Assembly (NCBI RefSeq): GCF_963921235.1
Contig: NC_086097.1
Location: 165,356,001-165,420,000, forward strand
From: Mobula hypostoma
Taxonomy: Eukaryota
DNA: 64,000 bases
Reading direction: 5' to 3'
Position 1 is the first letter of the stretch; each line of letters starts with the position of its first letter. Positions 1-64,000 of this stretch are shown piece after piece. The position numbers and the translations under genes are program-made. A model generated the notes under the pieces. It was not told the DNA's origin and made no database searches. It was given only the letters and a program-made list of their open reading frames with translations.

Positions 1-907
1 TATTGGAATAGAGGGATATAGATCATGTGCAAGAAATAAGTTTAATTTAACAGGTGGATGTAGAAAGAGTATTTACACTTGTTGAAAATTTAGAATTTGG
101 AACTGACTTCCCTGTATAAACCCACGTCATCTCATTAAATTACTGCAAGAAGTTGCTAAGACAGGGACACAAAAGTGGACCACATTGTATTAAAAGCTTT
201 TGTGCCATTTAACTTGGCTTTGGTTGGATAGTATTTTATCGTTATTTACCTGCCTTAAATTTTATTCATTATCTAAGAACCTTTATTTAAGTTGTATGAG
301 AATCTTCAGCCTTTCTCAGGACCAAAAGAAAAATCCACATTTCCACAACCCATTGGGAAAACTACATCCTAATTTTCTTCCAAGATGACTGAGTTATCTT
401 AAAATTATATGCCCTCACTCTTCTTCAAAGCTAGTGATATTTAGATCCTCTCTCCCCATTGCCCTACCTCCTCTATCCCCCAACACCTCTCCCTCTCCCT
501 GTATCATCCCTCCCCCTTTCCCTGACACTAATATAATACACATTCATGGAATTTGTCATTATGTTCATCCCATGAGCATGGTATTATTTTTAAGAAAATT
601 TGTAGTGCATCACTCCACGTCAAAATGTTGTGAGGTGCCATAAAAACTGAGCTTCTGAATAGCATGGTGTGAAAAACTTCCTGAATTACATACAACTTTC
701 CTCTTTGGAATGATAAGTTCCTTCCTTTTTTAACCCAGCCCTCTTGAAATGATGGTATCTTTTTGGAACTGGTGATTATTTTTCATTTGTCATGAGTGTT
801 TTTCATTCATTGCATTTTTTTAGATCATGTATTCATAAATTTTTAATGCTGTCAAATAAGCCTTGTGTATGATGTTTTTAGGATATTACATAACTTTGCT
901 CTTTTAA

Positions 908-1120
<213 letters not shown>

Positions 1121-1296
1121 TAAATCTGGGCTCTTGAGCAAAATTTCTAACGAGCTTATATGTTCTATGCTTAGATAGTACAGTCAGAATGCAAAGCTAT
1201 TTTGCTTTGTATAAGCAAACATGATTTCCTATGAAAATATACGGATACTTTCAGACAGGAATTTAACTAAAAGTGATTCAAATAAGCAAATGTTTC

Positions 1297-1588
1297 TCTT
1301 TATTTATTTTTATTGAGATACAGTGCAGAATAGGTCCTTCCGGCCCTTCGAGCCGTGCCGCTCGGAACCCCTGGTTTAACCCTAGCCTAACCACGGGACA
1401 ACTTACAATGACCAATTAACCTATCAACTGGTACATCTTTGGACTATGGGAGGAAACCAGAGCATACAGAGGAAACTCACACTGTCATGGGGCAAACATA
1501 CAAACTCCTTACAGACAGTGGCGGGAATTGAACTCTGGTCACTGGTACTGTAAAGTATTGTGCCAACTACTACGCTACTGTGCTGTCC
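1297..1588 (-). mobile_element. tRNA-derived SINE (HE1/V-SINE-like)
   Basis: The minus strand has A-box-like TAGCGTAGTAG and B-box-like GAGTTCAATTCC, a V-SINE-like body (gtaaggagtttgtatgtt...) and an A-rich tail. Confidence 0.7.
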
Positions 1589-2981
1589 TATAAAACAGTA
1601 TGCTTGCCAAATTAGATATTCTGCATGATATCCTGCGTATTAATACTGAGTATACATGTCAATGTGAATAGGAATCTTTCATGTTTGCTTTGACTTTCTA
1701 TCTAATTTTCTTCCCTTTGTTAAACTGCTTATTCTGTCATAGACATACTGTCATTAAGCAGCTGTTGCACTGGTTTGGAAATGAATTGCTAGTTGAAGTT
1801 ATTTGTCTTAACCGACTGATGAAAATTACTATGTCATATCTTAAAGTTTGAGCTATGGAATTCACACTCATAATGAATCAGCAGTTTCAATAGCTAGAAT
1901 TTAATCGATATTTTATCAACCAACCATTTTTTGTGAGAACGCTGATTTATTCCAATTACTGTATGTTTCCTGAAGTGAGATTTTATTCCTAATGTGAGCT
2001 TTCATTTCATAAATTTTTGATCTCTATCATCAGATGACTGCAATGTGGAAGGGATATCCAGTTTCATTTATTGTCGTCATTTTAAAAGGCAGACTGTAGC
2101 TCAATTTAAACAGAAGCTTAGAAAACAGTGGTCTGATTTGAATAATCCTTCAGAAAGGGCTAGAAAACAGAGATTCACACAAACAACTGGAAAATAATTG
2201 AATCTTAAATACTTTCAGCTTAACTTCTTCCACCTGTGTATTTCACTGACCACTTGAAATTAGCTGAGTCAGTGATTTACAAAAGTAAGATATGAATCTA
2301 GTCTGTTAAACATCTTTTTCATTCTGCTGAGTTAATGAAGTAAATTAATAAATAAATCAATACCTGTACCAGGCTGGAAGTCCAAGAAGAGTTGATTCGT
2401 CATATATGCTGGGAAAACACTGATCCTTTTCCAAGTGAAATAAAGTACACTATGTTGGCCTACTCAAGTTACCCTATTATTAAAAGCTTGTGGTAATTTG
2501 GATGGTAAAAGAATAGATTCCCTATATAATTGATAACACTTCATCTGTGCTATGTAATTAGGGGTGTGGAGGGATACTGCCTTTTCCTGAATTTGTATAT
2601 CCATCTCTTTCATTGTCCCTTAATCTCTTATAATATTGATTCTTCCTTAGTCTGGCTTGATTCCAAATGCAAGTTCTTTATAGTACATGGGTCCTTTTTC
2701 AAGGGAGAGTCTGGGTGGAAATGCTATTTTGTATTTTCACACTTTATATTGGGCATACTTTCTCCTTGCCTTGTCAAATTCCAGTCTAACTTTGAGGAAA
2801 TTATGTTCTTTTAGCTTCTATCTCTCAGCTGATTATGAACCTGTTTACCATACAAAGCAGCCAAATCTCTCTTTTAGTATTCAATTTATGAATTTGATTT
2901 GTTTTAATTTTACAATACTTTTGTATTATTTTCTGTGCCTGTTTGCACTTCTGTCCCCAAGTCAATTAAAATGTAGTAAAC

Positions 2982-3855
2982 TTTATTTATTTTATTTTTA
3001 TTTGGATAAGGAATTCACAAGTATCGTGTACTTTTTTCACATGTATAACCTTTTCCATTTTTTTATATGTATAAAACTATAATTATTTATACATTCTTAA
3101 GTACACATTGAGATGATATAAAAAGAAATTAGACACTTAAATAGATAATTATGTACAGTAGAAATTCTAATCTATTAGGCTAAGTAATGGTATTAATTGT
3201 TAAGAAAAGTAGTAATAGTAGTGGATTAGTAATAGTTTCCATACATCTCTTCTGGATCACTTCTTCTGGTCCAAAATGTTGTATGTAAGCCTATGTAACA
3301 ACCATTGTAGGTGTTTATATCCTAACTTGTTCATGCTTGCTCCTGCCCCCAAACATAATTATCCGATCCCTATGTACTTATTTACTTAATTTTATCATTT
3401 TTTATCCCTTACCCAAATCTTTTCCTTTACTTGTATTAATTCTCGATTTTCCAAACAAAAAAAAGACAAAAACAGTAAACATTTAGACTAGGGGTGCTTA
3501 CATTAGCAATATTACTGTGTTGATGAGAAGAGCAGTATAAATCATTAGGAGATTCATCTAAAGTCTGCTCGCATTGGGGTTATATATTCAATCCATTTAT
3601 TCCAAATTTGATAAAATTTTTCTTTTTGAATTCTCAGGAAGTAAGTCAACTTTTCCATTTTAAATATTTCCAAGATAATTTCGTCCCAGTCTTCTAATGT
3701 AGGTGATATTGGATTTAGCCACTTTCTAGTGATTGATTTCTTACTTGCCGCTAAAAGGGCCTGCAGCAACTTTATGTCTTCCTTCTGTTCAAGAAACAAT
3801 ACATGCCCCAAATAGAGCATCTCAAAGTTCAGAGGTATCTGGGTCCTAATCAATG
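2982..3855 (-). mobile_element. 5'-truncated L1-clade LINE: ORF2 C-terminus, 3' UTR and poly(A)
   Basis: ORF 3554-3883 (AASKKSITRKWLNPISPTLEDW...EKLTY...FYQIWNKW) resembles fish L1 ORF2 C-termini. The T-rich tract at ~2982-3003 is the poly(A) tail on the minus strand. Confidence 0.75.
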
Positions 3856-4932
3856 CCAGAACATGTAAACCTTTTGAAGACATTTCACCTTTTTAATTTA
3901 TTTGACTTAATATTTGATAGAGGAACAGCAGGGTTATTGTGGCTTTTATTGCTTCAGCATCCCATAAATTTGACTTTGCAGGATTGTATGGGGTCCTATG
4001 AAAGATATTTCCTAGAAACTAACTTGTCTCATTAATCTACTCAAGGCATGTTTTGTGCTCAGATTATCCATGTTGGCTTCACAGTATCCAGTAATGCTAA
4101 TTACTTTCCTCCAATATAATACTGTTGTGGTAAACTTCGTTTGCATGGTAATATTGAATAAATGAGGAATAACTACATAGATTACTAACTAGCAGTTCAG
4201 TCTTGCTCATTATTTTATCAGTCTTCACATACAAAGTTTGTGTATTTCTTTCTAACCTGTGGCAACATGAACTATTATCAATAATCTTGTTTTGTCTGAG
4301 GAAACCCTATTTTTATATTATAAGAACATAACCAATCAAAGTAAGAAGAGGCCATTTGACCTCTCATTCCCTCTAAATCATTTATAAGATCATGTCTGGT
4401 CTTCAACTGCCATGCCACTTCGCTACACTTGCCCCATATTCCTTAATTCCCTCTGCAAGATTTTATCTGTGTCTTGAATAAACTTGGCAGTAGACCCACT
4501 ACAACCTCTTAGTAGAGAATTCTAAAGATTCATTCTTCTATGAAATTTCTTCCCATTTCAGATCTTAGTCAGTGACCCCTTATTTTAATACTGACACCTG
4601 GGCCTAAACACTTCGCAAGGGAAATCTATCTTAACATGCCTCAATGAGGTGATCCCTCCTTTTTCTAAAATACAAAGAGTATAGGCTCTGTCTGCTTAAT
4701 CTTTTCTCATTGGACATTCCCCACAATTCAATGTAGTGAATCTCAAGTGTACTTTCTGTATTATAATTAATTTATCTTTCAGTAGGGAAACTAAACCACA
4801 TTTCCAATCTTAATGAATTGGGTCAGACTATTGGTCTCACAGGCTTGAACTGCTGCTGTATTAATAGTAATGAATTAGCCGAGTTACTCATGAATAATTT
4901 GAAATACAAAGAGACGATGTTTTTGAAGCGCA

Positions 4933-5900
4933 GACATGAGGAAATCTGCAGGTGCTGGAAATTCAAGCAACGCACACACAAAATGCTGGTGAACGCAGCA
5001 GGCCAGGCAGCATCTATAGGAAGAGGTACAGTCGATGTTTCGGGCTGGGACCCTTTGTCAGGACTAACTGAAAGAAGAGATAGTAAGAGATTTGAAGGGG
5101 GGGGGAGATCCGAAATGATAGGAGAAGACAGGAGGGGGAGGGGTGGATCTAAGAGCTGGAGAAGGTAGAGGATCATGGGACGGGAAGCCTGGGGAGAAAG
5201 AGAAGTGGGGAGGGGAGCCTGGAGGGTGGAGAGCAGGCAATGAGTTATAGTGAGAGAGACAGAGGGAGAAAAAAGAGAGAGTGGAAAAAAGGGGGAATAT
5301 ATAAAAAAAATATTAAATAAATAAGGGATGGGGTGTGAAGGGGAGGAAGGACATTAACGGAAGTTAGAGATGTCAATATTCATGCCATCAGGTTGGAGGC
5401 TACCCAGACAGAATATAAGGTATTGTTCCTCCAACCTGAGTGTGGCTTCATCTTGACAGTAGAGGAGGCTGTGGATAGACATAACAGAATGGGAATGGGT
5501 CATGGAATTAAAATGTGTGGCCACTGGGAGATCTTGCTTTCTCTGGCGGACAGAGCGTAGATGTTCAGCAAAACGGTCTCCCATCCTGCATCGGGTCTCG
5601 CCAATATATAGAAGGCCGCACTGGGAGCACCAGACACAGTACATCACCCCAGCTGACTCACAGGTGAAGTGTCGCCTCACCTGGAAGGACTGTTTGGGGC
5701 CCTGAATGGTGGTAAGGGAGGAAGTGTAAGGGCACGTGTAGCACTTGTTCTGCTTACAAGGATAAGTGCCAGGAGGGAGATCGGTGGGAAGGGATGGGGG
5801 GGGAACGAATGGACAAGGGAGTTGTGTAGGGAGCGATCCCTGCGGAATGCAGGGGGGGGGGAGGGAAAGATGTGCTTGGTGGTGGGATCCCGTTGGGGGT
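4933..5900 (-). mobile_element. Penelope-like element 3' part: GIY-YIG endonuclease and 3' UTR with a degenerate hammerhead
   Basis: ORF 5354-5995 contains CYTC...GVMYCVWCSQCGLLYIGET...RFAEH...HFN...E..LIF.LGSLQPDGMN. Hammerhead-like AGTC-CTGACAA...GAAACATC-GACT at 5029-5065 (-). Confidence 0.85.
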
Positions 5901-6299
5901 AAATTTTCAACAGAGGATAGAGGAGGAAGGTTAAATTTCTTCCGAGTAATTCTGAAGTTGGTCAATTGTCTTGAACAGGCTGTCCTCACTGCCAACTTTT
6001 CATTGTAACCTTTTAAAGTAACTATATTTACATTATTTGTCTTTATTTGCTTTTTTCCATAAAGAGAAAATTATAGAAGGAATAACACCTTTTAAGGATG
6101 TAAGTTTAGGGACTTAATTCCTTTGTGCATTGAGAATATTTGCCAAGCCAGATAGTAAAGTCTGAAAAATTCAACTTGTTTCTAATAAAACATAATCATT
6201 TGCAGAATGGTAGAATTAGCTGAGAACTGCAGCAACATTGCCAGTTCTGGCAACAAAAAATGGATAAACAGTCTTCCTTATACCGTTGAGACCTCAGGT

Positions 6300-6605
6300 T
6301 GGCACGGCAGTGAAGTGGTTAGCATAACACTTTACAGCACCCGCAATTAGTGATTGGGGTTCAGTTCTCTTCACAGTCTGTAAGGAGTTTGTATGTTCTC
6401 CCCGTGACCACGTGTGTTTCCACCGGGTGCTCCAACTTCCTCCTACATTCCAAAGAAGTTCGGGTTAGGGTTAACAAGTTTTGGTGCTGGAAGCATGTTG
6501 TTTGTTGCGGGCTGTCCCTAGCGTATCCTTAGACTGCATTGGTCAGTAACGCTAACAACATATTTCATTGCATATTTTGATGTAAATGTGACAAAGCTAA
6601 TCTTT
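6300..6605 (+). mobile_element. tRNA-derived SINE (HE1/V-SINE-like)
   Basis: ggcacggcagtgaagtggttagc head and ctgtaaggagtttgtatgttctccccgtgacc body, shared with 1297-1588. Confidence 0.65.
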
Positions 6606-7690
6606 AAAACTGGAACTTGTAATCAAACATAAATGCACACGTCTGCAGAGCAAACTTGACTATATCTGAAGTTAAAGCATTATTCCACTCTTCATTGCAA
6701 TTTTTAATGATAGATTGGTCACATCTTCCATATAGTCATAATAAATCTGACTGTGATTGAGTCTTTTGGCTAGTTATTGAATCAGTTATTGAATCTCCTA
6801 CCTCTGTAGTAGGAGATGCGAGGTCATGCAAATCAACAACTGAGGCCTCAAAAAGTTGTATTTATTTTGTTTAAAATGAGCTGCTAAGAGGCATGCTGCA
6901 AGGGATTCAACACTCCTAAACTTGAGTGTATTGAAGTGTGGAATGGAGTTGGCTAGGGTAAATATAAAATATAAAATTTTGAGGAGTTAACTTCCTAATT
7001 TAATCTGAAAGACAGAATGTAATATTTCATTTATACAAAACATTTAACTTGTGCAATTGGCTTTTTGTCAAAAGTGCCTTAGGATATTTTGTTGCATTAG
7101 TTTCATTACATTTTAATGGAAATTTGTGTTGCTAACCAATATTTACAGTAGAAACCTCATACTAATTTGCAGACATTACCAAATTGGAATTGTTAAATAT
7201 GGGCCTGTAATTTGGGAACTACAAGTGGCAGTTATAGACATTGTAAGTAGGATAGTAGCAGATAAAACTTAATATGGGCAAATGAGAGATACTACACAAA
7301 AAAGTAAACAAGTCAGCAAAGAAAATTCTCCACTGAATGATTATCATTTTTTTGATTCAGATAAAGTGCTTTGCCGTATCCACCTTAGCAAACACTGAGC
7401 TATGGCCAAATCTTAAACCCTAAAAGTTGAAGAAAGCCATGCTGTGTTCGTTCTGACCTTGAGAACTGCATCTGTTTCTGTTAACTGGGAAATGGAGCCA
7501 TATGTTATGCTCCAGCACCAATTTACAGGAGACTATATTCCTGGTGTCAAGGTTAAGTTGAAATCAAAATCTGATCAAGCATAGCCTTCTCAGCCTTAAA
7601 TAAAAGTGACTAAAAGATAATATAAATGTTTGCAAGATTAAAATTTTACTATGTAGAAAGGAAGAACCAGAATATTGCTTCAAACTACTC

Positions 7691-7818
7691 CTGACGAAGG
7701 GTCTCGGCCTGAAACGTCGACTGCGCCTCTTCCTACAGATGCTGCCTGGCCTGCTGCGTTCACCAGCAACTTTGATGTGTGTTGCTTGAATTTCCAGCAT
7801 CTGCAGAATTCCTGTTGT
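7691..7818 (+). mobile_element. 128-bp Penelope-derived insertion beginning at a minimal hammerhead core, with a 16-bp TSD
   Basis: CTGACGA-AGGGTCTCGGCCT-GAAACGTC-GACTG; TTGCTTCAAACTACTC duplicated at 7675-7690 and 7819-7834. Confidence 0.85.
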
Positions 7819-9056
7819 TTGCTTCAAACTACTCAATGTTTATAGCAGGAGAAGACACACGTTCAAACTTGTAAAGGGTGGAATTGACTAATTTTGCAAA
7901 ATCCTTCCAGAAAATGATCAATAAATAAATTTTGATACAGTTAAAGCGGCGAATATATATTCCCTAATATGCCTTTATTCAAATAAGATGCTAAATTGGC
8001 TTTTGCTGATTATCGATAACCTGAGGCAGGAACACTTTGAACTGTCATACTTCCAAAGAAAAACTGTATCATGGCCAGAAAATGAAAATTCTCGCAATTT
8101 TTTATGCTATTGGAATTTAAATAAAATAATACTGGTATTAAAATTACTGTAAGATTTGCTGATGCAATAGTAAGAAACAGTATAACTAGTATTAATATAG
8201 TGTCTTTTATCATGCCCAGTTTAATCACAGCAATTAAAAGTTATATAGGAACATACATACACAAATCCTCCCTTACAATAAGATCTCCTTACACTATGTA
8301 AATTAAGTAAACTGTTACTAATAATTTCACTTTGATTGTGATGAGCCTGAAATTGGTCAAAGCTCTAACTGCAGTGGAATGAATATCTTTCAAAGGCCTG
8401 TCAGATAGAAATGCTGAATGGGTCTTTTGATTCAGGAAGGAATTCCTCTGACATCATTGTTCTTTTTCGAGCAATGCAGTATGAAGTATGATAATTGCAA
8501 ATAAGTGTGTTCTCATTTACCAAATTGGCTTTCGTTGGGACCATATATTGATTGATAAAGAACTGCTGTTATAATTGGGATCATCGCATCAAATCACTGA
8601 GTTCCTCTAGCAGATCCAGTAGCTCCAGCGTCCAACATCTGTATTCTCCCGTGTCTCTTTCCACTGTTCCCACTGTCCCAGTTTTACCATAATGCTGATA
8701 CAGTTTGAAATTTACAACTAATAAGAAAATAATGAATCTCTGGAATTTTTTCTCTAAGGCAGTAGAGGGCAGATCATTAGGCATCTTTAAGATGAAGATA
8801 GATACATACTTGATGATAATCCATGTGATGGGAATTAAAAGTGATATAAAAATACACATGACCACAATAATTCAAGAAGACAGTAGCACTGCAATTCCAT
8901 TCTCTGATTTGTTTCACCAAGACGCTGTACCGTCACATAGCTGATGTGGTGTGGTGCACTTGGACCATTAGGTGGTCTGTAAAAATTCTCATGTCAGAAT
9001 CTTGTGTGCACAATTTAGCGAAGTGAGATAGTGGTAAAATGACTGTCTGGAGTGGT

Positions 9057-9150
9057 TGACGAAGGGTCTCGGCCTGAAACGTTGACTGTACCTCTTCCTA
9101 GAGATGCTGCCTGGCCTGCTGCGTTCACCAGCAACTTTGATGTGTGTTGC
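9057..9150 (+). mobile_element. ~95-bp Penelope-derived hammerhead-containing insertion with TSD
   Basis: TGACGAAGGGTCTCGGCCTGAAACGTTGACTG...; CTGGAGTG duplicated at 9047-9054 and 9151-9158; nearly identical to 7691-7790. Confidence 0.8.
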
Positions 9151-9619
9151 CTGGAGTGATAGTTGTTTGACAGGCAAAGAAAGAGAGGGGAGGAATATTG
9201 GAATATTTGTGGTGTAAGTGTTTGTCAGTGAGGTACGGCAAGAGTCATTTCTTATGGCCCTGGTTAATTACAGTCAGTGAGATAGTCAGTGTTTTGCCTG
9301 GGGGTACTGAATGCAAGATTACTGAACATGTGAACCAAAAACTTAGTGGAATTGTGAGTTCTGAAGAGGATGCAAGGAGATTGCAGAGTGATTTAGACAA
9401 GATGCAGGAATTGACAAATACATGACACGTGCAGTATCTGGTTGCACAGCATCATATGCTTGGAGGGTCTGTACTGTGCTGTACTGTTCTATGTTCTACA
9501 TGCAGTCTTGATAGTGCTTGGAGAAAACTAAAGAGGGATGTCAGAGGTATAGTTTTTTTTTCCCCAAACAGATTGTGATAGGTGTGTGGAATTCCCTGCC
9601 AGGGTGCAATTAGGGACAT

Positions 9620-10882
9620 CACAAGATCACAAGATAAAGGAGCAGAAGTAGGCCATTCAGCCCATCGAGTCTGCTCCGTGACTCCTCCATGAGCTAAACT
9701 ATTCTCCCATCTAGTTCCATTTTCTGGCTTTTTCCCCATATCCCTTGATACCCTGACTAATTAGATACCTATCAATCTCCTTAAACACTCTCAATGATCA
9801 GGCTTCCACAGCTGTATGTGGCAACGAACTCCATAGATCCTCGACCCTCTGGCTAAAAAAATTTCTCCTCATCTCTGTTTTAATTTGGTACCCTCTAATT
9901 CTAAGACTGTGGCCTCTTGTCCTGGACTCACCCACCAAGGGAAACAACCTTTCCACATCTATTCTGTCCAACCTTTTCAACATTCGAAATGTTTCTATGA
10001 AATGCCCTCTCATTCTTCTATACTCTAATGAATACAGTCCAAGAGCCGACAAACACTCCTCATATGTTAGCCTCTGCATTCCAGGAACCATCCTCATAAA
10101 TCTTCTCTGAACTCTCTCCAACATCAGTACATCCCTTCTAAGATAGGGGGCCAAAAACTGCACACAGTATTCCAAATGAGGTCTCTCCAGTGCCCCATAG
10201 AGCCTCATCAACACCTCCTTACTCTTATACACTATTCCTCTTGAAATGAATGCCAACATAGCATTCACTTTCCTTACCGCCGATCCAGCTTGGTAGTTAT
10301 CCTGCATGAGGACCCCCCCCAAGTCCCTTGGCACTTCCGATTTTTGAATTTTCTCCCCAACTAAATAATAATCTGCCCGATTATTTCTTCTTTCAAAATG
10401 TACAACTGTACATTTCTCACCATTGTATCTCATCTGCCATTTCTTTGCCCACTCTCCTAAACTGACCAAATCTCTCTGCAACCTTTCCGTTTCTTCAACA
10501 CTTCTTGCTCCTCTACCTATCTTGGTGTCATCCGTAAACTTAGCCACAAAACCATGTAATCCAGAATCTAAATCATCGATATACATTGTAAAAAGAAGTG
10601 GCCCCAACACCGACCCCTGCGGAACACCACTAGTAACCGGCAACCAATCAGAATAGGATCTCTTTATTCACACCCTTTGCTTTCTGCCTATCAGCTAATG
10701 CTCCACCCATTCCAATATCTTTCCTTAATTCCATGGGCTCTCATCGTATTAAGCAGCCTCTTATGCAGCACCGTATCGAAGGCCTTTTGAAAATACAAAT
10801 ACACAACATCCACAGACTCTCCCTTGTCAATCTTATTTGAGATTACCTCAAAAAATTCCAATGGGTTGGTGAGGCAGGAAAT
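9620..10882 (-). mobile_element. CR1 LINE, 5'-truncated (RT C-terminal half and 3' UTR), inserted in an older + strand CR1 tail
   Basis: ORF 9798-10643 with VPQGSVLGPLLF, FTDDTK and RPHLEYCVQF. The host CR1 tail resumes at ~10883. Confidence 0.9.
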
Positions 10883-11025
10883 TCAGACATTTAGGAAACT
10901 CCTAGATAGGCACATGGAGGAAACAAAAATGAAGGGCTTTGTGAGAGAAAAAAGATGAATTGATCTTGGAGTAAGTTAAAAGGTCAGCACAATATTGTGG
11001 GCTGAAGGGCTCGTACTGTGCTGTA

Positions 11026-11137
11026 CCTTATTAGCCTGAAAATGGTCATCTCATTGGATCTCAGAGGCTAAGCAGGCTCAGGCCTGGTTAGTACTTGGAT
11101 GGGAGACAGCCTGAGAATACCAGATGCAAAAATAAAA
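11026..11137 (+). pseudogene. 5S rRNA retro-pseudogene with A-rich tail
   Basis: GATCTCAGAGGCTAAGCAGGCTCAGGCCTGGTTAGTACTTGGATGGGAGACAGCCTGAGAATACCAGATGC aligns to the 5S internal control region. Both 5S termini are missing, and AAAAATAAAA follows. Confidence 0.85.
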
Positions 11138-11154
11138 TTGTTCTGTGCTATTTT

Positions 11155-12050
11155 AGGTAGAGGGACAGGTAGTTTTAAAGAAGTAGAGAAGTTACAGAAG
11201 GCCTTAGACAGATTAGGAGAATGGGCAAAGAAGTGGCAAATGGAATACAGTGTCAAGAAGTGTGTGGTCATGCACTTTGGTAGAAGAAATCAAAGGGAAG
11301 ACTATTTTGTAAATGGAGAGAAAATTCAAAATACTGAGGGACTCGGGAGTCCTTGTGCAAGATTCCCTAATGGTTAACTTGCAGGTTGGGTCTGTGGTGA
11401 GGAAGGCAAATGCGATGTTAGGATTCATTTCAAGAGGACTAGAATGTAAAAGCAAAGACGTAACGTTGAGGTTTTATACAGCACAAGTAGGGCCTCGATC
11501 GGAGTATTATGAGGGGTTTTCGGCCCCTTATCTTAGAAAGGATTGCTGAAACTGGAGAGGGTTCAAGTTCACGGAAATGATTCCAGGATTGACTGTCTTG
11601 TCATATGAAGAGCGTTTGATGGCTCTGGGTTTGTATTCACTAGAATTTAGAAGAATGAGGGGTGACCTAATTGAAACTTATCAAATGGTGAAAGGCCTTG
11701 ATAGAGTGGACGTGGAGAGGATGTTTTCTATGGTGCGAGAGTCTGAGACTAGAGGACACAGCCTCAGAATAGAGGGGTGTCCTTTGAGAGCAGAGATGAG
11801 GAGGAATTTCTTTAGCCAAAAGAGTAGTGAATCTGTGGAATTCTTTGCCACAGGCAGCTGTGGAGGACAAGTTTTGATGTACATTTAAGGCAGAGGTTGA
11901 TAGATTCTTGACCACTCAGGACATGAAGGGATACATGGAGAAAGCAGGAGATTGGGGCTAAGGGGAAAATTGGATCAACTATGATGAAATGGTGCAGCAG
12001 GCTCAATGAGCCAAATTGCATAATTCTGCTCCTATATCTTATGGTCTTTT
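11155..12050 (+). mobile_element. CR1 LINE 3' fragment
   Basis: Frameshifted ORFs 11099-11888 (LDRLGEWAKKWQM, KANAMLGFISRG, RRMRGDLIE, RGHSL); tail ...cctatatcttatggtct. Confidence 0.88.
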
Positions 12051-13179
12051 AACAGTTGGAATATTACTTCCAATTTGAACAGCAGACTGTCAAACAGACA
12101 GTTGTACCATATTTAAAAAACCATGGTAAAGCATCTTTTGCCTTTTCCAAATGTAATGTCCTGATATATCATTCCCTCTTGTTCATCTTCAACTTTACTT
12201 TCTAACTTCCCAGGTCAACCATTATGAGAGCTCCTCTCAGTAAATTTGTTAAATATAGGACAATTGTTATTCTCTTGTCATTCATTTCTCTCTAATGTGA
12301 ATACATGAATGATTTCTTACCATTGCTGAAATAACAGATCAGGCCAGAGCACTATACATCCTCACTAGATTTTCCATGAATAATTCACATTTCATTGTGG
12401 AAGTCAACATGGAAACTATTGCACCTGTATCAACAATTCAAGCTCATCCTCAAGAAGAAGTGGTGAAATAAAGAGATTTATGTGCGATCAGCCTGAGCTG
12501 CTTTTGAATCTGGTTTCCAGAAGTGGCAGGATAGTGTATTCACTTGCAACAAAATTTAATTACTGGTATTTCATTTTCTAAAACTAATCTTTGCATTAGG
12601 AAGGCACTTTCAATTGTTTTGGCCAAAATTTGTTGTGCTCATATGCCTCTCTCTCTCCACGTTGTGAACTTCCTGTGTTACCTTTCTGCTTTGATTCTAT
12701 TTTCTTATTGATTATCCAAAATTAGTAACTTACATAAATTTACATACAGTTCAGTTCTTCAACAATTATATTGGTTTTGAAAAGGTCTTTTGTGAAATTT
12801 CATTTATTTTCTAAACAGTTGGTTAATAGTGCCGTATGATTTCTTTTTTTGATTTTAATTAAGTGGAAGAATGTAGTATCACAGGAATTGATGTCAATGA
12901 ATTATGGTTTACATTTTCTACTTTTCACTGAATTTTCAGTCTCAGATAGTTTTGGAGTAGTATTGATGGATATATTACCCATTATTCTGACCAATGGTAC
13001 TCTAGATGTAGGGGGAAGAAATCTGGGAAGATGAAGCAAAAAATTTGAAATATTTTAAGAAAATGCCATCATATCCATGCTGCTGCCTTTTCTGCACCTC
13101 ATGTTGGAACTCAAGCCTACCTGTAAAACTAATCTTGCAATTGAACAATTTGTTACATTGGCACCCTTTACAACATTAA

Positions 13180-13419
<240 letters not shown>

Positions 13420-15499
13420 TAATGTGACCCTGAGATTGTACTTTAAATAATTTTTTTGACCTTTTTGTGTTCTCTTTCACTCTTATGACAAACAAGAGAT
13501 TTCAGTTTCTCTGTCTCAATGAGATTATCTCACTGATGAACTGAATTACCTGAGACAATTATGGTCAGAAATAAGTTGGTCGATATCTGTAAACACAAAA
13601 TAATCTGCAGATGCTGGGGTCACTGTAGCAGCGGCATATGGCCTTGTTCTTTAATTGGGAGCAAAACAAAAAAAAGTTTCCAATTCTTCGGATACATGTT
13701 CTTGTTGGAATGTGCACATGAATGATATGATCTGAATTGCTTGTCCACTCCATAGTAAAGCAGTCTGTTAAGCTTTCATGTGAATAGAAACTACTTGGAG
13801 CTCAACCAGTCTCTGGTCTCATGACCGACACCCCATTATCTATATTATACCTGCACTCTCTCCAGTATAATGGCTGCAGTGTGTGCTTTCTTCAGAATGC
13901 AATACAGTAATCCAACATAATTCTAAAAGCCACAATCTTTTATCACCTAGGGCACAGGCAGTGGCCTACTAAATCACAAACCATTCAGACATTTCCTTCA
14001 TCATCTTGTCAAAATCCGAGATCCCCATTATTAATATTAGTATGGGAAAAAAAGCAGCATTTTGGGAAGCAATTGAATACACCTTCTCAAGGATAATTGG
14101 GGATGAGCAATAACTGATCATGTTTTACGTTCAGGTTTTTTTTATTTGAGCAGTTTTACAGGTACTACAACATAGCAGCCATTAACGACTGAGAATTTTG
14201 CCATTCTTAGTAAAGTACTTAAGTCAAAAGGGTTTAAATGTCTTTTTGTTGCAATGGCAGTTTGCCAAGAGCAACCAAACTAGCTGCCTCTTGTAAGAGT
14301 ATATTTTTTTTGAAATTAACATCAGGAGAGATGTTCTTTAGGTGCTCCACCAACCTATATTATTGGTATGATTGAACTACATCCCTGAATCCTAAAAGAG
14401 GTCTTATTTTCAGACTCTTAAAACCCCATTGGCAGTAAAGCATAAACAATGAGTGCATTGAATGACACCCTGTATAGAACTTGTCCAGTAATTTCTCCAG
14501 TTGTTACTGATTAAAGGTGTTCTTTTTTCTAAATAATGTGAGTTAATTACCCATCTTATTGTCTGCTGTAGGTTTTTAAAAAAAAGTTGTAATTAGATTC
14601 AAAGCAATATTGGTAATGCTCAACACTTGCAAACATTCATCAATCTATCAGGTTCAAATGGTGGGTGTTATTGGTAAAATTATTTGCTCAGCCTTTTAGA
14701 TAGTGTGCTTAGTTTACAGAGCTCGTCAGTGTATAATAATTGGCTTGAGAATTCTTCTGAAGACGAACTGAAGCTCTCTTCCCTGAACTTCTCTATTGCA
14801 CCCTCTGCAGGCTATGATAAAATCTATCCTTCCAAATTTAAGATCTTGTATTCCTAAAGGACCCAAGGTAATGTGGAGGTCATCAAACTTCCATTTGGCA
14901 GAAAAGATGCCTAAAGTTTTTAGTTCAGCTGGTAATTCTATTTTAGAATTCCTCTTTTCCTCTGATCATTAGTATTGTCAAACCTAAATTATTAAAACCT
15001 GAGGAGCCTCCAGTAATATGAATTGAGGAGGAAAGATTAAAAAGAAAACTTCTCGACCCACTTAGTTGGACTTCTTGATTCTCATTTGAGCACATCCCAG
15101 AGATTCTCAATTTTGGTGGTTAACTTCTGACATTTGCACCAGAACCAAAGTAGTAAATAGCATTGCATAATTAATTATATGTTTCTACAGCCATAAATAC
15201 AGAAAGTCATGTGGCTAAAATGACAAGATTTTTTAAACTATTTCTTAAGCTGCTGTTGCTCCTCTTATTGTCCTTCCTTCTCTTTCAATTTAACTATAAT
15301 TTTGTCAAATAAGCTTATTCAGATTGATTGAAGAAGTCAAAATCTAATTAATTGACATTTTGTTAATAAAGATTTGTAATTGTTTCACATATTTTCATGA
15401 AATATTTTCAAAATGCATTTTATCTACAAATTGTAAAAACAATTAAGGAGGAAATTGGGCTTTGGTTAAGGAATTCTTAAATGAGTGAAAAGTGCAACA

Positions 15500-16490
15500 A
15501 AATGAGCATGATCAAATTTCTCTATCCGCGCTCACCCCATCTTCTCGTCGCCTTAATAGTGACAGAGTTCCTCTTGTCCTTACTTACCACCCCATCAGCT
15601 TCTGCATCCAACACATCATCCTCAGCAACTTCTGCCATGACAAAATATATCCTTACCTCCCTCCCCCCCTGGCCTCCACTTTCCACAGGGATAGTTCCCT
15701 CTGCGATTCCCTTGTACATTTGTCCCTCCCAACACTTAACCCTGCAAGCAGCCCAAGTGCTACACCTGCCCATACATCTCCTCCCTCACCTCCATTCAGG
15801 GCCCCAGGCACACCTTCCGGGTGAGGCATCTCTTCACCTGTGAATCTGCTGGGGTCATCTCTTGTGTCTGGTGCTTCCGATGCTGCCTCCTCTACGTTGG
15901 TGAGACCCGTTGTAAATTAGGGGGCCACTTCATTGAGCACCTCCGCACCATCCGCCACAAGTGGCACTTCATGGTGGCCAAACGTTTTAATTCCGATTCC
16001 TATCCCAATTCCAATGGTCTATGGCCACCTTTTGTGCCAAGGTAAGGCCACCCTCAGGGTGGAGGAGCAACTCCTTATGTTCTGTCTGGGTAGCCTTCAA
16101 CCTGATGGCTATCGATTTTTCCTTCCGGTAAACAAAATTACACCCCCCCCCAACCTTCCTCTGTTCCCCACTCTTACCTTTTCCCCTTTTCTCATGCCTA
16201 TTATTTCCCCCTGGGTCCAACCTCCTTCCCTTTCTTCTATAATCTACTCTCCTGTCATATCAAATTTCTTCTTCTCCAACCCTTGACTTTTCCTACGCAC
16301 CTGGCATCACCTATCACCTTCCAGCTAGGCTCCTTCTCCCTGCCCCCCCCCAACAGCTTTTAATTTTGGCATCTTCCCCCTTCCTTCTCAATGCTGGCAA
16401 AGGGTCTTGGCCCAAAACAAAGTCTATTCATTGATTTCCATAGATGCTGCCTGGCCTGCTGACCTCCAGCATTTTGTATGTGTTACTATG
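15500..16490 (+). mobile_element. Penelope-like element, degenerate GIY-YIG and 3' UTR
   Basis: ORFs with RVPLVLTYHP, FTCESAGVISCVWC...LYVGET and LGSLQPDG; decayed hammerhead/tail at ~16390-16490. Confidence 0.8.
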
Positions 16491-16797
16491 ATATGTTGCT
16501 TTTGGAATTTTTAAAATTAAAGATAATCAACAGAGTTGTTGACCTAATAACAAAAGTATTATCATGAAAAGTAGGGTGCTAAAAATATTAAATCAAATTT
16601 TTTTAATAATGTGGGATAATTCACTGTTTTTGAGACAGACTATTTGAAACAAAACTGGATAGTTTGGAAATGTGATCCTTGCCAAAATTCTTTGAGTTAA
16701 ATAATCAGATTTTCTTGATGTCTGTGGCACTGATTTCTGGAAGTCCGTGATAGAAAAAATGAATTTGAAGATTTTGAAAATCTCTATATCCATTTAG

Positions 16798-17013
<216 letters not shown>

Positions 17014-17233
17014 TAAGGACTATTTATTATGTTGCATGAGCTTGAATTTTAACTTAAATTATAAAGTGCTAGAGGCCAAACAAACCCTTCTTCACGACTG
17101 GAAGGGAAGGGGGGGAAAACACCAGAATAAAAAGGTGGGGAGAAGGGAAGGAGGGTAGCTAGAAGGTGATAAAAATGCCAGGTTGGGTAGGAAAAGTAGA
17201 GCAGCTCTTCTCACTGCTCCCATCAGGTAGAAC

Positions 17234-17835
17234 AGCGGTCCCCAACCACCGGGCCACAAAGCATGTGCTACCGGGCCGCTAGGGAACGATATGAGTCAGC
17301 TGCACCTCTCCTCATTTCCTGTCATGCACTGTTGAACTTGAACATTGCGTTGCCAACTGTCCCGTATTTGCCGGGACATCCTGTATATTGGGCTAAATTG
17401 GTTTGTCCCATACGGGACTGCCCTTGTCCCATATTTCCCCCCGCTGAGGTAGAGCGTTCCTATGAAGCCTTTCGTGCTGAAATGGTGTGAAGTGAAGAAG
17501 CAATTACCATTAATTTATATGGGAAAAATTTTTGAGCGTTCCTAAACCCAAAAAATAACCTAACAAATCATACCAAATAACACATAAAACCGAAAATAAA
17601 TGACACTAACATACAGTAAAAGCAGGAATGATATGATAAATACACAGCCCATATAAAGTAGAAATAATGTATGTACAGTATAGTCAGGAAGATGAAGGCA
17701 AAACCGATTAGTGGGGAAAAAATCGGCATGTATGCGCCTGTGCGCATCACATATGCACGTCACGCATGCGCACACAGGTCTCCGCGCAAGGCTTCATGGT
17801 CATGGTTGTCTTTCTGGGTGAAGTGTCCCGTGATC
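17234..17835. mobile_element. hAT-like DNA transposon fragments (Charlie-like end plus Blackjack/Tip100-like internal piece)
   Basis: CAGCGGTCCCCAACC terminus at ~17234, then GTTGCCAACTGTCCCGTATTTGCCGGGACA with repeated TGTCCC/GGGAC subterminal motifs. No matching second end was found. Confidence 0.5.
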
Positions 17836-17908
17836 CACTCCTATGATATAGTGTATGAGTCTTCAATCCTACTTCAACCAAAATGTAACAAATTTGAAAT
17901 TTGAATTA

Positions 17909-19843
17909 CAGGTCCACAATCCCTTATCCGAAATCCTTGGGGCCAGTTATATTTTGGAATTCAGAATTTTTCGGATTTCAGACCCCCCCCCCCATACCAA
18001 AAAACACATATACTGAAGTCCCTTATTTAATCTGTCTCAATACAGTGGACTTTAGGACCCAGCGGCACACCAGACCTACACACATCCTCTTATATACTTT
18101 AAATCATCTCTAGATTACTTATAATACCTGTGTACATACATCTATTGATGCTTCTGGACACATCTTCAGTGATGTTCCTGGAATCATTCGGGTGTTTCGG
18201 GTCTTTCAACGTCATACAACCTCCTCCAGGTGACCCAGCCGGGGCTGATCAGACCCCAGCTTGTGTCCAGATGGCTAGCTACTTATGACTCCATGGCTCC
18301 CCTCTTTTGAGCCACAGCCATCTTGAGGCCCTCTCTGCTGCATCGGTGGTACTGCGGATGGCTCTCCTCTTCCCCTGTCCCTCGATGCCCAAAATGCTGA
18401 AGGCTCTAACTAAAGAACAGGCTATGAATCCCCTACAACCAACCTCCACTAGGACAATAATTGTTGTCATGGCTTGCAGCTTCCTATCAACCCCTGTCTT
18501 CACCATTGCCTCCAGAATTTGGTCAACATCTTCATCAAACTGCTTCCACAGTGAAGTCATGTTAGCTGCAGGCCATTTGATCCGCCTCCTGTTAGACTTC
18601 ATGTTAGAGGGATTAGTTTGCAACACTTGGAGGTTCTGGGCACTATGGGGTGACTCCGGGCCTGGCCCCTCCTTCGTCTCACCAGGTTGGATACCTGCGC
18701 GCTGTGCTGCTTCTGCTCCCACCAAACACTTCATCCTCGCTTGGTGGATCTTCAAGCCACGATCGTTCTTGCAGATTTTGCCACATGCACACTGCTTCCT
18801 CATCATCATTTGTTCATTGCCTAGGTCTGATTTTGTTGTGTCCATCCAGCTGAGGTGCTCATCCTCCCCCACTCTCGGGCACCCCTGGGGGAATCTTTCC
18901 CTTAGATTCATTGTAGCTTTTGTGGGGGTCCTCCTCTCAGAGGACACAGATTGGGTTGCCAGCCTGTTCTGCCCCTGTTGCCGTCTCTCTGGGCTGTCAC
19001 TGACTTTCCAGTCGTCACCACTCTTTTTGCGGTTGTCACCCAGTCTTTCCTGGTTGTCACTGATGAACTCGGGGTGTAAGCTGTGTAAATACATCTATTG
19101 ATGCTTCTGGACACATCTTCAGTGATGTTCCTGGAATCATCGGGTGTTTCGGGTCTTTCAACATCATACAACCTCCTCCAGGTGACCTAGCCAGGGCTGA
19201 TCAGACCCCAGCTTGTGTCCAAATGGCTAGCTTAATACAATGTAAATGCTATGTAAATAATTGTTATACTGTATTGTTTATGGAATAATGACGAGAAGAA
19301 ATTTTATTTCCAACAAAAACATTCAATAAAACATATACAGCTTCAAACAAACCAAATCAAACACATGGTGAATGACTTATTGGAATAAATGTAGAACGTC
19401 ACTGTCACTCTCACTATAAAACTTCAGTACCTTGTCTTTCTGTTTATTTAGGTCATATACAGTGGTAGCTCTGACACTATTTTCTTCAGTAAGATGCCGC
19501 ACAGACCCACCACGATCAGGCTTCTGCAATAACTCCACTTTCTGCGTTATTGATAATGATAGCTGCTTCCTTCTCTTTTTCTCATTGTTACCCATAGGGG
19601 TATCTGCAGCTCTTTTTGACATTTTGACAGTGAAATTAAACACAAAGTCAACAGTGAACACAAAATATCAGCGAACAGCAAATGCACGTGTAACCAGTAT
19701 GAGCGCTGAGCCACAACTGACGTCTGGTGGCCTCTGCTAGTGCTGCCACATCACACCTGAGTGACGTCAGCTGTTAGCGAAAAAAACTTCGGTCTTCGGA
19801 GCTTTTTGGATTTCAGAATTTCAGATAAAGGAATGTGCACCTG
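17909..19843 (-). mobile_element. Non-autonomous Tigger/pogo (Tc1-mariner) DNA transposon, interrupted by a HERO-like insertion
   Basis: Imperfect ~28-bp TIRs (CAGGTCCACAATCCCTTATCCGAAATCC / CAGGTGCACATTCCTTTATCTGAAATTC) with TA on both sides (17907-17908, 19844-19845). ORF 19377-19661 (MSKRAADTPMG...KRRKQLSLSITQKVELL) is a CENP-B-type HTH N-terminus. Confidence 0.85.
18128..19232 (-). mobile_element. Internally deleted HERO/Zebulon-like (restriction-like endonuclease clade) non-LTR retroelement with ~150-bp direct terminal repeats
   Basis: Repeats at 18128-18280 and 19081-19232. ORF 18279-19094 joins CACGKICKNDRGLKIHQARMKC and RIKWP to VEVGCRGF...AAERASRWLWLKR, with no RT. Confidence 0.8.
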
Positions 19844-20223
19844 TACAGCCTTTTGGCAGTGATAACGCATGTGTCCAAAAAAAGTTACGTTGCATGACTG
19901 AAGGATATGTTACTGACATTGTATGAGCTACATGTAATCCTAGTAACCTATAATCTTAAAACAAAGCATAATGGTGACAAAATATGCTTTCTAGTTTCTT
20001 TTGCATTTCAAAATACTGACATTTTGTTCTATGTTTATGTTCCTTTGCTCAAAATATCTTAATTACTTGTATAAGTTACAAGTTTTAAGTATCAGCTGTG
20101 AAGTACTCCCATAATTGATAGCATACTTAGTCTTACATTTTAAAAGTGCAATTTTGTTGAGTTTATCAACTGTGTCTGAGAATAAGAGTTACCAGTTTTT
20201 CGTCCGATACCCTTTACTTTTAG

Positions 20224-20529
<306 letters not shown>

Positions 20530-20769
20530 TAAATTTTGTTCCCCTTTTGGCATATTAAAAAGCAATCTTAAGCTCTTCATATCATTCATGAATACATTCT
20601 CCATATAGTCAGTATTCGTCCTCCTCTTTTTACTTCCTTCTGTCACTACTATTTGCAAAGTGGTATACTTTATTTCTTCAATTCTTGCAATTTTTCCCTT
20701 CCTTCCCTCTCTTTTCAAGGAGCTTTGCCTCTTCTGATTTATTTTTTCTTAGAGGATTATTGATCATAT

Positions 20770-21580
20770 AGGACTATGATGATGGATCGGCTGGTTGAGT
20801 GGTGTTGCAACAACATCCTTGCTCCGAACGTCAGTAAGACTAAGGAATTGATTGTGGCTTTCAGGAAAGGGAAGTCGAGGGAACACACCAGGCCTCATCA
20901 AAGGGTCAACAGTGTAATGGGTGAGCAGTTTCGAGTTCCTGGGTGTCAGTATCTCTGAAGATCTATCCTGGACCCAGCATACTGATGCAATTATTTTGAA
21001 GACATCCCAGCGGCTCTGTTTCAATAGTGTGTGAAGAGATTTGGTGTGTCACCAATGACTAGCAAATTTCTACAGATGAAATGTGGAGAGCATTATAACT
21101 GGTTACATCACTCTCTGGTATGGAGACAGCAGTATAAGGATTGGAAAAAGCTGCAGGTTGTAAACTCAGCCAGCTCCATCATGGGCACTGGCCACACACA
21201 CCCCCACCCCCACCACCACCACTGCCGCTGCCATCGAGGACATTTTCAAAAGGTGAAGCCTCAAAAAGGCAGCATCCATTATGAAGAACCCTCACCACCC
21301 AGGTCATGTCCTCTTCTCCATACTACCATCAGGGAGGAGGTACAGGAGCCTTAAAACACACACTCAACGTTTTAGGAACAGCTTCTTCTCTGCCATCAGA
21401 TTTCTGAACAGTCCATGATCCTATAATCACCACTTCACTTTTTTTGCTGTCTTTTTGCACTACTTATTTTATATTTTTTTATTATTTTTTACTGTAACTT
21501 TTTTTTATGTATTGCACTTACTGCTGCTGCAAAAGAACAAATTTCACGACATATGTCAGTGATAATAAACCTGATTCTGA
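20770..21580 (+). mobile_element. Rex1/Babar-like LINE 3' fragment
   Basis: WCCNNILAPNVSKTKELIVAFRK plus downstream frameshifted motifs; tail aataaacctgattctga. Confidence 0.75.
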
Positions 21581-23759
21581 GAATTCAGATTCTAATCTAT
21601 AAGACGGCATCACACTACACTTCAATTTAATTACATTCACATGCTATTAACTAATATATACGGGGATATCATAAAGTTGTCAACTTTACTGTTATTCTGG
21701 TTATTATTGTGCCATCTGGGTTTCATGATACAAGTCCTTCATTCTATTTAAATTTGAAGCATTTAAAATGTGCCTTTTAACTTCCTGTTGCTTCTAAACG
21801 TAGTGTTCATATTTTTCTATGTTAATGCAATCTGCCATCTGAATAAGTGTTCTTCTATATCCCACATTATCCTTTTACAATCTTCTCTCTTACTGCTCAT
21901 CATTTTAACAATTTTTTTTTGTTTCCTTATTTCCTGAGAGTTTATCATTAATTTTTTAAATTAAAGGAATATTGGTCACTGCAAGTATAGGGTTTGAAAT
22001 TCGCTTATCTGTCTCAATCTTCATTATACCTATTTCTAGAATTTCTGTAAGTTACTGGTATTTACCCTTCTAATATCAGCCATTCATATGAAATACATTC
22101 ATCATTTTTATATTTGAGCTTGATCTTGAAAGGACAATGGTGGTGTTTTAATATCTTGCATAAATTCAGCTCAAGGAATTAAGCATTGCAAATCCCCAGA
22201 CCTTGTTGATCAGTCTATCAAAAAAAATAGCAGTTTGCTCATAACGTCCCCATTATTTTTAAGAATTTGCTGGATTTGCATTTGAATTCATGTTTGACTA
22301 TTTAGAATCTTGCCAAGTTTTTTTTTAACAATCACTACTAAATATAAAATTTGGTCCCAGAAAGGGCTGATCCAGTCAGTAATTCAGAAGCAAAACATTG
22401 AGGGCACTCGTAATGCTCAATTGGTCATCAGGTGATGAGAGAACCTTAATTCAAAATTGAGAAAGTCAATGATAAAATGTTTCAAGAATCAAAGAAAGGG
22501 GGAGGAACAAAAGGAAAAGTCAATAACAAAGTGGGGACAGGAAACATTAAATGACAGAAAGAATGGAGTTGGGTAAAAGAGGATGGTAAATATATTTAAT
22601 AAATAGTAAGTTGCAAAACATGCTTTTGAAAATCTGAACTAAACAGATAATTCTGGAATCAGCACAACTGCAAAATGTTTAAGCTTCCAGTTGTCCGACA
22701 CCTTTTTCCAACTCAATCCTATCTTCAGCCTCTTATTTGTCGTACCAAAGCCCCCTGCAAGTTCAAGGAACAGCAACTTATCTTCCAGCTGCAGCTTTTT
22801 GGACTTAATGATCATCAGATAGTCTTTTATTTAGCATTTAGGGTTTATAGTTTTCATTCCTCTGTTTTCCATTAGTATTATCTTCATCTATGTATTCCAA
22901 CCTCAGACCTACTTTGTATTTTTACCTCCCTTGTTCACCAGGTGCCATCATGTTTTTGTTGTAATGAATCAAGTCTCGTGTCTAGCCTTTCACAAATATT
23001 ATTTCTCCCATACTGCTCCTTGCCTACCCACCATTCTTTCCATCATAAGATGTGCTTTCCTTCCACTTCTAGCAAGTTGGGACTCTAGAATTGGGTCTGA
23101 TTTTACCTAACAGAAAGCTTGAAATGTGGAAGAGTTCTTCTTTCGAAATCTGTGCTTTGGCGTTACTAGGTTGCACAATTTTTTTTTAAATCAAATCAGC
23201 TATTTAAATAATCACTATTGACAATCTATGATCTTGTTAACCAATATTTGTTCAGATTAGTTTAGAAAAGGTCCTTTTAAACTTTTTTGTCTCTTTGCAT
23301 TGGATTTTATTATGTTTGTATTCTGTGTTCAATAAATCTTCCATTTTGGAGAAGCAGGAAATTTGTGTTCCCTCCTTGAAGTTTCAACCTATCGATTGAA
23401 AGAACAGCCTAACAGACTGGGAAAACTGAGTTACTCCATTTCACCACATTTTCCATATATGAATCTAATTTTGGATGATTCATATCTTTCACCTTTTTCT
23501 AACTTTTGTCTACAAAATCAATCTACAATATTTTTCTCAGCATACTTTTGAACTTTTCGGTTGTGCAATGATCATTTTTATATTCGTATTGTTAATTTAA
23601 AGGAAGGTATCACTATATTTTAGTTTGTTTTGCTCTTACTTTGTGTACCTGTTAGAAAATGTATATTTTCTAGTAGGGTTTGGTTTGTTGAATGTTGGGT
23701 TCTAAGAGAAATATTGCACTAGTATGGGTTATGAAGAGAAAGATGTCTGAATCTTTCTT

Positions 23760-24740
23760 ATCAAAGTTCAAAATAATTATCAAAGTACATATATGTCACC
23801 ATATACAACCATGAGATCCATTGTCTTGCGGGCATTCATAGTAAATTCAAGAAACACATAGTATCGATGAAAGACTGCACCCAACTGGATGGACGAGCAA
23901 CCAAAGAGCAAAAGACGATAAACTGTGCATACACAAAACAAATTTTTAAAAAATAAGAATAAAAAAGCAATAAGTATCAAGAACATGAAATGAAGAGTTT
24001 TGAAAGTCCTTGAAGATAGGTTATGGGACCAGTTCAGTGATGGGGTGAGTGAAGCTGAGTGAAGATAACCCTTCTAGTTCAGGAGCCTGATGGTTGAGGA
24101 GCCTGAACCTGGTGGTGTGGGTGCTGAGACTCTGTGCTTCCTTCCTAATAGCGGCAGTGAAAAGAGAACATGGTCTGGATAGTAGGGGCCTTGTTGATGG
24201 ATGCGACATCGCTGCAAGTAGATGTGCTCAGTAGTGGGGAGGGCTTTTCCCATGATGGTCTGGGCCATTTCCCCTACTTTTTGTAGTATTTTTCCATTCA
24301 AGGGCAGAGGTGTTACCATGATGCAACCAGTCAATTTACTCTCCACCACAAACCTATAAAAGAGAAAGTTTTAGATGACATGCCAAATCTTCGCAAATTT
24401 CTGTGAAAGTCGAGGTGCTGCCATGCTTTCTTTGTCATGGCACTTGCGTGCTGGGCCCAGGACAGATCCTCTGGAATGATAACACCGAGGAATTTAAAGT
24501 TGCTGACCCGCTCCACCTTTGAATCCCTGATGAGGTTTGGCTCATGGACCTTTGATTTCCTCCTCTTGAGGTCAATAATCAGCTTCTTGGTCTTGCTGAT
24601 ATTGAGTGAGAGGTGGTGGTTGTAGCACCACTCAGCCAGATTTTCATTCTCTCTCCTATATTCAGATTCTTTACCGCCATTGAGTCGGCCAGTGATAGTA
24701 GTATCAGCAAACTTAAATATGGCATTGGAGCCATACCACT
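23760..24740 (-). mobile_element. Rex1/Babar-like LINE 3' fragment
   Basis: ERVSNFKFLGVIIPEDLSWAQH...LRRFGMS in ORF 24331-24516. Confidence 0.75.
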
Positions 24741-24820
24741 CGTGCCATTAGAAAATATTTACAATAAAAATTGAAAATATGCATTTCTTACAGTAACCTA
24801 AATTCATTTTGTATTTCCAG

Positions 24821-27800
24821 AATCTGAAGAGTTACCTTCTGTGAACCCATCTAGTGTAGATGATAATGTCGATGATTCTGAAGCAGAAAAAGAATTAAAA
24901 ACTGATACTAACCAGCAGTTGACACCTTGCAAATCAATTGTATCATCTGCACTGGATGAATATGAATTCAAAGATGATGATGATGAAGATATTGATGAAG
25001 AAGAAGAACAAATAAGCAAGCTTGTGGATCAGAAACGGATTCGTAGAAGAGATGGTAAAAAGAGTGTTGTTAAAGAGAACAGCTATTTAACACCACCAAA
25101 GCTAGAATTTCAGAAGCCATTTAAAATTAAGAAGCAGAAGTCAGCAAGAGTTCTTGTTTCCTCCAGCTCTGATAGCTCAGATGAAGAACCACATCAAGAG
25201 AAAAAGACTTGTTCAACCAGCTCTCTTGAGATTGTTCCAGATAGCAGCAAATCTGATGCAAGGACTAAGAAGGAAAACTTGATCTCTCTGGAACAGAAAG
25301 AGAAAGGAAAAGGAAAGAAAAAAGTGAAAAAGCAAAGTAAAAATAAGGAGAACCAGGAGTTCAAAGAGGAGAAGGAAGAAAAGGAAAATGCTAAACTGAT
25401 GCTTTTCTCCACTTGCTCTGCTTTGGACTCATTAGATCGCTCAAGAGATGAGGATTCATTTAAAAAGTCTTTGAAAGAAGATTCTTCAGGTCATCAATTC
25501 CACCTTTCAACTGCCAAGTCGCCAAAGCATTCGTGTAGTTTAAATGAAAAAAGAGCCAAGCCTCTTAAACAGGAAAATGCTAAAACTGGTCTATCTTCAG
25601 GAGCATCAGAAATAACTTTTCAGTCTGAGGTGGTTCGATTTGATCACCTTACAGATTCTGACTACACTTCTGAGAGTTCCAGCAATAAGTCTTTTAAGTA
25701 TAGTACGAAGACCAAACATCGCAAGAAGGATCTGAGTATAGAATTTGGTGAGAAGTCTGGACAGAGAAGCAAAGAGGAGGAGACAGGCATATTTGATAAC
25801 ATGGAAGACGTTTTTAAAAAGACTGACAAGGATGGCAAGGTTATAAAAAAGCATAAGCTAAAGCATAAAGATAAAGAGAAAAACAAAATTAAGAAAGAAC
25901 ATGAAAATGAAAAGGGAAAGCACAGACAAAAGGAAAGTGAGAAGATTTATCCTGAGTTTGATAGAGAATACTGGAAAGAGAACTTCTTCAAAAATGATGA
26001 TACTAATGAAACTTTCAAAGATGAGAATTCAAACATGGCTCTTACAGAAAAACCATTGAAAGATAAGACTGTCATTAAAGAAGATAAAGTATCAAAAGAG
26101 AAATATTTTAAGGAAGAGAAGCCTTTCAAGGAGGACAGAGAAAAGGACAAGTCTAAAAAGAATAAAAAGGAAAAGCACTATAAAGAAGAGAAAGAAAAAC
26201 TTTCAAATCTGGAAGAACGGAAGGAAATTGTGCTTGCAGACAAAGACGATTCACTTTACTCAAGTGTTTTTTTAAAGAAAGAGCATACAGAATTCTTTGA
26301 GAAAGAAAAAGGCACAGATAAAGAGAAATCTGATACTCAAGATAAAGAAAAGAAGGAAAACAAGGAGAAAAGTGAAAAAAAGTCCCCAACTAAAGAGAGA
26401 GACTTGGAAAGGTTAGAGAGAAAATATTTTGACAGAGAGAAGAAAGTGAAACACGAGAATAGGTCAGAGAAAGAGAAATCAGAGTCTCATGAAAAATTAC
26501 AGGAAAAATCTTTGAGTAAATTACAAGAGATTGGAGAAAGGACGAAAGAAAAAGATCGATCTGGGAGCTTGTATTCCACTTCAGAAAAAGTCCACCGTGA
26601 AAATGATAAATTGAAGAATGTATTCTCTGTCAAAAAACTTGAGGAAAAAGAAAAGAGCAAGGAAAAATTGGATAAAAAACATGAGAGAGAAAAAATTGAA
26701 AGGGAGCGTCATTCCAGTGGTATAAAAGACAAAGTGGAAAAAGAGAAGCATGCTAATGAGAAGAAGGCTAAGTTTTCAGAAAAAGATTCACAGGATAACA
26801 TTCTAAGTAAAGCAGACAAAGTTAAAGTAAAGGAAAAAGAGAAAGACATAGAAAAAGAGAAGAAGAAAGAGAAATCAAGGGAGAGAGAGGGTGACCCTGT
26901 GACAAACTCAAAGCATTTGCATGATGAGAAAAAACGCAGCACAATTGAGAGTAGCAAAGGATATCATGATAAGTTATGTTTTTCAAAGGATAAAAGTAAA
27001 GAGGATTTCCCTAAAACTCCTGAAACAAAAGAAAGAGAAAAGAAGGAAAAAGACAGACAAAAGGACAAAGTACCAGTGAATGCTTCTGTTAAAGCAAAAC
27101 TCAAAGAGCCAGAAGCTGACAAACTGAAATCTAAAGATCCTAGTGCCACAAAGGACATGCGACCAAAAGAGAAGCGACTAGTAAATGATGACCTAATGCA
27201 AACCAGTTTTGAAAGAATGCTAAGTCTCAAGGATCTGGAGATTGAGCAATGGCACAAGAAACATAAAGAGAAGATAAAAATGAAAGAAAAGGAAAGGCAA
27301 AGGCATCGATCTGGCATTGACCTCTCAAAAATAAAAGAACGTGAGAAATTGAAGAGTTCATCGACAAGCAAAGAACTTACTAGATCTAAAAGCTCAGATC
27401 CATCAGAGATGCATTTAAAAGACAAGCAGCTGAAAGACGTTAACAGTGTGAAATCACTGACCAATGATACAAAACAAAATTTACCAGAAACTCCAAGACC
27501 TCTCTTGAGTTGTGAAGGTAATTTAACTGCATCCCCCAGACAAGAGCGTGATCGTATGGGACTTACTTCAAGATCAATATCAATGATTTCTGTTGCAAGT
27601 TCAGAAGATTCATGCCAGACCTCAGCTGTAGCAACACCACGGCCTTTAACTGATTATGATTCAGATTTCACCATTGAGGGTTCTGAATCTCAGTCTTCCT
27701 TTTCACAGTCTGTATTTCTCTCCAGTGCCAAATCACCTGCTGTATATGACCGAGACTCTGATGTTTTGACTGATTTACCAGATCGACTTAAGTCACCACA

Positions 27801-29721
27801 TTCCAGTAAACTTCCAGGATCTTATCTACGGTCAGTATCTGCTGACAACGCTAGATGTGAGAATGAATGCCGGTCTGTAGGTGATGTTCGGAGATGCAGT
27901 ATACCAGTTGTTGCAAATGACCATGATAAACAGTTCCACAAGCAACTAGAAGTTAACCTGCCCCTCTCAAGTGAAAAACAATATAGTTTTTCACCAACAG
28001 TACAAAGCCAGGTCTGTACCTCTCCGCGATCAGAACCACTTCCAGACAGTGGCCCTGAAGAGGCTGCATGTAATAGTACTTCGTGTTTACAGTCTCCTGC
28101 TGTCATTGTACCAAACGACACTAATTATTTATCACAGGATACAAATCCCAGCAGCATAATCGTGCAAAGTACTTCTCAGCAGATGCCTATGGTACAGCCA
28201 CAAGTAAACTGTTTGATTAATGACATTCAGCCAGAAAAACCAATGGAAATATCATATGATAGGCTTGATATTCCTTCACACAGTAATAATGATGGTTATA
28301 CAACTACAGCAGCTTGCGAGAAAAACACATTTAACCCTTTACCACATGTTCCACAAGAGTGGAGTTGTACAGAGCAGATAACATCAGAACCAGCATCCAA
28401 GTCTCCACAAAGGCTTTGCAGTGAGTCTTCCCAGGCCGTAAATCTCCTTGAAACACCATCTTATTTTTCACCTACGCATTCATCCAATTCTTCTTGTACA
28501 CGTTCACCGTTAGACAGTGATAGTGCCCCTCGAGTACTCTTCTGGCCAAAATGTGGCGGAACTCAAGAAGAATCATCACAAATTCAAACCTTGCAAGATA
28601 TTGATCAGAGTTCCACTTCATGCAAACCTCATTCAGAATCTTCAGGAATGGCTGATGAAAAGGATGGTAAATATCCTCCTCTTGATGTAAATTCTGATCT
28701 TGCAAATCAAAAGACTCTAGAAGATCCTTCAAATGATTTCAAACCAAGTGAACTCCAAGGCTTGGAAGAAAACTCCTCCACACCATCTGCAGCATTACCA
28801 GATGGCAGCAGTGTTAATGAAAATCTTGTGGACCATACAAGGACTGTACAGAGTTTATTAATTGAAGAGAAGATGGAAAGTGCAAAAAGTACAATTTTAG
28901 GCAGTCATGAACCAGCTTGTAATCAGGAGAGCTCACAATTAGAGACACTGTCAGTAACATCCATTGATGAAATGCAGTCAGAGCCAAAAGAAGAACTGCC
29001 CGAAGCAACATCTTCCACAGAACATGTACACACACCTCCAGTTATTGACCAATCTCAGTCTTTGGAAAGTAAAGCTCAGGACCAAGATTCCTCACCAGAT
29101 ATGGAAGTTTCCCAACATTTCACAACTGCTGGTCAGGACCCTGTAATGATGCATGAAGCAGCACTGGATGAACAAAAGCCCTCCGCTGAATCAACAAAGG
29201 AGGAGTCAGAAGACCGAATGGAAACTGACCGCACAGAGCATGATATTCCTCAGAGGATTACTCGCAACAGAGCAAATATATTAGCCAATCAAAGCAAACA
29301 GTCTGTTGTCAACTGTGCACAGATCTCTGATAAAGATACAGAATCTGCCACTCCTGTGAAAAGTAAATCGAAGTTATCAGAGGAGGAGGAAGGCCAAGTA
29401 CATCACCCACATAAACGCAAGTTGTCACGTGTTCCACATCCAACACAAGTGAAATCTACTCTGCAGCAAGCTAAGGAAAAAACACAACAGTCACTGGCTG
29501 CCATTGTAGATTCTTTAAAATTAGAGGAGATTCAACCTTACCATTCGGAAAAGGCAAACCCTTACTACGAGTATCTCCACATAAGAAAGAAAATAGAAGA
29601 GAAGCGTAAAGTGCTATGTAGTGTCACTCCACAAGCACCACAGTTTTATGATGAATTTGTTACATTTACTGGATCATACCTGCTGGACGGAAACCCTTTG
29701 AGCAAACTTTGTATACCAACT
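24821..29721 (+). CDS. ANKRD12: ANKRD12 giant exon (4901 nt): Lys/Glu-rich and Ser-rich low-complexity region through the start of the conserved C-terminal domain
   Basis: ttccag acceptor, gtaagt donor at 29722. Open frame of 1632 aa in the ORF track with ANKRD11/12 motifs NPSSVD, DEYEF, DLMQTSFERMLS, ANPYYEYL and TGSYLLDGNPLSKLCIPT. Confidence 0.97.
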
Positions 29722-31061
29722 GTAAGTGTTATCCTTTGAAATAATTGCTTTGACTTCATTATTCCATGTGATATAGCCTTACATTCAGTTTGTGTTGACT
29801 ATAACAATTTGCTTCAATTATTTATTCAAGAGAGAGAATTAAGTATATTATAGTAGTGCACAATTTAGTTCTTAATTGATTATTTGCATTCACCGTTCAG
29901 ATCAGGCAGCTTATGTATATCCAGTCTTTCCTGGCTGTCAGTTTTTGCCCCATCTATTGTCTCCACCCCTCCTCTAATATTTTGTCTGAATCCCCTTCCT
30001 CAGTAAACTTCAGTGAGCTGATGCATGAGTCTGTATGTTAACCATCTCATCCTTAACAATCTCCTGTGCTTCTTGCAGTTTTCCACAAAGTGTTTGAATT
30101 AATTTTACACTAGTTAAATTATTTCATCTCAGTGAAGTTGGCCTTCTTCCAGATTAGACATTCTACTTTAAATTGAACCGTGATCTTCTCCATTGCTTAT
30201 GTAAATTTTATGCAACAGTGGTCATTCTTACCAATATGCTTTCCCACAGACACTTGATTGTTGGGTCCCATCTCCAAATCTACCTTTGCTCTCTCCCTCC
30301 TCCCTGATAGACGGAGAATCTACTGATTGAAGAAATTCTCTTAACACATTTCAGAAGTTCCTGTTCCTTCCCCCTCCCCACTTTATTCTAACATTATATT
30401 GATTAATTTTTAGGTAGTTAAGGTTGCCCAGTATCAGCAGTGTAATTCTTGCACGTCTTTGTAAACTCCCTACAGATATCCATATTGGTATTGGTTTATT
30501 TTTGTCACATGTACCAAGATACAGTGAAAAGTTTGTCGTGCATACTGTTCCTTTCTCACTATGGAGATTTATGGAACATCCCAGAAACACATTGGAGCAT
30601 TATTTGTCATAACTCTTTCCTAGCCACCTCAAGGATGCCACCTATTCCTATACCTTCTTCCTATTTAAATGTCTTCCCAAATCGGCACTATCCTGTCACA
30701 TTCCTTTTGCCTTCTGTATATTTCTTATCACTTTTTAATCCAGGAATATTGTTCCCGGTTTTGTCCCTTCTTGATCTGTTTTGTTATTGTTTTACATTTT
30801 TTTAATTCTCAGAAGGCTATTTGAATTTATAGCTTACCAATTCCATTCATCACACTTAGTTTACATTCTAAATCTTTGTATTCTGTACTAGGCTACTACA
30901 GTGTAATATGGTGCTTGTACTTTCTCTGATACATCCCATCTTATTCTTCTACTTCTGTAAACCAGTGCCTATCCCCGGCTAAAAACTTCCACATCTGCAT
31001 GTTAACGTGTCTTGGATCCCAGGGTATATACATCAATTATATGATAGATGTCCATAGCAAC

Positions 31062-31475
31062 ACCTTCTCGTCGGTGCCCCCCGTTTCCACCGAGCTTGGT
31101 ACGTTATGGCACGACCGAGTGTCTGGCAGTATGACTGGATGGTTAGGCTGAGCTCGTTAACCTTGGGTTGGCAGCCAGCCTAAGAGAAGGACAACTCTGA
31201 ATCCAAACCCGATGAGGTGGGGCTCGTTAGCCTTGTCAGGCCATCCACCAAGGAGAAGGACACTCCGACGTAAATCCTACGACCTGAGAACCTCGCTGTC
31301 ACCGTCCCAGCTTGCTAGGCTATGGCATATGAACCCCGGGTGTAAAGGGTGGGGCCAGTACCGCGCACACTGCACTCCACCTAAAATACCATTGCACAGG
31401 CCGAAGGACACGCCCATGTTGTGGGCAGCCCCCTTCCTAAATCTTCGTTTGCGAAGCCAAGCCATGATGATGATA
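31062..31475 (+). mobile_element. Short non-autonomous RTE-like element (5' UTR-derived) with (GAT)n tail
   Basis: GGCAGCCAGCCTAAGAGAAGGACAACTCTGAATCCAAACC resembles an RTE 5'-UTR motif as recalled. CpG-rich relative to the flanks; ends ccatgatgatgat. Confidence 0.55.
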
Positions 31476-31621
31476 TAGAAGATACTGTTACATTGGGCAA
31501 GCTGGATAATGAAGTTTAGAATAAGTGTGCATTTTTGATGTTTGCATTGAAATTTATGTTTTATCAGCTGTGGGAGAAAAGTAATAGGAATCTGTGATCA
31601 CATTTGATTAAATTGGTCAAT

Positions 31622-31960
31622 TTGGTGCACCTGGGGTAAAGCTGCTGCATCATTGCTCCAGTCACCCCATGTTCAATCTTGACCTCGGGTGCTGTCTTTC
31701 TGGAGTTCACACATCTTCTTTGTGACTGTGTTGATTTCCTCTAGGCAATCAGTTTTCTTCCCAAATTCCAAAAGGTACTTGGGGTGACAGATTATTTGGC
31801 CAATGCAAAAACTGTATATACTGTAAGTGAGTGGTAGAATCTAAGGGAAATTGATGGGAATGTGAGGGTGAATAAAACATGGGGATTGGTATAAATGATT
31901 GTCAATGCAGACTCATTGGACCAAGAGGCCTTTTATCCATTCTACTGTATATGTCACTGT
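31622..31960 (+). mobile_element. Degenerate tRNA-derived SINE (HE1/V-SINE-like)
   Basis: B-box-like gttcaatcttgacctcgggtgctgtc, tggagttcacac body and CR1-like tail. Confidence 0.55.
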
Positions 31961-31967
31961 GACTTGA

Positions 31968-32156
<189 letters not shown>

Positions 32157-32839
32157 TAAAAGATTCTTTGAACTTTAAATGTGTTTAGTATTTTAGAACC
32201 TATATAAAGGATGCCCTAGAAATTGTATCCTTAAAATTTAAAACACTTTCTGGAAAACATGGTAACATGGCACACCTTGCCACAATGTTTTGAATTTTGA
32301 ACTTGGTAAGTGAGATGAGCAACAGACCTGTGAATTCAATAAACTGGATTTTTTTTTTGTTTGGTAGCTGCTCATTTCACTTGCTGATAGACTATTCTTG
32401 TGAGGTTTGAATTGGAATTTACGATTAGAAAACATTTTGGCACACTGCCCTCTACAGGGCATCTACAAATAGTATGAATAAGATGTCTCTCCTTACCTCA
32501 TCCAATCATGTTTACAGAATCATTCGTACACTGTGCAGAATCTGCATCAAACAGCTTCTACTTCAAAAGTTAAATAAAAAGGGAGAAAGAAAGATGGACT
32601 TGAGAAGTAAAAGAGATTATAATACTATTATATTTTCTTTAATTATAATAAAAAGCAACTCCATACTTGTTATCTTTCAAAGCTAAAAAATTGACAGTAA
32701 TGTTAATATTTACCATGGTCTTCCAATTTACTTACACTGGAATGGACACACCCTTGTATTTTTGTAAATCAAAGCCTGCGGGTGCTGGAAATCTGAAATA
32801 AGAACAAAAATTATTGGAAATGTATATCAAGAACAACCA

Positions 32840-34372
32840 GATAACCAGGGAGAGGGTAGGACTGTTAAAGGATAAAGGAGGGAACTTGTGTTTAAGATGT
32901 GGCTAAGATCCTAAATAAATACTTCATGTCTTTATTTACCAGAGGGAGAGTGGAAAATGGCAAAATCAGAGTGGAGCATGCTAAAATGCTAGGGGATTTC
33001 AAGATTAGAAGAGATGTAGTGGTTAAGTTCCCAAGGCCCAGTGAGATGTAATTCAAAATATAGACAGAGGCAAGAGATGAGATGCCAGGACATTGACCAA
33101 CATCTTTATATCTTCACTGGCCACAATTGTAGTGCCAAAAGACTGGTGTGTAGCTAATTTCCTTTGTTTGAGAAAGGAAATAAGGATAATCCTGGAAATT
33201 ATAGGCCAGGAAATCAAACATCACTGGTAGAGAAACAAATGAGAAGGATTCTTAGGGATAGGATTTATGAGATTTGGAGAAGCATAGCCTAATTAGAGAC
33301 CGTCAGTGTGGTTTTATGAGGGACATGTCATGAGTTTTTCAAGGAGGTGATGAATGTGATTGTGGACCTCTGCTGTTTGTCATACGTATAAATGATTTGG
33401 ATGAAATTGTGGTAGCTTGTATAGAAGTATGTAGATGACACAAATATTGCTGTGGTTGTAAATTGCTTAGAATATATCCAAACGATACAGCGGGATGTAG
33501 ATCAGTTGAAGATACAGAGGGAGAAATGGCAGATGGAGTTTAATCTGAGCACAGGTAAAGAGCTGCACTTTGGCAGATACAACATAAAGGGAAAGTACAC
33601 TGTAGATGGCAGGATCCTTAATGGCATTGATGAATAAAGTGATCCTAGGGTCCAAGTATGTGGCTCCCTGAAAGTGACTGTACAGGTTGGTAGGTTAGTA
33701 TAAAGAAAGCATATGGCATGCTTGCTTTCATTAGTCGAGGTGTTGAGCTCAAGAACGAGGAAGTTATGTAACAGCTGTATAAAACTCTAGTTAGGCCATA
33801 TTTAGGGTATGCTTTCAATTTTAGTTTCCTCATTATAGAAAGATGATGGAGGTTCTGGAGGAGGTTTACCAGAATTCCAATCCTGATGAAGGGTCTTGGC
33901 CTGAAATGTTCGACTGTTTATTTCCTTCCATAGATGCTGCCTGGCTTGGAAGACGTGCCTTGAGGAGAGGTTGGACAAGCTGGGGTTGATTTTCTAAAGT
34001 GGCAGAAGCTGGGGGGAGATTTGATAGAGATTTATAAAATTATGTGAAGCTTAGATTGACAGCTAGTATTTTTTCCAGCCTTTTAATACCTAGTACAGGA
34101 GATTATGTATTTTAAGGTGAGAGGAGGAAAGTATGGAGGAGATGTGGAAGGCAAGTTTTGTTTTACAGGTTCAAGGGGGCCTGAAATACACAGCTGGTCT
34201 GGTAGTAAGAGTTGGATAGCGGAGAAGCATTTAAGAGACTTTTATGTTGGCGCGTGAGTATGCAGAGAAGGGAGGGATAAGGTCAATGTGCAGGGAAGAG
34301 GGATTAGATTAGGAGTTATTCGTTTAATTAGTTTGCCATAATATTGTGCTTGTCTTGTACTCTACTATTCTA
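32840..34372 (+). mobile_element. Degenerate CR1 LINE with deletions; contains a short Penelope/hammerhead piece at ~33878-33940
   Basis: RT-region remnants (KWQMEFN, cctggaaattataggccag) and a CR1 3' tail. CTGATGA-AGGGTCTTGGCCT-GAAATGTTC-GACTG at 33883-33916. Confidence 0.75.
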
Positions 34373-34790
34373 TGCACGTTAGGCAGCATTTTTTATAAAA
34401 CAAACAAGCGTAACTTTGTTTTTCTTAGTTTTGGTATGTTTTGATGATAAATAACCATGTAAATACGTCCATCATCAGCTGTAAATTTGCCGTTGCCAGC
34501 TCATTGACAAAATGTGTCAAGGACATGCTGATATAGTCAGCCTTTAGCGGAACAGAGGAATTCAGAAAGCAACTTTCTGATGTGATGTCTGTCAAAAATA
34601 TGTGCCACAGCTTTGATTTCTACCTTGAACAATTATCAGAAGATGGTATTCAAAAGCACTAAGAATTGACATCTTTACTTTGTTTTAAAAGTTGTAAACA
34701 AGTTCTGTTGCTTAATACTGAAATTAGTTGAAGTTACATAATCTCTCCTTTGATGATCTTTTTGGAGAGACCAACTTGCTTTTTTTTTAA

Positions 34791-35012
<222 letters not shown>

Positions 35013-35310
35013 TGAATTAGTATTATAAAAGAGAAATTGGGCTAATCATCTGCCAAGATATGTATAGATCTTTCAATAGATATGACTGTGGTCAGGTTAT
35101 TCCTAAAAAAACAAGGCTGCAAAAGATCCTGCCACTCAAGAGTATTGTCTCTGCATACTCGCACTGTGCTCGTGGACTCTGCATGATGTTCATTAAGATT
35201 GTACACATTTCTACAGACCTCCCAGCTCAAGCTGGGAGATCCATCAGCTGAAGCAGCACAAGGTTAACCAGATGATAGTAAAGCAGAGCCAATGAAATGA
35301 ATGGAGAAAT

Positions 35311-35450
35311 CCAGTCCTGCCGAAGGGTCTTGGCCCAAAATGTTGACTATACTCTTTTCCATAGATGCTGCCTGGCCTGCTGAGTTCCCCCAGTATTTTG
35401 TGTGTGTTTTGCTTGACTTTTCCAGCATTTGCACATTTTCTCTTGTTTGT
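35311..35450 (+). mobile_element. Short Penelope-derived 3' end with mutated hammerhead
   Basis: CAGTC-CTGCCGA-AGGGTCTTGGCCC-AAAATGTT-GACT followed by the family tail (atagatgctgcctggcctgctgagtt...). Confidence 0.75.
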
Positions 35451-35641
35451 GAGAATCCATTGCCAGAGAAAGGTTAGATTATTTGACTTCATCAAGCTAA
35501 TTAGATGCATGCTTTTTAACCTTTCTGTTTTATAATTCTTTTCAAAATTTATATTTTTTGCTAAGTTTTGAGCAAGTTTTGAATACCTAAAAACATCAAG
35601 GACATTTACAAATATTTGTTGATCAGCTTTCACTGATCTAA

Positions 35642-36025
<384 letters not shown>

Positions 36026-36754
36026 TAAGCTATTCATAATACTCTGTAAAGAGAGTAATAAAATCCTGCTTAATAATTTTAGGAGCTCCTGACCACGAGA
36101 GTTCCATCTGTAAGGTTAGCGCTGCATTTTCAGGGAAAAAGACAGAGGTGAACATGGAAGCTTTGAAAATATAAGGGCACTCCCCAATTTGGTACATTGA
36201 ATGTGATATTGTTCATCTATCTAGTAATAGGTAATTAGTATAGATTAGTTAGTAAAAGTTCACAGTTCAGTCAACAACTCCATCGAAGCTTAACTGTTAG
36301 GTTCAACATCTTTACACATTCTTCCTTTCATATCCGATGATTCTGGGGGGGGGGAATACAAATGTTTTTAAATCACTTTATTGCTTGAAGTCACTTCAAA
36401 AATGTACTTAACATTTGATTGCAGAGATTGGACCAATGGATATGTGATGCAATTTATTTAGGGATATGACATCTGAACTAACCCAACTAAAAATCTGGAA
36501 GTACTGAATTAAAGACACAAAATGCTATTTCCAGGAGCAAAGATACCTGAAATGAAGAAAAAGTACTGAAATGCACAGCAGCTATTGATAAAATATTATA
36601 AACCCCAAAATATTATCCTGATTCTCTCTCCACAGAATCCCCCCATCTCGTCAATATTTCTGGCATTTTCTGCTTTTATTCCACACTAAAATAATCTTCT
36701 CTCTAGAAGTTTGAAAACAAATTGTATAAATAAAGTATTGGGTGAGGTCTTTAG

Positions 36755-36991
<237 letters not shown>

Positions 36992-39350
36992 TTGTGCATC
37001 TGTTCAGGTGGTTTTAAGCTAGTGCTTAATGATATAGATAGTCACTGCTGAATGATACAGGACAGTTACAAATAGGCTTGTGTATTTGGCTTTGGAGCAC
37101 TTGGAAGAAAAGTGAGGAATTGAGGATATGGGTGTGTGTGGTAAAGAAGGTGCAGTACCATTCCTGCATAATGATGTGAAATTCAGCACTAACGCACTGT
37201 GACTTCCCATCACTGTTTACCAGTAACCACTACTGTCTTTCAGTAGTTCAACAGTTGTAGCTGACAAATAGATATTCCCTCTTAATATCTGCCTGTACTT
37301 TAAAGTTTACAAAATGGGGGCATTTGCTATATTATGTTCGTACCAGCAGCGCTGGCAGCTGCAAGGTGACAGGGGCAAAGATACTCTGTCCCCAAGAAGG
37401 AGTTCATGGTACAGTAGAACCTCACCTTTGCACTCACAGCTGGAGTGCTGCCTCATTTAAAATATTATACATTGGCTCCTAATATCTATGCTTTTCATCT
37501 TCCAAGTATAGGGATCTGTTTCTGGGTAACATTCTAATAAGAACCTAAATCTATCTATCTAAATTACCATTCTCTTCATTGCTGTATCAATTCCACTCCA
37601 TTCAAAACAGAAACTACTGCATCAAGAGGCACTTGCTGGTTTTGTCAATGTTTCAAGAATTAATGGTATTTAAAAGAAAAATTCTGTTTACATGTCTGCA
37701 CTTTTTTAAATTTAATCACCTTATTGTTTTGAGCACTTCAGATTCCTTTCATCAATTTAATTTAAAAACATTTCACAGGATTCATAAACCTAGTGTTCAT
37801 CTCTAAGGGTTATATAGATACATCCGAAGAAATCTTGAGTGTGGGAAGTCAAATCTTAATTTGTCTTCCTATGAATTCTCTCATATCGCAAGTCTCTGGG
37901 AGTAAATGATGTATTAGAGTATATCTTTGGATCAGCCAGCATTGTTGAGAAGCATCCAGGCTCTTAAATTTGGAGAATTCAAACCAACAAAAATATTAAA
38001 AATGGGGCGGTGGTAGGACTGTAGAATCTTTGCAGCCCAGTGGATTATATTGGACTCATCTTTCTTAAGCTAGCTGCTCTGAGTATATGCTTATTATTTG
38101 TTATGTTCATCAGGTCTCTTTGGAGATGGCTTGATAATTTAAAGCAAAACATTCTCCAGTGCTATTCTATATTTTGCTCTGCTGCTGCCAAATTATTCAG
38201 TATCACACTGCTTTATCCATGTACCCACAAATTTAGAGCTTCTGTAAGTAGCTTATTCCACTTTTTTCCCTCTCCCTCATTTCCATGTGATTCTCATGTG
38301 TCCTAACTCTAAGCTACTCTCTGGAGTGTTGTATGTTATAGCTAGGCTCTATTACATTTCCACATGAGCAGTTGATCATTATTAAATACACCTTGGGCCT
38401 TTTATTCTTTTACTGCCATAAGGAGGCAAGCACTGTACTCTGAATAATTTGAATTTTAAAAAGAATAGACAAATTAGTTTAAAACAAAATTAGTCCCATC
38501 ATTTTTACTTCAGTTACCAGTTCTGATCCTAGATACTGTACAGAATGTTTTTGTTTTTGGGGATGGGGGGGGAAATTCTGCACAGATGTATTATTTTGTC
38601 TTTTTTTAAAAAATAAGTTATTTTATACATATCATTGCGCAGATGTAAATAACATTGTATTTAACAATATTGTTTAAAATATGTATAAAGGAAATTATAT
38701 AGTTATTTTGATTGTATAGCCCATTAATTGTCTAATGTTTCACTGGACCAAAGTTGCAATTGATAGTTGGTTTTATATTGATTGTAATGTGCTGTGGTTT
38801 GACCTTGTTTGTTAGGGCATGTGTTTGGTTTGCTTTTTACATTGCAGCAACTGTTCGAGATTACAATTATGATGCAATGCATGTGTTACCAGGCTATCTT
38901 GTGTCCTGTTCTCCTCCTTCCCCTCTCCTCACAACCCGAAGAAAAATCTGCAGCAGAACCTATTTTTTCAGCACAAATGCTTTTTGAATTATAGTTCTAA
39001 AAGTGTAAATTGTTTATTTTAATATTTACCTGTTGATTAATATGTAAATACATGTAAATATGTTGTTAAATAAATTTTAATGGTCATGTTAATTAAATAG
39101 AGTTGCATCAATGGCTGTTCAAATGGAATGGGATTTGTTTCATTGTCTTTCATTGTCTGCTTTTGAACCACAGATAACATTTCTATTTGTTTTAGTGGGA
39201 AGAACACTATTTTTAACTGCACTTAAATTTGGAGAGCTAACATTCATTAATGATCGTCACTTAGGTTTGATGGACCTAAAAGTATTTTCTTGTGTTGAAC
39301 TTTGTTCTGTAATGATAATCCTTACCTAATAAATAAAATTTGTTTTCCAT
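36992..39350 (+). other. ANKRD12: Probable ANKRD12 3' UTR (~2.3 kb)
   Basis: AT-rich sequence with no recognisable transposon after the stop, ending at overlapping AATAAA hexamers. The end point is inferred. Confidence 0.65.
39328..39337 (+). terminator. Candidate polyadenylation signal (two overlapping AATAAA)
   Basis: AATAAATAAA at 39328-39337; transposon-derived sequence resumes shortly downstream. Confidence 0.55.
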
Positions 39351-40324
39351 AGAAATTGCACAGAATTTGCATAGAATTTAAGATAGTAACAACTATTTGA
39401 TCCCACCATTGATGGTATTAGAAACACAACACTAGGCATCACCTGTAAAAGAAGAACTGATAGTAAATCTTTCAGGTTGATGACCTACTGACAATGAATT
39501 TCTGTTTTCATTTCAGATATTAGCATTCACTTATTTTTGCTATTTCAGTCTTTTTTGTGATTCTTTTATACCAGCAGTAGCTCTGGTGTCAGGTACCTGT
39601 TCTTTCTAGACATTTCATTCTACCTATCAAACCCTTTCATCTATTTAATCATTTTTCATGTTCCATTTAACACCCAAGTGCTATGGGCATTTTCTTGCAT
39701 TTTATTTTGGATTATTTTTGTTTTTTTATTGAAATCTGATGGAATATATTTATCAATGCCAATTAATTTTTCCCTACTTGACAATATTTCTGTTTAAATA
39801 ATAGGCTTGCGATGTACTAAGAGCGCAGTGTGTTTGTGCAGTTATCTGTTCCTGGTGAGGCTGTAATCTGAAACAAAATTCGCATCTGCCAACTTTCCAT
39901 TCTATTCATTATTGAAGTAAATGTGATTGTACTGCAGGAGCTTCTAATTCTATCGGCCTTTTCTGATGTCAAATCCTCTCCCCCCCACCCCCCACACCCC
40001 AAGTTTGGATATTATTTATTTAGAGATACAGCGTGGAACAGCTCCTTCCAGCCCAACAAGCTGCACTGCCCAGTAACCTGCTTATTTAACCCTAGTCTAA
40101 TCACAGGACAACTTATAATAACCAATTAACCTACTAACCATATACGTTGGATATTCCCAAGTTTCCCCAACAATTCCACTCTGGTCAACCCTGTTCTGCC
40201 CACTTAATACAGTCTCTATTCTGAGTCATTTGTAGGAGCAGATAAAGAAAAATGGTTTTACTTCCAAAAACAGTTGATAGCAATTTTGATGTGAGGTTCC
40301 AAAAAAGAAAGTCTTTATACTACT

Positions 40325-40420
40325 ACACACATCAAAGTTGCTGGTGAACGCAGCAGGCCAGGCAGCATCTTTAGGAAGAGGTACAGTCGACATTTCAGGC
40401 CGAGACCCTTCGTCAGTCCT
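40325..40420 (-). mobile_element. Short Penelope-derived hammerhead-containing insertion
   Basis: The minus strand reads CTGACGA-AGGGTCTCGGCCT-GAAATGTC-GACTGTACCTC; nearly identical to 9057-9150. Confidence 0.8.
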
Positions 40421-40897
40421 GAGTATGTGCCTTTGGGCTTCTGTATCTCCTTCCTGATGGTAACAATGAGAAGAGGGCATGCCCTGAATGATGGGGGTCC
40501 TTAGTGATGGACATAGCCTTTCTGAGCCACCGCTCTTTGTAGATGTCTGGCATACCACGGAAGCTAGTGCCCAAGATGGAAAGCTGAAATTTTATGACTT
40601 TCTGTAGCTTCTTTCAGTCCTGTGCAGTAACCACCCACCTCCCCAACCAGGCAGTGATGTACTATCAAAATGTTCTCCATGGTACATTTATGAAAATTTT
40701 TGAATGTTTTAGTTGACAAAACAAATATCTTCTAATGAAATATAGCCACTGTTTTGCCGCCTTTATGGCTGCATTGATATGTTGGGACCAGGTTAGATCC
40801 TCAGAGATTTTGACACCCAGGAACTTGAAATTGCTCACTATCTGCACTTCTAATCCCTCTATGAGGATTGGTTCACGTTTCCTCGACTTACCTTTCC
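40420..40897 (-). mobile_element. Rex1/Babar-like LINE fragment
   Basis: VSNFKFLGVKISEDLTWSQHINA...QWLYFIRR in ORF 40665-40976. Confidence 0.75.
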
Positions 40898-41164
40898 TGT
40901 TCTGTCGTTTTAATGCCATGATGATTCCATTCTTCAATAGATCTTGATTTCTGTGTGGTAATATTGGCCCATTCAATTCACTTAAGCCATTCTATAGCAA
41001 ATGAATTATGGGAAATTAGGAGTTAATGCTTATGATTGAAACCCAACAACAGCATCTGGGTCTTGGGGAGCAGTTCGAGATGTTGAACGTCAAAACAAAA
41101 TACTTGAGCTACCTTCCAAGTGATTTTTGATCTCTTAAGGTCAGTGTCTGTCTCTTCTATAATC

Positions 41165-41717
41165 ATGGGGTTGTCCATTGTCGTCGTCGATGAAGACCTC
41201 GACACCATGATGGTGTTGAGACTAGCGCTTGATTTGGATTTAAGTGAGGGAGAGTTGCGCAGCGTCAGCCTCACTCTCTCTTCCCAATTCCCATTTGGAT
41301 CCAGTGGCAAGACAAGAGTCGAGACGACTGGAGATGAGATTAGGCACAGTGGATGACCAGGACATCATCTGTGTCATGTCGTGCTCTACACGTTCCACGA
41401 CGCTTGCAGAGACCGCCTTCTTGACCGTTGGACCTTCCATTGGTCTCGTCTGCTCAATCTGCTGGAGTCTGTCTTCACATGCTGGGATAGACAACTCCCT
41501 ATTTCACTGAGGGTTTGAGACCTGTCGGCTACCGTCGCCTGGTTTAGCCGGCTTGTCGAAGCCTTTGCCCAGGGTGTGGCTGCTGTCGCATGCAAACAGC
41601 TATGGGGAGCCACAGGTGAGAGCTGAGTGCCAGGTGGGGACCAAAAGTGGACTAACTGCCTCGAAAAGGACACAACATGTTCCCCCACCAGAGGTGCTAC
41701 CCCTCCCTGACACCCCA
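41165..41717 (-). mobile_element. Non-autonomous bipartite RTE-like element (RTE 5' UTR plus short 3' tail)
   Basis: TTGGATTTAAGTGAGGGAGAGTTGCGCAGCGTCAGCCTCACTCTCTC...CCAGTGGCAAGAC...GACGACTGGAGATG resembles RTE/MAR1-type UTR sequence as recalled. GC/CpG-rich, with no coding remnant. Confidence 0.55.
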
Positions 41718-42837
41718 TATAGCACATGTGAACCCTTCAATTAAAATGTTGATCTTTGCAAAGGAGTCTCTATGTCTCTATCCCCAGAGTTCAGCAGTAC
41801 AATATTTTTACATTCCTCAAAGTTACTTTATAAAATGTTTACCATGATGATCTCTTCAAATGTACAGAGTTATGAATTCAACAGAGAAAATTGAAGATAT
41901 TTGTTAATCTACAAACATTTGTACAAAGAACAGTAATATTGGTGGAAAGTATCGCAGGTTACTGGTAAAATCCTAATCTATCCAATATACAGTAGATGTT
42001 TACATACAATTCTTAAAACGTGAAAAACTTTCTAATGCTAATTTAACCCTCATTTAGATTGACGTGCTTAATCTGAATTAGTTGTGGCTATAAAACTGGA
42101 CCTCCAAAACCCATATTACCACAGATATCTCACCAATCAAACAATCCATGGATGATGTGGAGAAGGGTACTTCCAAAAAAGAAAATGTTCTGGCTCCATA
42201 TGGTGAATATGGTCAGCATTTGAAGGAAGCACACCCCATGAATAAAAGGTGCATTCATAGAAGGACTGATGATAAAGGAATGGCATTGGAGAGGGTCCAG
42301 AGCAGGTTCATGAAAATGATCCCTAAAAATGAAAGGATTAATACACAAGAAGCATTTGATGGCTGTGGCCCTCTACTTACTTGAGTTCAGAAGAATGAGG
42401 GGGATCTCATTGAAACCTGTGGAATATTGAAAGGCCTAGGTATGTGGAGAGGCTGTTTCCTATAGTGGGGGAATCTAGGACCAGAGGGTACAGGCTCTGA
42501 ATAGAAGGATATCCCATTAGAACAGAGCTGAGGAATTGATTTTGTGGAAAAATGATGCTGCCTTTATGAGGTATTGTGCCTTGAAGATGTCCTGAATGCT
42601 GGGGATACTGGTGCTCATAATGAAGATGACTGAGTTTTCAAATATCTGAGGCACCCCCGGTACCAGGCGGTAATGCAGCCAGTTAGAATGCTCTCCATGT
42701 TTCACCTTGTAAGAATTTAGAGTCCGAGTCACCAAACAAGCCCTTCAGTTACCATGTCCTTTCTTGCTATCAATTACTCCACATTAAACCCACCCACCAG
42801 CATTTAATCTGTAGTTCAAAGTACATTTATTATCAAA

Positions 42838-44205
42838 ATCAGAATTAGGTTTATTATCACTGGCATGTGACGTGAAATTTCTTAGCAGCAGCAGTTCAAT
42901 GCGGTACATAATCTAGCAGAGAAAAAAAAATAAAATGATAATAAATAAGTAAATCAATTATGTATATTCAATAGATTAAAACAACGTGCAAACACAGAAA
43001 TACTCTTTTTAAAAGTGAGGTAATGTCTGAAGGTTCAATGTCCAGTTAGGAATTGGATGGCAGAGGGGAAGAAGCTGTTCTTGAATCACTGAGTGTGTGC
43101 CTTCAGGCTTCTGTATCTCCTACTTGACAGTAATAGTGAGAAAAGTGCATGCCCTGGATGCTGGAGGTCTTTAATAATGGACGCTTCCTTTCTGAGACAC
43201 CACTCCCTAAAGATGTCCTGGGTACTTTGTAGGCTAGTGCCCAAGATGTAGCTGACTAGATTTACAATCTTCTGCAGCTTCTTTTGGTCCTGTGCAGTAG
43301 CCCCTCCATACCAGTCAGTGATGCAGCCTGCCAGAATACTCTTTACAGTACAACTATATAAGTTTTTGAGTGTATTTGTTGACATGCTAAATCTCTTCAA
43401 ACTCCTAATAAAGTATAGCCACATTCTTGCCTTCTTTATAACTTCTCTCCACTTCTGATCCCTCTATGAGGAATTGGTATGTGTTCCTTTGTCATACCCT
43501 TCCTGAAGTCCACAATCAGCTCCGTCTTACTGATGTTGAGTGCCAGGTTGTTGCTGTGGCACCACTCCACTAGTGGGCAGGCATATCTCACTCCTGTACA
43601 CCCTCTCATCACCACCTGAGATTCTACCAACAATGGTTGTATTGTCAGCAAATTTATAGATGGTATTTGAGCTATGCCTAGCCACACAGTCGTGTAGATA
43701 GAGAGTAGAGCAGTGGGCTAAGACACACCCCTGAGGTGCGCCAATGTTGATCGTCAGTGAGGAGGAGAAGCTATCACCAATCTGCACAGATTGTAGTCTT
43801 CCGGTTAGGAAGTCGAGGATCCAATTGCAGAGGGAGGTACAGAGACCCGGGTTCTGCAACTTGTCAATCAGGATTGTGGGAATGATGGTATTAAATGCTG
43901 AGCTATAGGCGATAAACAGCACCCTGACATAGGTGTTTGTGTTGTCCAGGTGGTCTAGAGCCATGTGGAGAGCCATTGAGATTGCGTCTGCCATTAATCT
44001 ATTGTGGTGATAGGAAATTGCAATGGGTCCAGGTCCTTGCTGAGGCAGGAGTTCAGTCTAGTCATGACCAACCTCTCAAAGCATTTCATCACTATCGATG
44101 TGAGTGCTACCGGGCTATAGTCATTAAGGCAGCCCACATTATTCTTCTTAGGCACTGGTGTAATTGTTGCCTGTTGGAAGCAAGTGGGAACTTCTACCCA
44201 CGTTA
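42838..44205 (-). mobile_element. Rex1/Babar-like LINE (RT fragments and 3' UTR), inserted in the tail of another LINE 3' UTR (~42815 / 44206-44730)
   Basis: ORFs 43086-44224: [47 protein letters not shown]. Confidence 0.88.
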
Positions 44206-45084
44206 TAATGTATACATTATACAACCTTGAGATTCATCTCCTAACAGGCAGCCATGAAACAAGGACACCCAAAAAATTAACTATTTACCTACAAACGACT
44301 AACACCCAATGTGTAGAGAGTAAAAACCACATCGTGCTCTTAAAAAAAATAAAAGAACCCATAAAAAATAGACACTTGAATGCCCAATGTGCAATGATTT
44401 AAAAAAACATGCAAACAGTAACCACAAGCAAAGAGTGTTTTTGAACTGAAGTCCACAAAGAGCGTCAGCGCAGAGCCGAGCAAACGCCGTGGAGCAGTGA
44501 TCTGAACTGGCCCGCACCTTGCCTTGGGCCCCAGCACCCTGACCTTTTCAATCTGTTCTGGCACTTAACTCTGTCTGAACAACCAGTCCTGCCACTTGGA
44601 TATGCTGGATTTTGCCGCCTCGATTCCACCTGGAAATCTCTGTACAAACATTGTGTTGAGCCCCTTTGAAACACTCTGGGGCCTAGACCCCACAGCTTTG
44701 ATTCGGCCTGTGCCTGACCTTTCACACTTTTCCACGCTCTAAAACTTGGCAGAGTGCTTGTCTACATACTTTTGACCAGATTCCAATCACTCCATATTCT
44801 TCCTTAGATCTCCTCCATACCTCTGTTCCGAAACCTATCATAACCCTTGACACCTCTTAAGGGATTAAAAAAGATTCCTACTGTCTACACTGTCTATATT
44901 CTATGTAATTTTGTATGCTTTTTAATAAAGCCAACAGTCCAAACAGTACAAATCCAGTCTGTTTCATCTCTCCTCATAATTGAAATGCCCAAACTCACGC
45001 ATTATCCTCTTCATCTTCTCCACTCATCTTAGACATTTGGAGAATGGGCAAAGAGGTGCCAGAGGGAATATCATGTAGGAGACA

Positions 45085-47728
45085 TAAGTATAGGCCATCC
45101 AGTCCGTTGAGCCTGCTCCACCATTCAATAAGATCATGACTAATCTGACCATGGACTCATCTCCAACTACCTGCCTTTTTCCTCATAACCCTTAATTCCC
45201 CTACTATACAAAAATCTATTCAAATTTGCTTAGGTAGCCTCCACTGCTTCATTGGGCAGAGATTTACACAGATTCACCACTCTTTCCTCCTCATCTCCAT
45301 CATAAATTTACTCCACCCAATCTTGAGGCTATGTCCCCTAGTTCTAGTCTCACCCACCAGTGGGAAAATCTTTCCTGCCTCTACCTCATCTATCCCTTTC
45401 ATAATTTTATGTGTTTCCATAAAATCTCCTCTGAATTCCAACAAATACAGTCCCAGGCGGCTCAATCCCGCCTCATGGTCTAACCCCACCCGACCCCCCA
45501 TCTCTGGAATCAACCTAGTCAGCCTCCTCTGCGCTGCCTCCAAAGCCAGTATATCTTTCCTCAAGTAAGGAGACCAGAACTGCACACAGTACTCCAGGTG
45601 CGGCCTCACTAGTACCCTGTATAGTTGCAACATGACCTCCCTGCTGTTAAATTCAATCCCTCTATCATGAAGGCCAATATTCCATTTGCCTTCTTGATAG
45701 CCTGCTGCAGCTGCAAACCAACCTTTTGCGATTCATGCCCAAGCACTCTCAAGTCCTTCTGCACAGAAGCATGCAGCAATTTTTTACCATTTAAATAATA
45801 ATCTCATCTTCCATTCTTCCTTCCATTGTACTCTATCTGCCAGACCCTTGCCCACGCACTAAACTCATCTATATCTCTCTGCAGACTCTCCATACCCTCC
45901 ACACAATTTGCTTTCAACTCAGTTTAGTGTCTTAAGCAAATTTAGATACACTACACTTGGTGCCCTCTTCCAGATCGTTAACGTATATCATGAACAGTTG
46001 CAGGCCCAGCACCAACTCCTGTGGCACACTGCTCACCACTGATTGCCAACCAGAGAAACACCCATGTATCTCAAGTCTCTGCTTTCTATTGGTTAACCAA
46101 TTCTCTATCCATGTTAATACATCACCCCCAACTCAATGCATCCTTATCTTATGGATAAATCTTTTATCTGGCACCTTATCAAAAGCCTTTTGGAAATCCC
46201 AGTAAATAACATCCATGTGTTCCCCTCCATCCACTGTGCTTGTTATATCCTCAAAGAACTCCAGTAAGTTTGTCAAACGGGACCTGCCTTTGCTGATTCC
46301 ATGCTGCATCTGCCTGATTGATCTATTTCTTTCCAAATGCTTTGCTATTTCTTCTTTAATGATAGCTTCAAACATTTTCCTAACTACTAATGTTAAAACT
46401 AACTGGCCTATAGTTACTTGCTTTTTGCCTACATCCTTTTTTAAACAATGGCATGACATTCACTTTCTTCTAATCTGCGGAGACCTGCCCAGAGTCCAGA
46501 GAAATTATCCTCAAAGCCTCAACTATAACCTCTGCCATTTCTTTCAGTAACCTGGGATGCATTTCTCAGGAACAAGGGACTTGTCTATCTTTAGGCCCAC
46601 AAGTTTGCTCAGCACTACCTCTTTAGTGATATCTATTGTATTCAGGTCATCACCTCCCATTGCATCCATATCATCTTGCTTCTGCATGTTAGACATGTCC
46701 TCCATCGTGAAAACCGACACAAAATAGTCATTCAAAGCCTGGGGCATTTCCTCATTACTGAATATCAATGACCCCTTCTTGTCCTCCAAGGGAGCCACTT
46801 TCACTTTGGCCACCCTTTTCCACTTTATATGACTGTAAAAACTTTTACTATCCGTTTTTATATGTTGTGCTAGTTTATTTTTCATAATCTATCTTCCCTT
46901 TCTTTACTGCTCACTTAATGGTTCTTTGCTTTTTAAAGTTTTCCCAATCTTTCAGTTTCCCATTACTTTTGTTGACTTTGTACGAATGTGCTTTTAGTTT
47001 GATGCCTTCTTTTATTTCCTTACTTATCCATGGCTGGCTCTCCCCACCCTTACTGTCCTTGCTTTTAACTGCAATATACTTTTGTTGAGCACCGTAAAAA
47101 ATCTCTTTGAAAGTCTCCACTGTTCCTCAACTGACCCACTGTGTTGCCAATCCACCCTACCCGACTCCTTCCTCATCCTGTTGTAGTTTACGCATAATAC
47201 ACTGGTTTTAGATCGAACTATTGCGCCCTCCATTTGTATGAGAAACTCAATCATTCTGTGATCACTCTTACCAAGAGGATCCCTCACTACAAGCTTGCTA
47301 ATTTTACCTATCTCATTGCACAGGACCAGATCTAAGGTTCAGTAACATGCTGTTCAAGAAAGCCATCAAGTATGCATTCTATGAAATCCTCCTCAAGACT
47401 GCCTCAACCAACTTGATTCACCCAATCTATGTGCAAGTTAAAGTCCCCCACGATAACTACTGTTCCATTCTTACATGCCTCAGATATTCCTTGGTTTATT
47501 GCCTGTGCACTGTAATGTTATTATTTGGTGGCTGATAGGCAACTCCCAAAAGTGATTTTTTCCCTTTGCTATTCCTAATCTCTACCTAGATGGATTCAAT
47601 ATTCTGCTCTGTAGATATTATATTTCTCTCACTATCGTCCTGATTTCATCCTTAATTAAGAACACTACCCCACCTCCCTTACCTTCCTGCCTATCCTTCC
47701 GTATTACCTGATATCCTTGGATATTTAA
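45085..47728 (-). mobile_element. CR1 LINE ORF2 (endonuclease remnant, RT and 3' UTR), 5'-truncated and frameshifted
   Basis: ORFs with GKSDHRMIEF, QHG...CLTNLLEFF-like, DFQKAFDKVP and RPHLEYCVQFWSP. Confidence 0.9.
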
Positions 47729-47972
47729 TGTATGGTCATGCAGTTTGGTGGACTATTTTCTAAATGTGGAGAAAATTCAAAAATCAGTGGTGCGAAGGGT
47801 CTCAGGAGTCCCTTTGCAGAATTCCTTAAAGGTTAACTTGTAGGTTGAGAATGCAATATATTAGCATTCATTTCGAGGTGACTGGAGTTGAAAAACAATA
47901 ATGTAACACCGAGGCTTTATAAAGCAATGGTCAGTCTGCACATGGAGTATTGTGAGCAGTTTCAGGCCCCTG

Positions 47973-50900
47973 TTAGAACCATAGAACACTACAGCACAGA
48001 AAACAGACCATTTGGCCCTTCTAGTCTGTGCCAAAACATTATTCTGCTAGTTCCATTGACCTGCATCCAATCCATAACCCTCCAGACCTCTCCCATCCAC
48101 ATATCTATCCAATTTATTCTTAAAACTTAAGAGTGAGCCTGCACTTACCACATCAGATGGCAGCTCGTTCCATACTCCCACCACTCTCTGAGTGAAGTTC
48201 CCCCTAAACCTTTCCCCTTTCACTCTAAAGCCATGTCCTCTCATATTTATCTCTCCTAATCTAAGTGGGAAGAGCCTATTTGCATTTACTCTGTCTCTAC
48301 CCCTCAATTTTGTAAACCTCTATCAAATCTCCCCTCATTCTTCTACACTCCAAGGAATAAAGTCCTAACCTGTTCAATCTTTCCCTGTAACTCAACTCCT
48401 GAAGACCCGGCAACATCCTAGTAAATCTCTGTACTCTTTCAATCATGCTAATATCCTTCCTATAGTTAGGTGACCAGAACTGTACACAATACTCCAAATT
48501 TGGCCTCACCAATGTCTTATACAACCTCCCCATAACATCCCAACTCCTATACTCAATACTTTGATTTATGAATGCCAGGATGCCAAAAGCCTTCTTTACA
48601 ACCCTGTCTACCTGTGACACCACTTTCAGGGAATTATGTATCTGAACTCCCAGATCTCTTTGCTCCTCCGCATTCCTCAGTGCCCTACCATTTACTGTGT
48701 ATGTCCTACCTTGATTTGTCCTTCCAAATTGCAACACCTCACACTTATCTGCATTAAATTCCATCTGCCATTTTCTGGCCCATTTTTCCAGTTGGTCCAC
48801 ATCCCTCTGCAAGCTTTGAAAGCCTTCCTCTCCATCCACAACGCCTCCAATCTTAGTGTAATCAGTAAACTTGCTGATCCAATTTACCACATTATTATCT
48901 AGATCATTGATATAAACAACAAACAACAATGGTCCCAGCACAGATCCTTGAGGCACACCACTAGTCACAGGCCTCCAGTCTGAGAAGCAATCATCCACTA
49001 CCACTCACTGTCTTCTCCCACACAGCCAATTTCGAATCCAGTTTACAACCTCTCCATGGATACCTAGTGTCTGAACCTTCTGAACTAACCTCCTATGTGG
49101 GACCTTGTCAAACGCCTTACTGAAGTCCATGTAGACAACATCCACAGCCTTTCCTTCATCTACTTTCTTGGTAACCTCCTCGAAAAACTCTACAAAATTC
49201 ATTAAACACAATCTACCACACACAAAGCCATGCTGACTATCCTTAATCCGCCCTTGACTGTTCAAATACTTGTATATCCGATCTCTCAGAACACCTTCCA
49301 ATAATTTACCTACTACTGATGTCAGGCTCACCGGCCTGTAATTACCTGGTTTACTTTTGGAGCCTTGTTTAAACAACGGAACAACATAAGCTACCCTCCA
49401 ATCCTTCGGCACCATACCCGTGGCTAAGGACATTTTAAATATTTCTGCCAGGGCCCCTGCAATTTCTACAATAGTCTCTCTCAAGGTCCGATGAAATATT
49501 ATGTCAGACCCGGGGGACTTATCTACCTTTATTCGCTGTAAGGCAGCAAGCACCTCCTCCTCTTTAAACTCTATATGTTCCATGACACTACTGCTTGTTT
49601 CCCTTCCTTCCATATACACTCTGCCAGTTTCCTGAGTAAATACTGATGCAAAAAAACTGTTTAAGATCTCCCCCATCTCGTGAGGCTCCACACATAGATG
49701 ACCACTTTGATCTTCTAGGGTACCAATTTTGTCCCTTACTATCCTTTTACTCTTAATATACTTGTAGAAACTCTTCGGGATTACCTTCACATTATCTGCC
49801 AAAGCAACCTCATGTCTTCTTTTTGCCTTCCTGATTTCCTTCTTTAGTATTTTCTTACATTTTCTATACTCTTCAAGTACCTCATTTTTTCCTTATTGCC
49901 TATACCTGCTATATAACTCTCTCTTTTTCTTAACCAGATCGCCAATATCCCTTGAAAACCAAGGTTCCCTATGCCTGTTAACTTTGCCTTTAATCCTGGC
50001 AGGAACATGCAAACTCTGCACTCTCAAAATTTCACCTTTGAATACCTTCCACATACTGATCACATCCTTGCAAGAAAACAACTTATCCCAATCCACTCTT
50101 CCTAGATCCTTTCTCATTTCCTCAAAATTGGTCCTTCTCCAATTTAGGACCAGACCTATCTTTATCCATAATTAACTTGAAACCAATGACATTATGGTCA
50201 CTGGACCCAAAATGTTCACCTACACATACGAGGGGTGATTGATAAGTTCGTGGCCTATGGTAGAAGCAGTCAATTTTAGAAAACCTAGCACTTTTATTTT
50301 TCTTACATTTACACACTTAGTCCAGCGATTGTGGCACATACGGATCCCTTCTTTGTAGAAGTCGGCATCTTGGACCTCCAGAAGTGGTCCACAGCAGGGG
50401 TGATTGATAAATTCGTGGCCTAAAGGAGATGAGGAGAAACTTCAAACTTTCTTCATTTTCACTCAAAGAGTTGAACTGCACATGCATGTAATGAGAGCTG
50501 TATAACTCATCTCCTGCTACCTTAGGCCACAAACTTATCAATCACCCCTGCTGTGGACCACCTGGAGGTCCAAGGCGCTCTTGTTACATGCACGTGCAGT
50601 TCAACTCTTTGAGTAATAATGCAGAAAGTTTGAAGTTAATAACTCATCTTCTTCTACCTTAGGCCACGAACTTATCAATCACCCCTCGTACTTCTGTCAC
50701 CTGACCTGTCTGGTTCCCTAATAGGAGATCAAGTATTGCATCCTCTCTCATTGGTACCTCTATACCCTGTATATTGATTTAGAAAACTTTCCTGAACACA
50801 TTTGACAAACTCCACGCCATCTAACCCTTTCACAGTGTGGGAGTCACAGTCAATATGTGGAAAGTTAAAATCCCCTACTGTTACAACTTTCTGTTTCTTA

Positions 50901-52714
50901 CATCGATCTGCTATCTCTCTACAGATTTGCTCCTACAATTCTCTCTGACTATTGGGCGGTCTATAATACAACCCTATTAGTGTGGTCACACCTTTCCCGT
51001 TCCTCAGCTCCACCCATATGGCCTCTATAGACAAGCCCTCCGGGCTGTCCTGTCTACACACAGCTGTGACATTCTCCATGACTAGTAATGCCGCTCCTCC
51101 TGCTTTCATCCCTCCCCCTCTATCACGTCTGAAACAACAGAACCCCGGAACATTAAGGTGCCAGTCCTGCCCCTCCTGCAACCAAGTCTCACTAATAGCA
51201 ATAATGTCGTAGTCCCACGTGTCAATCCACGCCCTAAGCTCATCTGCCTGATCTACAATACTTCTTGCATTGAAATAGATGCAACTGAGAACATTTCTAT
51301 TATGTACAAACCTTTGATTACTGTCTATACATGCAGTCCTTGCATGACCTTTATCCTCCTCCACCTCACTACCTGCTGTAACACTCTGGCTCCTCTCCCC
51401 CTGCAAATCTAGTTTAAACCCTCCTGAGCAGAACTAGCAAACCTACCTACAAGGATGTTAGTCCCCCTCCAATTCAGGTGAAACTGTCCCGTTGGAACAG
51501 GTCCCACCTTACCTGGAACAAGGCCCAATTGTCTAGAAGCATGAAGCCCTCCCTCCTGCACCATCTCCTTAGCCACGTATTTAGCTGCATTATCTTCCTA
51601 TTTCCAGCCTCAGTAGCACATGGCATGGGTAGCAATCCTGAGATTGCAACCCTGGAGGTCCTGTCCTTCACCTTTGCACCTAACTCCCTAAACTCTCTTT
51701 GCAGGACCTCCTCTTCCTTCCTACCCACTCCATTAGTCCCTACATGGACCACAACATCTGGCTGCTCACCCTCCCTCCTGAGAATACCGAGAACTTGATC
51801 CAAGATATTGCGGACCCTGGCACTGGGGAGGCAACAGACCATCCAGGATTCTCGATCTCTCCCACAGAACCTCTTATCTGTCCCCCTAACTATCGAATCC
51901 CCTATCACTACTGTTCTCCTCTTTTCCCTCCTTCCTTTCTGAGCTGAGGGTACAGTCTTGGTGCCAGAGACATGACCACTACAACTTGTCCCTGGTAGGT
52001 CGTCCCCACCAACAGTATCCAAAACAGTATACTTATTATTGATGGAAATGGCCACAGGGGTGCTCTGTTCATTCTGTCTATTCTCCTTCCATCTCCCGAC
52101 AGTCACCCAGCTACCTGCCTCCTGACTTTTAGGGGTGACTATCTCCCTGAAACTCCTGTCTATTTCTGCCTCTGCCTCACGAATGTTCCAAAGTTCATCC
52201 AGCTCCAGCTCCAGTTCCCTAACTCGGTTTGTCAGGAGCTGCAGCTGGATGCACCTTTTACAGGTGTAGTCATCAGAGGCGATTGCGCTGTCCCTGACTT
52301 CCCAGATACTGCATACGGAGCACTCAACTGCCCTAACTGCTGCTTCTATTATCTACTCCTAAGTTAATTAAATTCATTAAAGGAACTTACCCGGCCTTAC
52401 CTCACTGGGAGCAGGCTCGTCCTCAGCCTCTGCTCGCCGAAGCTTCTCGAGCCAAAGTCTCAAAGCTCCACTCCTACTCCAAGCCACTCACACACTGGCC
52501 GCTCCTCTTCAGTTACCCCTCCTTTTATTTGTCCCTGCCAATTATCTCAAGTACTCACTCCCTCTGATCAACTAATCAACACTCTGTTTAACCTCTCAGT
52601 CGCCCTCCACGCTCCTTTTTAAAGCACACTCACCTGAGCTGCTTCCCAGCACTCAGCGCTCGCTCTCCCAAGCCCCTTGCTCCTCCTCCTGCTGTGATCG
52701 TTCCTCAATCACAC
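47973..52714 (-). mobile_element. Near-full-length CR1 LINE: 5' UTR, ORF1 (Cys-knuckle, coiled coil, SGNH esterase), ORF2 (APE and RT), 3' UTR; inactivated
   Basis: ORF1 has CSVC...CKRC, LELELDEL, VIGDSIVRG and VVVHVGTN (~51440-52350). ORF2 has YFNARSI, IAISETW, YYRPP, SDHN, DFSKAFDKVP and VPQGSVLGP. Stops and frameshifts are present; (catagaa)-type tail at ~47974-47990. Confidence 0.92.
50229..50688. mobile_element. mariner-type MITE (460 bp) with TA target duplication and internal extra TIR copies
   Basis: TA-CGAGGGGTGATTGATAAGTTCGTGGCCTA ... TAGGCCACGAACTTATCAATCACCCCTCG-TA; the CR1 ORF2 is continuous across it. Confidence 0.9.
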
Positions 52715-53207
52715 TTAGAAAAAGGTGTGCTGGTATTGGAGAAGGTCCAGAGGAGGTTCACAAGGTTGATTCTGGGAATGAGTAGGTTAACATATGAAGA
52801 TTGTTTGATGGCTCTGGGCCTGTACTCATTAGTGTTTAGAAGAGTGAAGGGGGATCTCATTGAAACCTATTGAATATTGAAAGGGCTAGATAGAGTGGAT
52901 GTGAAGAAATTGTTTTCCATTGTGGGTGAGTCTATGTCCAGAGGGCACAGCCTCAGAGAATAGAGGGAGATCCATCTAGAACAGAAATCAGGAGGAATTT
53001 CTTTAGTAAATTTGTGGAATTCATTGCCACAGATGGCCATGGAGGCCAAGTTATTGTATATGTTTTAAGTGGCGGATCAGGACTTCAAAGGTCACAGGGA
53101 GAAGGCAGGAGAATGGAGTTAAGAGGGATAATAAATCAGCTATGATGAAATGGTGGAACAGACTTAATGGGCCAAAGGACCTAATTCTACTGAAATGTCT
53201 TAAGGTC
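52715..53207 (+). mobile_element. 3' end of a host CR1 whose other pieces are at ~45028-45080 and ~47729-47972
   Basis: The three pieces are colinear with the + strand CR1 copy at 11155-12050. Confidence 0.8.
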
Positions 53208-53554
53208 AACTACAATCACATCCTTCTGGGCCTTGTGTGGTAACCAGAACTGTGTACAATATTATGGCTGTGGCCTAACCAGAGTTTTATAAAGTTGTTC
53301 TTATTCTTCTATGTCTTGGCTGGTGAAGGCAAGAATTTCAAACACATATATACCTCTGCTATTCAGTAATCCTTAGACATGTGCACGAAGCTTCCCCTGT
53401 TCCGCGGTAACCGTAACACCCTGCCATTTTGATTGTCCTATCCTTGTTAACTCTTTCAAAGTGATTATCAGGATTAAATTCCGTCTCTAATTTCTCTGCT
53501 TACCTTGCCCACCAAACAATATCACCCTGTGGTTTTACTATTAACACCACAACA

Positions 53555-54300
53555 TGGTGTCATGATAACAACCTTTCCCTCAATGTCAGTAAAACAAAAG
53601 AACCGCTCATTGACTTGAGGATGGTGGCTAGTGCTGTTGTTCCTGTTTACATCAATGGTGCTGAAGTTGAGAGTTTCAAGGTCCTCAGAGCAAACATCAC
53701 CATGGCCAAAAAACCTCACCAATGCCTCTACTTCTTCAGGAGACTAAAGATATTTGGAATGTCCCACTTGACCCTCACTAATTTTTATCAGTGCACCATA
53801 GATGCATCCTATCCAGATGCTTCACAGCTTGGTATAACAACTCATCTGCCTGTGACCGAAAGAGATGGCAAACAATTGTGGACACAGCTTACCACATCAT
53901 GGAAACCAGCAGACCCTCTATGGACTCTCATCTACATTTCTGGCTGCCTTAGGAAAGCAGTCAGTATAAACAAAGACCTCACTCACCCCTGACATTCTCT
54001 CTTTCCCCACCTCCCATTGGGCAGAAGGTACAAAAGCCTGAAAGCATGTATCACCAGGCTCAAGGACAGGTTCACTAATACAACAAGACACATCATTGAT
54101 CCTCACAATTTACCTCATTATGACATTGCACCTTATTGTCTACTTGTATTGCACTTGCTCTGTAACTGTGACATTTTATTCTGCACTCTGTTATTGTTTA
54201 AACCTCATACTAACTTAATGTGCTTTTGTAATAACTGTATGAACAGTAAGCAAGTTTATCATTGTACCTCAGTACATATGACAATAATAAATGAATTTAC
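53555..54300 (+). mobile_element. Rex1/Babar-like LINE 3' fragment
   Basis: INGAEVESFK...QCLYFFRRLKIFGMS...TNFYQCTI in ORF 53615-53992. Confidence 0.75.
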
Positions 54301-55779
54301 CAATCATTGTTGGCTGCAAATTTACTAATACCAATTTCAGATTTATTAATAAATTTCAACTTTCAAACTTTGAACATCTGCTGTTAATTGATTTGCTGTA
54401 GAATATATCATTGCTCGACATTTTCTCTCCTTAAACCGATTTTTATATATTTCCCCCCAAACTACAAGCATCCAGGTCTATGAGATTGATGTTGAATGCC
54501 TGGAGTCTTGTAGATTGTCAATATCCCCATTGGAGGAGAGTTTTTAATATACGTGATCATATTGTAAGGGAAGGAAGTAATAATCGATATCAAGGAGCAA
54601 GTTAAAGAGAGGGAGAGAGTTTGAAGGGAAGGAATCTAATGGATGCAACTGTAAGATACCTAAGGTCGGTATCTCAGATTTTGGAGGGTTATAGCACATA
54701 AGGAGGCTGTCAAAATCGAAGTCGAGTATATTGTCACATCCACAAATACACGTGCAATGAAAAACTTAATTACAGCAGCAGCATCACTGGCACATAGTAA
54801 CAGATAAGCAACATTCACAATAACATAAAATAAGCGTACATCACAAGAAAGAACGGCAACATTTTAAAATCAATTAGTTACCAGGTTACGAGCGAATTTC
54901 GGACTGTAAGCCCAACATTCCACAGAATTCTGGAAGTAGTACTGTAATGAGAAGCGTTTTGACTATTTAGGCTGGCGGGGGGCGCAGAATAGAGTGGCTG
55001 AGCATAGAAGTAACAAGGGGAACAATTAATTTGAGGTAGTGCCAGTTATAAGGAATATTATGGAGGTTGAAAGTGGTATTCTAGGCAATGGAGAGAACAG
55101 GGGGTTGAAAACCAAGAAGATTGGTGGCGATAACAATTTTGGCAGCACTATTGTTGTTTTGCGTTTCCAATCCAAAATACAAAAAAAACTAAACTCGTCC
55201 TAGAAAAATAAACCTATTTTTGTAAACGTACCATCTTGCTTCTCAGAAAGAAACTAAGAAGTATATTGTAGATTTGACCAACAGTCTAATTTGTTTCTCA
55301 TTAGACTGTAGATGCTGGGATCTGCAGCGACAAATACTCTGCTGAGGAATGCGATAGGTCAAACAGATCGGTGGAGAGACAAGGATAGACAAGGTTTCGC
55401 GATGAGACCGTGACTCTGGAATGCGTCCAGACGAAGAGTCTCGAGCCGAACCGCTGATTATCCAATTTCATCCACTGATGCTGTCTGATCCGTTGAGTTC
55501 CAGATAGCAGAACTCCGCCCGAGCAACTCAGCGGGTCTGTAGAAATGCTCCATGACGATGCAGCATCTGTGGAAGAAGGAACGAAACTTTGTCGACGTTT
55601 CGGGTCTAAATTCTGCATCGAGACTCCCTGTTTGGGATTTCATCCCACACTGTGGTTGGCGTGATAATCCTTTGCCGAATTAGAAACCGAGATAACAAAA
55701 CAGGAAAACAAAAGGGAAAACTCAACCAGGTTAGAACCATCCCTGCACAAGCTCTCCCTGCATTGTTCCCAGGTTGTGT

Positions 55780-56600
55780 TGCTGTAGAAGAGGAGGCGGG
55801 ATTTTGTTTCCTCCCCCTCCTCCCCGCCTGCGCTGTACCCAGCAGGGACTCGCTTCGCAGCGCAAACATATGAAATCTTCACCGACTGACTTAAAAGAGT
55901 TGCTTTACTTTTGCTTTACATAAATTGTTGTTGTACTCACTTTACGAAAAAGCGAGGCGCCCCGGGACTGCAAACGGGGGGTAAGTTTGAGAAAAGAAGA
56001 ACCAATACTTTTAAGAGTTGGTAGAGAAGTTGAACACAGTTTAGCGAGCCTTCGCAATGGCTGGAGTGTTTGGGGGGGGGGAGCATTGTGTTGGGAGAGT
56101 GAAATACGGTTAAAGGAGGACAGGGGTTCGCCGGGATTAGGTCTGGACGGTTTCTTTCGTCGGGGTCTCCAAAGCCCTTCGGTGCTGGAGACGTTCCCGC
56201 ACCGTGAGCAACCTCCCCCACAGTTTGGAGACGCTGCACCCCACAACCCTCCGTGTTTTCATGTAAGTCGTAATTTTTTTGGAAGATTGAGGGCAATGGA
56301 TTCAATCCGCGGGGGAGACCGTGTTCCGTGGAACCGATCTGGGACTCGAGATGGTCTTCAGGCAGGGTGACGGCACTGGCGAACCGAGCGGGGCGGTGGG
56401 CGGGAGATCGTCCTTCCTCCGCCCCGATCGCCGTCCTCAGCCCGTGCACGGTCCGGCCCAAGATGTACGCAGGAACAAAACACTGGCTGGCCGTCCACTG
56501 CAGTGTTGCTTCCGAATTGCCCTGTTGGTCGGGGAAGGAACCGCGGCAGAGGGTCAGTGTGAGTGAGGGCAACCTCTGTCTCCCCCACGGAGACATAGTC
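55780..56600 (+). promoter_or_regulatory. TWSG1: CpG-rich island: putative TWSG1 promoter and non-coding first exon(s)
   Basis: Sharp rise in GC and CpG content, GC-box-like motifs (CCCCGCC, GGGGCGG) and consensus GTAAGT donors at 55981 and 56263. Lies 4-5 kb upstream of the TWSG1 ATG exon. Confidence 0.6.
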
Positions 56601-56639
56601 TTCAGGCATGGTGTTGAACGCACTCCTGACCAACCTACC

Positions 56640-58675
56640 CTTCCTCGAGCCCACCACCCCTACCCCATTACTCTCGCCCCTTTTCCCCTCATTTCTCCCC
56701 TCCCCTCCCTTTCTTCTCACCCCTCCCCCTCCCTTTCCCTTCACCCCCTCTCCCTTCCTCCCCTCACCCCCATCCCCTCATCCCCTCTCCCTTCCTCCCC
56801 TCCATCCCCTCATCCCCCTCCCCTCCATCCCCTCATCCCCCTCCCCTCCATCCCCTCATCCCCCCTCACCTCCCTCCCCACCCTCCTCTCCTCTCCCCCA
56901 CCCTCCTCTACTCTCCCCCTCCCCTACCCCTCTTCATCGCTCCTCTCCTCTCCCCTACCCCTCCTCTCCTCTCCTCCCTACCCCTTCTCTCCTTTACCCT
57001 CCCCTACCCCTCCTCTCCTTTCACCTACCTCTCCCCTCCCCCTCCCCTTCCTCTCCCCTCCCCCTCCCCTTCCTCTCCCCTCCCCCTCCCCTTCCTCTCC
57101 CCTCCCCCCTCCCCTCCCCTCCCCTTCTCCTCCCCTCCTCTCCTCACCCCACCCCTCCTCTCCTCTGCCCCTCCCCTTCTCCCCTCTCTCCCTCCCCGCT
57201 CTCTCCCCCCTCCCCTCCCCCTCTCCTCTCCCCTCTCCCCTCCCCTCCCCTCCCCCTCTCCCCTCCCCCTCTCCCCTCCCCTCCCCCTCTCCCCCCTCCC
57301 CTCCCCCTCTCCCCTCTCCCCTCCCCCTCTCCCCTCTCCTCCCTTCTCTCCCCCCTCCCTTCTCTCCCCCTCCCTTCTCTCCCCCTCCCTTCTCTACCCT
57401 CTCTCTTCTCTACCCCCCTCCCTTCTCTACCCCCTCCCTTCTCTCCCCCTCCCTTCTCTCCCCTCCCCTCTCTCCTCTCTCCCCTCTCTCCCCTCTCCCC
57501 TCCCCTCCCCTCCCCCTCTCCCCTCCCCCTCTCCCCTCCCCTCCCCCTCTCCCCCTCCCCCTCTCCCCCTCCCCTCTCCCCCCTCCCCCTCTCCCCTCTC
57601 CCCTCCCCCTCTCCCCTCTCCTCCCTTCTCTCCCCCCTCCCTTCTCTCCCCCTCCCTTCTCTCCCCCTCCCTTCTCTCCCCCTCCCTTCTCTCCCCCTCC
57701 CTTCTCTCCCCCTCCCTTCTCTACCCCCCTCCCTTCTCTACCCCCTCCCTTCTCTCCCCCCTCTCTACCCCCTCCCTTCTCTCCTCTCTCCCCTCACTCC
57801 CCCTCCCCTCCCCTCTCTCCCCTCTCTCCCCCCTCTCCCCCTCCCCTCCCCTCTCTCCCCTCCCCTCTCCCCCCTCCCTTCTCTCCCCCCTCCTACCCCC
57901 TCCCTTCTCTCCTCTCTCCCCTCACTCCCCCTCCCCTCCCCTCTCTCCCCCCTCCCCCTCCCCTCCCCTCTCTCCCCTCCCCTCTCTCCCCTCCCCTCTC
58001 TCCCCTCCCCTCTCTCCTCTCTCCCCTCACTCCCCCTCCCCTCCCCTCTCTCTCCTCTCTCCCCCTCTCCCCCTCCCCTCCCCTCTCTCCCCTCCCCTCT
58101 CTCCCCTCCCCTCTCTCCCCTCCCCTCTCTCCTCTCTCCCCTCACTCCCCCTCCCCTCCCCTCTCTCTCCTCTCTCCCCCTCTCCCCCTCCCCTCCCCTC
58201 TCTCCCCTCCCCTCTCTCCCCTCCCCTCTCTCCCCTCCCCTCTCTCCTCTCTCCCCTCACTCCCCCTCCCCTCCCCTCTCTCTCTCCCCCCTCTCCCCTC
58301 CCCTCCCCTCTCTCCCTCCCCTCTCTCCCCTCCCTCTCTCCCTCCCCTCTCTCCCCCCCTCTCTCTCTCTCCCTCACTCCCCCTCCCCTCCCCTCTCTCT
58401 CCTCTCCCCCTCTCCCCTCCCCTCCCCTCTCCCCTCCCCTCTCTCCCCTCCCCTCTCTCCCTCCCCTCTCTCCCTCCCCTCTCTCCTCTCTCCCTCACTC
58501 CCCCTCCCCTCCCCTCTCTCTCTCTCTCCCCCTCTCCCCTCCCCTCCCCTCTCTCCCTCCCTCTCTCCCTCCCCTCTCTCTCTCTCTCCCCCTCTCCCCT
58601 CCCCTCCCTCTCTCCCCTCCCCTCTCTCCCCTCCCTCTCTCCCTCCCTCTCCCCTGCACCCTGCACCCCCCCACC
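56640..58675. repeat. ~2-kb homopyrimidine (C/T) low-complexity tract with internal higher-order duplications
   Basis: Almost only C and T on the + strand. Recurring units CCCTC, CCCCTCT, the 15-mer CCCTCCCTTCTCTCC and blocks marked by CTCACTCCCC. Confidence 0.97.
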
Positions 58676-59261
58676 ACCACCACCTTCCAAATATGGTGTG
58701 TATTCTGGATGCGTTGAGAACCAGGTGTCACTCTCTCATGTCAGGTCGCGCCTGCTTAGGCTGAGACACGAAGAATTATATTCATCCACAGAAGATCTAT
58801 GCTGAAGTTTTGAAACTCTCATTGGGTTCTTTGAAGAAAGGCATCAGTGAGCATTTGGTTATTAAAGGAAATGGGAGATTTTGGGCAGGGCAAGACACAA
58901 ACTGCCGGAAGCACTCAGCAGGCCATACGGCATCTGTGGAATTATATAGACAATTGACATTTCGGCTCAAGACCTTTCACCTAGACCCATTATGGAGCCC
59001 TATTGGGATAGAGGGGATAGGGCAGGAAACAGATATATATGCTGGATACATGGTTGTGATCTTACTGAATCACTGATCAAGTATGAGGGGGTAGGTGAGT
59101 GTGTTGCAGCTTTTTCCTTGTGCACCACCTGGGCCTTCTCTTCCTGCCCCATCTACACTTCTGCAGTACAGTTCTTTGAGAATAGCAGGCACCTGAGGAG
59201 TGGGCTCAGATTGCTGGTCGGTCAGAATGTGTGCCTGGAATCTGCTAATCCTTGCTTGCAT

Positions 59262-60268
59262 TACAAGCTGCCTTGTGCAGCTGGATCTTGGACTTCCTGT
59301 CAGATCGCCACCTGTTGGTAAGAGTGGGCTCCCTCACCTCCACACCTCTGACTCTCAATTTAGGAGCCCCTCAGCACTGTGTACTAAGTCCCCTCCTTTA
59401 CTCCCTGTATAGCCATGACTCTGTCGCCGCCCACAGCTCTAATCTGCTAATTAGATTTGCCAACGACACTACGTTGATTGGCCTAATCTCAGACAATAAT
59501 GAGGTGGCCTACAGGGAAGAAGTCATCTCTCTGACACAGTGGTATCAAGAAAAAAGTCTCTCCCTCAATATGCAAAACCAAAGGAGCTAGCTGGTTGTGG
59601 ATTACAGGAGGAATGGAGACAGGCTAACCCCTATTGACATCAATGGATCTGGGGTTGAGAGGGTAAACAGCTTTAAGTTCCTTGACATCCACATCACCAA
59701 GTACTTCACGTGGTCTGTACAAACCAGCTGTGTGGTGAAAAAGGCATAACAGCGCCTCTTTCACCTCAGACAGTTGGGGAAGTTTGGAATGGGCCCCTAA
59801 ATCCTAAGATCCATAGGGGCACAATTGAGAGCATCCTGACTGGCTGCATCACTGCCTGGTATGGGAACTGGCCTTCCCTCAATCACAGGACTCTGCAGAG
59901 AGTGGTGCGGACAGCCCAGCGCATCTGTAGTTGTGAACTTCCCACTATTCTGGGCATTTACAAAGACAGGTGTGTAAAAAGGGCCCAAAGAATCATTGGG
60001 GACCCAAGTCACCCCAACCACAATCTATTCCAGCTGCTACCGTCTGGGAAATGGTACCGCAGCATAAAAGCCAGGACCAACAGGCTCAGGGACAGCTTCT
60101 TCCACCAGGCCATCAGACTGTTGAACTCATGCTGATTTGAGTGTATTCTATGTTACATTGTCTGTTCTGTTTATTATAAATTAATATGATTGCACATTGC
60201 ACATTTAGATGGAGATGTAATGTAAAGATTTTTACTCTTCATGTCAGAAATAAAGTCAATTCAATTCC
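59262..60268 (+). mobile_element. Rex1/Babar-like LINE 3' part
   Basis: [35 protein letters not shown] and TIESILTGCITAWYG; tail aataaagtcaattcaattc. Confidence 0.88.
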
Positions 60269-60449
60269 AGTGGCAGACAGATAGGGTCACTCAGTTGATG
60301 GTTTTGTTGAGTGCACAGTATTGTGCATCATACAGTCCTTCTTTAAATAACATAGCTCAGAAATATAAATACGTTGAATTTAAATTGTGTGTCATCTGGT
60401 GAAATGCTTCTTTTTTTTATTGTTGTAGCAATCCACACTGCATATCATA

Positions 60450-60646
60450 AGAACAGAAAATGCTGGAAATACTCAAGGGGTCAGGCAGCATCCATTGGAA
60501 GGGAGCAGTTAACATTTCACGTTAATGGCCCTTCAGCAGAACCTAGAGCCTTTGACCTGAAACATGAACTATGTTTCTCTTCTCACAGAAGCAGCCTGAT
60601 CTCCTGAGTACTTACAGCATTTTCTGCTTTTACTTTAGTTTTCCAG
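60450..60646. mobile_element. Old palindromic (head-to-head) Penelope-end-derived repeat
   Basis: cagaaaatgctggaaatactca...tcaggcagc on the left and gcagcctga...tgagtacttacagcattttctg on the right form an imperfect inverted repeat. Confidence 0.6.
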
Positions 60647-60771
60647 AATGTGTAGTAGTTATTAAATTTTCTGTGTATGAATTCTCTGTACCTCTTTACA
60701 ATTGAACTTCCTTTGCATCCCCTCCAGTGCAGCTTGGCAGTCCCGGGCATTGATAGTTTCATTCGAGAAAG

Positions 60772-60897
60772 ATGAAGCATTCCCAAAGTGTTGCAGTATT
60801 GATATTTGCTACAATATTTTTCGTCAGTTGGATCACCAGTGCCAGGGCATGCAACAAGGCTTTATGTGCTAGCGATGTTAGCAAGTGCCTCATTCAG
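60772..60897 (+). CDS. TWSG1: TWSG1 (twisted gastrulation BMP modulator) first coding exon: MKHSQSVAVLIFATIFFVSWITSARACNKALCASDVSKCLIQ
   Basis: Signal-peptide-like hydrophobic N-terminus followed by CNKALCASDVSKCLIQ. Pyrimidine tract plus CAG acceptor ending at 60727, gtaggt donor at 60898. Syntenic with ANKRD12; too short for the ORF track. Confidence 0.95.
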
Positions 60898-61639
60898 GTA
60901 GGTTGACCATTAAATCACTGCAATCATAATTGGTGTAAAGACTCATCATCTTCAGCTTAAACTTTAATCTAATTGGGTATGGTCTGGACTCCCCACATGC
61001 ATAGTCATAGGTTGACAGTCCTGAGAGAGTACTGCACTGGCAGGAGTTCAAGTGAGAAGTTAAACAGAAAGGACCTTACCTCACCCTGGTGTGATAGATT
61101 TCATGGCACTGTTTGAAGAGGAACAGGAGAGATATTTCCAGTCTACATTTACCTCTGAACCATCATCACTGAAGCATTTGATCTGCTCATAATGACATAA
61201 CTCTTCAGTGAAGCTTACAGGGCACTGCTTACCTCGATGTCTGCAGTACTTCGTAGGATATAAAGCACTTTGGGTGGTCTTGAGGATGTGAATAATACAA
61301 TAGTATTACTTTCCTCGCAGGCTGAGCATTAGAACTGAGCTGAAGTTCCTGTTATGTAAACCTAAACATCATCTGTGGAGGAATCCTATTTAAGCCTAAT
61401 CATATACCGTCTCGTAGCTAAAATATAAAATTTCTATGGGGATGAGTTGTGTTAAGAATTAAGTATTTCTGTTTCGTAATCTACAAATGAAACGTGTGTT
61501 TTTTGTCATTTGTGTTAACATCAGGCAGTCTTCAATGTGCATTTTAATGCAAGGTTATATATTATCTTTGGACATCACCTCTTACTTAGCTTTGAGCTTG
61601 GATCCCACTGAGGAAGATCAGGCCATTCTCTCCTACACC

Positions 61640-63060
61640 ATCACCATCTTCCCTCTACATCTTCCAACCTCATTGTTCCCCGTCCCCGTACTGCTCATTT
61701 CTACCTCTTACCCAAGGTCCACAAACCCAGAAGGCTCGTCATTTCTGCCTGCTCCTACCCCACTGAACTGAACTCATGCCCTCATATCCTAACTCCGTCT
61801 TATCCCCTTCCGTTCCATCCCCTCCCACCTGCATCTGTGACACTTCATCAACTTCCACTGCCCTGGCCCCAACCACTTAATCTTCACCATCAGCGTCCAG
61901 TTCCGGTGCACTTCTTTCCCCCAAGTGGAAGGCCTCAGTGCTCTCTGCTTCTTTCTGGATAACAGACCCAACCAGTTCCCCACCAACATCACCCTTCTCT
62001 GTTTGGTGCCATTAGTTCTCATCTTCTGCAACCTGATCTGTCTGTCTGTATCCCAGGAGTCAAATTATTCTCTGATATCCTTTAACAGTGTGACTCTCAC
62101 CACTCCCTCCTGGGCCCCCAGTCATTTACTAGGATGCAATTCCATTCTTGTTTCCTCTGCCTCTTCTGCATCTATTCTCATGAGACTTTCTATTCAGAAA
62201 GTGGAGTTCCCCCTCCTCCCACTGTTAACAAGGTAAACACTACTTGCATCTCTTGTATTTCCCACAAAACTGGTATTGTCCAATCACCCCCAGACATAAT
62301 AGGGGTAGTTCCCCTTGTCCTCACCTATCAGGTGTGGCCTCTTCTATATTGGTGAGACCCAACACAGACGGGGGAATTGCATTGTTGAGCACCTATACCC
62401 CGTCTGCCTTAACAGCCAGCGTCTCCTGGTGGCCAGTCTTTTTAATTCCACTTCCCATTCCCACACAGACATGTCTGTACACAGGTTCCTCCACAGTCAA
62501 GGTGCAGGTGAGAGGAACCGCACCCTGTATTCCACCTTTGTAGGCAGGAACATCCATTTCTTCAACTTCCCTTAGTCCCTATCCTCCCACCCCTTATTTT
62601 CTCTTGTCTCATTGGTCCCAAAGCCCTTCTCTTTTCCCTCCAGCCTTTCCATCTGCCCATCACCCACACCTTCACCTTTTTCTCTTCAGCTTATGTCCTT
62701 ACCCCCTTCTCTTTTCCATGGGACACTGTCCTCTCTTCTATCAGGTTCGATCTTCTTCAGTCCTTTGAGTCTTCCAACAATCATCTCCCAGCTTCTTGCA
62801 TCATTCTCACTCCCTTCTCCCCCACCTGCCTATCTTCCCTCTCTTGCTCACCACCGCTCATCACCTGCCACTCACCAGCTCTTGCTCTAACCCTTCCCCA
62901 GGTGCTTTTATACCGGCTGTTGTCCCTCTTTCTTAAGAGTCCTGATGAAGGGTCTCGACCCAAAACATTGACTGGCCATTTCCCACTATAGATGCTGCTT
63001 GACATGCTGAATACCTCTAGCATTTTTTGTGTTCCACCAGATTTCCAGTACCTTCAGGTT
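61640..63060 (+). mobile_element. Degenerate Penelope-like element (RT remnants, GIY-YIG, 3' UTR with hammerhead motif)
   Basis: VVPLVLTY and CGLFYIGET...EH...FNS. AGTC-CTGATGA-AGGGTCTCGACCC-AAAACATT-GACT at 62938-62973. Confidence 0.8.
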
Positions 63061-64000
63061 CATATCTATTGAAAATAATTTTCTTTGGCTCAGTTTTGTA
63101 GATGAACATCAATACCAGATATCTTCAATTAAGTTGGAACTTACAGTGAAATTTCTGTGGTCTTCTGCATGCTTTTGGTGTTATAAAATCAGGCTCAGTA
63201 ACAAAACAATTCAAACTGGGTTAATATTGGAATCTGGGATTTGTTGCACAAACAACTTTGAAACCAGTTTTCACCAAGTTTTTTGAGGCAGCCTCAACTG
63301 AGTGGTTAAAGAAGCACTGGCAGGCATGTTTTGATTTCGGAAGGTATTTGACAACATGCCTTTTGAAGGATAAAGTCACAGAATTTGAGCACATGATTTT
63401 GGAGGTGTCTTAGTGACATGGATAAAGATTTTGCTAATGAGCAGGAAAAACACAAGAAAATAGGTGTCCCTCAAGCCTAACTTGCCATTTCTTGTGAATG
63501 TGGCCTTAGCTCTTCTGTGCAGTATCTCTGTAGCTCTCAGTTCCCTGAACTTCCAAAAAGTTAAAAAGTCAGAGTCTACGCTATTAACCTCTTTAAAGGC
63601 TCAAGTAATCTAGCCTCCACAACCTTCCAGATTAGAGAATTCCATATGTTCTCTACTCTCTGTCAGAAGAAATTTGTTGTAAATGACTGTCACATTATCT
63701 TGTAACTATGTTCCCTTATCGAAGACTCTCTCATCATTGGGAACACCTCAGCAGGTACCTTATCATATCCCCTTAGGATCTTGCAAGTTTTAATAATGTC
63801 GCTCCTCATTCCTGTAAATTCCAAAGAAAGTTGCTCATAACTGTATCACCTTTTCACTTAAGAAATTAGCCTGATGAACTCCGATGCTACTACATCGTTG
63901 TATATGGGGACCAAATTCTCCAGGTGTTGCCACTTGTAACAGTACCTTTCTATTTCTAACTTCACCCCCTTACGATAAAGGCAAATATACCATATGTTTG

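Follow-up and report, generated by a model that had tools for sequence, protein, structure and literature searches.

Between positions 18128 and 19232 of the DNA analysed here, a 64,000-nucleotide stretch of the Mobula hypostoma genome (NC_086097.1, positions 165,356,001 to 165,420,000; hereafter the window), two direct repeats enclose an open reading frame (ORF) made of the two ends of a HERO-type retrotransposon protein, and the question raised by this locus is whether such a unit is a miniature retrotransposon in its own right or the remains of a larger one. A sequence-only reading had proposed a "pseudo-LTR" mini-retrotransposon, of which the origin, the layout, the loss of reverse transcriptase (RT) and the repeat boundary are upheld below, whereas the novelty of the repeat, the family and the selected protein are not. 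The best explanation, given a probability of roughly 0.55 as a whole, takes the element for a copy of a HERO/Zebulon-type LINE that has decayed and lost its interior while keeping the ordinary R-5'UTR-ORF-R layout of its clade, the terminal repeat R containing a type-SGC hammerhead core. The deleted copy, taken alone, is ordinary.

Anatomy and origin of the deleted element

The two repeats (18128-18280 and 19081-19232) are 96% identical over 153 columns (E 4e-67), their mismatches being five substitutions and one 1-base indel. A minus-strand open frame of 271 codons (19094-18279) runs between them, and the repeat begins at its stop codon. As had been claimed, this frame is uninterrupted and its stop codon marks the repeat edge, but its initiation point lies inside the 5' repeat, and the methionine that matches the start of related proteins is at 18911, giving an ORF of 210 amino acids. 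Read on the minus strand, the element consists of the 5' repeat R (19081..19232), a full 152-nt copy of the 3'UTR that begins at the position of the ORF stop codon; a 169-nt HERO 5'UTR (18912..19080) joined directly to the end of R; an N-terminal ORF part (18453..18911) that represents approximately residues 1-150 of the parent protein and includes the RIKWP segment; an in-frame deletion junction (18450..18452); a C-terminal ORF tail of 56 residues with the stop codon (18279..18449); and the 3' repeat, which is the 3'UTR itself (18128..18280, 153 nt). This order agrees with the 3'UTR-5'UTR/ORF-3'UTR layout first proposed and with the Zebulon-type partial tandem, in which the 3' end of an element lies directly upstream of its own 5' end. 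The unit between the two R copies (one repeat spacing) is 952 nt, and no second copy of the element was present in the 64-kb window.

The N-terminal ORF part is 70% identical to residues 2-150 of the related protein P0001 and has a C-x-C-x12-H-x5-C spacing, labelled zinc-finger-like by eye; it matches no Pfam family, and its AlphaFold model (pLDDT 54.6) did not resolve a fold. The C-terminal piece is the last 56 residues only, downstream of the nuclease catalytic motifs, and its closest counterpart is the tail of P0131 of Mobula hypostoma (91% identical). Alignment with P0001 stops at residue 150 and resumes at residue 1047, which confirms the in-frame fusion, as the figures given above confirm the repeats and the 271-codon frame. 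About 896 codons encoding the RT, CCHC and nuclease core have been lost at this junction, and no Pfam RT domain is found, as the earlier claim of RT loss required; nor is there the RT followed by a PD-(D/E)xK nuclease in one ORF that defines an autonomous HERO element. Mobilisation in trans, also proposed previously, holds in the sense that a helper would be needed if the element ever moved after the deletion.

The HERO/Zebulon origin itself is borne out by protein relatives and by phylogeny. The element's protein groups with HERO-type ORFs, and a Pfam RT domain is present in nearly all of the 58 long relatives. In a tree built on the two remaining protein segments only, and with no outgroup from other clades of the R2 group, the remnant is placed among fish HERO-type proteins (5-row group, support 100/98; 20-row group including the Tetraodon polyprotein AAN12398, support 99/96). 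AAN12398 and BAC82599 are taken here to be the Tetraodon Zebulon/HEROTn element; its names and partial-tandem structure were reportedly described by Bouneau et al. in 2003 and by Kojima and Fujiwara in 2004. HERO-like retrotransposon fragments (L065-L069) also turned up in the records of four bacterial genomes, where they sit on short contigs and most probably represent eukaryotic contamination; no further 3'UTR was found in those four genomes.

The element lies antisense in an intron of an ankyrin-repeat gene, presumably ANKRD12-like (upstream exon 16858..16998, plus strand; next exon near 20226-20361), inside a minus-strand Tigger/pogo-like DNA transposon remnant (17909..19843) that served as insertion target. 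This remnant has TA flanks, terminal inverted repeats identical at 22 of 26 positions, and a CENP-B_N-like frame (19377-19667; E 3e-4, just below the Pfam cut-off). A perfect 6-bp direct repeat, TAATAC, adjoins both flanks of the element (18122..18127 and 19233..19238) and has the appearance of a target-site duplication, which in LTR elements and TRIMs is 4-6 bp long; however, it need not be one, because Tigger elements carry this hexamer twice at the insertion point, and it may have been doubled already in the Tigger target. Elsewhere in the window are a C/T-rich, low-complexity tandem repeat of about 2 kb (56695-58655) and several old repeat copies, 65-75% alike (9623-12048, 40419-43439 and 47751-53207); weak RT similarity was noted at 44033-44239, in one of the old repeat copies.

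The terminal repeat in related elements

A pattern scan of metagenomes returned 52 loci, 11 of them HERO 3'UTRs that are fish-type by similarity; the other 41 were dropped as chance matches of the 18-mer, and HERO was found in viral contigs at none of 12 pattern loci and none of 16 identified by protein. Seven loci have a visible 5' flank, of which two start within 3 nt of the window boundary, three inside the ORF and two inside the UTR. One of these, L018, reads flank, whole 3'UTR and 5'UTR in that order, with its 5' boundary 1 nt from that of the window, and its 5'UTR is 67.6% identical to the window's; the other, L012, starts 3 nt upstream of the window's 5' boundary. The recurrence of the 5' repeat boundary, expected from the initial reading, is therefore real: the boundary is at the stop codon, and L018 and L012 reproduce it to within 1 nt and 3 nt, respectively. 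The L012 sequence (1-128, minus strand) is a 3'UTR copy that begins at the stop codon with no ORF upstream; it would be a solo repeat or else an upstream repeat truncated where the contig stops.

The junction between R and the 5'UTR is also read through by predicted proteins. A search with the junction-crossing frame as query yielded 30 matches, judged by eye and drawn from gene calls that may be spliced, of which 7 continue from R into the 5'UTR, 2 contain the 5'UTR only, 2 (P0151 and P0157) were rejected as false, low-complexity matches, and the rest continue into other sequence. P0061 crosses the junction in the same register. One cluster of junction ORFs has a member on a 4,094-base ENA contig, the same size as the contig of the full-length protein P0004, and this agreement, which is one of length only, suggests that autonomous elements also carry the upstream repeat. 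Two further predicted proteins, P0084 and P0133, on contigs of 3.6-3.8 kb, consist of a HERO C-terminus followed by the N-terminal part, consistent with tandem or circularly collapsed units, or with a splicing artefact of gene calling.

Thus, the terminal repeat is clade-wide rather than an invention of the mini-element, as had been supposed: L018 has the same junction, and 7 of the 30 protein matches cross it. The R-5'UTR-ORF-R layout was very probably inherited from the clade. Each R of the window is nearer to its partner (96%) than to the R of L018, and the two have in common a change in stem III that is absent from most relatives; the two ends have therefore been homogenised.

A more conservative account would make the locus a one-off Zebulon-type partial tandem, generated by a template jump and later deleted, in which R is merely a protein-binding structured 3'UTR and its hammerhead words are a relic or a coincidence. 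Template jumps are known for R2 (PMC3414825), and the single copy in the window fits such an origin, whereas random truncation would seldom place the starts of two of the seven fish loci within 3 nt of the window boundary. This account is considered unlikely, also on the RNA evidence that follows.

A candidate hammerhead core and its possible working

Type SGC is a non-circularly permuted hammerhead order, site-GAAA-CUGAnGA, according to Eckert et al. 2023 (PMC10085705), from which the block names S, G and C are taken. On the coding strand, R has GUA first, then GAAA and then CUGAAGA, which is the type-SGC arrangement, with CUGAnGA, GAAA and NUH intact; a structured RNA with a permuted hammerhead core was absent from the sequence-only reading. 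In the 5' R (all coordinates on the minus strand), block S (19160..19173) comprises a stem III strand with one mismatch, the GUA site and a stem I strand, with the predicted cut between 19167 and 19166; block G (19142..19155) comprises the helix c' strand, GAAA and a stem III strand; and block C (19109..19129) comprises a stem I strand, CUGAAGA and then the helix a' strand. The upstream structured part (19177..19220) holds helices a, b, c and d: the helix a strand (19220-19214), hairpin b (19213-19189), the helix c strand (19188-19184), of which the first base is changed in the 5' copy, and the helix d strand (19182-19177), whose partner is at 19135-19130. In the 3' R, also on the minus strand, blocks S (18221-18208), G (18203-18190) and C (18176-18156) have mismatches in stems I and III, and the predicted cut is between 18215 and 18214.

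Stems I and III pair in register at 11 of 12 positions in the 5' R and 10 of 12 in the 3' R, a pairing reached in any block order by 2 and 22 of 20,000 shuffles, respectively. The six helices (I, III, a, b, c and d) are 93.5% paired, compared with 26-46% when slid; in the fish loci, one of the two strands of stem III and of helix c was set by the search pattern. The core positions that vary among fish-type R are the two that are free in hammerheads (N7 is A, U or C; H17 is A or C), and five sequences have G-C and four A-U as the terminal pair of helix d. Across the 12 closely related sequences, some covariation was found in helices a, b and d, and none in stems I and III; only three pairs are changed on both sides, a result matched by 103 of 500 shuffles. 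The folding z-scores of R are modest (-2.4 and -1.7), and Rfam gave no family match and four chance matches. A strict descriptor, with stems I and III free of mismatches and at least five pairs each, was satisfied by 4 of 11 fish loci and by none of 1,682 window tiles; the other seven fish loci and both window copies fail it.

In none of the nine testable fish-type sequences does the canonical stem II form without a bulge, and with one (a U following A9) it still contains a U-C mismatch. The energy of stem II is -1.3 kcal/mol, against -12.3 for helix a and -4.8 for helix c, in which the stem II strands pair upstream. A bulge at that position is known in Penelope hammerheads (PMC4209133), and a natural stem II can be as short as one or two pairs (PMC3088659). 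A canonical hammerhead formed in trans between the two repeats was rejected, as stem II does not pair. Two loci that seemed to begin at the predicted cut were also set aside, L036 having its 3' flank in common with the longer L043, and L025 having an ambiguous boundary.

The weak stem II and thin covariation are what the one-off partial tandem would lead one to expect, as is the private damage in both repeats; the rarity of the block register in shuffles speaks against it, as does an independent, complete core at the distant locus L069. This locus, on a stray contig of a bacterial MAG, encodes a distant HERO-like C-terminus (32%) and has in its 3'UTR (1155-1245) a complete SGC core with stems of 4, 3 and 4 pairs; stem II, which joins blocks C and G, is the one with 3 pairs. 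When the thresholds were put at the stem lengths seen in L069, the core recurred in 0 of 10,000 shuffles and matched nothing in 808,822 background bases; judged from its sequence, it is the cleanest candidate SGC core. A trinucleotide-repeat tail follows it. The other distant locus, L068, has no SGC core.

R is, with high confidence, a conserved structured RNA, and its core is probably hammerhead-derived; the chances that it is self-cleaving in active relatives are about even. Because each window copy is damaged in a way of its own (the 3' R in stem I, the 5' R at the first helix c pair) and the stem III mismatch is common to both, the window copies themselves are, from their predicted pairing, probably poor or dead as ribozymes.

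A working scheme for the clade may be outlined on the favoured reading of a deleted copy with an inherited layout. Transcription would start near the 5' edge of the upstream R, as in the Penelope pseudo-LTR, and this would fix the 5' boundary; the upstream repeat is the likely transcription start in Penelope-like elements (PMC6765202). The downstream R would act as a handle for the RT and as the start of target-primed reverse transcription, and the hammerhead core, when ungated, would trim read-through or tandem RNA. Helices a and c may switch the candidate ribozyme off; alternatively, a, b and c may form a four-way junction without unpaired bases that replaces stem II and would supply the G-C pair under the sheared G-A pairs. 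Template jumps would renew the upstream R with sequence of the 3' end, so that the two copies stay similar, and the fusion ORF would be a by-product of the deletion-bearing copy. The observed 5' boundaries are 66 nt upstream of the predicted cut, and those copies are therefore not derived from simply cut RNA.

The two cores in direct repeat, one unit apart, also bring to mind a retrozyme-like route, in which both R would be cut, the 952-nt unit ligated to a circle, and reverse transcription carried past its start to produce the terminal repeat. Such a route would explain the exact R-5'UTR junction and the homogenised ends, and RtcB circularises the RNAs of animal retrozymes in vitro (PMC7229834); however, it requires internal priming on the circle, does not account for a 5' boundary located at the stop codon, and involves a cut in the 3' R that removes the end where most fish loci terminate. 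It is regarded as highly unlikely.

The broadest form of the favoured reading is offered tentatively and falls short of probable: across the HERO LINEs, those of rays and bony fish as well as that of a distant eukaryote, the 3'UTR would contain an active permuted hammerhead, duplicated as a pseudo-LTR, with stem II of the fish type replaced by a four-way junction of helices a, b and c or gated by them, and the window element would be a minimal, non-autonomous version that may move by way of a ribozyme-processed 952-nt RNA, perhaps a circular one. If R cuts, the whole family gains an RNA-processing route so far undescribed. If the broad form is true, the HERO 3'UTR hammerhead is a convergence on the Penelope design in a LINE with a restriction-like endonuclease, type-SGC hammerheads gain a genomic home and a vertebrate role, the odd partial tandems of Zebulon-type elements are offered a reason, and the fish-type architecture, with its stem II replaced or gated, departs from the block rule set out by Eckert et al. 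(PMC10085705).

Family status and comparison with known systems

The earlier reading had further supposed a mini-element family that keeps a small protein by selection. At the divergence seen between the repeats, 2-8% of neutral simulations yield an ORF that is open and in frame, which is mildly in favour of youth or selection. The tail of the ORF has 5 private amino-acid changes in 57 codons, and with the three nearest proteins as a stand-in for the parent, tail pN is 3.8% of non-synonymous sites compared with about 1.6% per repeat copy, so that selection on the protein is unsupported; a conserved-column test found deviations of 3/57 and 0/40, inside the range of relatives. The tail looks neutrally decayed, the fusion ORF reads as a by-product, and a functional fusion protein is most improbable.

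The deletion junction is present in none of 130 related proteins (58 longer, 52 of similar length and 20 shorter), which leaves the proposed family unsupported, and neither form of the ORF is present in a collection of 15 billion entries, protein-level tests being weak for an unannotated ray repeat. These absences and the private changes in the tail weigh against a multi-copy, non-autonomous mini-HERO family, SIDE-like, with a fixed deletion and terminal repeats and moved in trans, its protein being selected in the strong form; both cis-required ends are intact, SIDE families are known for R2 and CR1 (PMC3414825 and PMC6740152), and the low neutral expectation for the open frame would also favour it, but this ORF was chosen for being open. 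The 12-member P0060 cluster hints at other short HERO derivatives. On balance such a family is improbable. A multi-copy family without protein function, which would be compatible with the favoured reading of a deleted copy, is rather unlikely. The P0060 cluster (with P0134-P0144) comprises twelve Logan ORFs derived from the N-terminal region of a different HERO family, and eight of them stop at one common position. Their contigs measure 946-2,536 bases, and three of these (946-952 bases) are near the unit length of the window element; the cluster may represent a short HERO family of its own.

Taken singly, HERO elements, SIDEs, partial tandems and SGC hammerheads have all been described before; what is new is the candidate permuted hammerhead in a HERO repeat, and the mini-element family is unproven. 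No paper linking a hammerhead to HERO or Zebulon was found in a library without most subscription journals, and no ribozyme is described for the HERO clade in the literature searched. R2 and several other LINEs have HDV-like ribozymes at the 5' end, and Penelope has hammerheads in its pseudo-LTRs (PMC6765202).

The window element shares with HERO-clade elements the N-terminus, the C-terminal tail, a copy of the 3' end upstream and a non-specific target, the last as reported for HEROTn (PMC3636483), and differs from them in having no RT, CCHC or nuclease core. Its 5' and 3' ends are joined by an internal deletion, as are the LINE ends in the SIDEs of R2 and CR1 (PMC3414825, PMC6740152); those are shown as families, and the SIDEs of R2 are described with a 5' HDV-like ribozyme and without a terminal repeat, unlike the window element. 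With type-SGC hammerheads (PMC10085705) R shares the block order, the conserved core letters, the register of stems I and III and a short linker from stem I to the G block; it differs in that the canonical stem II of the fish type is weak, with both strands pairing with upstream sequence, and in that helix d is placed unlike their I-II helix. In the text consulted, the type-SGC set is listed from RNA of soil, spruce and freshwater, and a connection to retrotransposons comes up in the references only.

Retrozymes (PMC7229834) and TRIMs are likewise small non-autonomous units between direct repeats, and in retrozymes the repeat contains a ribozyme, here a candidate; the window element differs from both in being made of a LINE's own UTRs and ORF ends, without LTR hallmarks. 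By eye, the coding strand of R starts with AG rather than having TG...CA ends, no TGG-led site follows the 5' R, and the purine run nearest to R is coding and about 18 nt away. Penelope-like elements (PMC4209133, PMC6765202) have in common with the window element direct repeats from partial tandems and a hammerhead motif, here a candidate one, in the repeat; their RT and nuclease are different, and so are the motifs, which for the most part are of a minimal type I that is taken to work as dimers, unlike the candidate SGC core described here.
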